Shown here piece by piece: positions 1-64,000 of a stretch of DNA of 64,000 bases (its first letter is position 1; each line of letters opens with the position of its first letter). Both the position numbers and the translations under genes were made by a program. The DNA comes from an uncultured SAR86 cluster bacterium. GTDB lineage: Bacteria; Pseudomonadota; Gammaproteobacteria; Magnimaribacterales; D2472. The stretch covers positions 96,989 through 160,988 of the forward strand of contig CACJML010000003.1 of NCBI GenBank assembly GCA_902594515.1. Direction: 5' to 3'. The notes below the pieces were generated by a model. The model ran no database searches. It worked only from the letters and a program-made list of their open reading frames with translations, and was not told the origin of the DNA.

Positions 1-360
1 AATTCCCTCTAGCATATCTAGATTCATAATATTGAGAATTCCTATCGGAATTTGATAGGTATTCAAAAGGTGAAAGAGTTGATCACCAGAAATTGGAGCA
101 TTAAAACTATACATAAGTACCCCTATTAAGGAACAAACAATCAAAGGTATTATTAAGTTATGAATATGTATCTTTATGATTAATGAATTCATGTATCTAT
201 AGGTTGAATAGAGAACATATAACAGCGTCAAAATAGAAAAAATAAAAAATCCCAAGCTTGAATTTAATCCGAAATTTAAAAAAAAAGCCCAAAATATTGA
301 GATAGCTACAAGAAAGTAGAAATTTATAGAAACTGTTATATTGCTTACCAGAGAAGACAT
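1..360 (-). CDS. Partial polytopic membrane protein running off the left edge; possibly GT-C/polymerase type of the polysaccharide locus
   Basis: Not in the ORF track. Manual translation from ATG at 360 gives 120 stop-free codons (MSSLVSNITVSINFYFLVAISIFWAFFLNFG...NAPISGDQLFHLLNTYQ...) with several hydrophobic segments; divergent from asnB. Confidence 0.7.
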   Translation of the reverse strand, partial: MSSLVSNITVSINFYFLVAISIFWAFFLNFGLNSSLGFFIFSILTLLYVLYSTYRYMNSLIIKIHIHNLIIPLIVCSLIGVLMYSFNAPISGDQLFHLLNTYQIPIGILNIMNLDMLEGI

Positions 361-430
361 TACAAATGGTGATAATTATTAATCATACCATGTACAATTA
401 TCGCTTAACTATCGAATTTGATTTAAAAAA

Positions 431-2407
431 ATGTGCGGTATACTCGGTCAGGTTGATCCAAGAAACCAACTCCCATCGGAAGAGCAATTCTTGTCACTAT
501 TAAAGCTGCTCGATCACAGAGGTCCAGATGGTTTTGGGGCAAAAAAGCATAATAACTGTATTTTCGGCCATTCTCGATTGTCAATTTTAGATTTAAGTGA
601 TGCTGGCTCACAGCCTATGGAATCTAAATGCGGTAGATATCTTATTACATTCAATGGAGAAATTTATAACCATCAAGAAATCAGAGATGATTTGAGTAAA
701 AGCTTTAAGCTACAAAGAGATCATTGGGTGGGCAGTTCAGATACAGAAACTCTTCTTAGTTCTATTAGTTTATTGGGTTTAGAAAGCACAATGAAAATAG
801 TAAGGGGGATGTTTGCATTTGGCCTTTGGGATAAATTTGAAAAATCTATATCGCTTGTTAGAGATCCAATTGGAGAAAAGCCGCTCTATTACAACATTCA
901 AGACGGCTCATTAATATTTTCATCTGAATTGAAACCTATAAAAAAAATTCTTGGATCTTCTTTGAATATAAGCAAAGACGTTTTGACTCTTTATTTTAAG
1001 TATAACTATATTCCAACACCATACTCAATTTACGAAAATACTTTTAAATTGAATCCCGGCTCAATATTAAGAATTAGCCTTGATGCCTTAAATGATTCAA
1101 AAAGAATGAATATGAATTTTGAATATGTTAATAAAAATTTTGAATTATGTGAGTACTGGTCACTTGAGAAGTGTGCAAATGACGCCAACAAAAATAAATT
1201 TTCAACATACGACGAATCCCTTTTTGAGGTAAATAAAGCATTAAATTTATCTGTGCAAAGACAGCAAATTTCTGATGTTCCCCTAGGATGTTTTCTTTCA
1301 GGCGGCATCGACTCATCTTTGATTGCTTCTATAATGTCTGATCAGTGTGAATATAAGATTAATACATTCACAATTGGCTTTCATGAGAAGGAATTCGATG
1401 AATCAATTTATGCAAAAAGGATAGCTGATTTTATAGATTCAAATCATCACCAAAGAGTAATCTCTATAAATGACGCTATAGATATAATTCCTCAAATACC
1501 CAAAATTTATGATGAACCATTTGCTGATTCATCTCAAATTCCAACTTATCTAGTATCAAAAATTGCCAGAGAAAATGTTACTGTGTGTTTATCTGGTGAT
1601 GGGGGAGATGAATTTTTTGGAGGCTATAATAGACATTTTAAAGTTGTACCTTTAAGCAAATTAATTCATAGAATCCCTAGAAGTCTTAGACCTATATTGA
1701 GTTCATTTATAAGAAGCCTGAGCCAGTCTAATCTTAAGATAATTACTTATCTCTTTAATAAGATTTTTCAATCAAGTTCAAATATGAATGATAAACTTTT
1801 TCGGCTCTCAAGACGTATTGCTGAAAGTAAAACGAATAAAGATTTATATAGGAGTTTTCTTGTCGAATGGGATGATAATGAAAATTTATTAAGTGGCCTT
1901 AACGAGCCAGCACACTTTTTAAATCAACAATGGATGAACTTTGAAAATTTTGAAGAAACAATGATGTATGTTGATGCAAAAACTTATCTACCTGATGACA
2001 TACTTGTCAAAGTTGATAGAGCATCTATGGCCAATAGCTTAGAGACTAGAGCTCCTTTTTTAGATATAGACCTCATTAATACGTCATTTAAAGTGCCTTT
2101 GGAGCATAAAATTTCATCCTCATCCGGGAAAAAAGTATTAAAAGATTTATTACATAAAAAGATCCCTAGAGACCTATTTGATCGTCAGAAACAGGGATTT
2201 GGTGTTCCTGTAGCAGATTGGTTAAGAGGTCCGCTAAAAGATGATTTTGAGGCAATGATTTCAAAATCCTCAATTCAACAATATGATTTTATTGACTATG
2301 ATTTAATAAATAAAAAATGGAATCAGCATCTTAATAAAAGCCATAATTGGGCGCCATCATTGTGGAGCATATATATGTTGCAACTTTGGTCTGAAAACAA
2401 TCTATAG
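431..2407 (+). CDS. asnB: Asparagine synthase-family glutamine amidotransferase, polysaccharide-associated (WbpS/WbtH-like)
   Basis: N-terminal MCGI (Ntn Cys), HRGPD, FNGEIYNH, LSGGIDSS, SGDGGDE, VKVDRASMANSLETRAPFLD; located in a glycan cluster. Confidence 0.93.
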   Translation: MCGILGQVDPRNQLPSEEQFLSLLKLLDHRGPDGFGAKKHNNCIFGHSRLSILDLSDAGSQPMESKCGRYLITFNGEIYNHQEIRDDLSKSFKLQRDHWVGSSDTETLLSSISLLGLESTMKIVRGMFAFGLWDKFEKSISLVRDPIGEKPLYYNIQDGSLIFSSELKPIKKILGSSLNISKDVLTLYFKYNYIPTPYSIYENTFKLNPGSILRISLDALNDSKRMNMNFEYVNKNFELCEYWSLEKCANDANKNKFSTYDESLFEVNKALNLSVQRQQISDVPLGCFLSGGIDSSLIASIMSDQCEYKINTFTIGFHEKEFDESIYAKRIADFIDSNHHQRVISINDAIDIIPQIPKIYDEPFADSSQIPTYLVSKIARENVTVCLSGDGGDEFFGGYNRHFKVVPLSKLIHRIPRSLRPILSSFIRSLSQSNLKIITYLFNKIFQSSSNMNDKLFRLSRRIAESKTNKDLYRSFLVEWDDNENLLSGLNEPAHFLNQQWMNFENFEETMMYVDAKTYLPDDILVKVDRASMANSLETRAPFLDIDLINTSFKVPLEHKISSSSGKKVLKDLLHKKIPRDLFDRQKQGFGVPVADWLRGPLKDDFEAMISKSSIQQYDFIDYDLINKKWNQHLNKSHNWAPSLWSIYMLQLWSENNL

Positions 2408-2409
2408 AA

Positions 2410-3561
2410 ATGACATACAAATCTATCTCAACAATTATATTTTGCGGCCTATTAATTCGATTATTACTTGCTTACGTTAATGCATTTATAGGGCCCACGC
2501 CAGGAGGTGAAAATGATGCCCTCGGCTTTCATTTTGTTGGCTCTCACTATGCAATAACAGGAGATCCATTGGCACATGACATATACAGGGTGGGCTGGTA
2601 TTACTCATTATTTCTTGGATACGTATATAAATATTCTATTAACTCGATATTTTTGGGATCATTATTTTCAATTCTAGCTTGGTTTCTTTCAACATTGCTT
2701 GTACTCAGGATAATGGAATTGATAAATGCAAGCATTTTTCAGAAAGTTTGCTCAGCTAGTTTAATGTCATTTTTACCCTCAATGATTTTTTACTCCTCGG
2801 TAACTCTTCGTGAACCTTTTCAATTGTTTTTTTTAACCTTGCTTGTTTATTCGATATTAAGGTTTGCTTTAACAAAATCATTGCTGCATTTATTTTTACT
2901 TCCTTTAGCATTGTTTGGATTAGCATTGCTTCATCAGTCGCTTATTGTTACATCCATACTACTACTTCTGCTGTTTACCATTTATCTTTACTCAAAAGGC
3001 ATTAAGAAAATATGGCAAAACTTTGGCTTGTATATGATTTTTTTACTCATGATAGGACTGGTTCCGGTTGCTTCATCACTCATACAGACATTATCTTATA
3101 GCTTTGAAGCAGGCATAGTTGAATCATTAATTTCTCATAATGAAGGCTTGATCGGTGATGCTGGTCAGGCAAGAGCTAGATATAGAATTGAGCCACCTGA
3201 GAATTCTTTTTTTGGTATTTTTACATACCCATTTATTGCTTTTTTTCAATATCAACTAGAGCCTTTACCATGGAATGTTTCTAGTTTTGGAGATATATTG
3301 CTGTTTCTTGAGAATTTAATAAGAGTAACGATATTATTTTATTTAATAAAGTTTGCTTACAAAGAAGGACTTTTTAGCGTTGATTATATTTTTCCGTTAT
3401 TAATATCCTATTTAATTGTTGAAGGCATTTGGTCTTTGGGAACTATTAATTGGGGTACGGCCTCAAGACATCATATTCCTGCAATGGGTTTGTTATCAGT
3501 CCTAGGATTTTTCTTATATAGTGAAATAGAGAAAAAATTTGTGAAAAAGATACCAAGTTAA
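2410..3561 (+). CDS. Polytopic membrane protein, Wzy polymerase/GT-C-like
   Basis: About 10 hydrophobic segments, a large periplasmic loop, LREP and NWGTASRH motifs; polysaccharide context. Confidence 0.6.
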   Translation: MTYKSISTIIFCGLLIRLLLAYVNAFIGPTPGGENDALGFHFVGSHYAITGDPLAHDIYRVGWYYSLFLGYVYKYSINSIFLGSLFSILAWFLSTLLVLRIMELINASIFQKVCSASLMSFLPSMIFYSSVTLREPFQLFFLTLLVYSILRFALTKSLLHLFLLPLALFGLALLHQSLIVTSILLLLLFTIYLYSKGIKKIWQNFGLYMIFLLMIGLVPVASSLIQTLSYSFEAGIVESLISHNEGLIGDAGQARARYRIEPPENSFFGIFTYPFIAFFQYQLEPLPWNVSSFGDILLFLENLIRVTILFYLIKFAYKEGLFSVDYIFPLLISYLIVEGIWSLGTINWGTASRHHIPAMGLLSVLGFFLYSEIEKKFVKKIPS

Positions 3562-4553
3562 TGAATAGCTTAATTAGTGTTATTATTCCCGTTCGAGATG
3601 ATCAAGATTTTTTGATCGAAACCTTGGAATCATTAATTTCTAACATAGATTTTATTTATGAAATTATAATTGTTGATTCCTCTTCTAATAAAAATTCAAA
3701 AACTGTTAAAGAAATACTTGATAACTCATCAATAAAAAATTTAAAGACTATTTATAAGAAAATTTCTCCTGCATTTCCTGGGGCTGCAAGAAATATTGGA
3801 TTGAAGCTTGCAAGTTCAGATTTTATAGCATTTCTCGATTGTAAGACTGCTGCAAAATCAAACTGGTTAAGTTGTGCTGCTGCCGAATTTAAGAAAAACA
3901 ATAGACTAATGATTTTTGGCTCAAGGACCGATGTTGCAGCAGAAACATTTTTTCAAAAACTGCTTAGAGCATCGTCCTATGGAAAAGTCCCAACTATTGT
4001 AATGGTCGGATCAGTATTTAAAAAAGAGTTAATAAACTTCACTGGGTATTTACGGGAAGATGTCAGGTCTGGAGAGGACATTGATTGGTCATTAAGGATT
4101 AAAAATCTAAACTTACAAATCAAATATCCTACTAGTGCAGTTATAGAGTACAGGGGATTAGAAAAAAATCTTTTTAAGGCCTTAGTAAAATATTTCACAT
4201 ATGGCTTATTATCAGCAAAAGTCGACATTCTTAGACTCTATAGAGCAATGTATTTTTATACTATATGTCTTTTTGCCTTGTTTTTTGTATTCAATTGGAA
4301 CAATATTTTTGCAGGTTGGGATCTTTCAGACCCACTTTATGTGCCTAATATTACAAAAATCTTTCTACTATTATGCCTTTCAATATATATTTTAATTAGA
4401 GGACTTGTTACACCTTTAAGAAGAAAAGAGAAGATCTCTTTTTTGCTTCCCTTTAACTGGCTATTGGTTAGTACATTGTCATTTACATTAGATCTGTTTA
4501 AGGCCCCAGGTTATTTTCTAGGCTATATTCTTAACTTTAGAAAAGATAAGTAA
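3561..4553 (+). CDS. Glycosyltransferase family 2 with C-terminal membrane helices
   Basis: ISVIIPV, EIIIVD, GAARNIG, FIAFLD and GEDIDW motifs. Confidence 0.88.
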   Translation: MNSLISVIIPVRDDQDFLIETLESLISNIDFIYEIIIVDSSSNKNSKTVKEILDNSSIKNLKTIYKKISPAFPGAARNIGLKLASSDFIAFLDCKTAAKSNWLSCAAAEFKKNNRLMIFGSRTDVAAETFFQKLLRASSYGKVPTIVMVGSVFKKELINFTGYLREDVRSGEDIDWSLRIKNLNLQIKYPTSAVIEYRGLEKNLFKALVKYFTYGLLSAKVDILRLYRAMYFYTICLFALFFVFNWNNIFAGWDLSDPLYVPNITKIFLLLCLSIYILIRGLVTPLRRKEKISFLLPFNWLLVSTLSFTLDLFKAPGYFLGYILNFRKDK

Positions 4554-5509
4554 TGAAAACTCTACCAAAATTTATAATTTCATTAGACTATGAACTGCTT
4601 TGGGGGATGCTTGATGTAAAGAACCTCGATAAGTGCATTAGTAATGTAAGAGGAGAAACTAATGCAATTCCTAAGATGCTGGACTTATTTGAAAAATATA
4701 ATATTGGGGTCACTTGGGCAATTGTTGGTATGACGCTTTGTGAGAACTATGATGAGTGGAGATCTTTTAAACCTCAACAAATCCCAAAATATAAAAAAAA
4801 GGGCAAACCAACCAACTATGAGATTGACATAAGATCATTTAGAGATGAAGAATTATTCTTTCAAAAAGATATGATCAAAAGAATTGCCGCCTGTCCTCGC
4901 CAAGAAATAGCTTCTCATTCATACAGCCATCTTTATTTCAGTGAACCTGGAATCACCAATCAAGATATATCAAATGATTTTAGATTATTTGAAAATATCT
5001 CATTTCAAAATAATATTTCATGTAAATCCTTTATTTTTCCAAGAAATCAAGTAAATGATATTGCTCTTAAAGAACTAAAAAAGCATGAATTTAAAACCTA
5101 TAGAGGAAACCTTCAAAATTTTATTCAAAAGGACGGACATAAAGACTCACAGAGCCTATTCTTTAAGTTAATTAGATTTGGAGATTCATATATTCAGATA
5201 TCAAAAGATTTGAGTTATAAGAATTCTGCTAATGAAAATTTGTTAAATGTTCCAGGTAGTCTTTTTTTAAGGCCAGTAAATTCAAAAACTCCTTATGTTT
5301 TAAATAAGATGCATATCAAGAGAATAAAAAAATCTATGACCATAGCTGCTCAAAATAAAGAAACGTTCCATTTATGGTGGCATCCTCACAATTTTGGCAA
5401 TTCAACAGATGATAATCTCTTAAATCTGAGAGATATCCTCGAGCATTATACTGTGTTGAGTAACGAACATGGTATGACATCAAAAAATATGGGAGAGTTT
5501 ACTGTATGA
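4553..5509 (+). CDS. Polysaccharide deacetylase (NodB/CE4 family)
   Basis: ISLDYELLWG, TWAIVG, EIASHSYSH, SFIFPRN and FHLWWHPHNFG motifs. Confidence 0.88.
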   Translation: MKTLPKFIISLDYELLWGMLDVKNLDKCISNVRGETNAIPKMLDLFEKYNIGVTWAIVGMTLCENYDEWRSFKPQQIPKYKKKGKPTNYEIDIRSFRDEELFFQKDMIKRIAACPRQEIASHSYSHLYFSEPGITNQDISNDFRLFENISFQNNISCKSFIFPRNQVNDIALKELKKHEFKTYRGNLQNFIQKDGHKDSQSLFFKLIRFGDSYIQISKDLSYKNSANENLLNVPGSLFLRPVNSKTPYVLNKMHIKRIKKSMTIAAQNKETFHLWWHPHNFGNSTDDNLLNLRDILEHYTVLSNEHGMTSKNMGEFTV

Positions 5510-6267
5510 AGATTCTGCTTTTAGCGACTAATTCCGAAACCACAAACATATTAATTAATTCCTTAAAAAGTAGTTTCGATGTTGAAGTAATTTTTGAAGA
5601 AAAAGTGTCAAAGATTAATTTTTGGAGAAGGAGATTTCTTCATCAAGGATTCCTTAGAACTTTAAATCAAATTTTATTTTTACTCTTTATTCAATCACTA
5701 AAGCCACTTTATGTAAAAAATAAGTACAGCTTTTTTGCTAGAGAGAAATTTTTTTTAATTGACTCAGGCGATATAAAAATAAGAAACGTTAAGTCTATAA
5801 ATAGCGATGATTCAATAGATCTGATATCAACAATTGACGCAGATATAATTTTAATTAATGGAACGAGGATTTTATCAAAAAAATTACTTGATTCTATTAA
5901 AGCAGATTTTATAAACATTCATTGTGGTGTCACACCAAAGTATAGGGGTGTACATGGAGGTTATTGGGCCGCTTATAGTCAAGATTTTGAAAATCTTGGA
6001 GTAACAATTCATAAAGTTGATAAAGGAGTTGATACTGGTGAAATAATATTTCAAGAAAAAGTAGAGTACTCTAGTTCCTTAAATTATTTTATTTATCCAC
6101 TTAAGCAGTATAGTATCGCTATACCAAATCTTATTAAAATACTAAGAAAGTTTTCAGTCGAAGGTGTCTTTACAACATTTTATAGAAATGACTTGCCCTC
6201 CAAACTTTGGTATCATCCGACTCTCACAAGTTACTTGCATGGTTTGATATTTAGGGGAATTAAATAG
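5506..6267 (+). CDS. Formyltransferase (N10-formyl-THF dependent), likely acting on a sugar amine
   Basis: INIHCGVTPKYRG and GVTIHKVDKGVDTGEII formyltransferase signature. Confidence 0.87.
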   Translation: MKILLLATNSETTNILINSLKSSFDVEVIFEEKVSKINFWRRRFLHQGFLRTLNQILFLLFIQSLKPLYVKNKYSFFAREKFFLIDSGDIKIRNVKSINSDDSIDLISTIDADIILINGTRILSKKLLDSIKADFINIHCGVTPKYRGVHGGYWAAYSQDFENLGVTIHKVDKGVDTGEIIFQEKVEYSSSLNYFIYPLKQYSIAIPNLIKILRKFSVEGVFTTFYRNDLPSKLWYHPTLTSYLHGLIFRGIK

Positions 6268-6289
6268 ATTATTTAATTGCATTTTTGAT

Positions 6290-7279
6290 ATGAAAAGTAA
6301 TAACCGTGCATGGCTTATCACTGGTGTAGCAGGCTTCATAGGGAGTAATCTTTTACTAGAATTATTGCAAAACAATTGCAAGGTTGTTGGCATTGATAGC
6401 TTTATTACCGGCAAAGAGGAGAATTTAGAATACGTAAAATCCTTAGTATCCAAATCTCAGTGGAATAATTTCACTTTTTTTAATGATGATCTTAGAGATC
6501 ATAATATTTGTCAAAAGGTTACCAAAGGTATAGATATTATTCTTCATCAGGCTGCCCTGGGTTCTGTTCCAAGATCAGTAAAAGATCCAATTTTAAGTTC
6601 AGATATAAACATAAATGGATTTCTTAATATTATTGATGCTGCAAGATTAAATAATGTTAACCGATTAATTTATGCTTCAAGCAGTTCAGTGTATGGTGAT
6701 TCGGTTGAGCTACCAAAAGTTGAGGACGTGACTGGCAATGTACTATCACCTTATGCACTTACTAAATTAGTTAATGAGGAGCAGGCAAAAGTATTCAGTA
6801 GGACTTATGGAATAGATGTTATTGGCTTAAGATATTTTAATGTTTTTGGTTCAATGCAAGATCCTAATGGAGAGTATGCAGCTGTAATTCCAAAGTGGAT
6901 AAATTCAATAATGAATCAGGTTCCAATCGAGATCTTTGGTGATGGAAATACTTCAAGAGATTTTTGTTATATAAAAAATGTCATTCAAGCTAACTTACTT
7001 GCTGCAACAACTGACAACCCAAATGCTCTAAATCAAATTTATAATGTTGCATTTGGAGGAAGGACTTCACTAAATGATTTGTTTAATATTATTAATACTA
7101 CTTGTAGTAAATTTGGATTTAACTACTCTCTTGAACCAAAATATAAAGACTTTCGTCCGGGAGATATTAAACATTCAAATGCAGATATTTCTAAGATTAA
7201 AAAATTACTTAATTACGATCCTATTTATGATGTCTCAAAAGGACTTAGTGAAACAATAAGGTGGTATGTTGAAAGTTAA
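6290..7279 (+). CDS. UDP-GlcNAc/GlcNAcA C4-epimerase (WbpP/TviC-like SDR)
   Basis: WLITGVAGFIGSN, HQAALGSVPRS, YASSSSVYGD, SPYALTK, LRYFNVFG, DPNGEYAAVIPKW. Confidence 0.9.
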   Translation: MKSNNRAWLITGVAGFIGSNLLLELLQNNCKVVGIDSFITGKEENLEYVKSLVSKSQWNNFTFFNDDLRDHNICQKVTKGIDIILHQAALGSVPRSVKDPILSSDININGFLNIIDAARLNNVNRLIYASSSSVYGDSVELPKVEDVTGNVLSPYALTKLVNEEQAKVFSRTYGIDVIGLRYFNVFGSMQDPNGEYAAVIPKWINSIMNQVPIEIFGDGNTSRDFCYIKNVIQANLLAATTDNPNALNQIYNVAFGGRTSLNDLFNIINTTCSKFGFNYSLEPKYKDFRPGDIKHSNADISKIKKLLNYDPIYDVSKGLSETIRWYVES

Positions 7280-8537
7280 GCTAACTCAAATAAGAATTTG
7301 TATTATTGGGCTTGGTTACGTTGGACTTCCTTTGGCGATCGCATTTTCTAAGTATTTCAGTGTTACTGGGTTTGACTTAAATAAGAGCAGAATTAAGGAT
7401 TTGAAAAAAAATGTTGATTATACAAATGAAGTTACATCATCAATTTTAAAAAAATCTAAATGTAGCTTCACTTCAAAATTAAGTGATATCAAGGACTGTA
7501 ATTTATTTATTGTAACTGTACCAACACCTATTTTTGCAAATAGGAAGCCAGATTTAGGCCCTCTAAAATCTTCTTCAAAAATGATAGGCTCAGTTATAAA
7601 AAAAGGAGATACAGTAGTTTTTGAGTCAACTGTTTACCCTGGTGCCACTGAAGAAGTTTGCGTACCAATTATTGAGAAGAGATCAAGCTTAAAGCTGAAT
7701 GAAGATTTCTTTCTAGGCTATAGTCCTGAAAGAATAAACCCTGGAGATAAAGAAAAGCAGCTATCGAATATAAAAAAAATCGTTTCTGCTTCTAATAAAC
7801 AAACTCTTAACCTTCTAGTAAAGGTCTATTCAAAAATAATTAAAGCAGGAATACATTCCGCTTCCTCAATAAGGGTCGCTGAAGCGGCTAAGGTAATTGA
7901 AAATACACAAAGGGATTTAAATATTGCTTTTATCAATGAGCTATCAATTTTATTTAATAAGCTGGATATTGATACTGAAGAAGTACTTAAGGCTGCTGAG
8001 ACTAAATGGAATTTTATTTCATTTAGACCCGGACTAGTTGGGGGCCATTGTATTGGCGTAGACCCATATTATCTTACGGCGAAAGCGAAAAGTATTGGAT
8101 ATGATCCCAAAATTATTCTTGCGGGCAGAGAATTAAATGACAATATGCCAAAAATAGTGGGAAAAAGATTTATTGATAAGACTAGATCACTATTTCCAAA
8201 AGAACGAAACTTAAAAATACTTATATTGGGCGCAACCTTCAAGGAAAACTGTCCTGATACAAGGAATTCAAAAGTTGAAAGTTTATGTAATTATTTAGTT
8301 AAGCGAAATTGTAAGATTCATATTTTTGAACCAAATATTAATTCTGTAAGAATGTTTGGTCAAAGTAAAATAAATTCTCCAATGAAAAATTATTACCACG
8401 GTATTGTTTATGCCGTTGGCCATGATCAGTTTAAAAAATATTCAATAAAAAAGATGAGATCTTGGACAAAAAAAGGAGGAATAATTTTCGATCTTAAGTA
8501 TTCCCTTGATCAATCAGATGCAGATATGAGACTTTAG
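7266..8537 (+). CDS. UDP-N-acetylhexosamine 6-dehydrogenase (WbpO/TviB-like)
   Basis: IIGLGYVGLPLA, ESTVYPGATEE, YSPERINPGD, AEAAKVIENTQRD, PGLVGGHCIGVDPYYL, FKENCPD. Confidence 0.92.
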   Translation: MLKVKLTQIRICIIGLGYVGLPLAIAFSKYFSVTGFDLNKSRIKDLKKNVDYTNEVTSSILKKSKCSFTSKLSDIKDCNLFIVTVPTPIFANRKPDLGPLKSSSKMIGSVIKKGDTVVFESTVYPGATEEVCVPIIEKRSSLKLNEDFFLGYSPERINPGDKEKQLSNIKKIVSASNKQTLNLLVKVYSKIIKAGIHSASSIRVAEAAKVIENTQRDLNIAFINELSILFNKLDIDTEEVLKAAETKWNFISFRPGLVGGHCIGVDPYYLTAKAKSIGYDPKIILAGRELNDNMPKIVGKRFIDKTRSLFPKERNLKILILGATFKENCPDTRNSKVESLCNYLVKRNCKIHIFEPNINSVRMFGQSKINSPMKNYYHGIVYAVGHDQFKKYSIKKMRSWTKKGGIIFDLKYSLDQSDADMRL

Positions 8538-9688
8538 TTTAATAATGAAATATATGCTTGCTTATGTTGATCAACAACCCTTTCAACTGAATAATTTTCC
8601 TGTGCTAATTTCATTGAAAACTTACCAAATTCGATGAGCTGATTTTCTGATTTAGAAATTCTAATTATTTTTTTGGCAAGATCCTTATAATTATTTGATT
8701 CTACCAAGAAACCATTTCTGCCCTCATAGACACAGTCTCTACAACCGGGTACATTAGTCGTGATAATTGCTCTTCCAGACGCAGATGCCTCTAATAAGAT
8801 CTTTGGCATACCTTCTCTATGTGATGGGAGTAAAACAAAATGACAATCTCTCAAGAAACTATATATTTTTTCATGAAATCCAAAATATTTTATATTTGGT
8901 TTCATGGCAAGCTGATTTAAAAAGTCTTCATTTATGGAGTCTGGATTACCATCATCGATTTCACCAACTATCCAAATCTCTATGTTTCTATTTTTCTCAT
9001 AAATTGTTTCTGAGGCATGGAATATCTCTTCAACACCTTTTGTTTTAAGAAGTCTAGATGCAAATAATCCAATAGTTTTATTGCTTTTAAAGGTTGGCAA
9101 GTCTGAATAAGAAAATGCTGCCAGATCAATGCCGGACCCATAGGTTAGTAAAGTATCATTACTATTGATGCCATGAAAATCTTTTAACTCATTAAGATCA
9201 TCTTGATTATGAAAAACAAGTAATTTTTTTGTATTACTAAGAATTAACTTAAGCAAATAGTTAATAATTTTTTTTGTAAAGGTTTTTTTAAAGCTCGCCT
9301 TCTGATTGGTAAATACATGTCCTAGTCCAGAGAATGCAATTAAATTTGGTAATTTATAAAGTTTTGCTACAAGGCCACCATGTATAACCCCTTTCATAGT
9401 TATCGTATGAATTAAATGAGGCTTAGCTTTATTTGTTATCTTAAATAGTTTAAACAAAGTTATTAGCTCAGAAAATGGATTTATACCGGATCTAGAAATA
9501 TTCAATTCAAAGTGTTTGATATTGAGGGATTCTAACTCCTTAACAGCCTTTGTTCTTGGAGAAGCAACAAATATGTTTGAGTTATTTTTAATCAACATTT
9601 CAAGTATTTCTTTCCTATGGCTAAATAGGAAGTCCAAATTGTTTATAACGATTAATATTCTTTTTGCGTTTAGGTTGTTAAGAGTCAT
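8534..9688 (-). CDS. Glycosyltransferase family 4 (CapM-like)
   Basis: FLFSHR, SRLLKTKGVEE, LPSHREGMPKILLEASASGRAIITTNVPGCRD. Confidence 0.9.
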   Translation of the reverse strand: MTLNNLNAKRILIVINNLDFLFSHRKEILEMLIKNNSNIFVASPRTKAVKELESLNIKHFELNISRSGINPFSELITLFKLFKITNKAKPHLIHTITMKGVIHGGLVAKLYKLPNLIAFSGLGHVFTNQKASFKKTFTKKIINYLLKLILSNTKKLLVFHNQDDLNELKDFHGINSNDTLLTYGSGIDLAAFSYSDLPTFKSNKTIGLFASRLLKTKGVEEIFHASETIYEKNRNIEIWIVGEIDDGNPDSINEDFLNQLAMKPNIKYFGFHEKIYSFLRDCHFVLLPSHREGMPKILLEASASGRAIITTNVPGCRDCVYEGRNGFLVESNNYKDLAKKIIRISKSENQLIEFGKFSMKLAQENYSVERVVDQHKQAYISLLN

Positions 9689-9747
9689 TGAAATAAATTA
9701 TTTGGAAGTAAATATTGTATAATTTAGTTTATAAATTGGACATTCAC

Positions 9748-11571
9748 ATGCTTAAAAAAATTCTTCCTAAATTATTCCTTTTTTGTTTTTTATATTTAAA
9801 TACTGAATTTGTTTTTGCACAATCTAGCTCTTTAGATGAGGACTTTCTTGAAAGTTTACCACCTTCTGTTAAAGATGAACTTGAACTTCAAAATGAGATA
9901 AAGGAAGAATCAGATTTGGAGCAATTATTTCAAAGTGATACTTCCCAGAAGACAAATAAATATATCCTAGAAAAACTTAAGTCACAATTAGAGGAGCTTG
10001 AAAACAGGCTTGATAATACAAATCAAAATGAAAATAACCTAACAAGATTTGGGTCGGAGATTTTTTCTTCACTTCAAAGCACTTTTACTCCTATCAATGT
10101 TCCTGTTGTGCCATCAGAATATTTTTTAGGTTTCGGTGATAAGTTGTCTGTCTCATTTTATGGTCAATTAAGTGAAAATTATGAACTATTTATAAATAGA
10201 GATGGAACCTTGACCGTACCCGAATTTGGAAAAATTTCTCTAAACAACAAAACATTAGATGAGGCTAGGAATGAAATAAGAAAACTAATTAATGAATCAG
10301 CTATAGGCGTCAATGTTGAATTAGATTTAATTGAAATGAGAGAAATTCAGGTTGCTGTTCTCGGCAGAGCAAAGAATCCAGGCATATACACTGTTAGTGC
10401 AAACTCTAACATTTTATCAATACTTAATATTGCAGGAGGCATATCAGATTCAGGCTCTTTTAGGTCTATTGCATTAATGAGGGATGGGAAACTCATATCC
10501 AAATATGATTTATATGATATTTTTGTTTTTGGAAAATTGCCTTTAAATATGAGGGTACGTTCTGGAGATGTAATACTAGTCGATCCAGTTAAGAAACTTA
10601 TTCCAGTTACAGGTGGCGTAAATTTACCTGCTATCTATGAAATTAAAGATGGCGAGTCACTACAGGACTTACTTAAATTTGCGGGAGATTTAAGTGATAG
10701 CTTTAAAGGCTTTAATTATGTTGAGGTAAAAAGGTATTCTGTAGATAAATACCAAATTACTAAAGTTCAGAAAGATAATTTTAATAATTATATTATTAAT
10801 TCCAGAGACTCTGTTCTTGTACCTTATTACCAGAGTGATCCAATATTCCTTGAAGAGGTAACTATTTCTGGCATGGTTAATAAACCAGGCAAATATTTTA
10901 TACAAGATGGTGAGACTCTTACAGATTTAATAAATAAAGCTGGTGGTTATAAAGAAGGTGCATATGAATTTGGTATTTCATTATTTAGAGAATCAGCTCT
11001 AAATACTGAAAGGGAATTTGCTGAATTAAATTATGCAGAGGCAGTCAATTACATTGTTTCAAGCCTCGGCAGACCAGGAGTAAATATTGGGCCTCAAGCA
11101 TTAGATTTTGTTGTAGAGGAATTAAGGTCTAGAAGATCAAAAGGCAGATTGGTCATGGATTATGACTTCTTAGCTGCGCAACAAAACCAAGCTCTAGATA
11201 TTGAATTGATTCATGGAGACCAAATTTACGTTCCAAAACTTGAGCGGGTTGTATATTTAGTTGGAGAATTTCATAATCCAGCTAATCATACCTTTAATCC
11301 ATCTAGTAGTATTAAGGACTATGTGCATGCATCAGGCGGAATGAAAGAAGATGCCTATGAAAATTTGATTGTAATTGATCCAGATGGATCATCCTCTCTC
11401 TATAAGACTAAATTCTTTGCAAATAATGATAATACAATCTATCCAGGATCTGTAATTTATGCTCCTAGAGATATCGGACAGTTGGATGGTATAAGTTATG
11501 CATCTGCTGTAGCTCCCATCCTAAGCAGCCTTGCATTATCCTTGGCTTCTTTAAACTCTATTAGTGATTAA
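9748..11571 (+). CDS. Polysaccharide export protein with Poly_export and multiple SLBB domains (Wza/KpsD-like)
   Basis: Signal peptide from ATG 9748 (the track start at 9715 is likely too early); YFLGFGDKL Poly_export motif; repeated G-V-x-x-P-G-x-Y...L...AGG SLBB units. Confidence 0.85.
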   Translation: MLKKILPKLFLFCFLYLNTEFVFAQSSSLDEDFLESLPPSVKDELELQNEIKEESDLEQLFQSDTSQKTNKYILEKLKSQLEELENRLDNTNQNENNLTRFGSEIFSSLQSTFTPINVPVVPSEYFLGFGDKLSVSFYGQLSENYELFINRDGTLTVPEFGKISLNNKTLDEARNEIRKLINESAIGVNVELDLIEMREIQVAVLGRAKNPGIYTVSANSNILSILNIAGGISDSGSFRSIALMRDGKLISKYDLYDIFVFGKLPLNMRVRSGDVILVDPVKKLIPVTGGVNLPAIYEIKDGESLQDLLKFAGDLSDSFKGFNYVEVKRYSVDKYQITKVQKDNFNNYIINSRDSVLVPYYQSDPIFLEEVTISGMVNKPGKYFIQDGETLTDLINKAGGYKEGAYEFGISLFRESALNTEREFAELNYAEAVNYIVSSLGRPGVNIGPQALDFVVEELRSRRSKGRLVMDYDFLAAQQNQALDIELIHGDQIYVPKLERVVYLVGEFHNPANHTFNPSSSIKDYVHASGGMKEDAYENLIVIDPDGSSSLYKTKFFANNDNTIYPGSVIYAPRDIGQLDGISYASAVAPILSSLALSLASLNSISD

Positions 11572-11579
11572 AAGCCTTA

Positions 11580-13763
11580 ATGGATTTTTTTCTCTTAAAA
11601 AGAAGTTTTATTACTGCGCTCTTATTTTTTTTTAGTAGTTCCATCTATAGTTCAATAAATGACTATATTTACCCCAAATCAGATTATCCAAGTTATAGCA
11701 ATTATGGCACCACTGGCCTAATACAGCTCCCTACTGCAAGGATGATGCCTGCCGGAAGTCTTGCGTTGAGCTGGTCTGACATTGATCCCTATTTAAGAGG
11801 CTCTATAATTGCGTATCCGTTTAGCTGGTTAGAAGCATCCTACCAATATACTGATATTAATAACGCTTTATATAGTGATGTAACCTCATTTAGTGGAAAT
11901 CAGACATATAAAGATAAAAGCTTTGATTTTAAAATAAAGTTAATTAATGAGGGAGTTTACCTTCCTGATATATCAGTGGGTGGAAGAGATTTAGCAGGAA
12001 CAGGAATATTTTCATCTGAATATCTCGTGGGTACAAAAAGATTTAGTAATTTAGATTTTACCTTGGGTATTGGATGGGGGATGCTTTCTAAAGATAAACT
12101 GTCTAATCCATTTGAAGTGCTATCTGATCGATTTAAAAGCAGAGAGTATGAAACAGATACACTCGGCGGTGATTTTAATGTTGATTCTTTTTTTAGTGGT
12201 CCTGCATCACTGTTTGGTGGAATAGAGTACTTCGTTCCAAATAGTAGAGGTATGAGAATTAAGCTCGAATATGATGCAACTGATTATGATTTAGAGGGTT
12301 TTCCGGATGGCAATAAATCATTTAAATTTGCATTCAAGCCAGTTAAAAGACCTGATTCTAGGGTAAATGTCGGGATTGTTTATCCTGTGTCAAATAATCT
12401 TCATTTTAAATTAAGTTATGTGAAGGGAAATACATTAAGTTTTGGTTTTTCATTTCAAGCTGCTCTGGGAGGAAAACATGCATTTACTAACAAAAATGAA
12501 CCTCCTAAACAAATTGAAAATGCAGACATTATTAAAAAGGTCAATGAAAAAAAAGATGAGTTTGTGTACCTTACATCTTTAAAATATCTTGCTGAAGAGA
12601 AATTATATTTACAGCACGCTGATATCAGCAATGATGAATTGCATGTAGTTTACACCCAATCACATCATCAAAGTCATGCCAGGAGTTCAGGTAGAGCATT
12701 AAGAGTGCTTGATCAGATTGCTCCAGATTCAATCAAGTCTTTGAGAGCCTCAAATATAAATGGTGGCATGGGCATGTATTCTATTTCGATGCCGCGCTCT
12801 GAGTATCAAAAAAATGAAAAAAATAATCTTCATGTTCTTGCAAAAGAAAGTGTTGAGCTAACATCATTTGAATACAAACAAAAAGATTACAGTTTTAATC
12901 CTGAAGTTGGCTTTCCAGCAACTTTTTGGAGAGTTACGCCATCCTTAAAATCACAAATTGGTGGTCCTGATGGATTTTATTTTGGAGGCCTTGGAATTGC
13001 TTTTCAATCAGAAACTTTATTTAGAAGAAATATTAGCTGGTTGAATTCAGTAACACACGGAATATATGATAACTTTGATGATCTTAAACTTGAATCGGAT
13101 AGTATTATTCCTCATGTAAGGACTGATATTGTTAAGTACTTAAAACAAAGTACTGGATTAGCGATTACTAGATCACAATTAAATTATTTCTCTAAAATAT
13201 CTGACCAGACTTATATTAAATTTTCAGGAGGAATTTTTGAGCCTATGTTTAGTGGGTTCGGCGGCGAGATTTTATATAGACCTTTTAATGGAAACTATGG
13301 CATAGGTGCAGAAATATGGAGAGCTTATCAACGACAATATAATCAACTATTTGGAATTAGGGATTATAGGATTAATACTGGGCACATAAACTTTTATTAC
13401 AAGGAACCTCGTTCTGAAGTAATAATCGCTCTTAAAGGTGGTAGATTTTTAGCAGGGGACTCAGGAGTTAATTTTGATTTTTCTAGACGTTTTAAAAGTG
13501 GTTTAAGGATTGGCGCATTCTTTTCACTAACTGATATATCTAAAACTGAATTTGGAGAAGGTAGTTTTGATAAAGGGTTTTATTTTTATGTTCCCATTGA
13601 GCTCTTTTCTACAAAATATTCAAAAAGAAATACAGGGTTTGGTTTACGTCCAATTACTCGAGATGGAGCACAGTATTTAATTCATGGACTTAATTTGTGG
13701 GGCGTTACTGAACAAGCTCAATCAGTTAATATATCAAGAGACTTTGATGATTTTTACGACTAA
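11580..13763 (+). CDS. yjbH: YjbH/GfcD-family outer-membrane protein (group 4 capsule/EPS export)
   Basis: YGTTGLIQLPTARM, YKDKSFDFK, RDLAGTGIFSSEY, GRFLAGD, FGEGSFDKGFY motifs. Confidence 0.88.
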   Translation: MDFFLLKRSFITALLFFFSSSIYSSINDYIYPKSDYPSYSNYGTTGLIQLPTARMMPAGSLALSWSDIDPYLRGSIIAYPFSWLEASYQYTDINNALYSDVTSFSGNQTYKDKSFDFKIKLINEGVYLPDISVGGRDLAGTGIFSSEYLVGTKRFSNLDFTLGIGWGMLSKDKLSNPFEVLSDRFKSREYETDTLGGDFNVDSFFSGPASLFGGIEYFVPNSRGMRIKLEYDATDYDLEGFPDGNKSFKFAFKPVKRPDSRVNVGIVYPVSNNLHFKLSYVKGNTLSFGFSFQAALGGKHAFTNKNEPPKQIENADIIKKVNEKKDEFVYLTSLKYLAEEKLYLQHADISNDELHVVYTQSHHQSHARSSGRALRVLDQIAPDSIKSLRASNINGGMGMYSISMPRSEYQKNEKNNLHVLAKESVELTSFEYKQKDYSFNPEVGFPATFWRVTPSLKSQIGGPDGFYFGGLGIAFQSETLFRRNISWLNSVTHGIYDNFDDLKLESDSIIPHVRTDIVKYLKQSTGLAITRSQLNYFSKISDQTYIKFSGGIFEPMFSGFGGEILYRPFNGNYGIGAEIWRAYQRQYNQLFGIRDYRINTGHINFYYKEPRSEVIIALKGGRFLAGDSGVNFDFSRRFKSGLRIGAFFSLTDISKTEFGEGSFDKGFYFYVPIELFSTKYSKRNTGFGLRPITRDGAQYLIHGLNLWGVTEQAQSVNISRDFDDFYD

Positions 13764-14364
13764 AAGATCTATTTTTCTTGGTTTGGTCCTGCCTTTGGTA
13801 GCCTCATGTAGCTTGAATTACAACACTGCCTCACAAGTTATACCAGTAATCTCAGCATCAATCTTTGGTGTGGATGACATAGATGTAACTGATGAAATGA
13901 TCATGAATAGGAGATTATCATTTGTAAAAATTAATTTTGGTAAATCTTCAGTTGGCTTAATGAGTTTATTAAGCATTTCTTCTAACAATGTTTATGAATG
14001 GATATCTGAAGATGATGTGAGAATCTATACTTTTAATGGAAAAATAATAAAAACTCTAAATCTAAATGGCGGCGGGGTTTCAATCCAAAATGGTACAGCA
14101 TTTCTAGAAAACGAAGTCGATGGCATTTATGACATAAACCTCCATCAACCTGAGGCGTTTGTAACTCAAGATTACAGTATTTCAAAAGAGCTTGATGAGT
14201 CTGGGAATATTCTTATAAAGGAATTCGTAAAAACAAATGGGTTTAAGTGGGAATATACTAATACATATTTATATTCAGATGAATTAGTACCGATTCAAAG
14301 TGAGCAAGAGATTCATCCAAATATTCCTAAAGTAAAACTTACGTTTTACTTTAAGAATAATTAA
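13747..14364 (+). CDS. YjbF/GfcB-like lipoprotein
   Basis: Lipobox LVASC after a hydrophobic stretch (start at ATG 13747); W-x-S-x-D...GKIIKT-x-NL and S-x-Q-x-IHP motifs; directly after yjbH. Confidence 0.7.
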   Translation: MIFTTKRSIFLGLVLPLVASCSLNYNTASQVIPVISASIFGVDDIDVTDEMIMNRRLSFVKINFGKSSVGLMSLLSISSNNVYEWISEDDVRIYTFNGKIIKTLNLNGGGVSIQNGTAFLENEVDGIYDINLHQPEAFVTQDYSISKELDESGNILIKEFVKTNGFKWEYTNTYLYSDELVPIQSEQEIHPNIPKVKLTFYFKNN

Positions 14365-14378
14365 ATGAAAACTATGAA

Positions 14379-15038
14379 TTAATCGCCTGGAGCTGTAGCT
14401 GTAGTTGTAACAATACCGGTATTTTCTACATCTACGACAATGGGTACTTCGACTGTTACTGGAACAATTGCTTCAACATCAGCTTCGATTTCCATTTCAA
14501 GATAGAATTCATCACCAGTTTCAGCGATACCATCATTCTCGCCAGTACCCACACCATCGTTCTCAGCAAGTGAGGTATCATAAAGAATGCCGGTTTGAGT
14601 AGCAACAGTTAGTGTCACTGTAGTTGTATCTGTTGTTGTATTAGTACTTGTGTTAGTGGTCGTATTAGTAGTGGTGTTAGTAGGCACCATGGACGACACT
14701 TCAGTACCAATTTCAACTATTTTAGTCGGTGCTGGAGTAGGTGCAGCTGTTGTTGGAGGTTGAGTTGTAGGTGGAACTGTTGTTGGTGGAAGCGTAGGAA
14801 CTGGAGCTGGATCAGATGAACTTCCGTCACCGGCAACTGCCGCAATCGCCGCAGCTGCAGCAACTGCTGCTGCAATAGCACCGGCACTTAATTGACCTGA
14901 GGCTTCTTCTTTTGCTGCATTTTCGTCTCCATTAGCAGAGCCATTTTCCTGAGCAATTATGTTACCTCCAAAAAATGAAGCAACAAATGCAACTATGTAT
15001 GTATAAAAGTGTCTGATCTTAAATTTTAATTTAGCCAT
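14379..15038 (-). CDS. Secreted Ala/Thr/Pro-rich low-complexity protein, YjbE/GfcA-like
   Basis: Signal peptide, then an Ala-rich helix (AGAIAAAVAAAAAIAAVAGDGSSS), PPTT and TNTT repeats; GGAG SD upstream; next to yjbH/yjbF. Confidence 0.6.
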   Translation of the reverse strand: MAKLKFKIRHFYTYIVAFVASFFGGNIIAQENGSANGDENAAKEEASGQLSAGAIAAAVAAAAAIAAVAGDGSSSDPAPVPTLPPTTVPPTTQPPTTAAPTPAPTKIVEIGTEVSSMVPTNTTTNTTTNTSTNTTTDTTTVTLTVATQTGILYDTSLAENDGVGTGENDGIAETGDEFYLEMEIEADVEAIVPVTVEVPIVVDVENTGIVTTTATAPGD

Positions 15039-15228
15039 TTTATCTCCGGTTAAAAGCTATTTTAGTTTCAATCTCATATGATTACAACCAAATATTGTAC
15101 TAAATAATTCTGCTGGAAATACCAAACAGGAACGACATAATACAATAAACATAAAAAAATGTGTATCTTTTACCTTTTTATTTAAGAAATCAATAAATTC
15201 AGATAATATTTCATATGAATAATACATA

Positions 15229-15305
15229 CGGGATGTAGCGCAGCCTGGTAGCGCACCACACTGGGGGTGTGGTGGTCGTCGGTTCAAATCCGGCCATCCC
15301 GACCA
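15229..15305 (+). tRNA. tRNA-Pro(GGG)
   Basis: Acceptor stem CGGGATG/CATCCCG, D arm GCGCAGCCTGGTAGCGC, anticodon arm CCACA-CTGGGGG-TGTGG, GGTTCAAATCC T arm, encoded CCA. Confidence 0.97.
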
Positions 15306-15306
15306 A

Positions 15307-16185
15307 TCATTTTACTTTGTTTATAACTTCCTCTGCGTACCAGTTTATTTCTGCAATCATGCCCTCGAGAGTTCTATCATCAGGACCGCCCTCATAGGCA
15401 TTTCTAAAGGCAACAATCACCTCAGTTGCCCCAAGACTTTCTAGCTGTTTTACTCCATCAGGTGAATATGCAGCCTCACCCATAACCTGGAATTGATAGC
15501 TAGGGTGATCTAATGTTCCAAATTCGTCTCTATAGCTATTTATTTTGTTAATTAGGATTTCAGTTTCTTCAAGTGTGAGACCTGCACTAATCCAACCATC
15601 ACCAATTCTTGCTGCTCTTTTTAATGCAAGATTTGAATGTCCTCCAATTAATATTGGAACCGGTTTTGTTGGAACAGGGCATAGCTTTAGTTCAGGAATA
15701 TCATAGAACTCTCCCTTGTAACCAAAGTAACTTCCATTCATTAGTCCCTTTAAGATATCAATTTGTTCATCCATTCTTTTACCACGCTTTTCCCAACGTT
15801 CTCCAGTTGCTAAAAAGTCTTCATACCAGGGACTAACACCAATACCAAAGTGAAATCTATTATTTGTCATTACTCCAAGCGTGGTAACAAACTTGGCAGT
15901 TGTCACCGCTTGTCTTGGTGCAAGTTTGTAAACGGATGTAGAGAACTCAAGCGTTGAAGTTACCGCTGCTATGGCAGGAATAATACTAAAAGGCTCTAAA
16001 AAAGGAACTCCATCAAGGAATTCTCTAGAACCATCATCATTATATGGATATGTAGAATCACATTCTTTTGGATAACAAATACTATCTGGAAAAGTAATAA
16101 CATCAAATCCTGCAGCTTCAGCTGCTTTTCCAAGCTCAAGATAGAAGGAAGGATCACACATAGACGGATGGTAAGCAAATCTCAT
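15307..16185 (-). CDS. Luciferase-like monooxygenase (LLM) class flavin-dependent oxidoreductase
   Basis: AEAAGFD, GRFxLG-like NRFHFGIGVS, PILIGGHS...ALKRAARIGDGW. Confidence 0.88.
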   Translation of the reverse strand: MRFAYHPSMCDPSFYLELGKAAEAAGFDVITFPDSICYPKECDSTYPYNDDGSREFLDGVPFLEPFSIIPAIAAVTSTLEFSTSVYKLAPRQAVTTAKFVTTLGVMTNNRFHFGIGVSPWYEDFLATGERWEKRGKRMDEQIDILKGLMNGSYFGYKGEFYDIPELKLCPVPTKPVPILIGGHSNLALKRAARIGDGWISAGLTLEETEILINKINSYRDEFGTLDHPSYQFQVMGEAAYSPDGVKQLESLGATEVIVAFRNAYEGGPDDRTLEGMIAEINWYAEEVINKVK

Positions 16186-16252
16186 ATTTAGCCTCTTTTA
16201 GTATGGGGTTATTTAAATAATTTACTTATAATAAACCACACGGGAATTAATT

Positions 16253-18892
16253 TTGAGTCAAAACAAGCAAATAACTGAAGATTACGAGCTTCAAGAGTGG
16301 CTAGAGGCACTTGACAACGTTATCAATGAAAGTGGATCAGATAGAGCATCAGAAATACTTAGTGAACTAGCTTCCAAACTCACTGCTTCTGGAACTATAC
16401 CCACGTTTAATCTTACAACTCCATTTAGAAATACCATATCAATTTCAGACGAAGCTAGGATGCCTGGCGACTTATTTTTAGAGAGAAAAATTCGTTCCTA
16501 TATTAGATGGAATGCACTAGCAATGGTCCTGAAGGCTAACAAATCTGAGGATGACTTAGGTGGACATATTTCAACATTTTCATCAGCTGCAACTCTTTAT
16601 GATGTTGGTTTCAACTATTTCTTTAAAGGTAATGATAGCGGAGAAGCAGATCTAATATATTTTCAAGGACATTGCTCTCCAGGAATTTATGCTAGGAGTT
16701 TTCTTGAGGGAAGATTAACAGAAAAAGATTTAGATAATTTTAGAAGAGAGGTAGATAAGCCAGGAATATCGTCATATCCACATCCTTGGTTGATGCCTGA
16801 CTATTGGCAATTCCCAACGGTTTCAATGGGTTTGGGCCCAATAATGGGTATTTATCAAGCTCACGTGATGAGATATTTATCTGCAAGAGGCCTTATTGAA
16901 AGAGGTAACAGGAAAGTATGGGTTTTTTGTGGAGATGGTGAAATGGATGAGCCAGAGTCAAAGGGCGCCATTGGCTTGGCTGGTAGAGAAAGCTTAGAGA
17001 ACTTGATATTTGTTATAAATTGTAATCTTCAAAGGTTAGATGGTCCTGTTAGAGGAAATCATAAAATTATTCAGGAGCTCGAAAGAGAATTTAGGGGTTC
17101 TGGTTGGAATGTATTAAAAGTAGTTTGGGGTAGGCATTGGGATCAGATTCTTTCAAGAGATGGAAAAGGAAAACTCCAAAGACTTATGGATGCTGTTGTC
17201 GATGGCGAACTTCAAAACTTCAAAGCAAAGGGCGGAGCTTACACTCGGGAAAAGTTTTTTGGCCAAGATCCCGAAGTCCTAAAGATGGTTGAAGACCTTA
17301 CCGATGAGGATATTTATAAATTAAATAGAGGAGGACATGATCCTTATAAGGTTTATGCAGCCTATCATAAGGCTGTTAATACCAAAGGTGCTCCAACTGT
17401 TATCCTTGCTCTAACAACCAAAGGTTATGGAACTGGATCAAGAGAAGCAGATAACACTACTCACCAGGTTAAAAAGCTTACAACAGATAATCTAAAAGCT
17501 TTTAGAGATAGATTTGATATTCCAGTTTTAGATAAAGATTTAGAAAAACTTCCTTATATAAAATTTCCAAAGAATTCCAAAGAATATAAGTACTTAAAAG
17601 AATCAAGAGAAAAACTTGGAGGAGCAATTCCCGCAAGGATTTTTGATGATAGACCATTAAAAAAACCCTCTTTGGAGCATTTTGAAAAATATCTTGATGG
17701 ATCAGGTGATAAAAAAATTTCAACAACGATGACCTTTGTTAGGCTCATGACTGACTTAATAAAAGATAAGAATATCGGAGATAGGATAGTCCCAATCGTT
17801 CCAGATGAGGCAAGAACATTTGGAATGGAAGCACTTTTCAGGCAGATTGGTATTTACTCATCTGAGGGTCAAAAATATCAACCAGAAGATGCAGATCAGG
17901 TTATGTGGTACAAAGAGAGCAAGGAAGGAGTAATGCTTGAAGAGGGCATAACTGAAGCAGGAGCATTTTCTGCTTGGCTAGCACTAGCAACTTCCTACGC
18001 AAATTATAACCTCCCAATGATTCCAATATATCTTTTTTACTCCATGTTTGGCTTTCAAAGAATTCATGATTTAGCTTGGGCAGCAGGTGATTCTCAAGCA
18101 AGAGGCTTTTTAATTGGAGCTACATCAGGCAGAACAACTCTGAATGGTGAGGGTCTTCAACATCAGGATGGACACTCTCATTTGCTTTCAGCAACTATAC
18201 CTAATTGCTTGTCCTACGATCCGGCATTTGGCTATGAGCTATCAGTGATAACGCGTCATGGTATTGAAGAAATGTATTACAAGCGGAAAAAAGTCTTTTA
18301 TTACTTAACTATTACAAATGAAAATTACGTTCAGCCATCTCAACCAAAAGGATCTGATGAGGGAATTATTAAGGGCATTTATTGTCTTGAAAAAGAAAAA
18401 TCACCTGCTGTAAAGCTTCTTGGTTCCGGGGCAATATTAAATGAGTCAATTAAGGCAAAGGAAATGCTTAATAAGTTTGGTATAAGCGCGGAAGTATGGA
18501 GTGCAACAAGCTTCAATTTGCTAAGAAAAGATGGCATGGAAACAGAAAGAGAAAAAATTATGAATCCTTTGTCAAAAAGAGAAACTTATTTAGATGAAGT
18601 TTTCAATGATTCAAAAGTCCCAGTGGTGGCTTCAACAGATTATATGCGTGCATACCCCGAACAGATCAGGCCATATGTTTCCTCGGATTACTATGTTTTA
18701 GGAACAGATGGCTTTGGCAGAAGTGATTCCAGGCAAAGGTTAAGAGAGTTTTTTGAGGTAGATGCAAAGACAATCGTTCAAACCAGCGTATATGCATTAC
18801 ATAAATCAGAAATCATAACTAAGCAAAAGCTAAACTCAATATATAAAAAATTAGGCGTCAAAAAAGATAAGCCAAATCCATGGGAAGTGTAA
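16253..18892 (+). CDS. aceE: Pyruvate dehydrogenase E1, homodimeric type
   Basis: GGHISTF, SSYPHPWLMPDYWQFPTVSMGLGP, TPP motif GDGEMDEPES, GRTTLNGEGLQHQDGHS, LGTDGFGRSD; TTG start. Confidence 0.97.
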   Translation: MSQNKQITEDYELQEWLEALDNVINESGSDRASEILSELASKLTASGTIPTFNLTTPFRNTISISDEARMPGDLFLERKIRSYIRWNALAMVLKANKSEDDLGGHISTFSSAATLYDVGFNYFFKGNDSGEADLIYFQGHCSPGIYARSFLEGRLTEKDLDNFRREVDKPGISSYPHPWLMPDYWQFPTVSMGLGPIMGIYQAHVMRYLSARGLIERGNRKVWVFCGDGEMDEPESKGAIGLAGRESLENLIFVINCNLQRLDGPVRGNHKIIQELEREFRGSGWNVLKVVWGRHWDQILSRDGKGKLQRLMDAVVDGELQNFKAKGGAYTREKFFGQDPEVLKMVEDLTDEDIYKLNRGGHDPYKVYAAYHKAVNTKGAPTVILALTTKGYGTGSREADNTTHQVKKLTTDNLKAFRDRFDIPVLDKDLEKLPYIKFPKNSKEYKYLKESREKLGGAIPARIFDDRPLKKPSLEHFEKYLDGSGDKKISTTMTFVRLMTDLIKDKNIGDRIVPIVPDEARTFGMEALFRQIGIYSSEGQKYQPEDADQVMWYKESKEGVMLEEGITEAGAFSAWLALATSYANYNLPMIPIYLFYSMFGFQRIHDLAWAAGDSQARGFLIGATSGRTTLNGEGLQHQDGHSHLLSATIPNCLSYDPAFGYELSVITRHGIEEMYYKRKKVFYYLTITNENYVQPSQPKGSDEGIIKGIYCLEKEKSPAVKLLGSGAILNESIKAKEMLNKFGISAEVWSATSFNLLRKDGMETEREKIMNPLSKRETYLDEVFNDSKVPVVASTDYMRAYPEQIRPYVSSDYYVLGTDGFGRSDSRQRLREFFEVDAKTIVQTSVYALHKSEIITKQKLNSIYKKLGVKKDKPNPWEV

Positions 18893-18893
18893 T

Positions 18894-20432
18894 TTGAAAA
18901 AAATTGTACAAGTTCCTGATCTTGGTGATGCAAATGAAGTCGAAGTGATAGAAGTTTGCGTAAAAAAAGGGGATGTGATTTCAGCTGATGATCCATTAAT
19001 TGTTCTTGAATCTGAAAAAGCTGCAATGGAGGTTCCCTCTCCTGATGCTGGAAAAATTGTTGACATAAAAATATCTCTAGGAGATCAAGTATCTAAAGGC
19101 GACTCAATTCTCGAGATTGAATTTGAAGAAATTAAGGCTGGTAAAAAATTAAATCAATCGAAACCCAGTAATCCTAATGAATCAAAAGCTATTCAAAGCA
19201 TACCTATTCCAGATTTAGGTGATGCTGAGGATGTTGAAGTCATTGAGCTTTGCGTAAAGGTTGGAGATAAAGTAAATCAAGATGACTCAATTATAGTTCT
19301 CGAATCAGAAAAAGCTGCAATGGAGGTTCCAACCCCAGTTGAGGGTGTTATAAAAAAAATCAATGTAGATATTGGAGATAAGGTTTCTGAAGGAAATATT
19401 TTTTTAGAAGTTGAAACCTTAGCGTCCTCATTACCGATTCCCGACAAAGAAATCTCTCCACCTAAAGCTGAAGTTCCTGCTGAAGGTGAAGCGCAAAAAA
19501 ATACCGGTGCAACACTCAACGAAACTCAACCAGTTACTCAGTCAAAATTTAATGTATATGCAGGTCCTGCAGTAAGAAAGCTTGCCAGAGAATTTGGAAT
19601 TGATCTAAATTTGATTCAACCTACAGGCCCTAAAGGGAGAATTTTAAAAACTGATTTACATAAATTTGTTCAGAGGAAGTTATCTGGACAAGAATCTTCA
19701 GGCTTTAAATTCAATCAGCCAAATGTTGATTATTCTCAGTGGGGTAAGATAGAAGAAAAATCGTTTACTAAATTCGAGAAAACTGCTCTAAAGAATTTAC
19801 ATAATTCATGGATAAATATTCCTCATGTAACTCAGCATCATGAAATAGATTTTTCATTGGTTTCAGGTATCAGAAAATCTAAAAAAAAGGAAAATATAAG
19901 TATTTCCCCTCTAGCATTCATCGTTTATGCAGTTTCAAAACTGCTCAAGGACTTTCCATTACTTAACTCTTCTCTGAATGCAAGTGTAGATGGCTACATT
20001 TCCAAAGATTATGTAAATATTGGAATAGCCGTTGATACAGAACGAGGATTAATGGTTCCAAACATTAAGAATGCGGATAAATTATCTGTTCAAGAAATAT
20101 CGGAGAACATTAATGGGCTTGCACAAAAAGCAAAGAGTAAGAAGATAAAACCAGAGGACCTAAAGGGAGCAACTTTTAGCATTTCTTCACTTGGAAATAT
20201 TGGCGGTGGATTTTTTACCCCTATTATCAATCCCCCTGAGGTTGCAATCTTGGGCCTTTCTAAAACCTATCAAAAACCATATTTAAGTTCTTCAAAAAGC
20301 TTAAAAGAAAAAGAAGTTTTGCCAGTCTCGCTATCTTATGATCATAGGCTTATAAATGGTGTTTATGGCGCACAGTTTGTTACATCGCTAGATGCTATAC
20401 TTCAAGATGCTAAATTATTTGAAAAAATATGA
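18894..20432 (+). CDS. aceF: Dihydrolipoamide acetyltransferase E2 with two lipoyl domains
   Basis: Two ESEKAAMEVP lipoyl domains, the AGPAVRKLARE subunit-binding domain, and catalytic SLSYDHRLING. Confidence 0.95.
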   Translation: MKKIVQVPDLGDANEVEVIEVCVKKGDVISADDPLIVLESEKAAMEVPSPDAGKIVDIKISLGDQVSKGDSILEIEFEEIKAGKKLNQSKPSNPNESKAIQSIPIPDLGDAEDVEVIELCVKVGDKVNQDDSIIVLESEKAAMEVPTPVEGVIKKINVDIGDKVSEGNIFLEVETLASSLPIPDKEISPPKAEVPAEGEAQKNTGATLNETQPVTQSKFNVYAGPAVRKLAREFGIDLNLIQPTGPKGRILKTDLHKFVQRKLSGQESSGFKFNQPNVDYSQWGKIEEKSFTKFEKTALKNLHNSWINIPHVTQHHEIDFSLVSGIRKSKKKENISISPLAFIVYAVSKLLKDFPLLNSSLNASVDGYISKDYVNIGIAVDTERGLMVPNIKNADKLSVQEISENINGLAQKAKSKKIKPEDLKGATFSISSLGNIGGGFFTPIINPPEVAILGLSKTYQKPYLSSSKSLKEKEVLPVSLSYDHRLINGVYGAQFVTSLDAILQDAKLFEKI

Positions 20433-21193
20433 CAGATAGAAATTTTAAAGATGGTTGCGTATTTGTTATAGGGGGTACAGGAGGAGTTGGCTCTGCATGC
20501 GTGAAGAGTTTTCATGAAGCAGGTGCAAATGTTGTTTTTTCATATAATTCAAATCTTGAGGAAGCAAAAAAAATAGAAGATGCGCATAATGGAGTAGCAT
20601 CTATACAGCTAAATTTAATTGATGAAGATTCAGTTAAAAATTGTATAGCCAAAATCAGCAAAGACCATAATGGCATTAATACAGTTATTAACGCGGCTGG
20701 TTTTAATATTCCTCAAAAATATATATCTGAGATTGACTCAAAATTATGGAGAGACGTTATTGAGTCTGATATAAATGGTTTTTTTAATCTTGTTCATCAT
20801 AGTCTTCCTGAACTTCGCAAATCTAAAGGATCAATAGTATTTATTAGTTCAGCTGGTTTATTTAGGTATCCGCCTGGTGACGCATTATCTGTTGCACCCA
20901 AAGCAACCATTGAGTATTTAATTAAAGGAATTGCCAAAGAAGAGGGAGTTAATGGCGTAAGAGCTAACTCAATTGCTTTGGGTGTTATTGATGCTGGAAT
21001 TTTTCATAGACTTCTAAATGAGGAAAATACATTTTTTGACGAGGCTTGGCATGAAGCAGTGTTAAATAATCTTGCTTTAAAAAGATTTGGACAAGCAGAC
21101 GAAGTATCTGAAACAGCACTATTTTTGGCATCATCTAAAGCTGCTTATATTACGGGTCACTGTATACCAGTTGACGGCGGCTATCACCTATAA
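20429..21193 (+). CDS. Short-chain dehydrogenase/reductase
   Basis: GGTGGVG, INAAG, GVRANSIALG, YITGHCIPVDGG; the catalytic YxxxK appears as SVAPK. Confidence 0.88.
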   Translation: MTDRNFKDGCVFVIGGTGGVGSACVKSFHEAGANVVFSYNSNLEEAKKIEDAHNGVASIQLNLIDEDSVKNCIAKISKDHNGINTVINAAGFNIPQKYISEIDSKLWRDVIESDINGFFNLVHHSLPELRKSKGSIVFISSAGLFRYPPGDALSVAPKATIEYLIKGIAKEEGVNGVRANSIALGVIDAGIFHRLLNEENTFFDEAWHEAVLNNLALKRFGQADEVSETALFLASSKAAYITGHCIPVDGGYHL

Positions 21194-21197
21194 GCAA

Positions 21198-22403
21198 TTA
21201 AACAAAATAATCTGTATTTTCAACGCCTAGCTGCATGGCACCAAAATTACGGCTAAAGCCTACAGGATTATTTGCCACATGAGCCCTTGCAGTATGAACA
21301 TCTAAAAATAATTTTTGTATTTCACTTCCAAGAAAAACTGATGCACCTCCTGCATTAGCAAAAAGCTTATCGACAACACTCAGGCATTTCTCAAGGACAA
21401 GGGATGCATCATATCTAAACTTAACCCTGTCAATTAGGGGTATGCCACCTTGGTTGCCAGCCAAATCTATCATGACATCATAATTTCTGAACATAACTGT
21501 TTCGATAGCATCCAATTCAGCATGTGCATCGGCAACAAGGGTTTGGGTGTGAGTATCACCTGCAAGTTTCGCAGGATCACTTGATGCCTTATTGTTTGCA
21601 CCTTCAATAAATAACTCAAGCATTCTTTTGGTTGCACCTATTGCGGGAGTGGATACTGCTCGCACGAATAATTGACCCCACGGGATTTTAAATAGATCAT
21701 TTTTATTAACTTCATATCCAGGATTAGTGAGATTAAATCCGTCAGATTGTTTATGGGTTCTGTATTCTGGAACAAAAACATCTTTAACTATGACATCCTG
21801 ACTTCCGGTAGCTTTGAGTCCCATTGAATGCCAGGTGTCATTAATTTCATAATCTTCTCTAGGCAACAAAAATGTTCTATATTCTGGTGCACCACCCTCA
21901 GGAGGAAAAACAAGCGCACCTAGTAATGCCCATTCGCAATGCTCTGAACCACTAGACCACTGCCAATGACCAGAAAGTTTGAAACCACCATCAACTACTT
22001 CAACTTGACCTAATGGAGCATAAGAGGAAGAGACTAGGGTGTTAGGATCATCTCCATAAACCTCATTTTGTGCTTTATCATCATAAAGAGCCAATTGAAA
22101 TGGATGGATTCCAACAACGCCCAGAACCCAAGCTGTAGACATACATCCTTGCGCAACTCTAATCTGAACCTCTGAAAAAGTATGTGGATCTAATTCATAT
22201 CCACCATATTTTTTTGATTGAAGTATTTTAAAAAAGCCAGCTTCTTTAAAATCTTGAATTGTTTCTTTAGGAATCCTTCTGTCACTGTTTGCAGAATTAG
22301 ATCTTTCTCTTAAAACAGGTATCATTGCCTCAGCTTTTGCAATAAGCTCATCATGCAGCGATTGATTAGTTCTTTCAGTTTGTGTTGAAAATTTGTATGA
22401 CAT
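21198..22403 (-). CDS. Two-component flavin-dependent monooxygenase, oxygenase subunit (HsaA-like, acyl-CoA dehydrogenase fold)
   Basis: GCMSTAWV, SSSYAP, LSGHWQWSSGSEHC, DTWHSMGLKATGS, DVHTARAH. Confidence 0.88.
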   Translation of the reverse strand: MSYKFSTQTERTNQSLHDELIAKAEAMIPVLRERSNSANSDRRIPKETIQDFKEAGFFKILQSKKYGGYELDPHTFSEVQIRVAQGCMSTAWVLGVVGIHPFQLALYDDKAQNEVYGDDPNTLVSSSYAPLGQVEVVDGGFKLSGHWQWSSGSEHCEWALLGALVFPPEGGAPEYRTFLLPREDYEINDTWHSMGLKATGSQDVIVKDVFVPEYRTHKQSDGFNLTNPGYEVNKNDLFKIPWGQLFVRAVSTPAIGATKRMLELFIEGANNKASSDPAKLAGDTHTQTLVADAHAELDAIETVMFRNYDVMIDLAGNQGGIPLIDRVKFRYDASLVLEKCLSVVDKLFANAGGASVFLGSEIQKLFLDVHTARAHVANNPVGFSRNFGAMQLGVENTDYFV

Positions 22404-22458
22404 ATTATTTATACCTCGTAGATAATTTTAATGGTTGGATCCCATTAAACAATAAATA

Positions 22459-22491
22459 ATTACGTAATATTAATATTATTAATTACGCAAA
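22459..22491. promoter_or_regulatory. Putative repressor operator pair in a divergent intergenic region
   Basis: Perfect palindrome ATTACGTAAT (22459-22468) and near copy ATTACGCAAA (22482-22491) between the divergent monooxygenase and esterase genes. Confidence 0.4.
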
Positions 22492-22515
22492 AAAACAATA
22501 TTTATATTTTATAAG

Positions 22516-24342
22516 ATGATTTTAAGCAAATATATTTACTCATATAATAGATTATTTTATCTGTGTGTATTATTACTGATACCATTTTTCACTCATGCTA
22601 ATGTCAGCGTTTTAACTACGTCAGGATTAAGTAATGCCATTAAAAGCGATGGTGTCTATGTCTGGAAAAATATACCGTATGCAAAACCACCTATTGGTGA
22701 TTTAAGATGGAAAGCTCCACAAGAAATTCCATCTACAAATAAGGTTTTATCCGGTAAAGGAAGTGGCTGTATACAAGAGCCATCTAGGTATGCAGGTCTA
22801 GAGGGAGAGGGAGTAGTTGGATCAGAGGACTGTCTGTATCTTGACATTTATCAGCCAGAAAAAAATAGTAACGACAAGCTACCTGTAATGTTTTGGATCC
22901 ATGGTGGTGGTAATACAACTGGAACAAAAGATTATTATAATTTTTCAAAATTATCTTCCTCCAAGGGAATTGTTGTTGTAGTAATAAATTACAGACTTGG
23001 TCCCCTAGGATGGTTTCGTCATCCAGCAATTCAATCTCTTCAAGATGGTATTGATAAATCCTCAAATTTTGGAACTTTGGACATCATTATGGCACTTAAG
23101 TGGGTTCAAAAAAATATACACAACTTCGATGGCGATAAAAATAATGTAACAATTTTTGGGGAATCTGCAGGTGGGCATAATGTAATGACAATGTTGGCAA
23201 CGCCACTTTCCAATGGACTTTTTCATAAAGCTATTTCTCAATCAGGATATACGACTTCTTATACAGCTGAACAATCTCTTGGAGTCTCAAGCAACAATTC
23301 AGTAATTAACGATTTTGGCTCATTAAATGTATTTAGCAATGCTTCTGTCTCGAAGATAACCGAAAGTGTTATCAAAAACTTTAATGAACTTGATTTGCAA
23401 TCTCAAAGACGGTTTTTAAAAAACCTAAAAGCAGAGGATTTTCTTTCAAAATATCTTGAACTAGAGAAAGAAACATTCGACTACATACCATTGGTCAATA
23501 GAGATGGAATTGTAATTCCAAATGAAGGAATACTATCTGCTCTTGGAAATAAAAAATATGCAAAAAATGTGCCTGTAATTTTTGGTTCCAACAAGGATGA
23601 ATTATCTTTGTGGCTTGGTGTAAACAATTATTTTTCTGAGAGAACCTATCCATTCACTAGACTAATACCAATCTCAAAAATTGAATTAAAAAATCCCGAG
23701 CTATATAGGTTATGGTTGAGTGTCAGATCTGAGGCTTGGAAACTCAGAGGAGTTGATGAACCGCTTCTTCAACTTGTAAAAGCAGGCTATAAAAATACTT
23801 ATGCATATAGATTTGACTGGGATGATCAGAAGAAAAGTTTTTTTGCAGACTTTCCAAATATAATAGGTGCTGCACATGGTCTTGAAATTGCTTTTCTCAC
23901 AGCAGAATATAAGTTTGGACCAGTTTCTAGTTATGTTTATCCAAAGACTGACGAAAGAGATCAGATGGAAGAAACTTTTTTAAGTGCATGGTCAAACTTT
24001 GCAAAAAAAGGAGAACCTATTATTGAAAATACTAAAGTTCAGTGGGAAAAATATACACCTTCTGAACAAGCTTTTATGGTCCTTGATAATTTAAATCAAT
24101 TACGTTCAATATCTGATAAAAAAAATATGGATGACATCTTAAGTTTTGCAAACACTAATGTTGCTACTGACTTAGAGAAATGTCTTCTGGTGAGAGAGAC
24201 AGTCATTAATATAGGAGATCCTAATGTATCACTTCTTAATGATTGGAATAATGGATCATGTAATAGGTTTGATCTTGAATTTGAGCTAAGAAAAATTGAA
24301 GATGACTTAATCAGTAAATATGGCCAAGTTTCAGTATTCTAA
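22516..24342 (+). CDS. Secreted type-B carboxylesterase/lipase
   Basis: Signal peptide; IPYAKPPIGDLRW, SEDCLYL, WIHGGG, FGESAGG (catalytic Ser), AAHGLE. Confidence 0.92.
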   Translation: MILSKYIYSYNRLFYLCVLLLIPFFTHANVSVLTTSGLSNAIKSDGVYVWKNIPYAKPPIGDLRWKAPQEIPSTNKVLSGKGSGCIQEPSRYAGLEGEGVVGSEDCLYLDIYQPEKNSNDKLPVMFWIHGGGNTTGTKDYYNFSKLSSSKGIVVVVINYRLGPLGWFRHPAIQSLQDGIDKSSNFGTLDIIMALKWVQKNIHNFDGDKNNVTIFGESAGGHNVMTMLATPLSNGLFHKAISQSGYTTSYTAEQSLGVSSNNSVINDFGSLNVFSNASVSKITESVIKNFNELDLQSQRRFLKNLKAEDFLSKYLELEKETFDYIPLVNRDGIVIPNEGILSALGNKKYAKNVPVIFGSNKDELSLWLGVNNYFSERTYPFTRLIPISKIELKNPELYRLWLSVRSEAWKLRGVDEPLLQLVKAGYKNTYAYRFDWDDQKKSFFADFPNIIGAAHGLEIAFLTAEYKFGPVSSYVYPKTDERDQMEETFLSAWSNFAKKGEPIIENTKVQWEKYTPSEQAFMVLDNLNQLRSISDKKNMDDILSFANTNVATDLEKCLLVRETVINIGDPNVSLLNDWNNGSCNRFDLEFELRKIEDDLISKYGQVSVF

Positions 24343-26485
24343 AAGTTTTCTATTTCTATTCCTATTTGGGTTGATTGGATGCGGTTCAGATGTACCTCCA
24401 GGTTCCGTGGAAGGCGATCCTCGAAATGAAAACAAGATCTATGAATCTGATTTGAAGTTTTATAAGACTAAGGAGAGCCTATTTCAATCCTCACAAGAAG
24501 TTATTGATGACACCCAAATCCTTTTTGGTGATCTGCATGTACATACTACGTATTCCATAGATGCTTTTACATTGGAATTGCCAATGATGGGTTTGCAAGG
24601 AGTTCACGATAGTTCTATGGCATGTGACTTTGCAAGATATTGCGCAAACCTAGATTTTTTTAGTTTCAATGATCATGCAGAAAGCTTAACGCCCGAGCAT
24701 TGGCGAGATCAAAAAGAAATTGTTCAGCAATGCAACATAAATTCCACTGATTCAGTTACAGCTGATTTGACTGTTTTTCCAGGCTGGGAATGGACACAAA
24801 TAGGTAACACTCCTGAAAATCATTGGGGCCACAGAAATGTTATTTTTAAGGATTTAGATTCTTTGCCTGCTCGACCAATAGGATCTAGAACTCCGGAGTC
24901 TGGGCTAGGAGTATTTAATATGACAAGGCAAGCAATCAATGCAAGATGGATAGATCCATTAAACTTTAAAAGATACTCTGATTTAGAATGGTTGCTTGAT
25001 AGAGTCGCCGAGATACCCTTTTGTGATAATCAATCAAGTGTCCATGAGCTTCCTCTTGATTGTTACGAATACGCAGAAACACCTAGAGATCTTTTTAGCA
25101 AACTTGATGAATGGGGTCATGATTCAATAGTTATACCTCATGGAGCATCTTGGGGCCTTCATGTTCCTTACAATACATCTTGGGACAACAGATTGAATAA
25201 ACAGGGCCATGATCCTAAAAAACAAATTCTTCTTGAGGTTATGTCAGGACATGGAAACAGTGAAGAGTTTAAAAGTTTTTTTGGTGCTGGATTAAATGAT
25301 GATGGATCAATGTTATGTCCAGAGCCAACCAGTGACTTTTTGCCTTGTTGCTGGCAAGCGGGAGAGATTATGAAGGCAAGATGTGAGGGTTTATCTGAAG
25401 CTGAGTGCTCTGCAAGAGTTGAGCTAGCCAAACAATATACACTTGAGGCAGGACCTTACTCTAATATGGTATTCCCAGAAGCTGAACCCGAAGAGTGGTT
25501 AAACTGCAATCAGTGCACAGATTGCTTCAAGCCTGCTTTTAATTACAGGCCAAAGCAATCTGCACAATATGCACTAGCTTTAACTAATTTCTCTGAGGAT
25601 GATCAGAGATATAATTTTGGATTCATAGCCTCCACTGATGATCACACCGCAAGACCTGGAACAGGTTATAAACAATATGAGCGTCGGAAAATGACATTTG
25701 CTGCAGGTGTAAAATCTCCCCTTTTTGATTATAAGTATCCCGCAGAAGATCCTAATTTTCCTGAATTACCCAGCACTCTTCCTGGAGAATCTCAGACAGA
25801 CAGTGAAAGGAATTCAAGCTTTGCTTATCCTGGTGGACTTGTAGCCGTGCATTCAAAATCAAGATCTCGTGATGATATTTGGCAAGCATTGAAGGATAAG
25901 AATGTATACGGTACTTCTGGCCCAAGAATCTTGCTCTGGTTCGATCTATTGAATGGGCCAAATGGCGAGGCTTCTATGGGGAGTGAAGTTACCATGATTT
26001 CTAATCCTACATTTAGAGTCAAAGCTGCAGGCAGCTTCAAACAAATTCCAGGCTGTCCTGAGTATTCGATTGATTCACTTTCAGAAGAAAGATTGGATTA
26101 TTTGTGCTCAGGAGAATGCTATAACCCAAGTTCAGAGAGATATTTGATTGATAGAATTGAGATAATCAAAATTACCCCACAGGAATATCAAGGTGAGCCC
26201 ATAGGACCTCTAATTCAAGATAAATGGAAGGTTATTGACTGCCCTAAATCAAATTCAGGATGCGTGGTCGAATTTGAAGATTCTGAATACTCAAGAGACA
26301 GTACATATTATGTAAGAGCTATTCAGGAAGGCACACTTGCCATTAATGGTGAGAATATAACTATCGAAGAAGGTGGAGAAGTAAATATTTGTAAAGGTAG
26401 TTACAAAACAAATCTAAACGATGACTGTCTTTCAATGATTGAAGAAAGAGCATGGTCTTCGCCTATTTATCTATCCAAGCCCTAG
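24320..26485 (+). CDS. DUF3604-family PHP-fold metallohydrolase, lipoprotein
   Basis: Lipobox LIGC; FGDLHVHTTYSIDA, NDHAE, GWEWT, HRNVIF, STDDH, YGTSGPRI, YYVRA, ERAWSSPI. Confidence 0.85.
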   Translation: MAKFQYSKSFLFLFLFGLIGCGSDVPPGSVEGDPRNENKIYESDLKFYKTKESLFQSSQEVIDDTQILFGDLHVHTTYSIDAFTLELPMMGLQGVHDSSMACDFARYCANLDFFSFNDHAESLTPEHWRDQKEIVQQCNINSTDSVTADLTVFPGWEWTQIGNTPENHWGHRNVIFKDLDSLPARPIGSRTPESGLGVFNMTRQAINARWIDPLNFKRYSDLEWLLDRVAEIPFCDNQSSVHELPLDCYEYAETPRDLFSKLDEWGHDSIVIPHGASWGLHVPYNTSWDNRLNKQGHDPKKQILLEVMSGHGNSEEFKSFFGAGLNDDGSMLCPEPTSDFLPCCWQAGEIMKARCEGLSEAECSARVELAKQYTLEAGPYSNMVFPEAEPEEWLNCNQCTDCFKPAFNYRPKQSAQYALALTNFSEDDQRYNFGFIASTDDHTARPGTGYKQYERRKMTFAAGVKSPLFDYKYPAEDPNFPELPSTLPGESQTDSERNSSFAYPGGLVAVHSKSRSRDDIWQALKDKNVYGTSGPRILLWFDLLNGPNGEASMGSEVTMISNPTFRVKAAGSFKQIPGCPEYSIDSLSEERLDYLCSGECYNPSSERYLIDRIEIIKITPQEYQGEPIGPLIQDKWKVIDCPKSNSGCVVEFEDSEYSRDSTYYVRAIQEGTLAINGENITIEEGGEVNICKGSYKTNLNDDCLSMIEERAWSSPIYLSKP

Positions 26486-26896
26486 ATTTTTTATCTTAAC
26501 TAAATCACTTCTTTTAATTTTAAGAAGGTCACCAATCTGCATGAACAAACTTTCTTCATAGGGATCAACAATGCCATCTGCCAATACAACTTCCCAAATT
26601 GCTTTTAAAGCCTCAATCTTATTATCTTTATTCGAGCCTGTATTAATGATTTCTATAAAGGGGTGGAGTGAGCTTTCGTTTTCAGCTTCGCCAGAAAGCC
26701 TATTTAAATTTTCAAGGAAGTTATCATTACCATAAATTTGTTTATAGTTCTCCTTAATCTGATTTAACTCAGAATCATCAATTTTTCCATCAAGTCTGGC
26801 GATTTCAAGCATTAAAATAATATATGCTTCTTCAACGCGTTCTTTATCGTTATTGCCATCGTTAATTTTAATTTTCTTCTTAAATAAATTAATCAT
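26471..26896 (-). CDS. TerB-family (tellurite resistance/DjlA N-terminal-like) protein
   Basis: LEIARLDGKIDDSE and WEVVLADGIVDPYE motifs. Confidence 0.85.
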   Translation of the reverse strand: MINLFKKKIKINDGNNDKERVEEAYIILMLEIARLDGKIDDSELNQIKENYKQIYGNDNFLENLNRLSGEAENESSLHPFIEIINTGSNKDNKIEALKAIWEVVLADGIVDPYEESLFMQIGDLLKIKRSDLVKIKNLGLG

Positions 26897-28277
26897 TTTT
26901 TAAAAGCAACCTGTTGAAGAGGAAGTAGCTTAATCCAAGAAGTATAAAAAGATAAAGGGATAAGTTCGAATTTAGGTAGTACTCAGCATATAAACCTAAT
27001 GCCATCATTGATATTGAGAGGATTGCCATCAACGAAAGAACATTTGACGCAGAGAGACCCTTTTCAATTAAGAGGTGATGTAAGTGATTTCTTTCAGCAC
27101 TAAAGATTTTTTGTTTCCTACTTAATCGATCAAATATTACATAAATACAGTCACACAAAGGAATAAAAACTAACCATAAGGCATTTACAGGATTAAAGAA
27201 GTTGTTCTCAGAAGATGATAAGTAAATGCATGACCATGCTATAAAAAAACCAAGAAAAGATGAACCATTATCCCCAAGAAAGACTCTTCTCTTCACACCA
27301 AAAGCACCAAGGTTATACATTAAAAAGCCAAACAATGCTCCAAGGGTGATAATAAATGCGTAATTAATTACATCCAAGCCTGTCAAGATAATGAATCCAA
27401 CTAGCGCAGAACATATCATTGCTGCACATAAACCATTAAGTCCATCAATCATGTTAAATGCATTGATGATCCCTGTTACGCAAAATATTGTGAAGGGGAT
27501 TCCCCATGCTCCCAGCTTTATCACTTCCTCGTTTATGGTAATTCCAATTTCATCTATATAAATACCAGTTGCCATTATGAAAAAGAAATTTATAACTATA
27601 TGAAATAAGATTCTGTATTTAGCAGGTATACCTCTAGCATCATCAAACACAGTAAAAATTTGGAGCGCTAAACCAAATAAAATAAAAAAGAGAATAAAGT
27701 TATTTATTTCAAATGAATTGTTTGTATCAAATATAAAACTGTTAGTTGAATAATCAATATTATTCTCATCATCTAGCAAGGTGACCTCGCCATTTCTAAT
27801 AATATAATTCGAAACTTCGTTTCCGTTTGTTACCCTAAATGTAACCTCATCGATTTTTTTAATCTGAATTGTATTATCTATACCATCAAGCCTAACTTCA
27901 TAATCCGATGAGATATTATTTTCATTTTCAAAAACTAATAAATCGAAGACAGTTTGTTGATCTGATTCTTCAAGCCGCAAACTTTTTTTATAAACTGTGC
28001 GATCAACAGTTTCTGCATTACTTGAAAATAAATCAAAGACCTCTTTTTCAAGTTTGACATCAGCTAAAAATAACAGGCTTAAAAATCCAAGTATCATTGA
28101 AAACTGAATGGCAATACCTCCAGTTAATGGGGTAGGGCGATGATGAAACTTTCTGCTTCTATTGGGGATATCTATAAGCCAGTTTTTTTCTCTAGCAATG
28201 TTTCTGAGCAATCCATTCAAACTTATTGATCCAAAAATAGTTAAAAGAAAAACAACGACTGCTATACTTATATCCAT
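26889..28277 (-). CDS. wecA: Undecaprenyl-phosphate GlcNAc-1-phosphate transferase (WecA/MraY family) with a large soluble insertion
   Basis: DIPNRSRKFHHRPTPLTGG, FDD, INAFNMIDGLNGL, FLGDNGS, RNHLHH. Confidence 0.85.
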   Translation of the reverse strand: MDISIAVVVFLLTIFGSISLNGLLRNIAREKNWLIDIPNRSRKFHHRPTPLTGGIAIQFSMILGFLSLLFLADVKLEKEVFDLFSSNAETVDRTVYKKSLRLEESDQQTVFDLLVFENENNISSDYEVRLDGIDNTIQIKKIDEVTFRVTNGNEVSNYIIRNGEVTLLDDENNIDYSTNSFIFDTNNSFEINNFILFFILFGLALQIFTVFDDARGIPAKYRILFHIVINFFFIMATGIYIDEIGITINEEVIKLGAWGIPFTIFCVTGIINAFNMIDGLNGLCAAMICSALVGFIILTGLDVINYAFIITLGALFGFLMYNLGAFGVKRRVFLGDNGSSFLGFFIAWSCIYLSSSENNFFNPVNALWLVFIPLCDCIYVIFDRLSRKQKIFSAERNHLHHLLIEKGLSASNVLSLMAILSISMMALGLYAEYYLNSNLSLYLFILLGLSYFLFNRLLLKND

Positions 28278-28299
28278 TCTATATAACTAAAAAAATATT

Positions 28300-29415
28300 A
28301 TGAAAAAAAAATTTATCCTTGTCATATTATCCTTTCTTGCCATCAATGCAATCTCCAGCGTTGATAAAATTTTAGAAAATATTTCAGTTGAAAAAGGCTT
28401 TGAAATTTCTATTTTTTCAAATACTACCGATGCACCAAGACAAATAACTGAGGGTAACTCTGGTTACATTTTTGTTGGATCTAAAAAGGGAAATGTTTAT
28501 GCACTTAAAGATCATGATGGTAATGGCAAAGCAGATTTTTCTATGTTGATTGCAAGTGATATGAGCGACTCTTCGGGAGTTGCTTATTACGAAGGATCTC
28601 TTTTCATTGCAGAGATAGATAAAGTTTGGAAGATTGAAGACATCGAAGAAAAGCTTGATCGAGGCAGTAGCATTAATGATCTTAAAAAAGTTCTTATTAC
28701 AGATGATCTGCCCTCAGATACATGGCATGGAAGAAAATGGATTAAGTTTGACCGAGATGGAAGTTTTCTAGTAAATGTTGGGGCTCCATGTAATGTATGC
28801 TTAAAAGATGACCCAAGATACGCAACAATTATGCGTTTTAGAGATTCAAATTGGTCAATAGTAGCAAGAGGAGTGAGGAACTCTATTGGCTTTGATTTCA
28901 ATCCTCAAAATAACAAATTATATTTCACTGATAATGGAAGAGATTGGTTAGGTGATAACTTACCTTCGTGTGAATTAAATGTCCTTTTAGATGATGGAGA
29001 TTTTTTTGGTTTTCCATACCTGCATGCAAATGATGTTGTTGATCCTGACTTTGGGGAGAGTGATCATGGATATGAAATCAATAAACCTATTTTAGAATTA
29101 GGCCCACATGTGGCACCAACTGGGATGGCATTTTATTCGGGTAATCATTTCCCAGAATCATTTAAAAATAATGCATTTATAGCGCTCCATGGTTCTTGGA
29201 ATAGCTCTAAAAAAGTTGGTTATAAAGTTATAAGAGTTGAGTTTGATGAGAATGGCTTTGTAAGCAATCATAAAGATTTTATAACTGGTTTTCTTTCAGG
29301 TGAGCAAGTTATCGGGAGACCTGCTTCACCTTTTGAAATGTCAGATGGGTCATTATTAATCTCAGATGATCATTCAAACTTAATTTACAGAGTTACTTAT
29401 AAGGGTAAAAGTTAA
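28300..29415 (+). CDS. PQQ-dependent sugar/sorbosone dehydrogenase-family beta-propeller
   Basis: Signal peptide; VGAPCNVC, ARGVRNSIGFDF, TDNGRDWLGD, HVAPTGM, HGSWN, GRP, DGSLLISDD. Confidence 0.88.
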   Translation: MKKKFILVILSFLAINAISSVDKILENISVEKGFEISIFSNTTDAPRQITEGNSGYIFVGSKKGNVYALKDHDGNGKADFSMLIASDMSDSSGVAYYEGSLFIAEIDKVWKIEDIEEKLDRGSSINDLKKVLITDDLPSDTWHGRKWIKFDRDGSFLVNVGAPCNVCLKDDPRYATIMRFRDSNWSIVARGVRNSIGFDFNPQNNKLYFTDNGRDWLGDNLPSCELNVLLDDGDFFGFPYLHANDVVDPDFGESDHGYEINKPILELGPHVAPTGMAFYSGNHFPESFKNNAFIALHGSWNSSKKVGYKVIRVEFDENGFVSNHKDFITGFLSGEQVIGRPASPFEMSDGSLLISDDHSNLIYRVTYKGKS

Positions 29416-29463
29416 ATGTCCAAATTCTATTTTCTAGCTCATTTGGGCCGTTAAATAATAGAA

Positions 29464-30201
29464 ATGCTTGATCTTAAAAAAAACCTCCAATTTGCCATTG
29501 AATCTGCAAAGCTAGCTGGAAATTTTCTGTCAGAAAATTATTCCAAAGAACTTGACGTTGTTATGGATGAAGGCAGAGATATAAAACTCAAGGTTGATCA
29601 GGAAGCAGAAAAAATTATTACTAATTTTTTATCAAGTCGTTCAAATATCCCAATCATGGGTGAGGAGTTTGGTGCATCTAAAGAGTTGGAGGGTGATTTT
29701 TGGTTAATTGACCCTCTAGATGGAACATCGAATTTTTTTAGAAATATTCCAATTTGTGCTGTGTCAGTAGCTTTAATCCAAAAGAATATTCCTGTAATAG
29801 GCGTCATTAATGATTTTTTAAATCAAAAACTTTATTTTGCCACAAAGGGAGGCGGTGCTTTTTGCAATGAAGAAATCATTAAAACATCAAGCGTGACTAA
29901 AAAAAATAAAGGCACCTTAGTTACGGGTATACCTGCAAGAGAATCCTACACGGAGGAAGACTTTCGGGACATTATTTCTCAATTCCAGGACTGGAAGAAG
30001 GTGAGGATGATTGGATCAGCTACTATAGCAAACATTCTGGTAGCTACTGGCAGTGCAGATATGTATCGCGAAGATGGAATTTTTTTTTGGGATATTGCCG
30101 CAGGATCAGTAATTGTTCAAGAGGCTGGAGGGCTAGCAAGGATTTCTAATTTTCAAGATGATTATCGAGTTGATGCAGAATTTACCAATGGAAATTTTTA
30201 G
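29464..30201 (+). CDS. Inositol monophosphatase-family protein
   Basis: GEE, WLIDPLDGTSNF, WDIAAG, EAGG. Confidence 0.92.
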   Translation: MLDLKKNLQFAIESAKLAGNFLSENYSKELDVVMDEGRDIKLKVDQEAEKIITNFLSSRSNIPIMGEEFGASKELEGDFWLIDPLDGTSNFFRNIPICAVSVALIQKNIPVIGVINDFLNQKLYFATKGGGAFCNEEIIKTSSVTKKNKGTLVTGIPARESYTEEDFRDIISQFQDWKKVRMIGSATIANILVATGSADMYREDGIFFWDIAAGSVIVQEAGGLARISNFQDDYRVDAEFTNGNF

Positions 30202-30237
30202 ATCTTATTACCTTATTTATTTACGAAAACTTACTAA

Positions 30238-31641
30238 ATGAACGGATTGGTATGGCTAAGGTCTGATATCAGGATTGATGACAACCCTGCACTTTCATTT
30301 GCTGATAGCGAATGTGACTCTATTATTTGTATTTATTTGCATGCAAAAAAAGAGTGGTCAGATCACAACAATGCAAATGTAAAGCTAGAGTTCATATTAC
30401 AAAACATAGTTGATCTTTCTAAAAATCTAGACAAATTTAATATTCAATTATGTTCTACAGAATTAGATTCCTTTGAGGTCATACCAGAGTTTATTATTAA
30501 GTTATGCAAAGAAAATAATATTAATAAATGCTACTGGAATAATGAGTTTGGTGTTGATGAAAATATTCGAGATAAAAATGTAATCAAGGCCTTAAATGAA
30601 CACAAAATTGAATTTCAAAATTTTGATGATCAGGTTGTTTTTCAGCCTGGAACGATACTCACAGGTCAGGGCAAACCATTTTCTGTATTCACGCCATTTA
30701 AAAAAAAGTGGATTGAATCTTTTTCAATGGATCATTTTGATATAGAAAATAAGCTTACTAAAAAAACAATTCAATCAGATTTATCATTTGGTGACATTAG
30801 CTTTACTAGATCTCATCAAGTGAACATGGAGCTTTGGCCCGCTGGAGAGGAGGCAGCTTTACAACGATTGTCATCTTTCTTGGAGGAAAAGGTTTCAAAT
30901 TACTCCAAGGATAGAAATCATCCAATAATAGATGGTACAAGTAGACTATCTCCTTATTTAGCTATAGGAGCTATTTCATCAAGAAGATGCCTATTAGAAG
31001 CTCTAAAGTTAAATAAATTTGAACTTTCTACTGGCAATAAAGGCATAACTAAATGGATAGATGAATTAATTTGGAGAGAATTCTATAAAAATATAATGCA
31101 TTCTTTCCCAAGAGTTAGCATGAATCAGCCATTCAACCTAGCTACCAAAAAAATTCCTTGGAGATTTAAGCATAATGAATTTGAGGCATGGAAGCTTGGT
31201 AAAACAGGTTTTCCCCTTATAGATGCAGCTATGTATCAACTTATTAACGAGGGATGGATGCACAACAGATTAAGGATGGTGGTAGCAATGTTTTTTACAA
31301 AGAACTTATTGCATGATTGGCGCCTAGGTGAAGCCTACTTTATGAATAATTTAATTGATGGAGATTTTGCATCTAATAACGGTGGCTGGCAATGGAGCGC
31401 ATCAACAGGAACAGATGCTGCGCCATATTTTAGAATATTTAACCCAGTAACTCAGTCACAAAATTTTGATCCCGAAGGTAAATTTATAAAGCAACATTTA
31501 TCTCAACTAAAACCTTTAAGCACCAAGGATATACATTTACCGCCATCAGAAAAATTATTCGATATTGATTATCCAAACCCAATAGTTGATCTTAAAACAT
31601 CGAGATTAAGAGCCATTGAGGTATTTAAAAATAATAAATAG
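30238..31641 (+). CDS. phrB: Deoxyribodipyrimidine (class I CPD) photolyase
   Basis: WLRSDIRIDDNPAL, TSRLSPYL, ELIWREFY, GWMHNRLRM, NNGGWQWSASTGTDAAPYFRIFNP. Confidence 0.95.
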   Translation: MNGLVWLRSDIRIDDNPALSFADSECDSIICIYLHAKKEWSDHNNANVKLEFILQNIVDLSKNLDKFNIQLCSTELDSFEVIPEFIIKLCKENNINKCYWNNEFGVDENIRDKNVIKALNEHKIEFQNFDDQVVFQPGTILTGQGKPFSVFTPFKKKWIESFSMDHFDIENKLTKKTIQSDLSFGDISFTRSHQVNMELWPAGEEAALQRLSSFLEEKVSNYSKDRNHPIIDGTSRLSPYLAIGAISSRRCLLEALKLNKFELSTGNKGITKWIDELIWREFYKNIMHSFPRVSMNQPFNLATKKIPWRFKHNEFEAWKLGKTGFPLIDAAMYQLINEGWMHNRLRMVVAMFFTKNLLHDWRLGEAYFMNNLIDGDFASNNGGWQWSASTGTDAAPYFRIFNPVTQSQNFDPEGKFIKQHLSQLKPLSTKDIHLPPSEKLFDIDYPNPIVDLKTSRLRAIEVFKNNK

Positions 31642-31732
31642 CAATATATTAATTATTTATTTTCTAAATAAACTATATTAATAATTAAAGCTCTTTATGT
31701 ATAATCACTAATCTTAAATTGGGAAAAGTCTT

Positions 31733-33157
31733 ATGAAAGAAGAACACAGATTTTATATAAATGGTGAATGGGTTAAATCATCTTCAAGTGAATTAATTGA
31801 AATTGAAAATCCATCCTCAGAAGAAATTATAGGAACTATATCTGCAGGCACTCGAGAAGATATTGATTTAGCAGTTGCTTCTGCAAAGAATGCGTTCCAA
31901 TCTTTTGCCTTTTCGTCTAAAGATGAGAGAGTGGCATTACTTGAAGAAATAATAAAAAACTACGAAGCTTCTTCAGAGGAACTAGCAATGTGTATCTCAG
32001 AGGAGATGGGCGCACCGTTGTGGCTTTCACAAGTGGCTCAAGTTGCATCTGGACTTGGCCATTTTAAAGATACTTTAGCAGTTTTAAAGGATTTTGAATT
32101 TGAGTCTCAGGAAAATCACTACTTAGTAAGAAAAGAACCGATCGGTGTTGTTGGAATGATTACACCATGGAATTGGCCCATGAATCAAATGTGTACCAAG
32201 ATTGCATCTGCGCTTGCTGCAGGCTGCACAATGGTACTTAAGCCAAGTGAAATAACCCCTTTTTGTGCTGTTATGCTCACTGAAATTTTAGATAAATCTA
32301 ATTTACCCAAAGGTGTTTACAATTTAGTACATGGCTATGGTCCAGTAGTTGGAGCAGCCTTATCAGAACACCCTGATGTAGATATGATGCATTTTACTGG
32401 TTCAACTAGAGCTGGAGTTGCAGTAGCTCAGGCCTCTGCCCCAACTGTCAAAAGGGTAGCACAAGAGTTAGGTGGAAAATCAGCAAATATAATTCTTGAG
32501 GATGCAAATCTTGAAAAAGCAGTTGCTGCAGGTGCTAACCATTGTTTTTTAAATACTGGACAATCATGTAATGCTCCCACAAGAATGCTGGTGCATTCTT
32601 CTCAGTATGATGAGGCCGTAGAAATTGCAAAAAATGTAGCTGATTCTATTGTTGTTGGCAAACCAACTGACGAAGGTGTCAGGATAGGCCCAATCTCAAA
32701 CAGAGTTCAATATGAAAAAGTGAAAAGACTTATTGATATTGGCGTAGAAGAGGGGGCGATACTTGTTTGTGGAGGAACCGACTTGCCTGACGGATTCAAT
32801 AGTGGATTTTTTATAAGACCAACAATTTTTTCAAATGTTACTAATGATATGACAATTGCTAAAGAGGAAATATTTGGTCCTGTTTTATGTATGCTCTCTT
32901 ATGAATCTGAAGATGAAGCAGTTTCTATAGCAAACGATACTCCTTATGGATTAGCGGGGTATGTTCAATCGGAGAATTTTGATCATGCAAAAGAAGTTGC
33001 AACAAAAATTAGAGCTGGACAGATTTCTATTAACGGCGGGTCAAATGCTGGACCGGCAGCACCATTTGGAGGGTTTAAAACTTCTGGGAATGGAAGAGAG
33101 CACGGTAGATTGGGTCTTGTTGAGTGCCTTGAAACCAAAGCAATTATTGGAAATTAA
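31733..33157 (+). CDS. Aldehyde dehydrogenase
   Basis: ITPWNWP, FTGS, ELGGKS, GQSCNAP, EEIFGPV, PFGGFKTSGNGRE. Confidence 0.95.
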   Translation: MKEEHRFYINGEWVKSSSSELIEIENPSSEEIIGTISAGTREDIDLAVASAKNAFQSFAFSSKDERVALLEEIIKNYEASSEELAMCISEEMGAPLWLSQVAQVASGLGHFKDTLAVLKDFEFESQENHYLVRKEPIGVVGMITPWNWPMNQMCTKIASALAAGCTMVLKPSEITPFCAVMLTEILDKSNLPKGVYNLVHGYGPVVGAALSEHPDVDMMHFTGSTRAGVAVAQASAPTVKRVAQELGGKSANIILEDANLEKAVAAGANHCFLNTGQSCNAPTRMLVHSSQYDEAVEIAKNVADSIVVGKPTDEGVRIGPISNRVQYEKVKRLIDIGVEEGAILVCGGTDLPDGFNSGFFIRPTIFSNVTNDMTIAKEEIFGPVLCMLSYESEDEAVSIANDTPYGLAGYVQSENFDHAKEVATKIRAGQISINGGSNAGPAAPFGGFKTSGNGREHGRLGLVECLETKAIIGN

Positions 33158-33963
33158 TCTAAAAGATCAGGCTGCGCACTTACAATCATATCAAAGAGTG
33201 GTTGAAAGCTTGCCCACAAAGCAACGTCATTAGCAATAAATCCTCTGGTTTTAATAGCTACGTCATGAGGAATCAAATTTGGCTCTCCCGCTGCTTCTGC
33301 CATCAGTTGAGATTGACAGCATTTTTCCATAGATAAAAAGTACCAAAGAGCGATATCGACAGAGCTACCAGTAGTTAAAATTCCGTGATTCTTAAGGATA
33401 ATTACTTGTTTATCTCCAAGAGAACTTGCAATTCTGTCACCTTCTTCAGTTTCTTCTACCACACCAGAAAAATGATCGTACATCGCTTGCCTCTCATAAA
33501 AAGCACACGAATCTTGAGTGATTGGATCAAGCAACTTACCAAGAGATGAGAATGTTCTTCCATACATTGAGTGTGAATGAGCTGCGGCATTAACATCGGG
33601 TCTGGCCTTGTGAAGTCTTGAATGTATTGCAAAGGCTGCAACATTGACGGGCCTTTTACCTTGAACAACTTCACCATCATGATTCACAAGTAATAGATCT
33701 GAGATTCTAATTTGACTGAAGTGAACTCCCAAAGGATTCACCCAAAAATGATCACTAAATTCAGGATCTCTAAAAGTAATATGACCAGCAACCCCTTCGT
33801 CATAGCCAAAATATGAGAATAACCTAAAGCCAGCGACTAGTTTTTCAAGCTGATTTCTTCTTAACTCAGCCGGAGATTCAAATTCAATCATTTCAAGCCC
33901 CTTATCTTTTAAAGGTAACTTTCCTAATTCAGTATCAATTCTTAAAGGTGAAACTTTTGCCAT
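33154..33963 (-). CDS. Class II aldolase/adducin-family protein
   Basis: AGHITFRDPE, AFAIHS, AAHSHS, ILKNHG metal-binding His motifs. Confidence 0.9.
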   Translation of the reverse strand: MAKVSPLRIDTELGKLPLKDKGLEMIEFESPAELRRNQLEKLVAGFRLFSYFGYDEGVAGHITFRDPEFSDHFWVNPLGVHFSQIRISDLLLVNHDGEVVQGKRPVNVAAFAIHSRLHKARPDVNAAAHSHSMYGRTFSSLGKLLDPITQDSCAFYERQAMYDHFSGVVEETEEGDRIASSLGDKQVIILKNHGILTTGSSVDIALWYFLSMEKCCQSQLMAEAAGEPNLIPHDVAIKTRGFIANDVALWASFQPLFDMIVSAQPDLLD

Positions 33964-34010
33964 AATTTATTCTCCAGAGTGTAAAATAGTTTAACCAAAT
34001 CGAGGCGGAT

Positions 34011-35396
34011 ATGAAATATAGAATAGAAAAAGACTCTCTTGGTGAAGTTAAAGTGCCATCAACCGCACTTTGGGGCGCTCAAACGCAAAGAGCATTGGAT
34101 AATTTCCAAATCAGCGGCATTAAGTTTGCATTTCCTTTTGGAAGATCTTTTATCGAAGCGATAGGCATAATCAAGTACGCTGCTGCTAGCTCTAATGCGT
34201 CATTAAAATTACTACCATCAAGCAAAGCAAAGCACATAAAATTTGCTGCTAAAGAGATTATTGATGGCAAGCATGATGATCAATTTCCATTAGATATTTT
34301 CCAAACAGGCTCGGGAACGAGCACAAATATGAATGCAAATGAAGTCATGGCAACAATTGCATCAAAAAAAGGCAAATCATCAATCCATCCAAATGATGAT
34401 GTAAACATGAGTCAAAGCAGTAATGACGTTATTCCAACAGCAATTCATATTTCTGCTCTACTTGATGTTGAAAAGCAATTATTACCATCTCTTCAAAGCC
34501 TTATAAATCAAATAAAGTCTAAAGAATCTAAAGTAAAGGGCATTGTTAAAACTGGGAGAACTCATCTTATGGATGCTATGCCTATCGAGATGTCTCAAGA
34601 GCTATCAGGTTGGTCTACTCAATTAGGCGATCAATATAACCAAATTAAGCTGGCAGCTGAAGGCTTAAAATCATTGCCTCAAGGGGGTACAGCAATAGGA
34701 ACTGGGATCAATGCACCTAAGAAATTCGGAAATATTTTTGCCAACGAGGTTTCAAAACTAACAAAGATAAAATTTAAGCCATCAAGAAACTATTTTAAAT
34801 CTCTTAGCAGTCAAGATGCTACTACAAATATGTCCAGTGCAGTAAAGAACTTGGCACTAGTGCTTTTGAAAATCTCAAATGACTTAAGATGGATGAATAG
34901 TGGCCCTTTAACTGGTTTAGGAGAAATTGAACTTCAGGCTCTTCAACCTGGAAGTAGCATCATGCCTGGAAAAGTTAATCCTGTTGTATGTGAATCGGTA
35001 ATGATGGCTTCGGCTGATATATTAGGAAATGATTTGACTGTTTCCTATGCAAATCAAGCTGGAAACTTTCAATTGAATGTTATGTTGCCTGTGATTGCAT
35101 ATAACTTGCTTAAAAGTATTACTCTTGCAGCTAACTCATGTGCTTTATTGTCTTCTAAAGGAATTAAAACCTTTAAGGTTAATAAAAGTAATATCGAAAA
35201 ACAATTAGCTAAAAATCCTATTTTAGTTACTGCTCTCAATAGAGAAATTGGCTACGAAAAGGCTGCTTTGATTGCTAAAAAAGCCTACAAGGAGAACAGA
35301 CCTATAATTGATGTTGCACATGAAGAGACAGGCATATCGATTAAAAGATTAAATTCAATACTTGATCCAAAAAAGCTTACCAAAGGTGGCATCTAA
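34011..35396 (+). CDS. fumC: Fumarate hydratase class II
   Basis: WGAQTQR, QTGSGTSTNMNANEV, HPNDDVNMSQSSND, KTGRTHLMDA, GSSIMPGKVNP. Confidence 0.95.
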   Translation: MKYRIEKDSLGEVKVPSTALWGAQTQRALDNFQISGIKFAFPFGRSFIEAIGIIKYAAASSNASLKLLPSSKAKHIKFAAKEIIDGKHDDQFPLDIFQTGSGTSTNMNANEVMATIASKKGKSSIHPNDDVNMSQSSNDVIPTAIHISALLDVEKQLLPSLQSLINQIKSKESKVKGIVKTGRTHLMDAMPIEMSQELSGWSTQLGDQYNQIKLAAEGLKSLPQGGTAIGTGINAPKKFGNIFANEVSKLTKIKFKPSRNYFKSLSSQDATTNMSSAVKNLALVLLKISNDLRWMNSGPLTGLGEIELQALQPGSSIMPGKVNPVVCESVMMASADILGNDLTVSYANQAGNFQLNVMLPVIAYNLLKSITLAANSCALLSSKGIKTFKVNKSNIEKQLAKNPILVTALNREIGYEKAALIAKKAYKENRPIIDVAHEETGISIKRLNSILDPKKLTKGGI

Positions 35397-35399
35397 TTC

Positions 35400-35732
35400 A
35401 TGGATCTAACGAAACAAAACTGTGAAGCATGTACCATTGATGCTCCATTAGTAGATGAAAAAAGATTTAACAAACTTTTAAAGGATCTTGATGGTTGGGA
35501 AATTATTTTTGGAGACACTAATATACTCTCTAAAACCTATTCATTTAATAGCTACGATGACTCTGTCAAGTTTTCCATGGACATTGCGAAATTAGCTGAA
35601 GACGAAGATCACCATCCGGCAATTTTATTAGAATGGGGTTCTGTAAGAGTTCAATGGTGGTCACATAAAATAAAAGGCTTACACATGAATGACTTTATTT
35701 GCGCAGCCAAAACTGAATTACTAGCTAAATAA
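35400..35732 (+). CDS. phhB: Pterin-4-alpha-carbinolamine dehydratase
   Basis: CEAC, AEDEDHHP, WWSHKIKGLHMNDFICAAK. Confidence 0.93.
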   Translation: MDLTKQNCEACTIDAPLVDEKRFNKLLKDLDGWEIIFGDTNILSKTYSFNSYDDSVKFSMDIAKLAEDEDHHPAILLEWGSVRVQWWSHKIKGLHMNDFICAAKTELLAK

Positions 35733-35771
35733 CTTCATAAAGTTATTTTTGTTTTTTCTTTTCCCTAAAAG

Positions 35772-35777
35772 TATAAT
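35772..35777 (+). promoter_or_regulatory. Consensus -10 box just upstream of the guaB start (candidate leaderless promoter)
   Basis: TATAAT with 5 nt before ATG 35783; no SD-like sequence. Confidence 0.5.
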
Positions 35778-35782
35778 TCCAT

Positions 35783-37246
35783 ATGGAAAAGATCAAATTC
35801 AAAGCCCTTACATATGATGATATCTTGCTGTTGCCAAGATACTCTGACTTTGCACCAAAAGAAGCCTCTCTAAGAACAAAACTTACTAGAGAAATATCTC
35901 TAAATTTACCAATAATTTCAGCTGCAATGGATACAGTAACTGAATCAAGAATGGCAATTGCTATGGCTGAAAGCGGAGGTATTGGAGTTATTCATAAAAA
36001 CAATACTATTGAAGATCAAGCAGTTCATGTTCGAACAGTTAAGAAATATGAGAGTGGGATTGTAAAAGATCCGATAACGATTGAGTCAACTCAATCGATC
36101 GAAGACCTTGTTAAGCTGACAAGTGAACTCAATATCTCAGGTATGCCAGTTGTTGATGATGGAGTTTTAAAAGGCATCGTTACTTCTAGAGATTTTAGGT
36201 ATGCAGACAATTTAAATGAATTTGTTAGTTCTATCATGACTCCACTTGATAGATTAATTACTGTTAATGAAGGAACTCATCAAGATGAGGTAAAAAAATT
36301 AATGTATCATAACCGCATTGAAAAGGTATTAGTGCTGGATAATGCTGGCAGTCTTTCTGGACTAGTTACCATGAAGGACATAGATAAGTCTGCTGAATTT
36401 CCATTAGCAACTAAAGATAGCTCAGGACAATTATTGGTTGCTGCTGCTTTAGGAACGGGTGCCGATACATTGGATAGGGCCGAAGCCCTCAATGAAATGG
36501 GCGTAGATGTATTTGTTGTCGATTCAGCTCATGGCCACTCAAAAAATGTTATTGAAACTATCAAACTGCTAAAAAATAACTTTAAAGATGTTCAAGTGAT
36601 TGCTGGAAATGTTGCAACACCTGATGGTGCAGTTGCTTTGGATGAGGCTGGAGCAGATGCAATCAAGATAGGTATGGGTCCTGGTTCAATATGCACCACT
36701 AGAATCATTGCAGGAATGGGTGTCCCTCAAATCACAGCAATATTATCAATTAAAGATGCTATGAAAAATTCAAAAACACCATTAATTGCTGATGGTGGTA
36801 TTAGATTTTCAGGCGATTTAGCAAAAGCAATAGCTGCTGGCGCATCTTCGGTAATGCTTGGCAGCATGTTGGCAGGAACAGAAGAAGCTCCAGGTGAAAT
36901 AGAACTTTACCAAGGCAGAAGCTTTAAAACATACAGAGGAATGGGTTCATTAGGCGCAATGTCAGAAAGAAATGATGCAAATAGATATTCTCAAGATGAG
37001 GTAGAGGCAGAAAAGCTTGTTCCTGAGGGAGTAGAAGGCAGGGTGCCTTATAAAGGTGTTGTAGTTAAAGTTTTAGATCAGTTTGAGGGTGGGTTGCGTC
37101 AAAGCATGGGATACGTAGGATGCAAAACCATAGAATCAATGCAAACTGAAACAGAATTCATCGAGGTAACTAATGCTGGGATGATGGAAAGCCATGTTCA
37201 CGATGTCATGATTACTAAAGAAGCTCCAAATTATCAAAGAAGCTAG
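35783..37246 (+). CDS. guaB: IMP dehydrogenase
   Basis: [22 protein letters not shown] pair, [33 protein letters not shown]. Confidence 0.97.
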
Positions 37247-37247
37247 G

Positions 37248-38537
37248 TTATAAAAAAATAAATTTTGACAAGAAGACTATTGTAAGAAACCACGCTCCTG
37301 TGGAGATAGTTTTAAGTTGACCTGAAAAAATTTTTATTACCACATAAGATAAAAATCCCAGCGCTATTCCATTGGCAATCGAAAAGGTTAATGGCATCAT
37401 CACAATTATTACAAGAGCTGGTAGTAGGTCGCTTAAATCAGACCAATTCAGTTTTTCCATGCTCCTCAGCATCAAGATTGCTACGTAAATCAATGCACCA
37501 GATGTTGCATAAGCAGGAATCATCGTAGCAAGTGGAGCAAAAAATATTGCCAAAAGAAACAAAATTCCAACTGTAACTGCAGTTAGACCAGTTCTTCCTC
37601 CAGCCTCTATTCCAGCAGAGCTCTCAACGTAACTAGTTACAGGAGAGCATCCAAATAAAGAACCAACAGCACTTGAACTACTATCAGCTTTCAGTGCCTT
37701 ATCTAAATTATCAATGCCACCATCAGCATTTATAAGTTTGGCTTGGTTAGCAACTCCAACAAGGGTTCCAGCTGTATCGAATAAGTTAACAAAGAGAAAA
37801 GACATAATGATGCTGATCATGGCTAAATCAAATGCTTCAGAAATATCAAGTTTCAACAAAACTGGCATTAATGAGGGGGGGGATGAAATGATTCCATTAA
37901 ATTTAATTAGATTTAGAGCTAAAGCCATTGAAGTCACTAAAAATATTCCTATAACAATGGCGCCAGGTATTTTACGAATAGATAGTACGGCAATCACTAA
38001 AAAACTAATCATTGCTAAAAGAGTTTCTGGCTTTGTTAGGTCGCCCATGCTGAGAAGGGTAGCTTCATTTGAAGTAATTATCCCGCCAGTTTTAAGACCA
38101 ATAATTCCAATGAATAGACCAACACCTGCACCCATCGCAATTCGTAAATTGAAAGGAATACTCTCTAACATCCATTGTCTAAATGGCGTTACACTCATTA
38201 TAAAAAATAGAATTCCAGCTAAAAATACGGCACCTAAAGCCACTTCCCATGAGTAACCCATCTCACCAACAACTGTATAAGTAAAAAATGCATTTAGACC
38301 CATGCCTGGCGCTAAACCAACAGGCCAATTTGCATATACTCCCATTGCAATACAGGCAATAGAGGCAGCAATACATGTTCCAACGAAACTGGCACCAATA
38401 TCCATGCCACTTGCGGCCATCATTTGTGGATTGACAAAGATAATGTATGCCATTGTTATGAATGTAGTGATGCCCGCAAGAATCTCACTTTTAAAATCAG
38501 TATTAAAATTTTTTAATTTGAAGATTTTTTCGAGCAT
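37248..38537 (-). CDS. NCS2/AzgA-family purine nucleobase permease
   Basis: EILAGITTFITMAYIIFVNP, APGMGLNAFF, FDTAGTL, VTSYVESSAGIEAGGRTGLT, PLTFSIANG. Confidence 0.95.
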   Translation of the reverse strand: MLEKIFKLKNFNTDFKSEILAGITTFITMAYIIFVNPQMMAASGMDIGASFVGTCIAASIACIAMGVYANWPVGLAPGMGLNAFFTYTVVGEMGYSWEVALGAVFLAGILFFIMSVTPFRQWMLESIPFNLRIAMGAGVGLFIGIIGLKTGGIITSNEATLLSMGDLTKPETLLAMISFLVIAVLSIRKIPGAIVIGIFLVTSMALALNLIKFNGIISSPPSLMPVLLKLDISEAFDLAMISIIMSFLFVNLFDTAGTLVGVANQAKLINADGGIDNLDKALKADSSSSAVGSLFGCSPVTSYVESSAGIEAGGRTGLTAVTVGILFLLAIFFAPLATMIPAYATSGALIYVAILMLRSMEKLNWSDLSDLLPALVIIVMMPLTFSIANGIALGFLSYVVIKIFSGQLKTISTGAWFLTIVFLSKFIFL

Positions 38538-38740
38538 TTTTTCTCTAAAGGTATTTAAAAATTAAGTTTACAACTTATACTGTATTTTTGTTATAGCTTT
38601 TAAATGCATTTAACAACCAAAAGTAAATCTCTCATACTTTTCAAGGTTCCAAATTTTTAAAAATTATCTAACAAAAAATGGCATTAATATTGCATAAATA
38701 TTATACAAGAGCATATTCTTTAAAAAGGGATTAAAAAATT

Positions 38741-41041
38741 ATGAAATCAACAAGTCATCTTAAAAGTATTAAGTATTTCGCACTTCTTTTTGGTTGCATT
38801 GGTCTTAGTGCACAAGATAGCTTTATAGAAGAAGTATTTGTAACTGCCGAAAAGAGAAGTGAAAGCTTGCAAGATATATCACAGGCAGTGACGGCAATAA
38901 GCGATGAGGATATAGAAAATAAAAACATTACCTCTTTTGTAGATCTAAGTGCAATTGTTCCTGGAGTAACTGTTGCAAAGAATGAAGGTTACAAGACCGT
39001 AATTTCTATAAGAGGTGTTGGAAATGAAACCAATCAAAATGCGATTGCAGCTCCTTCAGTTGCTTTCCACATGGACGGTATTTTTATAGCTTCTCCCTTT
39101 TCATTACAAACTGATTTTATTGATGTAGAAAGAATTGAGGTCTTAAGAGGCCCTCAAGGAACACTCTTCGGACAGAATTCAACTGGGGGAGTGATAAATG
39201 TAATCAGCAAAAAACCATCCATGGAAGGATATTTAGGGAAATCTGATATCACTTTTGGAAATTATGGCCTAACAAAATTTCGCTCATCTAATAATATCGT
39301 TTTAGGTAGTTCAACTGCTGCCAGATTTTCAATTTCCACTACAGAAAGAGATGGTTTTAGTGAAAATCTAGTAACTGGACAAGATCTAGATGATGATAGT
39401 AACTTGAGCCTTCGTGCGGATTTCCTTACAGAGTTTGGAAATAGTTCTTCGTTAAGATTTTTTGGTCAGTTTTTTGAAGTAGATAGAAATGGTTCTGCAA
39501 TGAAAGGTATTGATGATCCTTCACCAGACCCAAGGGACTTATCTCAAGACTCTATCTCAAATCATGAGCTAACTTCAAAGATCTTTGCTGCAATTTATGA
39601 ATCTGATCTTGGTTATGCAAATTTAAAAATTATGGCGAGCATGCAAGAGGATGACATTTCAGTAACCAGAGATAATGATCGTCACAATTTCGGTGATCCC
39701 GTTTTAGCAATTCCTGGACTAGGAGACGGAGCAACTTATCAGAGAGCTGAGTTTCGCCCTGAAACCTCTTTAGTCGATACAACAACCTTTGAAATTAATT
39801 TAGTTTCTAATGAGCCAGCTATGGGTGGAAAGCTTGATTGGACTATTGGTGCTTTCTATATGGATCATGAGATTGAAAATCATATTCGAGGATATAGAGA
39901 TAATGATTTAGACGGAGAATTACAATATGTTTGTGGTGAGCCTTTTGCAAGAAATGATTACTGTTTTACAGTTGGTGGTCCGGATCCCTGGTTTTTCTTT
40001 GAATTTGACTTTGTAAGTGATGCTTTCCCAAAAAGAGAGTCATTCTCAGTTTATGGAGAAACTACCTACAGCATTTCTGACGAATTTCGTATTCTTAGTG
40101 GGCTTCGCTATTCTGATGATGAGGTCGAAAGTTGTGTTAAAAATTTCTTCACAACTGTATGTGACAACTTAAGTGGTAGTTCTGATAAGACAACTGGAAA
40201 AATAGCTGCTGAATTTGATCTTGATGATGATACTTTGGCATATCTTGCTTTCTCGGCTGGCTTCAAACCAGGTGGAACAAATCTTACATATGGCTTTGCT
40301 GATGATAATGCGCCCCCAATGGTTTTCCCGAATTTTGCGGCTGAAACAGTAGAGTCCATGGAATTTGGTTTAAAAACAGACTTATATGATGGCAGGGCAA
40401 GAGCAAATATTGCAATCTTTTCATATGATTATGAAAATCTTCAATTCCAAGCGACAGATCCTGATCCATACCGAGGTGGTGTTGCAAACATTCCAGAATC
40501 AGAAATGTCAGGTTTAGAGATTGAATTTACTGGCTTAATTTCTGATTCGCTAACTTTAGACATGAATCTAGCATTTCTTGATTCAGAAGTATCCTCTGAT
40601 TATGAAGCACTAGATAATGTTGATGCATACCAGTACTTCTTTGGTGAAGAAGATTTGAGATATGGTCTAAGAAAAAATATTAAAGGTAATGAACTTGCAA
40701 AAACTCCTGAATTTACAGCTGACATAACAATGACATACGAAACTGTATTATCTTCAGGAACAATGTTTACTGGAATACTTCAATATGTTGAAAGAGGTGA
40801 ATTCCAACAACGTGTAAATAACAATCCGATAGTAGATGCTATTGATGCTTATGACATTTTGAACCTAACTGCGAGCTTTGATTTTGTTGGCGATAAATGG
40901 GGACTAGATTTTATGATCTTGAATGCGACTGATGAAGATGGAGTTAATTCCAGTATGACAGACGTGTTTGGAGTTGCAGCCACCGGTTTAGAATTAATTC
41001 CACCAAGACAATATATGCTTAGATTGAGCATGAACTATTAA
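38741..41041 (+). CDS. TonB-dependent outer-membrane receptor
   Basis: Signal peptide; TonB box EEVFVTAEKR; plug motif ERIEVLRGPQGTLFGQNSTGGVINV; barrel ending PPRQYMLRLSMNY. Confidence 0.95.
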   Translation: MKSTSHLKSIKYFALLFGCIGLSAQDSFIEEVFVTAEKRSESLQDISQAVTAISDEDIENKNITSFVDLSAIVPGVTVAKNEGYKTVISIRGVGNETNQNAIAAPSVAFHMDGIFIASPFSLQTDFIDVERIEVLRGPQGTLFGQNSTGGVINVISKKPSMEGYLGKSDITFGNYGLTKFRSSNNIVLGSSTAARFSISTTERDGFSENLVTGQDLDDDSNLSLRADFLTEFGNSSSLRFFGQFFEVDRNGSAMKGIDDPSPDPRDLSQDSISNHELTSKIFAAIYESDLGYANLKIMASMQEDDISVTRDNDRHNFGDPVLAIPGLGDGATYQRAEFRPETSLVDTTTFEINLVSNEPAMGGKLDWTIGAFYMDHEIENHIRGYRDNDLDGELQYVCGEPFARNDYCFTVGGPDPWFFFEFDFVSDAFPKRESFSVYGETTYSISDEFRILSGLRYSDDEVESCVKNFFTTVCDNLSGSSDKTTGKIAAEFDLDDDTLAYLAFSAGFKPGGTNLTYGFADDNAPPMVFPNFAAETVESMEFGLKTDLYDGRARANIAIFSYDYENLQFQATDPDPYRGGVANIPESEMSGLEIEFTGLISDSLTLDMNLAFLDSEVSSDYEALDNVDAYQYFFGEEDLRYGLRKNIKGNELAKTPEFTADITMTYETVLSSGTMFTGILQYVERGEFQQRVNNNPIVDAIDAYDILNLTASFDFVGDKWGLDFMILNATDEDGVNSSMTDVFGVAATGLELIPPRQYMLRLSMNY

Positions 41042-41083
41042 AAAGTTATTCAGCTCTTCTCTTAAAATTCGTGGTTATCAATA

Positions 41084-41089
41084 TATAAT
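41084..41089 (+). promoter_or_regulatory. Consensus -10 box just upstream of the PRTase start (candidate leaderless promoter)
   Basis: TATAAT with 5 nt before ATG 41095; no SD. Confidence 0.45.
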
Positions 41090-41094
41090 TAGCC

Positions 41095-41661
41095 ATGGAA
41101 AAGCATTTTATTAGAGCCGAAGATCTTATTCAGGACTCTTTCAACCTCGCTTTGCAAGTCTATGAGGATGGCTACAGGCCCAACTACATAATTGGTGTTT
41201 GGAGAGGCGGAGCGCCAATAGGAATTGCTGTTCAAGAACTTTTTAGTGTTCTAGGCGTTACTTCTGATCACATTGCCATCAGAACGTCTCATTATAAAGC
41301 TATCAATCAAAGAGAAACTGAAGTTCAAGTATATGGACTTAACTACATCATTAAGCAAGTGGAATCCGAAGATTCACTCCTTATAGTTGATGATGTCCAT
41401 GACACCGGCATATCTATTGAAAAGATAATTTCCGACCTTAAGTTCGCTTGTAAAAAAAATACACCTGAAATAAGAGTAGCTACACCATATTTCAAGCCAA
41501 CAAAAAATAAAACTAAAAGAAAACCAGATTACTACCTTCATGAAACTGATAAATGGTTAGTATTCCCACACGAACTTGAGGGCCTTTCATTAGAGGAAAT
41601 AGGAGATAATAAACCCGAAGTCTCAAAACTGATTAATAAGTTATCAAAGCTTATAAAATGA
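41095..41661 (+). CDS. Purine (hypoxanthine/xanthine-guanine) phosphoribosyltransferase
   Basis: [12 protein letters not shown]-binding [28 protein letters not shown]; overlaps the guaA start. Confidence 0.88.
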
Positions 41662-43238
41662 GTAGTAATATTTCTTTATCAAAAACAGATCTTGATACTA
41701 TTTTAGTTTTAGATTTTGGATCTCAATATACTCAATTAATAGCTAGGCGAGTAAGGGAACTCGGAGTATATTCCGAGATATTTCCTTGGGATATTCCAAC
41801 AGAAAAAATATCCTTACTTAATCCTAAGGGAGTAATTCTTTCTGGTGGCCCAGAATCTGTGACCCAAGAAAATACTCCAAGAATTCCAGAAATTATTTTT
41901 AACTTAGGTATTCCTATTCTGGGTATTTGTTATGGAATGCAGACATTGGCTGAGCAAAATGGAGGCAGTGTAAGCACTGCCTCTACGAAAGAGTTTGGTT
42001 ATGCAGAACTAAAGATTGAGTATCCATCAAAAATCTTTGATGGTCTAGATGTAAGAAATCTAGACGTTTGGATGAGTCACGGAGACCATGTTTCAATCTT
42101 GCCTGATGGTTTTATCTTGAGTGCATCAACTCAATCTGCGCCAATTGCTGCAATGGAGCACAAAGATAAGCCTTATTATGCTCTTCAATTCCATCCTGAA
42201 GTAACACACACAGATAAGGGTCAAAAAATCATAGAAAACTTCATATTAGATATTTGTAAATCTAATAGAAATTGGAAGTTAGATGACTTAATTGAACACA
42301 GAATAAAAGAGATTAAAGCTAAAGTAGGAGATAAAAAAGTTCTTTTGGGATTATCTGGGGGAGTCGATTCATCTGTAACTGCTATGTTGCTAGATAGGGC
42401 AATCGGCAAAAACTTAATTTGTATGTTCGTTGATAACGGACTTTTAAGAAAAAATGAAGTTGATGAGGTGGTAGATCTTTTTAAAAATAAAATTGATCTT
42501 AACCTTGAGGTTGTGGATGCAAAGAAAACATTTTTTAGACATCTTAAAGGTGTAACTGATCCTGAGCAAAAAAGAAAAGTTATTGGAAGGACCTTTATAG
42601 ATGTATTTGATAACGAATCAGTAAATCTGCATACCTCTGATGAGATTAATTTTTTAGCACAAGGAACAATTTATCCTGATGTGATTGAATCATCTGAATC
42701 TGAATCAAAAGAAGCAAGAATTATTAAGTCCCATCATAACGTTGGTGGCTTGCCAGAAGAAATGAAAATGAGCTTGGTTGAGCCGCTTAGGGATCTATTT
42801 AAAGATGAGGTCAGAAAAATGGGTGCCTTATTAGGCTTGCCTGTTGAAATACTTAAAAGACATCCTTTCCCTGGTCCTGGACTTGGGGTAAGAATATTGG
42901 GAGAGATAAATCAAGAAAATATTTCTATACTTCAAGAGGCAGACTCAATTTTTATTGATGAATTAAAAAAAGAAGGTCTTTATGATGAAGTAAGCCAAGC
43001 ATTTTGTGTATACCTGCCAGTCAAATCTGTTGGTGTAGTCGGCGATGAAAGACGTTATGCAGATGTTATAGCTCTAAGGTCTGTAAAAACTGTTGACTTT
43101 ATGACTGCAGAATGGTCAAAACTACCCCTAGAGTTTTTGGGTAGAGTATCAAATAGGATCGTAAATGAATTAGAGGAAGTAAGCAGGGTAGTTTATGACA
43201 TCTCAGGCAAACCACCTGCCACTATTGAGTGGGAGTAA
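41658..43238 (+). CDS. guaA: GMP synthase (glutamine-hydrolysing)
   Basis: [49 protein letters not shown]-terminal KPPATIEWE. Confidence 0.98.
43221..43238 (+). repeat. att-like direct repeat, copy 1 (guaA 3' end)
   Basis: ACTATTGAGTGGGAGTAA; 17/18 identical to 43792-43809. Confidence 0.85.
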
Positions 43239-43711
43239 TGATGCGTACGCTAAAAATCAGCACCTATTTAGCAGCAGATTTAGAGACGGTTAAGAGTTAT
43301 TTAATGACGCCAGCGCTACTCAATTATGTGGTGGCTGGTTTAATGAAATTCCATCCTATCGAACCAAATTTCTTTCCGTCAAAATGGGTTGAGGGGAAGT
43401 TCTCTGTAAAAATGTTCGCATTTCATTTTTTACCCATCGGAAAACAAATTGTAGGTATAGAATTTCCACAAAAATCCGATCATTGGGTTCTCAGAGATAA
43501 TGGAAGTGGTTCTATAGCAAAAACTTGGGATCATCTAATTTTTTTAGAATCGGAGGGAGGCGGAACTCGATATACAGATGAGGTTTCTATCGATGCTGGT
43601 CTTTTCACATTACCAATCTATATCTACGCATTCATTTTTTACTCCTATAGACAAATGCGATGGCGGAAACTAGTAAATCTCAATTTTAGGGAGTTACAAA
43701 AGCAGAAATGA
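43238..43711 (+). CDS. Hypothetical protein, probable SRPBCC/START-like fold
   Basis: ATG overlaps the guaA stop (TAATG; alternative ATG 43241); WDHLI...GGGTRYTDEV...FYSYRQMRW pattern typical of small SRPBCC-like proteins. Confidence 0.7.
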   Translation: MMRTLKISTYLAADLETVKSYLMTPALLNYVVAGLMKFHPIEPNFFPSKWVEGKFSVKMFAFHFLPIGKQIVGIEFPQKSDHWVLRDNGSGSIAKTWDHLIFLESEGGGTRYTDEVSIDAGLFTLPIYIYAFIFYSYRQMRWRKLVNLNFRELQKQK

Positions 43712-43719
43712 AGAACGAA

Positions 43720-43741
43720 ACTTGTAAACTACTTGTAAACT
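43720..43741 (+). repeat. Perfect tandem 11-bp repeat (ACTTGTAAACT x2), candidate integrase arm-type sites
   Basis: Read directly; about 50 bp from the right att-like repeat. Confidence 0.7.
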
Positions 43742-43791
43742 CAGTTTTGCCCCTCGTAAACCCTTGCTACATAAGGCTTTGTAAAAGTGTA

Positions 43792-43809
43792 ACTATTGAG
43801 TGGGAATAA
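43792..43809 (+). repeat. att-like direct repeat, copy 2
   Basis: ACTATTGAGTGGGAATAA, still encoding TIEWE* like the guaA C-terminus. Confidence 0.85.
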
Positions 43810-43810
43810 A

Positions 43811-44137
43811 ATGGAAGAATCTAATTACAAAGAATGGTCAGTTGATTTTAATGGAAAAATAATCAAAGTATCTAATTGGTGGAATTGGGAGGGGAAGTGT
43901 TCCGCAGATTTATATTTAGATAATGAGCACTTACATCAAAACACAGACATATTAGTAAATCCTAACAAAGCAATGCTTTTTAAAAGTGATGTTTCTGATG
44001 ATATAAAGTCTATTGAAGTTTTTTCAGCAGGGTTTTTCTCAGTCAAATTATCAATAATGGTGAACGGCACTGTGATTCTTCAAGATAAATTAAGTTTACT
44101 TGATAGATTTGCTAAATTATTTTTTTCAAAAAAATGA
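43811..44137 (+). CDS. Hypothetical small beta-rich protein
   Basis: ATG 43811 directly after repeat copy 2 (the track's TTG at 43796 lies inside the repeat); no recognised motif. Confidence 0.7.
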   Translation: MEESNYKEWSVDFNGKIIKVSNWWNWEGKCSADLYLDNEHLHQNTDILVNPNKAMLFKSDVSDDIKSIEVFSAGFFSVKLSIMVNGTVILQDKLSLLDRFAKLFFSKK

Positions 44138-45300
44138 AACAATCAGCCAGATTATCCTTTTACTCGGAGCTAGCTTTTGGCTTTGTTATTTTGCTTTATA
44201 CACTAGCAAACTTCTTATTAATTTTAGAGTTACCCTCAAATTTGATTGTCGGTTTAGCTGTGTTGCTATCAATTTCATTAATTATTCTAAACACACTTTA
44301 TAAAGGAGATTTTTATTTAAACTACATTGAAAAAAAAGCAGATCTTGTTTTGCTTGTCTCACTTCCATTAATTTTTTTATTTTTTAATCAGAACTTCGAA
44401 TCAGAATTTCTTGGTTTTATGTTAGTTGCGTCATTAAGTTATCTAGCAATATTTAACATGCGTAATTCTGATCTTCTATTATTAATATTTAGATGCATTT
44501 TTTACATTGTTCTTTTGGGAGTTTTGCTAGGCATCATTGAATACTATTTCTTTGAATCAAGTTATTTTAACGATACTGTTGAATTTTACCCATATAGCGC
44601 GAGTGGAACAAAGATTAGCTTTAGTGGCTTTATGTATAACTACAACTCAGTAACCTACTTTGTGATTTGCTATATGGCGCTTCTTTCTTTTCAGAATTCA
44701 GATATTAGAGACTATTTTTTACCGATAGTAATTTTATTTTTAATGTTTTCAAAGTTACTGATATTGTTTTTACTTCTTATCGTTTTAATTAAATTTTTCA
44801 AAGGAAAAGCAAGAATAGCTCTAAGCTTATTTGCAATAATGTCTTATTTAATTTTGTCGAATGTTGTAATTGTTGAGGAGGGGACTTACCCATATCCGTC
44901 TATGTATTTTAGAGAAATATTGACCTCATATATGAGTTGGGATTTAGTATTAAGCCTTCATGGGTGGTTAAAACAACAAGGTCTTCAAGAACTGCTAGTC
45001 GGAGCATCAAATTTTATTGAATTTGAAAATAAATATAGTTATCAGCCACACTCGTCATTAATATCATTTGGTTTATTGGGCGGTATTTATTTTCTTTTTT
45101 TATTTGTTGGGAACTTAATAATAGTTTCATTAAGAATCTTAAATCAGATAGATATTTCAGATGCCCCGATTTTATATGCAGCATTTTTAGCATTTTTGAT
45201 TGAATTAATTAATTGGGATTTTTATGATTCTTTCTATTTTTGGATAGTTTTTTTTATATGCTGCAAGAACTTGGTAAAAATTAAATCCAATAATAATTAG
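44134..45300 (+). CDS. O-antigen ligase/polymerase-like membrane protein
   Basis: About 11 hydrophobic segments and a Wzy_C-like PHSSLISFGLLGG motif near the C-terminus. Confidence 0.6.
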   Translation: MKQSARLSFYSELAFGFVILLYTLANFLLILELPSNLIVGLAVLLSISLIILNTLYKGDFYLNYIEKKADLVLLVSLPLIFLFFNQNFESEFLGFMLVASLSYLAIFNMRNSDLLLLIFRCIFYIVLLGVLLGIIEYYFFESSYFNDTVEFYPYSASGTKISFSGFMYNYNSVTYFVICYMALLSFQNSDIRDYFLPIVILFLMFSKLLILFLLLIVLIKFFKGKARIALSLFAIMSYLILSNVVIVEEGTYPYPSMYFREILTSYMSWDLVLSLHGWLKQQGLQELLVGASNFIEFENKYSYQPHSSLISFGLLGGIYFLFLFVGNLIIVSLRILNQIDISDAPILYAAFLAFLIELINWDFYDSFYFWIVFFICCKNLVKIKSNNN

Positions 45301-45438
45301 TTTTGCAGATCATGATATTATTTAATGAGTAAAAGTATTAATAACATAGAATAGTCAATGTCTTGATCTATAGTCGTTTATTTCCTATCAAGACAGAGAA
45401 GCCTATTTTTTTTGTTGCGATTTATTTGATTTTTAAAA

Positions 45439-46287
45439 GTGAAAATATTTATTTGTACCAACGAAAATCAACTAATTGCAGCACAAGTATCTAAGAACTC
45501 AATCCTAAAACGCTCTAGTGTTTCAGAAAAAGATATCAGTATTGTAATGGAGTCCGAAGTTGCTGAACTAAGTAATTTTCACTCAAAACCATACCTAAGG
45601 GACGGGAGGAAAATTAATCCTGATATAAATGATATGCAATCTTTTACTCTATTAAGATTTCTAATACCGGAGTTAATGAACTATGAGGGAAAGGCGCTTG
45701 TGCTTGATCCAGATATTTTTCTAGTGAAGAATGGTCTAGAAAAACTTGAACATTTAAACTTTGGTAATTCCGCAATATTTGCTCGAAAGGGTTTAAAGAA
45801 AGATTCATGGGGATCAAGTGTCCTCTTTCTATCATGCGATAAGCTCAAACATTGGTCACTTAGATCACTTATTAATGAGCTTCATCAATGCAAAATAGAT
45901 TACAGTGACCTAATTAATCTCAGATATGAAAATTCAGTTAGTCCATTGGAAACAAAGTGGAATGAATTTGATGAGATAAGAAAAGATACCATACTTCTTC
46001 ATACAACTGAGAGACTTACACAACCATGGAGAGCTGGATTGAAACTTAATTCATCAATAGAACCAATACTTAAATTTATTCCCAGGGCACCGATTTATAA
46101 GTTTTTTGGGAAAGATCTAACTGTCGGGCGAGAACATCCAAGCAAGGACGTAACAAAATTTTTTTTCAAGGAGTTATCTGAATGTATTTCAAAAGGAATT
46201 ATTAAAATGCATGATATTGACAAAGCCATTGCAAAAAATTTTTTAAGACATGACTTGAAAGATCAACTGAAAAATTTTTCTAATTAG
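45439..46287 (+). CDS. GT-A fold glycosyltransferase (GT8-like)
   Basis: FTLLRFLIPELMNYEGKALVLDPD (DxD), SSVLFL, WNEFD, LLHTT...QPW; GTG start. Confidence 0.75.
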   Translation: MKIFICTNENQLIAAQVSKNSILKRSSVSEKDISIVMESEVAELSNFHSKPYLRDGRKINPDINDMQSFTLLRFLIPELMNYEGKALVLDPDIFLVKNGLEKLEHLNFGNSAIFARKGLKKDSWGSSVLFLSCDKLKHWSLRSLINELHQCKIDYSDLINLRYENSVSPLETKWNEFDEIRKDTILLHTTERLTQPWRAGLKLNSSIEPILKFIPRAPIYKFFGKDLTVGREHPSKDVTKFFFKELSECISKGIIKMHDIDKAIAKNFLRHDLKDQLKNFSN

Positions 46288-46306
46288 TTTATAGGGGTGA
46301 TTAGTT

Positions 46307-47854
46307 ATTAAGAAATCTTATAAAATTGCAATAGTATCTCAAGCTTTACATCATCTCGAAAAAAGTCTTTTTTTAAAAGAAAATTTTTTTCAAAATGCAG
46401 TTATTCTTAATTTTCATCAAAATAAAGACAAGCTTAAATCTTTGCAGGATGATTTTGAAAGTAATTTAATTGAGCACTATCGAAATTTTGATCAACTTGA
46501 CTTTAGGCGTTTTAGAGAAGTAGAAATATTTATATTTTTTTCCTTCTCTCCTACTTTTCCTCTTTTAAAAATATATAAAAAAATAAAGGAAAGTAATAAA
46601 AAAATTATCTTAATTCAGGATAATCATCAGTTTTCAGTACATAAAGGCTCTGTAAATTCAATTATTTTGCGCCCAGACCTAGTAATTACAGCATCTGATT
46701 CAGAAAGAAAATATCTTATAGAAAACTTGGGCCTTCGTAACAATTGTATTTCGTCTCAAGGATGGTTATTTCAGAATAATAAAAGTATCTCCAATGAAAA
46801 ACCTATAAGTTTAAATAAAAAAATATTGATAGCTTTTGCCGCACCACCTTCTATTACCCCTCTTTCAGAGGAGACGTACTTGTTAAGGAAAGAGATTATT
46901 CTTTGGGTAACTAAAAATTTTCCTACATGTAATTTATTGATAAAGCTTCATCCCCATGAGGATCAAGGCAGCTTTAGAAAATTTATTAAGAGATATACCT
47001 TGAACCACATATTGCTTTCATCACAAAGCTCTATAAAAGAAGCAATCTCAGGTTCTGAAATAGTTATTTGTTCAAATGAATCTCAAATAGCACTTGATGT
47101 AATTTCAACTGATATAAGCAAAAGATTAATCATTTACCGTTTTAAAAAGAATAATTTCTTGTCAAATGAAATATCAGCTGAGCCAAAGTCTCTATTTAAA
47201 AATTCTGATTTTGAAATTTCTGAATTAGGAATTCAAGAAAAAAATAATATTGCCGAGAATTATTTAAGTCTTGACCATAGCGCTGAAGATATTATTAAAG
47301 ACAGGTTAGATAAGCTTTATCTTCAAGAAAATAATATGCATGCAAATGTTGATATTTTTCTATGGTTATTTATTTATGGCAAAAATAATGATCTTATTAA
47401 TTTTTTGCAATCCAATAAATCAGATAATTATAGAAATCTACATAATCTAATTCTGAATAAAAGCTTTAATTTAGAGCAATTGAATGATGATTTTCAGGAT
47501 ACATGGATAAGAGATCCTTTGTGCATAATTTTAATAAGACATTATTTACATAAAAAAGTTATTGATAAAGCGAGTGTTGAGATTATTACCAAAGACTTTT
47601 TTAGTATATATATTTTCCAATTCTTCTTTAGAGATTTTATTAGATTTTATAACTTAATAAATGCAAAAGGACTTTCGCGATTATTTGAAAAAAAATACCA
47701 TAATCTTGTAAATAAAATTGAAGACCTATATATCAATAAGTTCAGACCTTTTAGAATATTTTTTTCAGTACTAAAAATAATATATTCACTAAAGATAAAA
47801 ATCTTATCTGCATTTATCTTTAGACTTTCTGACGCAATTCTAAGATTTAAGTAA
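46307..47854 (+). CDS. Capsule/glycan-associated GT-B-like protein; probable ATT start
   Basis: Frame is open from 46301; SD AGGGGTGA ends at 46300 and ATT 46307 gives (M)KKSYKIAIV; LLIKLHPHE and SEIVICSNESQIALD resemble GT-B motifs. Confidence 0.55.
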   Translation: MKKSYKIAIVSQALHHLEKSLFLKENFFQNAVILNFHQNKDKLKSLQDDFESNLIEHYRNFDQLDFRRFREVEIFIFFSFSPTFPLLKIYKKIKESNKKIILIQDNHQFSVHKGSVNSIILRPDLVITASDSERKYLIENLGLRNNCISSQGWLFQNNKSISNEKPISLNKKILIAFAAPPSITPLSEETYLLRKEIILWVTKNFPTCNLLIKLHPHEDQGSFRKFIKRYTLNHILLSSQSSIKEAISGSEIVICSNESQIALDVISTDISKRLIIYRFKKNNFLSNEISAEPKSLFKNSDFEISELGIQEKNNIAENYLSLDHSAEDIIKDRLDKLYLQENNMHANVDIFLWLFIYGKNNDLINFLQSNKSDNYRNLHNLILNKSFNLEQLNDDFQDTWIRDPLCIILIRHYLHKKVIDKASVEIITKDFFSIYIFQFFFRDFIRFYNLINAKGLSRLFEKKYHNLVNKIEDLYINKFRPFRIFFSVLKIIYSLKIKILSAFIFRLSDAILRFK

Positions 47855-47937
47855 AAAAGAACTAAAGATATAATTAATTAATTTAGATTATGGCTTTAAT
47901 ATGATCAGAGGATATTTATAACCTAAATTTGTATTTT

Positions 47938-49704
47938 ATGTTTTATTACTCATCTTTAAAAAAAATCCTTCGCGAAGAATTTAATCAGATTTACATTATT
48001 TCATTTTTTGTATTTTTGTCCGCTTTATTAGAACTAATATCACTTTTAATGATTAGTTACATCATTGCAAATGCAGGACAACTAAATGAAGTTCTAAATT
48101 CTCTAAATAATTTTATTCAAATTTTTAATGATAATTTCTTGATAGAGAACCTTGCATCAATATTAATTTTCGTTCTTTCTTATATCTTATTGTCGGTAGT
48201 TTTCTATTTAATTATTATTAGATATTCTAGTTTCAAGGTTCATGGGTTGGTAAGTAATGTAAGAACTAGAATTATTCATAAACTTCTTGATATGAATTAT
48301 TTCGTAGATGGCAACCAAAAGAAATCTAAAATTATTTCGAACATTATTTTTGATTCCTCTCAGTTTGGAGCAAGCTTAATCGACCTTGTCCATTTAATTA
48401 GCAGGCTTTGTCTCACTTTAATTATTTTTATATGGCTTTTATTTGTAAATGTGGTTGTTACTCTATCCATGATTTCCATTTTAATGATTCTTTACCTTGC
48501 AATTCACTTCATCATCACACCCAAGATTAGACGTTCTGCTAACAACATTGCAGTTTTTAATGAATTATTGATAAAAGAACTTTCTAATTTTTTTGGATAT
48601 ATTCGAGAGATAATTTTTTACAACATACAGGATAAAGTTATCAATCAGTTAAGTGGTACAAATAATAATATTGCTGCTTCAACGGGGTCCAAGTCATTTC
48701 TAGTGAATATGCCTAGATTTCTAGTTGACTCACTAATACTAATATTACTTGCTTCTTTTGTTTTAGTGGCTAATTCATATCAACAAGACTTTGTAGGATT
48801 TTATAGCTTACTAGCAACATATGGAATTGCAGCTATAAAACTTTTGCCCGCTGTTCAAAATATTTTCTACTATACTCAGCAATTATTATCTAGAAAACCA
48901 AATATGGTAAATCTAAATAATTTTTTTGATTCAAAAGAGGATCATCAAAAAAATACAGAACTCATAGAGAGTTTGATCCCTGATCTAAAAGAAAAAATTA
49001 AACTATCCAACATTTCGTATCAATCAAATACTAATGATTCAATTCTGGAAAACATTTCACTTGAAATAAATTTTTCAGATAAGTTAGCTATTGTCGGTCC
49101 ATCTGGATCTGGTAAATCATTTTTAATGAATACAATTATCGGTCTTAGCAGTCCAACCAGTGGATCACTGGAAATCGATGGAATCAGAATTGACGATAGT
49201 AATGTTAATTCCTATCGAGACAAGATTTCCTACATACCACAAAAAATTTTCCTTAGCGAAGGAACAATTAAAGATAATGTACTTTTATTTAGTAAAGAAA
49301 ATTTTAAGGAGTCTAGATATAAAGACGCTCTAAAGCAGTCCGGTATGGAATTTATTCTCAATAACAGTGAGCAGAATGATGAAACTACTATATCAGATCA
49401 AAGCCATAACCTTTCAGGTGGCGAAAAACAGTGTTTAGGGTATGCAAGAGCGCTTTATGAGAGAAGAAATATTATAGCCCTTGATGAAGCTACTTCATCT
49501 ATGGATTTTAATCTAGCCAGCCAAGTGATCTCTTCAATTTTAAAAGAATGGAAAACGGTAATATGCATTACTCATCAATCATATCTTCTTCGTAATTTTG
49601 AAAAAATAATCGTCATGGATGATGGAAAAATCCAAGATTTGGGTAGTTACGAGGATCTACTTCTAAGAAATGAGTATTTCAAAAATCTATGTTCTAATGA
49701 ATAA
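47938..49704 (+). CDS. ABC transporter permease/ATPase fusion (MsbA/PglK-like, possible glycan flippase)
   Basis: N-terminal TM domain; Walker A GPSGSGKS, Q-loop YIPQ, LSGGEKQ, Walker B LDEATSSMD, ITH switch. Confidence 0.88.
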   Translation: MFYYSSLKKILREEFNQIYIISFFVFLSALLELISLLMISYIIANAGQLNEVLNSLNNFIQIFNDNFLIENLASILIFVLSYILLSVVFYLIIIRYSSFKVHGLVSNVRTRIIHKLLDMNYFVDGNQKKSKIISNIIFDSSQFGASLIDLVHLISRLCLTLIIFIWLLFVNVVVTLSMISILMILYLAIHFIITPKIRRSANNIAVFNELLIKELSNFFGYIREIIFYNIQDKVINQLSGTNNNIAASTGSKSFLVNMPRFLVDSLILILLASFVLVANSYQQDFVGFYSLLATYGIAAIKLLPAVQNIFYYTQQLLSRKPNMVNLNNFFDSKEDHQKNTELIESLIPDLKEKIKLSNISYQSNTNDSILENISLEINFSDKLAIVGPSGSGKSFLMNTIIGLSSPTSGSLEIDGIRIDDSNVNSYRDKISYIPQKIFLSEGTIKDNVLLFSKENFKESRYKDALKQSGMEFILNNSEQNDETTISDQSHNLSGGEKQCLGYARALYERRNIIALDEATSSMDFNLASQVISSILKEWKTVICITHQSYLLRNFEKIIVMDDGKIQDLGSYEDLLLRNEYFKNLCSNE

Positions 49705-49791
49705 ATTTTTTTAAAGACAAGCCTATTTTTACTATGAGATTAATTATCATAGTATTATGTATTATTTAAATTTTGCAAAAATAATTTCAAA

Positions 49792-50676
49792 TTGAAGACT
49801 CTTATAAAAGGTGATCTAACATACTCTAAAGGTAAGCTTCTTTCAGTCCTAATTAACCGTATTAACCACAAATATGCTTCATTGCATATTAATAAGTTTC
49901 CACAGTTAGCAATTTTTTCATTTGATCATATCGGTATGCACATAAATTTATATGGAAGGTATGAAAGAGAATTTTTAGACTTAGTAAGTGAATTAATATC
50001 TAAAAAAATCCCAAATGCATGCTCAATAAGTGCAGTAGATATCGGAGCCAATATCGGAAACCATAGTGTGTTTTTTGCTAATCATTTTAAGAATGTATTT
50101 TCTTTTGAGCCGAATCCAATAACTTACGAAGTTCTGAAAATTAATTCAAAATATGCAGCATCAAAAAAAAATATCCATTCTTACTGTTTGGGATTAAGTG
50201 ATAGAAATGCTGAGCTTCATTTCGAAGTAAATTCATCAAACATTGGTGGCTCAAGGATTATTCAAGAAAAAAATAAATTAGATTCAAATAACTTTATAGA
50301 AATTTTGGTGAAAAGAGCTGATGAACTTGATGCTCTTAAAGAAGCAAACATAGGCTTAATAAAAATTGATGTAGAAGGTCACGAAATCAATGCTCTAAAA
50401 GGAGCCCATGAAATCATAATTAAAAATAAGCCCATAATCATATTTGAGCAACATGCAAGCGAAATCTATGATGGAACCTCAGAGGTAATATCATATCTAG
50501 AATCTTTGGGTTATGATTTTTTTGAAATAAAAAAGCGCTTTGATTTCGGAGAAGGTTTTTTAAATAGGTTTGCAAGATTATTACTAACAAAAATTTTTGG
50601 TTCGAGACTGAGTTTAGTTAAAGCGGATAAGTTCAAAGAGAAATACTACGACATGATTGTAGCCATTAATGAATGA
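49792..50676 (+). CDS. FkbM-family methyltransferase
   Basis: VDIGANIGNHS, SFEPNP, LIKIDVEGHE, KPIIIFE. Confidence 0.9.
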   Translation: MKTLIKGDLTYSKGKLLSVLINRINHKYASLHINKFPQLAIFSFDHIGMHINLYGRYEREFLDLVSELISKKIPNACSISAVDIGANIGNHSVFFANHFKNVFSFEPNPITYEVLKINSKYAASKKNIHSYCLGLSDRNAELHFEVNSSNIGGSRIIQEKNKLDSNNFIEILVKRADELDALKEANIGLIKIDVEGHEINALKGAHEIIIKNKPIIIFEQHASEIYDGTSEVISYLESLGYDFFEIKKRFDFGEGFLNRFARLLLTKIFGSRLSLVKADKFKEKYYDMIVAINE

Positions 50677-50697
50677 TGGCTAGTTTTTTATACTGAT

Positions 50698-51525
50698 TTA
50701 CTTTTTATAACATATGCATACCCAAAATGGCTCAGCATTTGAAAATTTAATATTTTCAAAGCCAGCCTCCTCAAGCATTTTATGTATATCTTTTCTGCTA
50801 TATCTTTTTTCTAATCTTGTTCCAAACCTATCAAGGGAGTCCGTAGCCAAAAAGGTGAAAGCCTTATTTCTATAATCTGAAAGAGGGATATATCTAGGGT
50901 CGATACCCAATTTTTCAAAAAGTAATGCTAAACGAGAAAGGGGATAATATATAAATATTGCTATCAAATAAGTTATAAATTTTTTTATAGGTGATGGCAT
51001 TCTTGAGATGACTAACCGTATGATATTTGAAAACCACCATATAGTCTTAAATATCAGTGATCGATTTTCAAAATTATAATAAAGGTATAGGAGGAAAGGA
51101 GCACCATGTTTAAGTATTTTATTACAGCATTTCAAACCCTCCAAAGTGTCAGGAACATGATGCAATACCCCAAGACAATACCCAAAATCTTGCGAGCTTG
51201 GCTCTAAAATATCATCACTCACTGATGCATTATGAAACGCAACATTATTAAATTCAGATAAGTTATCTTTTGCCACATTCAAAGCTTTAATGCTTGGGTC
51301 AATGCAATTAAGGAAACCAACTCTTGGTGCGGAAAAAACAGCCCATCTACCACTTCCGCAACCCATATCAAAACCAACTGAATTACTATTTAGTTTTTCG
51401 AATGGAAATATTGAGAAATATTGATCCCAGGCCATTTTTAGATCAACTTTGGAAATATTACTTTGTCTAAATCTATCCCATTCTTCACCAAAATCTTCAA
51501 CTACTTTTTTATCAATATTTTTCAT
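50698..51525 (-). CDS. Class I SAM-dependent methyltransferase
   Basis: FGEEW, FDMGCGSGRWA, YCLGVLHH, DRFGTRLE. Confidence 0.9.
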   Translation of the reverse strand: MKNIDKKVVEDFGEEWDRFRQSNISKVDLKMAWDQYFSIFPFEKLNSNSVGFDMGCGSGRWAVFSAPRVGFLNCIDPSIKALNVAKDNLSEFNNVAFHNASVSDDILEPSSQDFGYCLGVLHHVPDTLEGLKCCNKILKHGAPFLLYLYYNFENRSLIFKTIWWFSNIIRLVISRMPSPIKKFITYLIAIFIYYPLSRLALLFEKLGIDPRYIPLSDYRNKAFTFLATDSLDRFGTRLEKRYSRKDIHKMLEEAGFENIKFSNAEPFWVCICYKK

Positions 51526-51628
51526 AGCTTATATGCGTATAGGATTTTTTGTGATTTTAACCTAATTTTTAGAAATAGACTTGCTACATTTTTAGAGCTA
51601 TGAAGTAAGAATATCAAGAATTATCTTT

Positions 51629-52528
51629 TTAATGAGGAAAATCTTTACCAAGCTTTTGATGAAAACCCCTATTTATACTTTTAAAGAATATTTTTTTATT
51701 TTTACCAATAATCAACGAAAAAGCATAAAGCAAACCGTTAGCTCGAGAAACTCTTAATAATATTACCAAGGGTCCCAGTATTGAACGCAGCAGAGGTTTG
51801 TCATAATGCTTCCTATAATTAATAAGATTATTTTTCATGTTGTAATAAATTCTTAGTAATGAATACTCTCTTTCCATAACATTAGGATGAAAATGTTTGG
51901 CCATTGGAGTAGAAGCAACAATGCCATCGGATAGAAGTCTAAAATTAAAATCAACTTCATCACCATACATAAAATATCCAATATCTACGTTGCCAATTCT
52001 TTTAATCGATTCTACCCTTATAAGAGCGCCATTAAATAAATGAGCATATGGATAATAGAAATTATCACTTAAAGGTAAAGCATTAATTGAATTATATTTC
52101 TTCCAAAATTTAAGCGTATTTGGAACTCCATTTTTTTTTATTAACGGGTATGGAAAAACAAATTGATTATGATTATTTTCATCAACTATTACTGATGATA
52201 AGCATGAAAATTTATCTTCAAATTGATTGCATAGAACATTTAAAGCATTTTTATCTGGATAACCATCATCATCCATAAGCCATATAAAATCATAGTCCTT
52301 TTCCAGACAAAAGGTTATTGCTGAATTCCATCCACCAGCTGAACCAAGATTCTCCTGTTCAATTTTTTCAACAGGATATCTATCTAAAACCATATTAGTA
52401 TCATCTGTACAACCATTATTTATTACTAGAATTTGATCAGGTAACCTTGTTTGATCAAGAATTTTATTTAAGCATCTATCCAATAGAACAGCGCGATTAT
52501 GAGTTACAACTGCTGCAAGCACTTTCAT
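51629..52528 (-). CDS. Glycosyltransferase family 2 (rhamnosyl/galactofuranosyltransferase-like)
   Basis: AVVTHNR, INNGCTD, NLGSAGG, IWLMDDDGYP, FNG, GDEVDF. Confidence 0.88.
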   Translation of the reverse strand: MKVLAAVVTHNRAVLLDRCLNKILDQTRLPDQILVINNGCTDDTNMVLDRYPVEKIEQENLGSAGGWNSAITFCLEKDYDFIWLMDDDGYPDKNALNVLCNQFEDKFSCLSSVIVDENNHNQFVFPYPLIKKNGVPNTLKFWKKYNSINALPLSDNFYYPYAHLFNGALIRVESIKRIGNVDIGYFMYGDEVDFNFRLLSDGIVASTPMAKHFHPNVMEREYSLLRIYYNMKNNLINYRKHYDKPLLRSILGPLVILLRVSRANGLLYAFSLIIGKNKKIFFKSINRGFHQKLGKDFPH

Positions 52529-52640
52529 AATTAGACTATAACGGAAAAAACAAATCTAAGCATAAAGCTTATTATAAAAATGCAATTTATAATCCAATTT
52601 AGGCATATTTATAAAAGATGATATGTATCTATCATTGAAC

Positions 52641-52650
52641 TATAATGCGC
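52641..52650 (+). promoter_or_regulatory. Stable-RNA-type promoter: -10 box plus GC-rich discriminator
   Basis: TATAAT-GCGC, with the -10 box ending 9 nt before tRNA-Leu; ATGATA at 52618-52623 is a weak -35 at 17-bp spacing. Confidence 0.6.
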
Positions 52651-52655
52651 AAAAT

Positions 52656-52742
52656 GCCCAGGTGGTGGAATTGGTAGACACAAGGGATTTAAAATCCCTC
52701 GAAGGCAACTTCGTGCCGGTTCAAGTCCGGCTCTGGGCACCA
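52656..52742 (+). tRNA. tRNA-Leu(TAA)
   Basis: Acceptor stem GCCCAGG/TCTGGGC, anticodon arm AGGGA-TTTAAAA-TCCCT, long variable arm GAAG-GCAA-CTTC, GGTTCAAGTCC, encoded CCA. Confidence 0.97.
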
Positions 52743-52770
52743 TTTATCTAATTAAGAATATAATTCTTAA

Positions 52771-53217
52771 ATGTATAAAGAAAATTTTATGATCGCTGCA
52801 TTAAGAGAAGCTCAAAATGCAGCTTTGAATAATGAAGTTCCAGTTGGAAGCATCATTACACTGGATGATGAAATCATTGCTGTTGGCAGCAATAAATGTA
52901 TCTCAAAAAACTCTCCTATTCGTCACGCAGAAATAGAAGCAATTGAATATGCTTGTAGTATTCTTAGTAACTATAGGTTACCAAATACAAGCATGTACGT
53001 AACTTTGGAGCCTTGTCATATGTGCTGTATGGCGATCGTCAATGCAAGGATAGATAATCTTTTCTTTGGGGCGAAAGAACCAAAAACAGGGGCTGTTGTT
53101 TCAGTTGATAATTTCTTTAAGAGTAATTTTCTTAATCATAAAGTGTCTTTCTCTGGAGGCTATATGGAAAAAGAATCAGAACTGTTACTTAAGAATTTTT
53201 TTGCAAGTAAAAGGTGA
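52771..53217 (+). CDS. tadA: tRNA-specific adenosine deaminase
   Basis: EVPVG, HAE, YRL, YVTLEPCHMC, GAKEPKTGA. Confidence 0.92.
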   Translation: MYKENFMIAALREAQNAALNNEVPVGSIITLDDEIIAVGSNKCISKNSPIRHAEIEAIEYACSILSNYRLPNTSMYVTLEPCHMCCMAIVNARIDNLFFGAKEPKTGAVVSVDNFFKSNFLNHKVSFSGGYMEKESELLLKNFFASKR

Positions 53218-53223
53218 GGCTCG

Positions 53224-54033
53224 TTAGGTCAAAGTCACCCAAATTGGGCAATGGTCGGATGGTTTCTCCATTGCGCGGGCATCATAATCAATCCCTGTTG
53301 ATTTTATTGAACCATATAGTTTTTCTGAAACCATAATATGATCTATTCTGAGACCTCTTTTAGGATTATCATCAAACATCCTAGACCTATAATCAAACCA
53401 AGAAAATATTGAATCTTCATTTGGATTTTGTTGCCTCCAACTGTCAATAAAGCCAAGATCTTTAATTGAATTCCACATTTCAATTTCTTCAGGCAAAAAA
53501 GCACACTTACCATCACGTAGCCATCTTTTAGCATTTACCTCGCCAATTCCAATATCATTCTTGGATGGTGCTACATTAAAATCTCCCATCACAATTATAT
53601 TAGACGTGGATCGCTGTAATTTTTTAATGTGATCTTTTAAATCTTTATAGTACTTAATTTTTTTAGGAAACTTTGTTTCATGATTTCTATTTTCACCCTG
53701 AGGGAAATAACCATTTAATATGTATATATCATTTTTTTTAAACTTATATCTTCCTTGAATAAATCTCTTTTGATCTTCAGCAGTATCTTTTAAAAATCCT
53801 TTCGAAACCTCAATTGGTTTTTTTTTGCTTAGTAATGCCACACCATAATGACCCTTTTGTCCCCAATATTCACAGTGATAGCCAATTTCATTTATTAACT
53901 CAACAGGAAATTCATCATCATGTACTTTTGTTTCTTGAAGTCCAATCACGTCAGGATCAAGATGATCACGGATGTATTCAAGCTGATGAGGTCTAGCCCT
54001 AACACTATTAATGTTAAAAGATATAATTTTCAT
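53224..54033 (-). CDS. xthA: Exodeoxyribonuclease III
   Basis: SFNINSVRARPHQL, GLQETKV, GQKGHYGVA, GDFN, GLRIDH, KPSDHCPI. Confidence 0.96.
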   Translation of the reverse strand: MKIISFNINSVRARPHQLEYIRDHLDPDVIGLQETKVHDDEFPVELINEIGYHCEYWGQKGHYGVALLSKKKPIEVSKGFLKDTAEDQKRFIQGRYKFKKNDIYILNGYFPQGENRNHETKFPKKIKYYKDLKDHIKKLQRSTSNIIVMGDFNVAPSKNDIGIGEVNAKRWLRDGKCAFLPEEIEMWNSIKDLGFIDSWRQQNPNEDSIFSWFDYRSRMFDDNPKRGLRIDHIMVSEKLYGSIKSTGIDYDARAMEKPSDHCPIWVTLT

Positions 54034-56090
54034 TAATTTTGATTAGCTGCAATTAATTGAGAGCTAAATTTTAAGTAATCAATAATAATATTTTTTGACT
54101 CATTAAGAAGAAAATCGTTCTCTAAAGATATTTCTTCAGAATCAATTTCTTCTCTAAATGCTTCCATATCATCATAAGTATTAAATACTTCAATATTTAA
54201 GAGATTTCTGCGAGAATTCTCAGTATTTAGAATCCATAATCTCCTGTCTAGCTTATCTTTTTTTCTTTCATTAATATTTAAAGAAAGTTCCTTTTTATTT
54301 TTGCGTTGATCATATTTTTCACGAACTTTTAGAATATATTGCATGTTAGGATCGTTAGTAAGCCTATCAATATGATTTTTAGATGCTCGCTGAATAGCTG
54401 TATCATCAAGATTATAAATTCTATGCCTGATCGGTCTAATCGTATCCCATGGAAGTGATTCATCTAATGAGCTTTCACCAGTTTCTTCAATATCCCATGA
54501 AGACGGTAGTACTATATCTGGTTCAATACCCTTTGCTTGAGTGCTTGAACCGCTGACCCTATAAAATTTTGATTCAGTAATTTTAATTTGACCTGAACTA
54601 AGATCATCAAGACGCTGCACCGTTCCTTTTCCAAATGTTCTATGGCCAATTACAATACCTCTTTTATAATCTTGAATTGCTCCAGCAAAAATTTCTGAGG
54701 CTGAGGCTGAATATCTATCTACTAAAACTGCCATAGGTTTTTTCCAGATTTGCTTAGCTCTTCCATCTCCCCAAGGCCTGATATTTCCAGAACTCTCTTT
54801 CACTTGAACAGTTGCTCCAGATGCAACAAACAAACCAGTTAATTTATTTGCTTCATATAATGAGCCACCAGAGTTACCTCTTAGATCAACTAATACTGCA
54901 TCTACATTATTTTTATTAAATGACTTGAGAATATCTTCAACATCTCTTGAGCTACTTCTAAAATTAGGATCTCTTTCTCTCCAGGCATTAAAGTCTATAT
55001 AAAATGCTGGTAACTCGATTATTCCAACTCTATAATTTCTTGAGTCTGAATCTATGCTAATTATTTTGCTTTTTGCAGCCTGTTCCTCTAGTTGAACTTC
55101 TTCTCTTACAAGCGTTACAAACTTTCTTTCTGAGGACTCAAGAGATTTTGACGGCATAATTTCAAGCTCTACTTCAGTACCTGCATCTCCACGAATTAGT
55201 TTTACAATCTCATCTATTCTCCAACCAACCACATCTGTGCTTTTTTCTTCATATGCCTGTCTTATGGAAACTATTCTGTCATCAGGAGATAGCTGATTTG
55301 ATTTGGCGGCAGGTCCACCAGGAACCAAACTTACAACTTTTGCATAATCGTCTTCAATCCCTAATAGTGCACCAATACCTTCAAGACTTAAGCTCATTTG
55401 CATGTCAAAATCTTCTGCAGATTTTGGCGATAAATAGGCTGAGTGAGGGTCAAATTGGCTCGTGAAATTATTCATAATAATGGAAAAATAGTCCTCATTA
55501 GTTCGCTGCATAATTCTTCTTATTCTTCGCTCATACCTATCAATAAGTGTTTGCTTGATATCAGTTTCATCAGATAAATCTTCATCAAGGATTTCATTCA
55601 ATAAATCATTCTTTGTGAGAAGGAACCATTCTTTTCGCAATTCTGCAAATGAAGATTTCCACTTATTATCATCAGAATAAACGTCTATATATTCAGATTT
55701 TGAAAAATCAAAATCAAAATCTTTAAGGATTTCAATTTGGTATGAAGTAGCCTCTATAAGTCGATTAAAATACTGATTTAATATCTTAAAGCTATTATTA
55801 AGATCAAAAATATCATCATTAAGATTATTTCCATATTGCTCAAATTCCAATTTTGTAAAATACACTTTCGATGGATCTAGGCTTTCAATTAGCTTTTCAT
55901 GAAAAATATTATTTATTTCTTCAATATTATTTACTTTAAAAAAGTGGTCTTCTTTAACTTTTTTGATAATTTCTTTTTGTATTTTTTGGTTTTTAAGTGT
56001 TGGTTTGATGTCTAAATTCACATCTGCTGCAAGCACAAAACCTGTGCAAATAGCACATAAAAATAAATTTAAACTTCTAAAAAATATCAT
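54033..56090 (-). CDS. prc: Carboxy-terminal processing (tail-specific) protease, S41
   Basis: DPHSAYLSP, LSLEGIGA, PDZ domain, DLRGNSGG, SASASEIFAGAIQDY, TFGKGTVQ. Confidence 0.94.
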   Translation of the reverse strand: MIFFRSLNLFLCAICTGFVLAADVNLDIKPTLKNQKIQKEIIKKVKEDHFFKVNNIEEINNIFHEKLIESLDPSKVYFTKLEFEQYGNNLNDDIFDLNNSFKILNQYFNRLIEATSYQIEILKDFDFDFSKSEYIDVYSDDNKWKSSFAELRKEWFLLTKNDLLNEILDEDLSDETDIKQTLIDRYERRIRRIMQRTNEDYFSIIMNNFTSQFDPHSAYLSPKSAEDFDMQMSLSLEGIGALLGIEDDYAKVVSLVPGGPAAKSNQLSPDDRIVSIRQAYEEKSTDVVGWRIDEIVKLIRGDAGTEVELEIMPSKSLESSERKFVTLVREEVQLEEQAAKSKIISIDSDSRNYRVGIIELPAFYIDFNAWRERDPNFRSSSRDVEDILKSFNKNNVDAVLVDLRGNSGGSLYEANKLTGLFVASGATVQVKESSGNIRPWGDGRAKQIWKKPMAVLVDRYSASASEIFAGAIQDYKRGIVIGHRTFGKGTVQRLDDLSSGQIKITESKFYRVSGSSTQAKGIEPDIVLPSSWDIEETGESSLDESLPWDTIRPIRHRIYNLDDTAIQRASKNHIDRLTNDPNMQYILKVREKYDQRKNKKELSLNINERKKDKLDRRLWILNTENSRRNLLNIEVFNTYDDMEAFREEIDSEEISLENDFLLNESKNIIIDYLKFSSQLIAANQN

Positions 56091-56109
56091 TTGGAATAAA
56101 CTTATAAAG

Positions 56110-56715
56110 ATGAGTAGTAACTATATCGAATTCTACTTCGATTGTTCAAGTCCTTGGACATATTTAGGCTTTGTTGGAATCAATGAGATATCTTCGAAGT
56201 ACAACATTGAGATTAAATTTTTACCAATTCTTGTAGGAGGAGTCTTTAATTCAGTAAATGATGATATATATAAATTCAGAGCAAAGCCCAACCCACTAAA
56301 ATCTAATTACTATAATCAAGATTTAAAATTGTGGGCAAAAGTGAGGAATTTACAAATTAACTGGCCATCTATTTTTCCTATTAACTCTGTAAAGGCTATG
56401 CGTGGCGCATTATTTTTTAATGAGCAAGAGCAAATCTCAGATTATGCTCTCAAAATCTTTAAAGCTTATTGGACAGATGGAAAAGATATTTCCAAAGATA
56501 ATGTAATTTCAGAAATATGTGAGGATTTAAATATAGATTCCAATGCTTTCATAAATTTTATAAATCAAGAGACCACGAAAAGCGCATTAAAGGAAAATAC
56601 TCAGGAGTTAATTGATAGAGGTGGCTTTGGATCACCAACATATTTTTTTAAGGACTCTATGTTTTTTGGCAATGATAGGATCCAATTACTTGAGGAGCAA
56701 CTAAAGATTAGTTGA
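56110..56715 (+). CDS. DsbA-family 2-hydroxychromene-2-carboxylate isomerase / GST-kappa-like protein
   Basis: EFYFDCSSPWTYL, PILVGGVF, FPINSVKAMRG, GGFGSPT, FGNDR; real start ATG 56110 (the track's upstream extension is antisense to prc). Confidence 0.88.
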   Translation: MSSNYIEFYFDCSSPWTYLGFVGINEISSKYNIEIKFLPILVGGVFNSVNDDIYKFRAKPNPLKSNYYNQDLKLWAKVRNLQINWPSIFPINSVKAMRGALFFNEQEQISDYALKIFKAYWTDGKDISKDNVISEICEDLNIDSNAFINFINQETTKSALKENTQELIDRGGFGSPTYFFKDSMFFGNDRIQLLEEQLKIS

Positions 56716-57793
56716 GTTGTAGTAATGCTGCCTCTTCACGAACACGTTCAGGTGTGCCCAATAATTGCCTATTTAGGCCAATTCTTTTGAACCAATAATG
56801 TAGTCCTAATAGGTCTGTAAAACCCATTCCTCCATGAACTTCAGTTGACTTTTTTGCCACTTCTTTAGTTACATCACTCAAATGGGACTTAGCCTGGCAT
56901 GCCATTAGCCTCGCTTCATTAGGCATATGTTTTTGCGCATGAGCGGCATGCCATACCAAGGCGTAGCAGGGCTCTAATTCAGCAACCATCTCCGCACACA
57001 TATGCTTTACAGCTTGAAAAGAACCAATAGCTCTACCAAATTGTTTTCTTTCTTTTGCATAATCAACAGCTTTATTAATCATGTTTTGAGCCGCTCCAAG
57101 AGAGTCAGCTGCAAGCATTATTCGTCCTGCATCAATTACCTTTTCTGCAGTATTTTTTGAATTTTTTGTTTGCTCTAAGATTTCAAAATCAACATTTTTT
57201 AATATCAATTCACAGACATTTCTAGTTCTATCGATTGTTTTTAATTCAACTAAATCTATTCCATTTGCTTGTGCATCAATGATACCGATGCATCCATTTA
57301 TATCTGAGATCAAAAAATGAGTTGCATATTCATAATCCAATACAAAAAGCGATCTGCCTGAAATTTTATTTCCTTTTATTTGGATTTCTGAGTCATCTCT
57401 TGCTCCAGTGAGAGCTGAAAATCCAACTCCAAATTTAACTTCATTAGATGCAACTTTGGTCAAGTAATTTTGCTTTTGTTTATCTGATCCACCATCAATA
57501 ATAGCTATTGGTGCCATAACATACGATCCTATGAAAGGAGTTGCTCCTGCCCCATATCCCAATGATTCTGATATTGCCGCTGCAAACAATATGTCTAATC
57601 CAAGCCCTCCAAATTCCTCAGGGACCAAAAGACCATTAATACCTAAATTAACAATCCCATCATGGATATCTTTTGCAAATGTTCGATCATCAGCTGCAAT
57701 TTTTCTAAGGATGTCTACTGATGAATTCTCCTCTAGAAACTTTTTAATATTATCTTGAAAGAAAATTTGATCCTCTGATAATCCAAAATACAT
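56708..57793 (-). CDS. Acyl-CoA dehydrogenase, short partner subunit
   Basis: PEEFGGLG, DRTR, YAKERKQFGRAIGSFQAVKH, VHGGMGFT; lacks the usual SEP/TEP FAD motif. Confidence 0.88.
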   Translation of the reverse strand: MYFGLSEDQIFFQDNIKKFLEENSSVDILRKIAADDRTFAKDIHDGIVNLGINGLLVPEEFGGLGLDILFAAAISESLGYGAGATPFIGSYVMAPIAIIDGGSDKQKQNYLTKVASNEVKFGVGFSALTGARDDSEIQIKGNKISGRSLFVLDYEYATHFLISDINGCIGIIDAQANGIDLVELKTIDRTRNVCELILKNVDFEILEQTKNSKNTAEKVIDAGRIMLAADSLGAAQNMINKAVDYAKERKQFGRAIGSFQAVKHMCAEMVAELEPCYALVWHAAHAQKHMPNEARLMACQAKSHLSDVTKEVAKKSTEVHGGMGFTDLLGLHYWFKRIGLNRQLLGTPERVREEAALLQLN

Positions 57794-57796
57794 TTT

Positions 57797-59026
57797 TTAT
57801 TGAGCTCCTTGAACTTTAGGTTCCTTTGGGAGCCCAAGTCCGCGTTCAGAAATAATATTTTTTTGTATTTGACTGGTGCCACCCCCAATAATTAATCCTA
57901 GGAAATACATATAAATAAATTGCCATGAACCTTTATCACGAAGGTGGGGACTATCCTCATACAACACTCCAATCTCACCCATAACATCAATCGCCAAACC
58001 CTCTAGTTCGTGCCTTAACTCAGTACCAACTAATTTTTGAATCATTTTGCCAACTTTGACATCTTGACCGGGGTTCAATTTGGCTGACAATAATCTAAGA
58101 GCATGAGACTGGGAAGCCATAACTTTCCCCTGGATCTTCATAAGCCTATCCCTATAAATCGAATGTTCAATCAGTGGTTTGCCATCAAGCTTTTCTTGTT
58201 TCATTAAATCAATGAGCATGTTTAGTCTGTTCATAATTGCATCAGGCGGTGCCAAGGATCCTCGCTCATGACCAAGTGTTGCATTTGCAACCGCCCAACC
58301 TTCACCTCGTTTACCAACAATATTTGTTTCAGGAATTTTTACATCGGTAAAAAATACCTCATTAAATCCTGCTTTCATTGTCATATCTACTAACGGTCTC
58401 ACTTCGATACCCTCTGAATCCATTGGAATTAATAAATAGCTTATACCTGCATGTTTTTGAGCTTCAGGTTCTGTTCTCACTAAGCAAAACATCATTTGTG
58501 AATATTGGGCTGTTGAGGTCCAAATCTTTTGCCCATTAATGACCCATTCACCATCAATTAATTCACCTTTTGTTTGCAATGCTGCAAGATCACTGCCCGC
58601 ATTTGGTTCTGAGTAGCCCTGACACCAAATCATCTCACCATGTAGCGTTGGTTTTATGTATTTCTCTTTTTGTTCCTGCGTACCCATTTCAAGCAGGGTA
58701 GGGACTAACATATCTATCCCTTGACCCCCCATTGGAGCAGGTGTTTTTGCTTTAGAGAACTCAGTTGCAATTATTCTACTTTTTAGAATATCTGGCTCAC
58801 CGCCATATCCCCCATATTCTTTCGGAACTGCTCTTGCAAAATAACCTTGTTCGATAAGAATTTTTTGCCACTCACTCCTGGTGACTTGTATCTTTTTTTT
58901 CTTACTGCTTGAGCTTGCAAGAGGATTCTTGCTTGCATCTGTAAAAGTAACACCATCATATTTTTTACAAAAAGCCTTTACTTCTTTTTCAAAATCTAAA
59001 TATTCTTTACTGTAGTGTAAGTCCAT
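57797..59026 (-). CDS. Acyl-CoA dehydrogenase, catalytic subunit
   Basis: WCQGYSEPNAGSDLA, INGQKIWTS, FNEVFF, LGHER, IGGGTSQIQKNIISERGLGLP. Confidence 0.92.
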   Translation of the reverse strand: MDLHYSKEYLDFEKEVKAFCKKYDGVTFTDASKNPLASSSSKKKKIQVTRSEWQKILIEQGYFARAVPKEYGGYGGEPDILKSRIIATEFSKAKTPAPMGGQGIDMLVPTLLEMGTQEQKEKYIKPTLHGEMIWCQGYSEPNAGSDLAALQTKGELIDGEWVINGQKIWTSTAQYSQMMFCLVRTEPEAQKHAGISYLLIPMDSEGIEVRPLVDMTMKAGFNEVFFTDVKIPETNIVGKRGEGWAVANATLGHERGSLAPPDAIMNRLNMLIDLMKQEKLDGKPLIEHSIYRDRLMKIQGKVMASQSHALRLLSAKLNPGQDVKVGKMIQKLVGTELRHELEGLAIDVMGEIGVLYEDSPHLRDKGSWQFIYMYFLGLIIGGGTSQIQKNIISERGLGLPKEPKVQGAQ

Positions 59027-59041
59027 TTTTTCCCTATAAAA

Positions 59042-59851
59042 TTATTTCCAATTAGGAGGTCTCTTTTCTAAGAATGCTGTTATACCTTCTTTTGCATCTT
59101 CGCTTTTTAGGCATTTTGCCAATTCATCTTTTAAAAAAGGAATTGCTTCATCAAAGTTTAAATCATCTTGAGCATTGTAAGCAGCTAGACCTTGCCTCAT
59201 GGTGGTAGGTGCTAGGCTCGCTAGTTCATTAGCAATGCCATCAACCATGCTGTCAAGATCTTCAGCCTTTACTACATTGTTAATTAATCCATATTCTTGT
59301 GCCGTTTCGGCATCAATAGCATTGCCTCGCATAATGAAGTCTAGTCCTTGCCTTTTAGGCATTAATCTAAATAATCCTGCCATGACCATGAAAGGCCATA
59401 TCCCTCTTTTTATTTCAGGTGCTGAAAATTTAGCTTCTGTAACAGCAACCGCATGAGTTGAGTTAGTAACCATTAATAATGCTCCTGCTAAAACGCTGCC
59501 TTGAATTTTACAAATAACTGGTTTGTTGAGTTTCCTGATTCGAATGCTAATGTCCTCAGTGCCTCCACCAACCTTAGGAACACTTGATTGTTCTGATTCT
59601 TCTTTTCCTGACATACTTCTAAGGTCACCGCCAGCACAAAAAATATCTCCAGCTGCTTCAATTACAACAACTCTTATATTTTGATTCTGATCTGCATAAG
59701 TTAGGCAGTAAATTAATTCATTCGCCATCATGTCATTGATGGCATTTTTTCTTTCTGGTCTGTTTAATTTGAGAGTTAAGATATGATCATTTTCATTAAC
59801 TATTAAAGCCCCAAACTTTAATCCATTCAGTGACAAAGATTCTTTATCCAT
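59042..59851 (-). CDS. Enoyl-CoA hydratase/isomerase
   Basis: LNRPERKNA, FCAGGDL, KPVI, PEIKRG, EGITAFLEKRPP; likely start MDKE at 59851, overlapping the atuA-like stop. Confidence 0.9.
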   Translation of the reverse strand: MDKESLSLNGLKFGALIVNENDHILTLKLNRPERKNAINDMMANELIYCLTYADQNQNIRVVVIEAAGDIFCAGGDLRSMSGKEESEQSSVPKVGGGTEDISIRIRKLNKPVICKIQGSVLAGALLMVTNSTHAVAVTEAKFSAPEIKRGIWPFMVMAGLFRLMPKRQGLDFIMRGNAIDAETAQEYGLINNVVKAEDLDSMVDGIANELASLAPTTMRQGLAAYNAQDDLNFDEAIPFLKDELAKCLKSEDAKEGITAFLEKRPPNWK

Positions 59852-61625
59852 ATTCATTTGAAGTCTCCAAGAGAGAAGAGGGGATATTTGCTTTTTTTGC
59901 TCTAAAGTATTCACCTAAAGATTTTGCCTGAGCATCTTTTCTTGAATTAGATGAAACACCATCCTCTAGAATATCGTGAATATAAAAATTAAGAGAAAGG
60001 ATGTTTGGAAGATCAAATCTCTCTATTTTAAATCCCTTTAGATCAGGCATTAATTCTTTAAGCTTTTTAATTGTTAAAAATGAACTCAAAAATGCAAACG
60101 CATCTAAATCTTTTGCCCACACTCCTAAATTTGCACAACCACCCTTATCCCCTGATCTTGCCCCAAACAAAGTCCCTAGAGGGACATGGCTTGTTTCACC
60201 TTTTGGAGCATCTGGTATTTTTACAGGCTCTATTTGATAATAAATTTCTTCAAAATTTAACTGACTTGTTGGCTTAAGTTCTTTCGACTTACCATTGAAA
60301 TGGACCACTTCATTGATATGCTTTGAATCTACTAATGCTGGCCAATAAATGAGTACCGGGCCACTAGATTTAACACCACCACCAGCAAAAAAGCCGGGAT
60401 AGTTTGATAATGCTAGTTCAATAATCTTTGCACTAAAAAGTCTGCCAACAAGTTCTTTATCTTTTGATTTTACATTTATTCTTAGAGCAGCCATTGCTTC
60501 TTCATTAGTGTTAGGGTCATCTTTATCATTCCTATCAAGATGAATTGAAACCTCATCAAATTGTTCTTTTCCCCCTACAGAGTTAAATAAAGTATTTGTA
60601 AATATTTTAGCTTTCTCCTCAATATCCAATCCTGTCAAAACTAGCTCCATACCATTTCTATAACCCCCGGCAAGATTAATGCATACTTTATGTTTTGCTG
60701 GAGGTGAGCTTCCCCTGCAACCCGAAACAAATACTTTATCTTTTTCGGCTTGTTCAATTTTTAAAGTATCAAAATGCGCAACAACATCAGGATTTATATA
60801 AGCAGGAGCAGAAATCTCATACAACAATTGTGCCGTTACTGTTCCTGTTGATACGAGCCCTCCTGTTCCAGGATGCTTCGTGATATAAAAGCTACCGTCC
60901 TCCAGAATTTCTGCGATTGGATAGCCTACGTTATCAAAGCTCGGAACTTCTTTAAAAAAAGCATAATTACCACCTGTGGCCTGGCAGCCACATTCAATAA
61001 TATGACCAGCAGCTAATGCACCTGCTAATTTGTCATAATCGTTACGCTCCCAACCAAATTTCCATGCAGCCGGACCTATTACTACTGCAGCGTCAGTTAC
61101 TCTTGGGCAAACAACTATGTCTGCTCCTAGATCTAAAGCCTCCTTGATACCCCAGGCTCCTAGATAAGCATTTGCTGTGAGAGTATGACAGTCAGATTCT
61201 TGAAGAGGCGTACCTTTATCAATGTTATTAAAAGGTTCATTTAATTGAATCAAATCATCCATTCGTGGCATCAAGTCATCACCGGTAATGTAGGCTACTT
61301 TGAGATCAATTTTTAATTCAGCAAGAATCTTTTCAATTTCATTTGCCATTGATTGTGGATTTAAACCCCCTGCATTGGTAACTACTTTAATGTCCTTCGA
61401 TTTACACGTGTGCGCAATTTCTTTTATTTGTTTTAAAAAAGTTCCTACATAACCTTTATCTTCACCTCTTTGCATTCTTTGATTGAAAAGAATTGTCATT
61501 GTCAGTTCTGCTAAATAATCTCCAGTAAGAACATCTATAGGGCCACCCTCAACCATTTCTTTGGCTGCAGATAACTTATCTCCATAATAACCACTGCAAT
61601 TAGCTATTCGTATAAGATCAGTCAT
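59844..61625 (-). CDS. Acyclic terpene utilization AtuA-family protein
   Basis: IRIANCSGYYGD, DYLAELTM, NAGGLNP, ANAYLGAWGI, RVTDA, GHIIECG, ARSGDKGG, DAQAKSLGE. Confidence 0.92.
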   Translation of the reverse strand: MTDLIRIANCSGYYGDKLSAAKEMVEGGPIDVLTGDYLAELTMTILFNQRMQRGEDKGYVGTFLKQIKEIAHTCKSKDIKVVTNAGGLNPQSMANEIEKILAELKIDLKVAYITGDDLMPRMDDLIQLNEPFNNIDKGTPLQESDCHTLTANAYLGAWGIKEALDLGADIVVCPRVTDAAVVIGPAAWKFGWERNDYDKLAGALAAGHIIECGCQATGGNYAFFKEVPSFDNVGYPIAEILEDGSFYITKHPGTGGLVSTGTVTAQLLYEISAPAYINPDVVAHFDTLKIEQAEKDKVFVSGCRGSSPPAKHKVCINLAGGYRNGMELVLTGLDIEEKAKIFTNTLFNSVGGKEQFDEVSIHLDRNDKDDPNTNEEAMAALRINVKSKDKELVGRLFSAKIIELALSNYPGFFAGGGVKSSGPVLIYWPALVDSKHINEVVHFNGKSKELKPTSQLNFEEIYYQIEPVKIPDAPKGETSHVPLGTLFGARSGDKGGCANLGVWAKDLDAFAFLSSFLTIKKLKELMPDLKGFKIERFDLPNILSLNFYIHDILEDGVSSNSRKDAQAKSLGEYFRAKKANIPSSLLETSNEYG

Positions 61626-62223
61626 GATGCTTCTCTATTAAACCAGATAAAATTAAATCAGATAAAAAATTTGATGCATCTTCTGGTGAAGCCAATGACG
61701 GCTTAGAGTGAATTTTTTTATTTTGAAAGTATCTGCCTAAACCTCCCAAGGCCAAAGCTGCTGCTTCGGTATCGATATTAGCAATTTCATTAGCATGAAC
61801 AGCATCATCCAAAAGGCTCTTAATAAAATTTGTAATGTAATTTTCATGAAAATCTATCATTTCGTTGGTTGAATGTTTTTTGCTCAAAGATAAAGTAAAT
61901 TTTTCAAATCTTGGACCCACAGCCTGATTAACAGTATTCAAGTAGACACGCAATTTTTCTATGGGAGAATCTAGTGTTTGAATTTTTTCCATAGCAATTT
62001 TGCCATGCCTGGTTAAAACATTATTAATGGTTAAATTTATCAGCTCATCCTTACTCGGCGCAATTTCATACAGAGTTCTCAGGGATACCTTAAGCATTGA
62101 CGCTAAATCGGCCATTGTTTTATATGACTTACCCTCATCAATTATCTTTTCAAGCCGATCCATGACTTCATGATGACGATGGTTTAAAGTACTTGCTTCT
62201 TTTAGGAGAGCTTTATTCATCAA
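61618..62223 (-). CDS. TetR-family transcriptional regulator
   Basis: HTH TMADLASMLKVSLRTLYEIAPSKDEL. Confidence 0.88.
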   Translation of the reverse strand: MMNKALLKEASTLNHRHHEVMDRLEKIIDEGKSYKTMADLASMLKVSLRTLYEIAPSKDELINLTINNVLTRHGKIAMEKIQTLDSPIEKLRVYLNTVNQAVGPRFEKFTLSLSKKHSTNEMIDFHENYITNFIKSLLDDAVHANEIANIDTEAAALALGGLGRYFQNKKIHSKPSLASPEDASNFLSDLILSGLIEKHHD

Positions 62224-64000
62224 TTACCAATAGTGATTCACCGTTTTCAACCTGCTGACCTTTTTTAACCATAATCTTTGAAATTTTGCCTGCATTTGGT
62301 GACTTGATCGTTTGCTCCATCTTCATAGCTTCAATAATCATTAATGATTGTCCAGCTTTAACTTTTTGATCTTTTTTTATAAGAACCTCTGAAATTTTGC
62401 CTGGCATCGGAGCCAACAAGCCACCTTCAATGGATGAAGTACTTGGATCATCGAATCTTGGTAAAACTTTTAGTTGGATATCATTAAATGAGTCAAAAAC
62501 GAATAACCTATCTTCGTCCCTATAAATTTGATATTGACTTCTAATACCATCAATAACACATTCAAGCATTTCATTATCAAAGGAAATAATTTCTACATTT
62601 TTTTCAAGAATCGAAATAGATTCTTTATTTATGTAGCTATATTTAATTTGATGTACCTCATTTTCAAATTGAAAAGAAATATTCTGATGCGGCAGTCGAC
62701 CGTTCGTCCAAGAATGCTTAATAAATCGGAGTTTATTTTTATTTTTGATATTAGTTTGTGATATCCACAAAGCGCCTGCAATCATTAAGTTATTTTTATC
62801 ATGATCGTTGAGAACTTTTTTTCTGTTAGGACTTTGAATCTCAATAAAGTCAGATGTTGTATTTCCCGCCAAAAACTCTGGATGCCTGATGCATTCAACT
62901 AAAAAATCTTTATTTGTTTTCACTCCTCCAATACAGGATTTTTCAAGGGCGGTTGCGAGTTGCAAGCATGCATCTGTCCTGTTGGGGGCCCAGCTGATTA
63001 CTTTTGAGAGCATTGGATCAAAGTTTGTACCGACTTCATATCCTTTCTGGACACCTGAATCCCACCTAATAAATTTATTTTTGTAAGGTTCATAACATAC
63101 TATTTTTCCAGTTTCAGGTAGAAAATCATTATTTGGATTCTCTGCATAAAGTCGAACTTCCAGTGCATGCCCATTAAATTCAACATCTTTTTGTTTTAAT
63201 TCTAGATACTCATTTTTTGCAATGTTTATCTGTGCTCTTACAAGATCAACTCCTGTAACTTCCTCAGTAACAGGATGTTCAACTTGCAACCTAGTGTTAA
63301 CTTCAAGAAACCAGAACTCATTTGTATTTTCATCAAGAATAAATTCGACAGTGCCTGCCGATTGATATTTAATTTTTTTTGCCAATTTGACTGCCGCATT
63401 ACCAATTTGCTCTCTTAACTCATCATCAAGTTTGGGTGAAGGGGACTCTTCAATAATTTTTTGATGTCGTCTCTGAATTGAGCATTCTCTTTCACCAAGA
63501 TGTATAACATTTCCATGTTGATCACCCAGAATCTGAATCTCAATGTGTCTTGATTTTTTAATGTATTTCTCAATAAATACTCTCTCATCATCAAAACCAG
63601 CTTTTGCTTCTCTTTTTGCAGCTGCAACCGCATCTTTAAGCTCATTTTTATTATTAACAATTCTCATCCCTTTACCGCCGCCTCCAGCAGCAGCTTTAAT
63701 TAGCAATGGGAATCCAAGTTGTTTTGAATCTTTAATACTTTCAGCTTTTTCTAGAGTTGGTACGTTTGCTTTTATCGCCAATTCTTTAGCTTTGATTTTG
63801 TCTCCCATCACCTTAATAACATGAGGTGTTGGTCCTATCCAAATTATGTTGTTACGAATTACTTTTCTAGCAAAAATTGAGTTTTCAGATAGAAACCCAT
63901 AGCCAGGATGGATTGCATCGGCTCCTGTTTTTTTTGCTGAATCTACAATTTCATCTGCATCCAAATAGCCTTTTTTAAGTTTTATTGCAACATCAGACAT
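62213..64000 (-). CDS. Biotin-dependent acyl-CoA carboxylase alpha subunit (biotin carboxylase plus carrier; AtuF/LiuD-like), 5' end outside the window
   Basis: IHPGYGFLSEN, KAAAGGGGKGMR, ERECSIQRRHQK, EVNTRLQVEHPVTE, biotinyl EAMKME; the usual N-terminal IANRGEIA is missing, so the gene is cut by the window edge. Confidence 0.93.
   Translation of the reverse strand: MSDVAIKLKKGYLDADEIVDSAKKTGADAIHPGYGFLSENSIFARKVIRNNIIWIGPTPHVIKVMGDKIKAKELAIKANVPTLEKAESIKDSKQLGFPLLIKAAAGGGGKGMRIVNNKNELKDAVAAAKREAKAGFDDERVFIEKYIKKSRHIEIQILGDQHGNVIHLGERECSIQRRHQKIIEESPSPKLDDELREQIGNAAVKLAKKIKYQSAGTVEFILDENTNEFWFLEVNTRLQVEHPVTEEVTGVDLVRAQINIAKNEYLELKQKDVEFNGHALEVRLYAENPNNDFLPETGKIVCYEPYKNKFIRWDSGVQKGYEVGTNFDPMLSKVISWAPNRTDACLQLATALEKSCIGGVKTNKDFLVECIRHPEFLAGNTTSDFIEIQSPNRKKVLNDHDKNNLMIAGALWISQTNIKNKNKLRFIKHSWTNGRLPHQNISFQFENEVHQIKYSYINKESISILEKNVEIISFDNEMLECVIDGIRSQYQIYRDEDRLFVFDSFNDIQLKVLPRFDDPSTSSIEGGLLAPMPGKISEVLIKKDQKVKAGQSLMIIEAMKMEQTIKSPNAGKISKIMVKKGQQVENGESLLVIDE

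Follow-up and report, generated by a model that had tools for sequence, protein, structure and literature searches.

The window analyzed here, a 64,000-nucleotide stretch of DNA from an uncultured SAR86 cluster bacterium, contains guaB and guaA genes separated by three genes for an AzgA-type NCS2 permease, a TonB-dependent receptor (TBDR), and a purine phosphoribosyltransferase (PRT). An earlier note on this DNA had recognized these five genes, and open reading frames together with family matches confirmed each of them at the same coordinates (Table 1). GuaB matched TIGR01302 at 596 bits (cut-off 481.5) and contained PF00478 with two CBS domains, and GuaA matched NF000848 at 795 bits (cut-off 400). 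The earliest ATG in the guaA frame overlaps the PRT stop by 4 nt, and the GuaA profile alignment begins at residue 15, suggesting that the true start of guaA may lie slightly downstream. Because guaB and guaA are immediate neighbors in the relatives G008, G012, G013, G019, and G021, the layout in the window results from insertion of the three-gene module into an ancestral guaBA pair.

Table 1. Genes and promoter motifs of the guaB–guaA region, with positions counted from the first letter of the window.
Feature	Position	Strand	Remark
guaB, IMP dehydrogenase	35783..37246	+	upstream flank of inserted module
AzgA-type NCS2 permease, inner membrane	37248..38537	-	divergent from receptor gene
sigma-54 (-24/-12) promoter, TGGCAT-N5-TTGCA	38679..38694	+	47 nt before receptor ATG
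TonB-dependent receptor, 766 aa	38741..41041	+	Plug and barrel domains
sigma-70-like promoter, TTAAAA-16-TATAAT	41062..41089	+	between receptor stop and PRT start; weak
purine phosphoribosyltransferase, 188 aa	41095..41661	+	PF00156
guaA, GMP synthase	41658..43238	+	downstream flank of module

The permease scored 157.7 bits against PF00860, and its PDB matches were the plant adenine/guanine permeases AZG1 and AZG2 only (E 2e-71 and 9e-52); no NCBIfam model matched it. Fold and nearest similarity place it as an AzgA-like NCS2 protein, with its substrate a prediction. The PRT matched PF00156 at 39.6 bits (cut-off 26.3) and fell under the equivalog cut-offs for both Hpt (TIGR01203; 32 vs 150 bits) and Gpt (NF006613; 27 vs 138 bits). 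It was nearer to archaeal purine PRTs than to these models: a profile of 34 orthologues, in all of which the acidic PRPP-binding motif VDDV is invariant, aligned over almost its full length with PDB entries 1vdm (1.6e-15), 4z1o (6.9e-11), and 4trb (1.9e-10). The archaeal purine PRT group includes both 6-oxopurine and adenine enzymes. The module PRT probably belongs to this archaeal-type (Gpt/COG2236-like) group and is probably specific for 6-oxopurines. Elsewhere, the genome encodes a separate Apt (NF002636; 169 bits vs 125), and its other PF00156 matches are this Apt, PurF, and a 329-aa frame that we take to be PRPP synthetase, which leaves the module PRT as the only candidate 6-oxopurine PRT in the genome. 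The earlier note had read the module as completing a route from environmental purines to GMP and had pointed to de novo purine genes as a check. purF, purM, and purH were each found over cut-off, indicating prototrophy for purines and a scavenging route that is not essential; the module would thus economize rather than rescue.

The receptor scored 69.4 bits for the Plug domain (PF07715; cut-off 23.9) and 118.1 bits for the barrel (PF00593; cut-off 27), and consists of a signal peptide, a TonB-box-like EEVFVTA segment (residues 30–36), a plug, and a 22-strand barrel. By comparison with the consensus, we take EEVFVTA to be the TonB box; V34, E37, and K38 are invariant in the alignment of 94 family members. 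An AlphaFold2 model (pLDDT 85, pTM 0.85) has, in its overall fold, the predicted form of a 22-strand barrel closed by a plug, and Foldseek aligned it with FyuA at TM-scores of 0.72/0.87 (probability 1.00), with similar results for FoxA, FhuA, and PqqU. Our search for an energizing system, by ExbD, found three ExbD genes over cut-off in the genome. RNA-library contigs from three studies span the receptor gene, which signifies its presence in those libraries only.

Public sources call this protein an 'iron complex outermembrane receptor protein', and siderophore receptors, FyuA, PiuA, and FoxA among them, are its best PDB matches by sequence and by fold, as would be the case if it imported iron–siderophore complexes. 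However, identity to solved receptors was at most 19% among the Foldseek matches listed, the fold search offered no substrate clue, and no NCBIfam model reached its cut-off among the best 25 of 29 matched, with the top model, TIGR01783, at 118 bits against a cut-off of 223.5. The annotated neighbor clusters of 98 loci with receptor orthologues contained no iron-uptake or siderophore genes, and the promoter of the receptor gene in the window is of the sigma-54 type. Together, these observations make a siderophore receptor very improbable. Nor did siderophore, B12, or glycan genes, the ligand classes that the earlier note had named as evidence against a purine receptor, recur among these annotated clusters.

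Comparison of genomes showed that the permease, TBDR, and PRT genes travel together. The trio was complete in 18 of 18 relatives' loci, drawn from three families of the order, an association far beyond chance. Of 41 genomes of the order, 26 encode all three proteins, with one copy of each gene and a full-length receptor, and the remaining 15 (85–97% complete) have none of them. Linkage persisted while gene order varied among lineages, so that the association of receptor orthologues with AzgA-type NCS2 and PRT genes proposed in the earlier note holds across distant lineages. Linkage to gua genes is secondary: the trio lies between guaB and guaA in one clade only (7 rows of the receptor tree) and beside guaBA in some genera, and in 8 of the 18 loci from relatives it is distant from gua. 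Thus, the conserved unit is the trio and not its position in gua.

Neighbor counts over 98 fetched loci gave 70 with the permease cluster and 64 with the PRT cluster, compared to 17 for the next commonest neighbor. At least one purine transport, salvage, or catabolism gene flanked the receptor in 82 of 94 family members, which came from records of SAR86-type bacteria, SAR92/Porticoccaceae, Halieaceae, Woeseia, Glaciecola, and others; no purine gene was nearby for 8 of the 94, two of these being on short contigs. Related genomes are non-independent samples, and these counts therefore exceed the number of independent events. The trio is present in an assembly labeled as the cultured SAR92 strain HTCC2207, and the receptor family, in loci without the trio, occurs in records of named Microbulbifer, Glaciecola, Paraglaciecola, and Alteromonas strains, making the idea testable at the bench.

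The earlier note had also held that orthologues in unrelated contexts would count against a purine receptor. Instead, where the permease, the PRT, or both are missing, the locus often contains purine catabolism genes, including those for 8-oxoguanine deaminase (653 bits vs 532), a pbuX-like permease, XdhA/XdhB, urate oxidase, OHCU decarboxylase, HIU hydrolase, allantoicase, and urease. Four family members have a urease operon alone nearby, and an aldehyde dehydrogenase lies near the receptor in seven loci (six of them with a GST as well, and five with a GntR-type regulator). These neighbors would suit a receptor for another nitrogen-rich or unrelated compound, such as urea, a pterin, or a 7-deazapurine, that is merely co-located and co-regulated with purine salvage, and any nitrogen source would be compatible with nitrogen control. 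However, the prevalence of the permease and PRT over the next neighbor in the 98 loci and their exact match to the presence/absence pattern of the receptor argue against such a compound, and urease fits as the final reaction of purine breakdown, genes for which accompany it, as in L042. We therefore consider this explanation quite improbable.

Other purine-related neighbors in loci without the permease, the PRT, or both bear on the form in which purines might be imported. Genes for an adenosine-deaminase-like protein and a NUP-family protein (PF06516) adjoin the receptor in loci L061, L062, and L089, a NUP gene alone does so in L070, and a gene for a BMP-family binding protein adjoins it in L052, L060, and L067. 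In Microbulbifer and some Halieaceae, the adenosine-deaminase-like and NUP-family neighbors hint at a nucleoside substrate. The receptor in the window might likewise import purine nucleosides, nucleotides, or short nucleic-acid fragments that are stripped to the base in the periplasm before the NCS2 permease and PRT act, a route that would avoid a substrate smaller than is usual for TonB-dependent transport and that has a counterpart in the predicted SusC/D-type transporter and nucleases of a Bacteroides DNA-utilization locus (available text of PMC12478041). However, the SAR86-type module is limited to three genes, and no member of the PNP_UDP_1 (PNP/nucleosidase), IU_nuc_hydro (inosine-uridine hydrolase), NUP, or A_deaminase (adenosine deaminase) families was found in the 93%-complete genome, which favors a free base over a nucleoside. 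Import of nucleosides or larger compounds by this receptor thus seems unlikely.

The receptor also appears, from its upstream sequence and that of its orthologues, to be under nitrogen control, a point not in the earlier note. TGGCATTAATATTGCA, at 38679–38694, has the -24 GG and -12 GC elements of a sigma-54 promoter and is suitably spaced relative to the receptor gene. This was the single match to the pattern in the window, where the mean expected by chance was 0.21 and 17 of 100 shuffles contained at least one; across the genome there were 12 strict sites, compared to 0 for a reversed control pattern. A site lies just upstream on the same strand in 41 of 96 family orthologues, and the motif is absent in the other 55. 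The orthologue upstream stretches made up ~1.7% of the sequence searched yet held at least 41 of 65 sigma-54 matches. The rpoN match was barely over its cut-off (278.2 vs 277.35 bits), and NtrC (634 bits vs 558.6) was the sole strong sigma-54 activator (PF00158) in the genome. The other intergenic sigma-54 sites in the genome are found before glnII-ntrBC, an operon of porin-glnK-amtB, and an ORF of 91 aa without a known family. NtrC-type palindromes, sought by eye and by k-mer search over four promoters, were clear before glnII (TGCAC-N7-GTGCA), and none was found upstream of the receptor. In the clade of loci L017, L022, and L035, tandem glutamine riboswitches (RF01739; 63–66 bits vs a gathering score of 35) take the place of the promoter before the receptor; in window positions 35000–44000, no such riboswitch was found even at E up to 5. 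Downstream of the receptor, the sigma-70-like site matches at 10 of 12 positions, more than any other in the region; sites of this type show no enrichment relative to shuffled sequence. No terminator was predicted between the receptor and the PRT gene.

The gene identities, their linkage, the presence/absence pattern, the promoter motif, and the sister-clade riboswitches were all computed directly, and on this basis we consider it probable that permease, receptor, and PRT act together in a single purine scavenging route under nitrogen regulation. Its ligand, direction of regulation, and energy coupling are what we infer. In the proposed mechanism, the TBDR would capture a purine compound that is very scarce outside the cell and, via TonB–ExbBD, pass it to the periplasm, the likeliest substrates being the free 6-oxopurine bases guanine, hypoxanthine, or xanthine. 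The base would cross the inner membrane by the AzgA-type NCS2 symporter, and the PRT, with PRPP, would fix it as GMP, IMP, or XMP; in the source lineage, the flanking GuaB and GuaA could then convert IMP or XMP to GMP. If, as proposed, the sigma-54 promoter of the receptor gene is NtrC-dependent, uptake would be induced under nitrogen shortage, saving the nitrogen cost of de novo purines. Purine bases are ~135–150 Da and small enough for porins. To our knowledge, they are unusually small for TonB-dependent substrates, which counts against free-base import, and a free purine base would be the smallest organic substrate known to us for such transport. Each computational check put forward in the earlier note gave a result favorable to it. 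Within these bounds, the sequence comparisons support the earlier interpretation of the module as purine scavenging, with the substrate predicted from gene context.

A broader reading, which we advance only tentatively, is that the receptors form a TBDR family dedicated to free purine bases, widespread in marine Gammaproteobacteria and carried as a mobile cassette wired to nitrogen by two unrelated devices. Those devices would be the NtrC/sigma-54 promoter or the tandem glutamine riboswitches. In the receptor tree, PS1 clade/Rhodobiaceae-labeled receptors fall within a clade containing SAR86-type receptors, and one genome of the source's own genus has a receptor belonging to a different clade, placements that would reflect movement of the cassette between lineages.

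Abundant heterotrophs of the ocean take up nutrients mainly through TBDRs, most of which have no assigned substrate. A purine-specific TBDR family would add a new substrate class and rename a public 'iron' receptor, and the module would couple purine uptake to nitrogen shortage. We found no description of a TonB-dependent purine receptor in the literature searched. The receptor shares a plug-in-barrel architecture and TonB box with BtuB (cobalamin) and PqqU (PQQ), both of which were among its sequence and fold matches (9c4o for PqqU), and the logic is alike, in that a scarce organic nutrient captured at high affinity is handed to a dedicated inner-membrane carrier. It differs from them in its low identity to the solved structures listed (at most 19%) and in its probable purine ligand, of a different and smaller class. 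BtuB is partnered by an ABC system and controlled by a cofactor riboswitch or Fur, whereas the module partner is an NCS2 symporter and control would be by nitrogen, through sigma-54/NtrC or a glutamine riboswitch. The -24/-12 promoter at the receptor resembles those of the classical NtrC/sigma-54 regulon (glnA-ntrBC, glnK-amtB), and glnII-ntrBC and porin-glnK-amtB in the same genome use such promoters as in that regulon. Unlike classical members, the receptor has no recognized NtrC palindrome upstream, and we know of no TonB-dependent purine receptor in the NtrC/sigma-54 regulon.

As described in the available text of PMC12478041, the Bacteroides DNA-utilization locus ddbABCDEF likewise ties an outer-membrane TonB-dependent transporter to nucleic-acid-derived compounds that end as nucleobases. 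That locus handles DNA fragments with nucleases at the cell surface and in the periplasm and has a lid subunit, DdbD, whereas the SAR86-type module has neither nuclease nor lid protein and would feed a base permease and PRT directly. For SAR11, Braakman et al. (2025; PMC11698098) describe, in the available text, a transporter for purine uptake paired with a purine phosphoribosyltransferase, the same minimal strategy of import and phosphoribosylation, by which a streamlined marine bacterium uses purines without breaking them down; that text mentions no outer-membrane component for SAR11, and the module has one. The same portion of the study reports purine usage genes absent from 57 SAR86 genomes, in contrast to the module's presence in 26 of 41 genomes of the source's order. 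If the module works as proposed, the picture of ocean purine use drawn there would need revision, with SAR86 becoming, contrary to that text, a nitrogen-driven consumer of dissolved purines. Our results point to a so far undescribed mode by which a SAR86-type ocean bacterium with a tiny genome could harvest scarce purines.

ORF calling together with Pfam and NCBIfam scans reproduced the gene map drawn in the earlier note, in which an NCS2 permease, a TonB-dependent receptor (TBDR) and a purine phosphoribosyltransferase (PRT) lie between guaB and guaA.

Genes of the guaB-guaA interval and the calls on which they rest (window coordinates)
Gene or product	Position	Strand	Basis
guaB	35783-37246	+	ORF list, Pfam and NCBIfam scans
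Xan_ur_permease (NCS2) protein	37248-38537	-	ORF list, Pfam and NCBIfam scans
TBDR, 766 aa, plug plus barrel	38741-41041	+	ORF list, Pfam and NCBIfam scans
PRT, 188 aa	41095-41661	+	ORF list, Pfam and NCBIfam scans
guaA	41658-43238	+	ORF list, Pfam and NCBIfam scans

We class the permease as AzgA-like because AZG1 and AZG2, adenine/guanine permeases of plants, are its sole solved relatives (E 2e-71). The PRT falls far short of the NCBIfam cut-offs for bacterial Hpt and Gpt, and the archaeal purine PRTs 1vdm, 4z1o and 4trb align with it over nearly its full length, both from the single sequence and from a 34-member profile. The TBDR reached no NCBIfam cut-off, is at most 19% identical to the solved receptors among the matches listed, and is named in public records "iron complex outermembrane receptor protein" or just "TonB-dependent receptor". 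As a siderophore receptor it failed on both model score and genomic context. Its AlphaFold2 model is a canonical plugged barrel (pLDDT 85, pTM 0.85), and a fold search with this model returned generic receptor matches only, which did not indicate a substrate. The window's genome (1.36 Mb, 93% complete, ~35% G+C) holds 11 TBDR-like matches and three ExbD genes, so the energising system is present. Thus, in domains, fold and TonB box, and with ExbD encoded in the genome, the TBDR is an ordinary TonB-dependent transporter in architecture.

Across the order, a full-length TBDR orthologue occurs in 26 of 41 genomes (identity ≥50%, E at most 2e-205; paralogues come next, at about 1e-34). Permease and PRT are found in exactly the same 26 genomes, one copy each, and all three genes are absent from the other 15 (85-97% complete, several in one to three contigs). 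In genus g7, one genome has the complete trio and the other has none of the three genes. The genes of the trio are adjacent, so one assembly gap could delete them jointly; the high completeness of the genomes that lack them argues that most of the absences are real.

The order permease(-)/TBDR(+)/PRT(+) is kept in all 18 of the relatives' loci (20 kb each), and the place of this trio relative to gua varies. It lies between guaB and guaA in five relatives (G001, G004, G007, G016 and G023), as in the window, immediately upstream of an unbroken guaB-guaA pair in two (G012 and G019), and 1-4 kb away from guaBA in three (G008, G013 and G021); in the remaining eight loci no gua gene was seen within ~8 kb. 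The conserved unit is the trio and not its position in gua. Of the linkage proposed in the earlier note, the part that ties the receptor to permease and PRT therefore held, and the part that ties it to gua is secondary. In the receptor tree the seven sequences placed between gua genes form a single clade (support 97), so this placement looks like one entry of the module into an ancestral guaBA pair. Named records with the module include the single-cell genomes SCGC AAA076-P13 and AAA168-P09, the latter listed as SAR86 in the published table of PMC4611503. Going by these relatives, we treat the window's genome as SAR86-type.

The guaA stop codon is the exact insertion point of a 571-nt cassette (window 43221-43809), with the 18-nt guaA end directly repeated at its two edges (43221-43238 and 43792-43809). 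It contains two CTTGTAAAC repeats 11 nt apart, the second beginning 61 nt ahead of the repeat core, and its product, a 160-aa protein, matched nothing in Pfam. Among 151 genomes searched, eight others carry all or most of the cassette at 96-100% DNA identity and span all four families of the order, and a ninth has a partial copy (98% identical); G001, although of the same genus as the window's genome, lacks the cassette. The cassette follows a guaA in five of the six fetched loci, the window's own included, and the four foreign guaA proteins that precede it are just 58-74% identical to the window's. A phage origin was rejected after a phage collection gave no match. The depth of RNA-library contigs over the cassette is by far the highest of the region. 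Directly past it (43796-45300), G+C falls to 28-31%, and ORFs of 113 and 388 aa matched nothing in Pfam (E up to 1) or NCBIfam.

Beyond the order, a 17-member alignment flagged 511 relatives when run against one genome per species, and we fetched the best 80 of the 511 loci, whose receptors are 46-72% identical over their full length. Neighbour clustering of 98 loci, a partly redundant set (the locus L053, for example, repeats L016), placed the permease in 70 and the PRT in 64, followed by an MFS transporter and an aldehyde dehydrogenase (17 each). The divergent SAR86-type order was found too in SAR92/Porticoccaceae, in Woeseia and in records labelled PS1 clade; other arrangements were TBDR(+)/permease(+)/PRT(-)/PRT(+) in Halieaceae and Luminiphilus, TBDR(+)/permease(-) in several unnamed lineages, and PRT(-)/permease(+)/TBDR(+) in one locus (L043). 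Loci that lack the permease, the PRT or both often have purine catabolism genes in their place: an 8-oxoguanine deaminase (over cut-off), a pbuX-like permease, XdhA/XdhB, urate oxidase, OHCU decarboxylase, hydroxyisourate hydrolase, allantoicase, urease, and an adenosine-deaminase-like gene paired with a PF06516 (NUP) gene. A BMP-family binding protein and a RutR-like regulator also occur in such loci. At least one purine gene flanks the receptor in 82 of the 94 aligned family members, urease alone in four, and none in eight, two of which lie on contigs of 2.7 and 7.2 kb; as the genomes are related, the counts exaggerate how many independent events lie behind them. Such variety of gene orders and partners is hard to explain without a common purine-related role, and the comparative data on linkage and flanking genes thus back the proposal that the receptor imports purines.

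The module also turned up in three records whose label is Rhodobiaceae or PS1 clade (Alphaproteobacteria), two (L047 and L048) with all three genes and one (L045) with receptor and PRT at a contig end; their receptors nest within the clade that holds the SAR86-type receptors, which reflects either transfer between classes or wrong labels. Divergence is generally faster in the receptor than in the permease and PRT. In G008, from the window's own genus, permease and PRT are ~70% identical to the window's and the receptor is only 47% identical, falling in a different tree clade near Woeseia-type sequences; here the receptor gene seems to have been swapped inside an otherwise conserved module.

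Which purine form is imported bears on the main rival reading, in which the receptor takes up nucleosides, nucleotides or nucleic-acid fragments. The genome, which the earlier note had wished to see checked for de novo synthesis genes, encodes purF, purM and purH, each over its cut-off. Purine auxotrophy is thereby ruled out as the reason for the module, which would save resources and fill no gap. Across the genome, PF00156 matched Apt (169 bits versus 125), PurF, the module PRT and a 329-aa frame that we take to be PRPP synthetase. Because the others are otherwise assigned, the module PRT is the only candidate 6-oxopurine PRT. Searches of this 93%-complete genome for PNP/nucleosidase, inosine-uridine hydrolase, NUP and adenosine deaminase family members were negative, so an imported nucleoside would not be convertible to the base that permease and PRT need, which favours free bases as the substrate in this lineage. 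In lineages with deaminase and NUP neighbours, nucleosides may be the substrate. Under either reading the receptor takes up a purine compound, and this we regard as very likely; narrowing the ligand to a free base is close to an even call, if anything slightly below it.

Upstream of the receptor, TGGCATTAATATTGCA at 38679-38694, 47 nt ahead of the TBDR start, has the classic -24/-12 form of a sigma-54 promoter, and the pattern matched nowhere else in the window. A k-mer scan of 29 intergenic regions returned mainly AT-rich words, its useful product being the word TGGCAT that led to this site. Among 96 family orthologues, 41 have a slightly relaxed form of the pattern just upstream on the same strand, 29 of them in the strict form; TBDR-upstream stretches make up ~1.7% of the searched sequence and hold at least 41 of its 65 pattern matches. 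The genome has 12 strict sites, compared to none for a reversed control pattern, and four of the intergenic sites stand 28-47 nt ahead of a gene. These genes are a glnII-like glutamine synthetase with ntrB and ntrC behind it, a TorF-family porin that precedes glnK and amtB, the TBDR of the module, and a 91-aa ORF. The genome encodes rpoN, barely over cut-off, and the sole strong sigma-54 activator found is NtrC, with 7% of the genome unseen. No NtrC palindrome was seen upstream of the TBDR, in contrast to the glnII upstream region, and a k-mer search over four sigma-54 promoters of the genome gave no shared upstream motif. We infer that the TBDR would be a member of a very small NtrC regulon.

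An Rfam search of window 35000-44000 (E up to 5) gave two chance-level matches and no purine, PRPP, xanthine or glutamine riboswitch, and at gathering score 27 of 30 related loci had no riboswitch. The other three (L017, L022 and L035), which form one receptor clade without the sigma-54 motif, have tandem glutamine riboswitch aptamers right before the TBDR (63-66 bits against a gathering score of 35). With two unrelated kinds of nitrogen sensor found in the same place, control of the receptor by nitrogen status is strongly suggested. The full reading, nitrogen-regulated outer-membrane purine import, probably as free 6-oxopurine bases, appears to us reasonably likely.

The porin-glnK-amtB set named above is the ammonium transporter operon of this genome (G000:C2:5608-7832), in which a sigma-54 promoter stands before the gene of the TorF-family putative porin. 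Under nitrogen control, then, every inner-membrane importer of nitrogen in this cell seems to have a dedicated outer-membrane channel to go with it. A sigma-70-like site at 41062-41089 hints, weakly, that PRT and guaA may have a promoter of their own. RNA-library contigs (four runs, three studies) that span the receptor and portions of permease and PRT record presence in the libraries only, since DNA may have been carried over and contigs give no transcription start, strand or level; the bins they leave uncovered are given no weight. In a Halieaceae assembly, an IMES-1 RNA motif (locus L072, 6415-6602, minus strand; 130.6 bits, gathering score 81) sits immediately upstream of the TBDR orthologue in opposite orientation.

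We found no description of a TonB-dependent transporter assigned to a purine, nucleobase or nucleoside in the open-access literature and bioRxiv preprints. The closest functional parallels to the module's TBDR are the small-nutrient receptors BtuB and PqqU and a Bacteroides DNA-utilisation locus (PMC12478041), which relies on nucleases and a lid protein; the module has neither. The available text of PMC11698098 states that SAR86 is without purine usage genes, whereas we find the module in 26 of the 41 genomes searched of the window's order. The purine assimilation pair of SAR11, a transporter and a purine PRT, as outlined in that text, has the same inner logic as the module; no outer-membrane component is mentioned there, and the module has a TBDR. 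Judged from sequence and context, this TBDR would be best described as a receptor family for a new substrate class, with unusual nitrogen control.

Follow-up and report, generated by a model that had tools for sequence, protein, structure and literature searches.

The stretch from 43239 to 43809 of the window, the 64,000 nucleotides of an uncultured SAR86 genome analyzed here, is quite probably a non-autonomous gene cassette that was integrated site-specifically at the end of guaA, with its left boundary in the core at 43221-43238. Its parts would be a cargo gene lacking a promoter, an arm about 80 nt long, and a copy of the end of guaA. Bacteria of this kind dominate surface seawater with genomes of 1-1.6 Mb that hold very few mobile elements.

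The attachment site on the chromosome is the last codons of guaA, which encodes a GMP synthase of 526 aa on the plus strand (41658-43238 in the ORF list; Pfam GATase, NAD_synthase, and GMP_synt_C). Its five final codons and TAA form the 18-mer ACTATTGAGTGGGAGTAA (attL; 43221-43238, plus strand), and a second copy, ACTATTGAGTGGGAATAA (attR; 43792-43809, plus strand), differs by one mismatch, G to A at position 15, and begins 571 bp after the first; both were delimited from the sequence and by comparison of carriers. These are the only two matches in the window at up to 3 mismatches, where shuffled sequences gave a mean of 0.04, and the only two in the whole 1.36-Mb genome at up to 2. The sequence-only reading had described a guaA end repeated 571 bp apart around a single ORF rich in CG dinucleotides, whose excision would leave a protein ending in TIEWE, and all of this held when the repeat, its chance expectation, the ORF, and its composition were checked. 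Read from the sequence, excision between the copies would yield ...GAG TGG GAA TAA, with TIEWE and the stop retained. As in known guaA islands, the insertion lies in the last guaA codons with frame and stop codon restored, and the GAGTGGGA core stands in direct repeats at both ends. Misassembly was considered and rejected, since 11 other genomes, whose flanks differ, have these junctions too.

The cargo ORF is the sole ORF between the core copies and is intact, running on the plus strand from 43238 to 43711 (stop at 43709-43711) and encoding 157 aa from the ATG at 43238 or 156 aa from the ATG at 43241. The guaA stop codon overlaps its start (TAATG), and the GGGAG of the left core is likely its ribosome-binding site, to judge from the sequence, because it lies 5 nt upstream of the second ATG. 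No promoter-like or terminator-like site was seen on the plus strand between guaA and 43810. The cassette carries 34 CpG per kb versus 14.6 in the whole window, which places it at the 99.8th percentile of 553-nt windows, and its GC content is 37.4% versus 34.0%. Searches of Pfam and NCBIfam gave no match for the protein, and a single-protein scan of viral contigs, sensitive to close relatives only, found no relative; metagenomes hold 86 homologues, and one distant homologue has a weak match to Polyketide_cyc2 (E 0.0014) that falls short of the cut-off. An AlphaFold2 model (mean pLDDT 93.5; secondary structure E-H-H-E6-H) has the beta sheet around a long C-terminal helix that marks the helix-grip START/SRPBCC superfamily, and Foldseek aligned it to COXG, PYL, Bet v 1, and START structures (E 1e-5 to 4e-4, TM 0.5-0.7). 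As modeled, the cargo thus has a putative ligand-binding fold of the START/SRPBCC type, long C-terminal helix included. The two main alleles differ with a pN/pS of 0.3-0.4, and the ORF is intact in 10 of 11 copies.

Between the cargo and the second core lies the right (P-type) arm, 80 non-coding nt read from the sequence at 43712-43791 on the plus strand. TTGTAAAC occurs twice as a direct repeat (43722-43729 and 43733-43740, 11 bp apart), followed by a T-rich spacer and an imperfect palindrome, AAACCCTT (43758-43765) and AAGGCTTT (43773-43780), from which 11 nt lead to the core. Other cassettes share this layout with different repeat words. There are no arm repeats on the left side, so the cassette holds only half of a classical attP. 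The window's arm alone is also found beside other cargo: 28 metagenome contigs with the exact arm and core have 26-27 different sequences after the core and, in at least 3 of the 28, other cargo upstream. None of these contigs runs into the left end of the cassette, as a circle or tandem junction would, and no integrase was found in any of them. An attC-like hairpin was tried as a reading of the arm and rejected, its folding being barely below that of shuffles (mean folding energy of 51 arms −8.1 kcal/mol, versus −6.1 for shuffles and −9.5 for guaA coding sequence).

Of 266 genomes of the order, 12 carry cassette DNA of 96-100% identity at the end of guaA, and all four families are represented; identity in the adjoining guaA is only about 50-85%. 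When three carriers are aligned, guaA is 45-85% identical, the step up to 92-100% comes precisely at the left core, and directly beyond the right core the sequences become unalignable, with unrelated downstream flanks. Four copies from three families (G000, G023, G232, and G233) are 99.6-100% identical across all 553 nt, including the arm, and this points, as far as sequence comparison goes, to very recent transfers. Two genomes (G064 and G092) have the cassette within arrays, away from guaA, while G107 and G104 have it without a recognizable distal core, so some copies may be immobile. Among same-genus genomes the ORF is found in 0 of 8, and one of them, G005, presents an empty site in which guaA, 121 bp, and the same downstream genes follow one another without the cassette. 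The adjacent glycosylation island looks exchanged by homologous recombination, its genes being 97.6% identical to those of G005 over 3.9 kb while guaA is 84.7% identical. Next to the cassette, at 43810-44137 on the plus strand, is a second variable unit, an ORF of 108 aa (ATG at 43811) that has no Pfam or NCBIfam match and whose stop overlaps the start of the next gene. It is missing from G005, and in G002 it stands right after a degenerate core copy and has a different continuation; it is probably an older cassette whose distal core was lost.

These comparisons lead us to read the window cassette as a mobile unit and not a fixed scar. The sequence-only reading had weighed a minimal non-autonomous cassette against a reduced island scar, and near-identity across four families inside diverged flanks favors the cassette; the ORF is not fixed in all relatives, as its absence from the same genus and the empty site attest, and relatives do carry other ORFs flanked by these repeats, one example being a contig with a guaA protein that shares 92% identity with that of the window. 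The junctions it had proposed to look for were found in part: the empty-site allele exists in G005, but neither Logan contigs from four runs nor the 28 metagenome contigs gave a circle or skip junction. Over 42400-45400 the Logan contigs contained no clean joint skipping 43239-43809 and no circle back-joint; joints ending at 43791 had sides of only 22-27 nt and are unreliable.

If the unit arrived by site-specific integration and has since been stranded, its spread would record a past burst. The missing junctions, the lack of an integrase in any of the 12 carriers, the copies in G107 and G104 that have no distal core, and a neighbor at 43810-44137 that has already lost its own would all fit such a relic. 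Against this stand the four copies in three families that remain 99.6-100% identical over 553 nt, the intactness of both cores and the arm, and the conservation of the arm beside different cargo, and we regard a stranded relic as unlikely.

Differences between host and element at the cores locate the crossover. Across 11 instances, the left half of attL varies by host (ACT ATT GAG, ACA ATT GAG, ACC ATC GAG, and ACC ATA GAA), and GGGAGTAA is constant together with the following TGATGCG (TGACGCG in G064). In the 9 instances that have an attR, each arm type keeps an invariant left half, with variation at position 15 and in the stop codon. By these patterns, the host supplies the left half of attL and the element its right half from GTAA onwards, and at attR the element supplies the left half and the host position 15 and the stop codon. 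These differences put the crossover in TGGGA, part of the core GAGTGGGA that is also that of GIsul2.

The earlier description of the unit as integrase-free stands. No tyrosine integrase of its own lies beside attL, where there is only the ORF with the START-like fold, and the window genome (93% complete) contains just two recombinase genes, both XerC/XerD-like, of 307 aa, and away from the cassette. Searching elsewhere for an integrase, as had been suggested, failed in the window genome and succeeded at the same site in four others: units with a Phage_integrase gene and a Resolvase gene lie directly behind guaA in G061, G082, and G046, and in G224 an integrase follows guaA on a contig that ends soon after. 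A search with the G061 integrase matched these 4 of 266 genomes (about 1.5%), and all 4 matches abut the guaA end. These integrases have relatives in other proteobacterial orders, and of the 11 best 10 are adjacent to guaA, versus 0 of 37 weaker ones. Units combining a tyrosine integrase and a resolvase were found neither in the window genome nor in the 11 other carriers; each of the 12 has at most 2 Phage_integrase matches, as do most array-bearing genomes. The other 42 loci showed no integrase remnants, and none of the third recombinases of five family-f1 genomes is near guaA. Genes for transfer, replication, or capsids are absent from the integrase units. In a tblastn search of 72,556 plasmid records, the G061 integrase had one match, in Rhizobium at 25% identity, and single-protein scans of viral contigs, which reach close relatives only, found no relative of the G061 or G082 integrases. 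Core patterns do occur in 19 viral contigs, in 11 of which the match ends a guaA or a guaA fragment.

Some of these integrase units share arms with integrase-less cassettes. The right arm of the G082 unit is 80-81% identical to cassette arms at four other loci, and that of G046 is 73-79% identical to three others; a shuffle control, run on the window's arm, reached a maximum of 64%. No integrase unit of the window's arm class, with TTGTAAAC repeats, was found in 44 loci or the 28 metagenome contigs. Integrase units also stand in tandem with other units (4 in G082, 2 in G046), an arrangement the window does not have.

We therefore favor a cassette moved by integrases of this guaA-linked lineage. 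For entry, a circular cassette (arm, core, cargo) would recombine with the 3' end of guaA, strand exchange would occur within the TGGGA of the GAGTGGGA core, and the guaA stop codon would be rebuilt. The cargo ATG would come to lie on that stop, so transcription from guaA and coupled translation, with GGGAG as ribosome-binding site, are most likely for the cargo. The best candidate recombinases would be the guaA-specific tyrosine integrases of the rare integrase and resolvase units in related bacteria, which could act in trans; alternatively, integrase units may carry neighboring cassettes along in tandem and later excise alone. We infer the acting enzyme, the circular intermediate, the passage from cell to cell, and the mode of cargo expression, and mobilization in trans, which the sequence-only reading had proposed, keeps the same standing because no excision or circle was seen and no integrase matching the arm class was found.

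Another recombinase could be responsible: XerC/XerD of the host, acting as on modules flanked by dif, or the serine resolvase of the parent units. In most array-carrying genomes the two Xer-like genes are the sole tyrosine recombinases, each of the 3 complete integrase units also has a resolvase, and in TAG-ending copies the core forms a dyad, ACTATT-GAGTGGG-AATAGT. By inspection, however, the core lacks the 11-6-11 arrangement found in dif sites, and the integrase lineage is tied to guaA in all four homologues in the order as well as in the 10 of 11 best relatives elsewhere. The arms of the cassettes carry tandem repeats one helical turn apart, which is typical of arm-binding integrases. Given also that, in the excerpts of PMC9376610 used here, the GIsul2 integrase was required, we consider another recombinase improbable. 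Hardly credible is a history with no site-specific event, in which an ancestral gene was lost from most lineages or was swapped homologously through a guaA conserved enough to serve as homology arm, as the adjacent glycosylation island seems to have been (97.6% to G005, versus 84.7% in guaA), since identity shifts over a few bases at either core, sequence downstream is unrelated among the carriers, and the cassette also sits within arrays away from guaA (G064 and G092). Vertical descent is ruled out by the 96-100% identity between families that differ by 25-40% in guaA.

The preferred reading, a cassette moved by guaA-specific integrases, has its closest known counterpart in GIsul2. The sequence-only reading had described guaA's GAGTGGGA core as a hotspot for integrases, and passages of PMC9376610 and a table row of PMC5704250 back this. 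In those passages, the GIsul2 integrase recombines 19-bp att sites with the GAGTGGGA core at the guaA end, and such sites also bound CR2-sul2, a unit without an integrase that the same enzyme moves (PMC9376610). On this partial account, the systems share the target in the last guaA codons, the GAGTGGGA core, short att copies (18-19 bp), an integrase-less att-bounded unit that the integrase of an island can move, and an island with a tyrosine integrase beside attL and a resolvase gene, comparable to the integrase units here. They differ in that our units span 0.2-7 kb versus about 15 kb, are mostly single promoterless genes in arrays of free-living marine bacteria with 1-1.6 Mb genomes, and have parent units that lack replication or transfer genes. 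The plasmid collection gave no GIsul2-like match for our integrases, a comparison made without a GIsul2 sequence.

The cis-mobilizable elements (CIMEs) at streptococcal ICE/IME sites are described, in the part of PMC5704250 used here, as decay products formed in place. Like them, the window unit is bounded by attL and attR and has no integration or transfer genes. CIMEs stand in tandem with integrase-bearing elements behind a conserved gene, at its 3' end, and at the guaA end such tandems were seen in G082 and G046 but not in the window; by analogy, co-excision after accretion would be a plausible route. Unlike CIMEs as so described, the window unit travels as such, with identical 571-bp copies in three families, and the layout of core, ORF, and arm is compact and uniform; 99.6-100% identical units and the lack of integrase remnants in 42 loci speak against decay in place from an ICE or IME.

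Additive flexible genomic islands of 'Ca. Methylopumilus', with 20-mer repeats of tRNA-Lys (PMC10872708, in excerpt), offer a third comparison. There, too, hosts are streamlined and planktonic, the last 18-20 nt of the target recur between variable blocks that differ among close relatives, as they do at guaA, sizes start at a few hundred bp, and cargo is mostly of unknown function. As far as that excerpt goes, the guaA site differs in that its target is a protein-coding gene and not tRNA or tmRNA, so each copy must supply a stop codon as well, and in that integrase units, an arm layout, and a crossover interval are identified for it. In the literature searched, supplementary files lying outside the search, nothing on the guaA site was found under SAR86 additive flexible genomic islands, papers pairing SAR86 with guaA were unrelated, the tycheposon preprint does not mention guaA or GMP, and no guaA cassette arrays were described for marine bacteria.

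Integron cassettes resemble the guaA units in forming arrays of mostly single, promoterless, co-oriented ORFs that each carry a terminal recombination site, in cargo of diverse small enzymes, and in expression that would come from an upstream resident promoter. The guaA arrays differ in that their recombination site is the end of a housekeeping gene and in that the genomes bearing them have no IntI-type integrase or attI. A palindrome is present, but not the single-strand-folding imperfect inverted repeat of attC; since the arms fold no clearly better than shuffles, nothing points to attC-like single-strand sites.

Beyond the window, the end of guaA is, on the evidence of these genomes, an order-wide stack of such units. 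At least 2 same-strand copies of the guaA end are present in 84 of 266 genomes (a hand count of the table), and at least 31 of the 118 genomes with listed coordinates have copies clustered on one contig. The 55 units examined range from 176 to 5493 bp with a median of 1.1 kb and are mostly single promoterless ORFs; in those of up to 2 kb, 44 ORFs are co-oriented with guaA and 6 opposite, and the first ATG lies −3 to +12 nt from the core end in 15 of 39 units. Other guaA cassettes cross genera too, with 94-99.6% protein identity. One cargo ORF, of 397 aa in G146, matches the Pfam Beta-lactamase family; no antibiotic resistance gene and no ISCR element was seen in the units examined.

A broader view, which we hold tentatively and as somewhat less than an even bet, is that the guaA end hosts a distributed, integron-like exchange of cassettes in which rare integrase and resolvase units are the drivers. 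The last codons of an essential gene would act simultaneously as attachment site, stop codon, and ribosome-binding site, and promoterless genes would circulate singly between families, every one of them with a short arm made of tandem 8-9-mer repeats. The repeat words of the arms (TTGTAAAC, ATACAAAC, GTGACACA, and TGACAAAC) would define specificity classes of drivers, a guild of units that loads and unloads cassettes and then leaves. The arm and core offer defined substrates for experiments, and the integrases are candidate enzymes for them. The principle known from GIsul2 and CR2-sul2 in antibiotic-resistance islands is here extended to an ecological setting and to the form of a cassette array. 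The finding bears on how streamlined marine bacteria exchange accessory genes, by pointing to an essential gene whose end is a hotspot at which single genes, near-identical across families, are stacked and probably expressed from the host gene. If the exchange view is true, this would be a main route of accessory-gene flux in cells otherwise nearly devoid of mobile elements.

The 3' end of guaA (41658-43238, + strand, from the ORF list and Pfam domains) carries the left copy of the 18-nt core (attL, 43221-43238, + strand), which is the last 18 bases of the gene, ACTATTGAGTGGGAGTAA, and a right copy with a single change, G to A at position 15, lies 571 bp from it (attR, 43792-43809, + strand). 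With up to 3 mismatches allowed, the window has no further match (shuffled sequences gave a mean of 0.04), and with up to 2 allowed, the whole genome (1.36 Mb, 16 contigs) holds the same two copies only. The single ORF between the cores begins at an ATG at 43238 or 43241 on the + strand and stops at 43709-43711 (156-157 aa), with 80 nt of non-coding DNA, the arm, between it and the right core. The sequence-only reading had described a guaA-end repeat recurring 571 bp on around one ORF that looked richer in CpG than its neighbours; the mismatch search and ORF list bear out the former, and CpG density bears out the latter (34/kb in the cassette against 14.6/kb in the window, the 99.8th percentile).

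Comparison across the order indicates that this cassette moves horizontally. Searched as a protein in 60 relatives, the cargo ORF is missing from all 8 same-genus genomes and has matches of 92-100% identity in 3 genomes that belong to other genera or families. At the DNA level, 12 of the 266 genomes of the order contain the ORF-bearing part with a nucleotide identity of 96-100%, in families f1 (G000, G023, G033, G104 and G107), f2 (G232 and G233), f3 (G050, G064, G092 and G097) and f4 (G249), with 16 more genomes matching the arm or short pieces only. When 3 carriers are aligned, guaA identity runs at 45-85% in 60-nt windows, then at 92-100% exactly from the left core, and past the right core the sequence is at once unalignable. 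All copies with enough left sequence stand behind a guaA end or, in G064 and G092, behind a core copy within an array; the G097 copy is truncated by a contig end. The same-genus genome G005 has guaA, 121 bp and then the downstream genes of the window, with neither the cassette nor the small ORF after it, and is an empty-site allele. The minimal cassette preferred at the outset is supported by comparative evidence, including the empty site in a relative, and one outcome that would have told against it, an ORF fixed in all relatives, is contradicted by the same-genus genomes. In G107 (locus L073) and G104 (L075), the cargo lies at the guaA end, but its C-terminus is of a third type (RPLKYNA) and no distal core can be recognised behind it; these may be fixed copies.

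The point of exchange can be narrowed by comparing 11 instances of the cassette. The left half of attL consists of the host's own codons (ACT ATT GAG, ACA ATT GAG, ACC ATC GAG or ACC ATA GAA) or, at array-internal positions, of the arm of the preceding cassette, and its right half, GGGAGTAA then TGATGCG, is invariant except for TGACGCG in G064. At attR, it is the left part, ACTATTGAGTGGGA (ATTATTGAGTGGGA in G092), that is invariant within one arm type, with variation at position 15 (A or G), in the stop codon (TAA, TGA or TAG) and in all sequence beyond. Since the two sites vary in opposite patterns, the exchange falls between positions 9 and 15, in TGGGA. Copies that end in TAG plus T have the core ACTATT-GAGTGGG-AATAGT, a 6-bp dyad around 7 bp. 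TGGGA falls within the GAGTGGGA core given for GIsul2 (PMC9376610).

The arms share a layout ahead of the core: an 8-9-mer is repeated once in direct orientation at a distance of 11 bp, and it is followed by a T-rich spacer, an imperfect palindrome (GAAACCC...GGGTTTC type) and some 10 nt that lead to the core. The repeat word of the window's arm is TTGTAAAC (43722-43729 and 43733-43740), and those of other classes are ATACAAAC, GTGACACA or TGACAAAC; tandem repeats one helical turn apart resemble arm-type integrase binding sites, and these may be such sites. Folding of the palindrome was not clearly better than that of shuffled sequence. Cargo and arm are modular: copies of the window's ORF fall into three types by their 3' end and arm, the break lying at nt 452, and the window's arm also adjoins other cargo.

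In natural populations, assembled contigs from four marine sequencing runs, each of a different study, were compared with 42400-45400. Several stopped at 43237-43238, that is, at the core; loose contig ends held the other C-terminal variant and, in a single run, sequence other than guaA ahead of the left core. Summed contig depth, which is no copy number, was greater over the cassette than over the flanks and is only a hint that many genomes share it. The exact arm plus core occurs in 28 metagenome contigs and continues into 26-27 different sequences; ahead of it stands the window's cargo in 7 and other cargo in at least 3, one of the latter contigs encoding a guaA protein 92% identical to the window's. 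Different ORFs between the same repeats, one check proposed for the cassette, were found, including other cargo beside the window's own arm; the circular junction and empty-site joint proposed for sequencing data did not appear, nor did an integrase, in the assembled contigs of the four runs or the 28 metagenome contigs.

Across the order, the guaA end is a cassette stack. A degenerate guaA-end pattern (at most 1 mismatch) occurs 2-6 times on one strand in 84 of 266 genomes by hand count, and of 118 genomes with coordinates, 31 have their copies grouped on a single contig and 4 others have them scattered. The 39 guaA-downstream loci surveyed and the window together contain 55 units that run from core to core and measure 176-5493 bp, with a median of 1135, and 44 of these units are no longer than 2 kb; in these short units, 44 ORFs of at least 60 aa are co-oriented with guaA and 6 are opposite, and the first ATG lies -3 to +12 nt from the core end in 15 of 39 units, overlapping or abutting the previous stop codon. 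Other cassettes too occur in more than one genus, at 94-99.6% protein identity. Twenty sampled ORFs from other units include HAD, alpha/beta and dienelactone hydrolases, HNH and GIY-YIG nucleases, an amine oxidase, a GST, methyl-, acyl- and formyl-transferases and an IMPDH/GMP-reductase-like protein, with 6 of the 20 lacking any family; a MerC-like protein is present in G046. A 176-bp core-to-core unit in G081 (L014, oriented coordinates 5503-5679) is an "empty cassette" of arm only, with no ORF, and suggests that arm plus core is the minimal cis element. In a 301-genome sample of the class, about 16 genomes outside the order have at least 2 exact same-strand copies, some only 0.9-2.7 kb apart (the tally takes in four unpublished genomes, one match each); small guaA units are therefore not confined to this order, and they are far commoner inside it than elsewhere in the class.

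G139 has two guaA-end arrays, on contigs C1 and C2 (L031 and L032), each headed by a guaA-like end; possible explanations are a second guaA, a mixed bin and a duplication. G137 (L030, oriented coordinates 1802-3151) has an IMPDH/GMP-reductase-like gene between the guaA end and a longer duplicate of at least 40 nt of guaA 3' coding region, another kind of duplication than the 18-nt cores. Among 19 predicted viral contigs with the core pattern (L052-L070), 11 hold the guaA end or just its last 25-50 codons, a hint that other taxa have proviruses or islands at guaA.

As for the enzyme, this genome has just two Phage_integrase matches, 307-aa ORFs on other contigs, taken to be XerC and XerD by their size and presence in nearly all genomes. 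The first unit behind guaA in G061 (3320 bp) and G082 (5493 bp) opens with a tyrosine integrase (411 or 438 aa) followed by a serine resolvase, and the complete genome G046 has a 7157-bp unit with integrase, resolvase, a 533-aa ORF and a methylase plus MvaI/BcnI-type restriction pair, after which come two small cassettes. The G061 integrase matches 4 of the 266 genomes, all four times abutting the guaA end, with pairwise identity among the four of just 27-49%. When their alignment was scanned against one genome per species, 10 of 11 best matches adjoined guaA, as against 0 of 37 weaker ones, so this is a broad lineage of guaA-specific integrases; those at guaA come from Arenicellales, SAR92, Luminiphilus, Hydrogenophilales and several Alphaproteobacteria, with a resolvase in 4 of 10. 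On its right side, the G082 unit has an arm 80-81% identical to integrase-less cassette arms in four loci, and the right arm of the G046 unit is 73-79% identical to those in three. A tyrosine integrase elsewhere, one of the things to look for, is thus present in these four genomes, but none goes with the window's own cassette: none of its 12 carriers has a G061-like integrase or more than 2 Phage_integrase matches, and no integrase unit in the 44 loci compared has its arm class, the best value lying inside the shuffled-arm range. The arrays of G086 (L016), G088 (L018) and G059 (L024) finish, after the last core, with about 70 nt (TAAATC.GTCT.AAAGT...CAAACTTCATACAAAG) similar to the start of the G082 integrase unit on its left side, with no integrase behind them; these tails may be what is left of integrase units that departed or were deleted.

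Between guaA and 43810 there is no promoter-like or terminator-like site on the + strand, and the GGGAG of the core ends 5 nt upstream of the second ATG of the cargo ORF; together with co-orientation and the ATG at the stop codon, this makes expression by read-through from guaA with translational coupling likely. The cargo protein has no Pfam or NCBIfam match and 86 homologues, mainly from marine metagenomes (clusters of up to 827 members), the remoter of which one source labels SRPBCC ligand-binding proteins. Its AlphaFold2 model (28-sequence alignment, mean pLDDT 93.5) matches START, Bet v 1, PYL and COXG structures at TM 0.5-0.7. Ten of 11 copies keep the ORF intact, and comparison of the two main alleles gives a pN/pS of 0.3-0.4, so the cargo is under purifying selection.

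Directly past the right core, a second unit with a 108-aa ORF and no family match (43810-44137) is absent in G005; in G002, where an array of three cassettes closes with a degenerate core copy, CCTATTGAGTGTGAATAA, the unit follows this copy directly and has another continuation. It is probably an older cassette that no longer has its distal core. Beyond it, a low-GC (21-31%) cluster (44134-48494, on to about 52000) encodes an O-antigen-ligase-like membrane protein, a family-8 glycosyltransferase and an ABC exporter. Its identity to G005 is 97.6% over 3.9 kb as against just 84.7% in the adjoining guaA, as if homologous recombination had exchanged a surface-glycan island here. Farther on, two 73-nt direct repeats (62220-62403, repeat family D1), 73% alike and 111 nt apart, may be repeated domains in a - strand gene.

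An integron reading of the guaA array is ruled out, there being no IntI and no attC-like fold. The closest system is GIsul2, which has the same target and core and whose integrase moves the integrase-less CR2-sul2 unit (PMC9376610). The descriptive part of the definition of a CIME (PMC5704250) likewise applies to the window's unit, and the array follows the pattern of an "additive flexible genomic island", reported at tRNA ends in streamlined freshwater bacteria (PMC10872708). In contrast to these systems, the unit described here is a compact, travelling, single-gene one that stacks in promoterless, co-oriented arrays at a protein-coding gene, with small integrase-plus-resolvase units without transfer genes as putative helpers, and its hosts are marine bacteria with genomes of 1-1.6 Mb.
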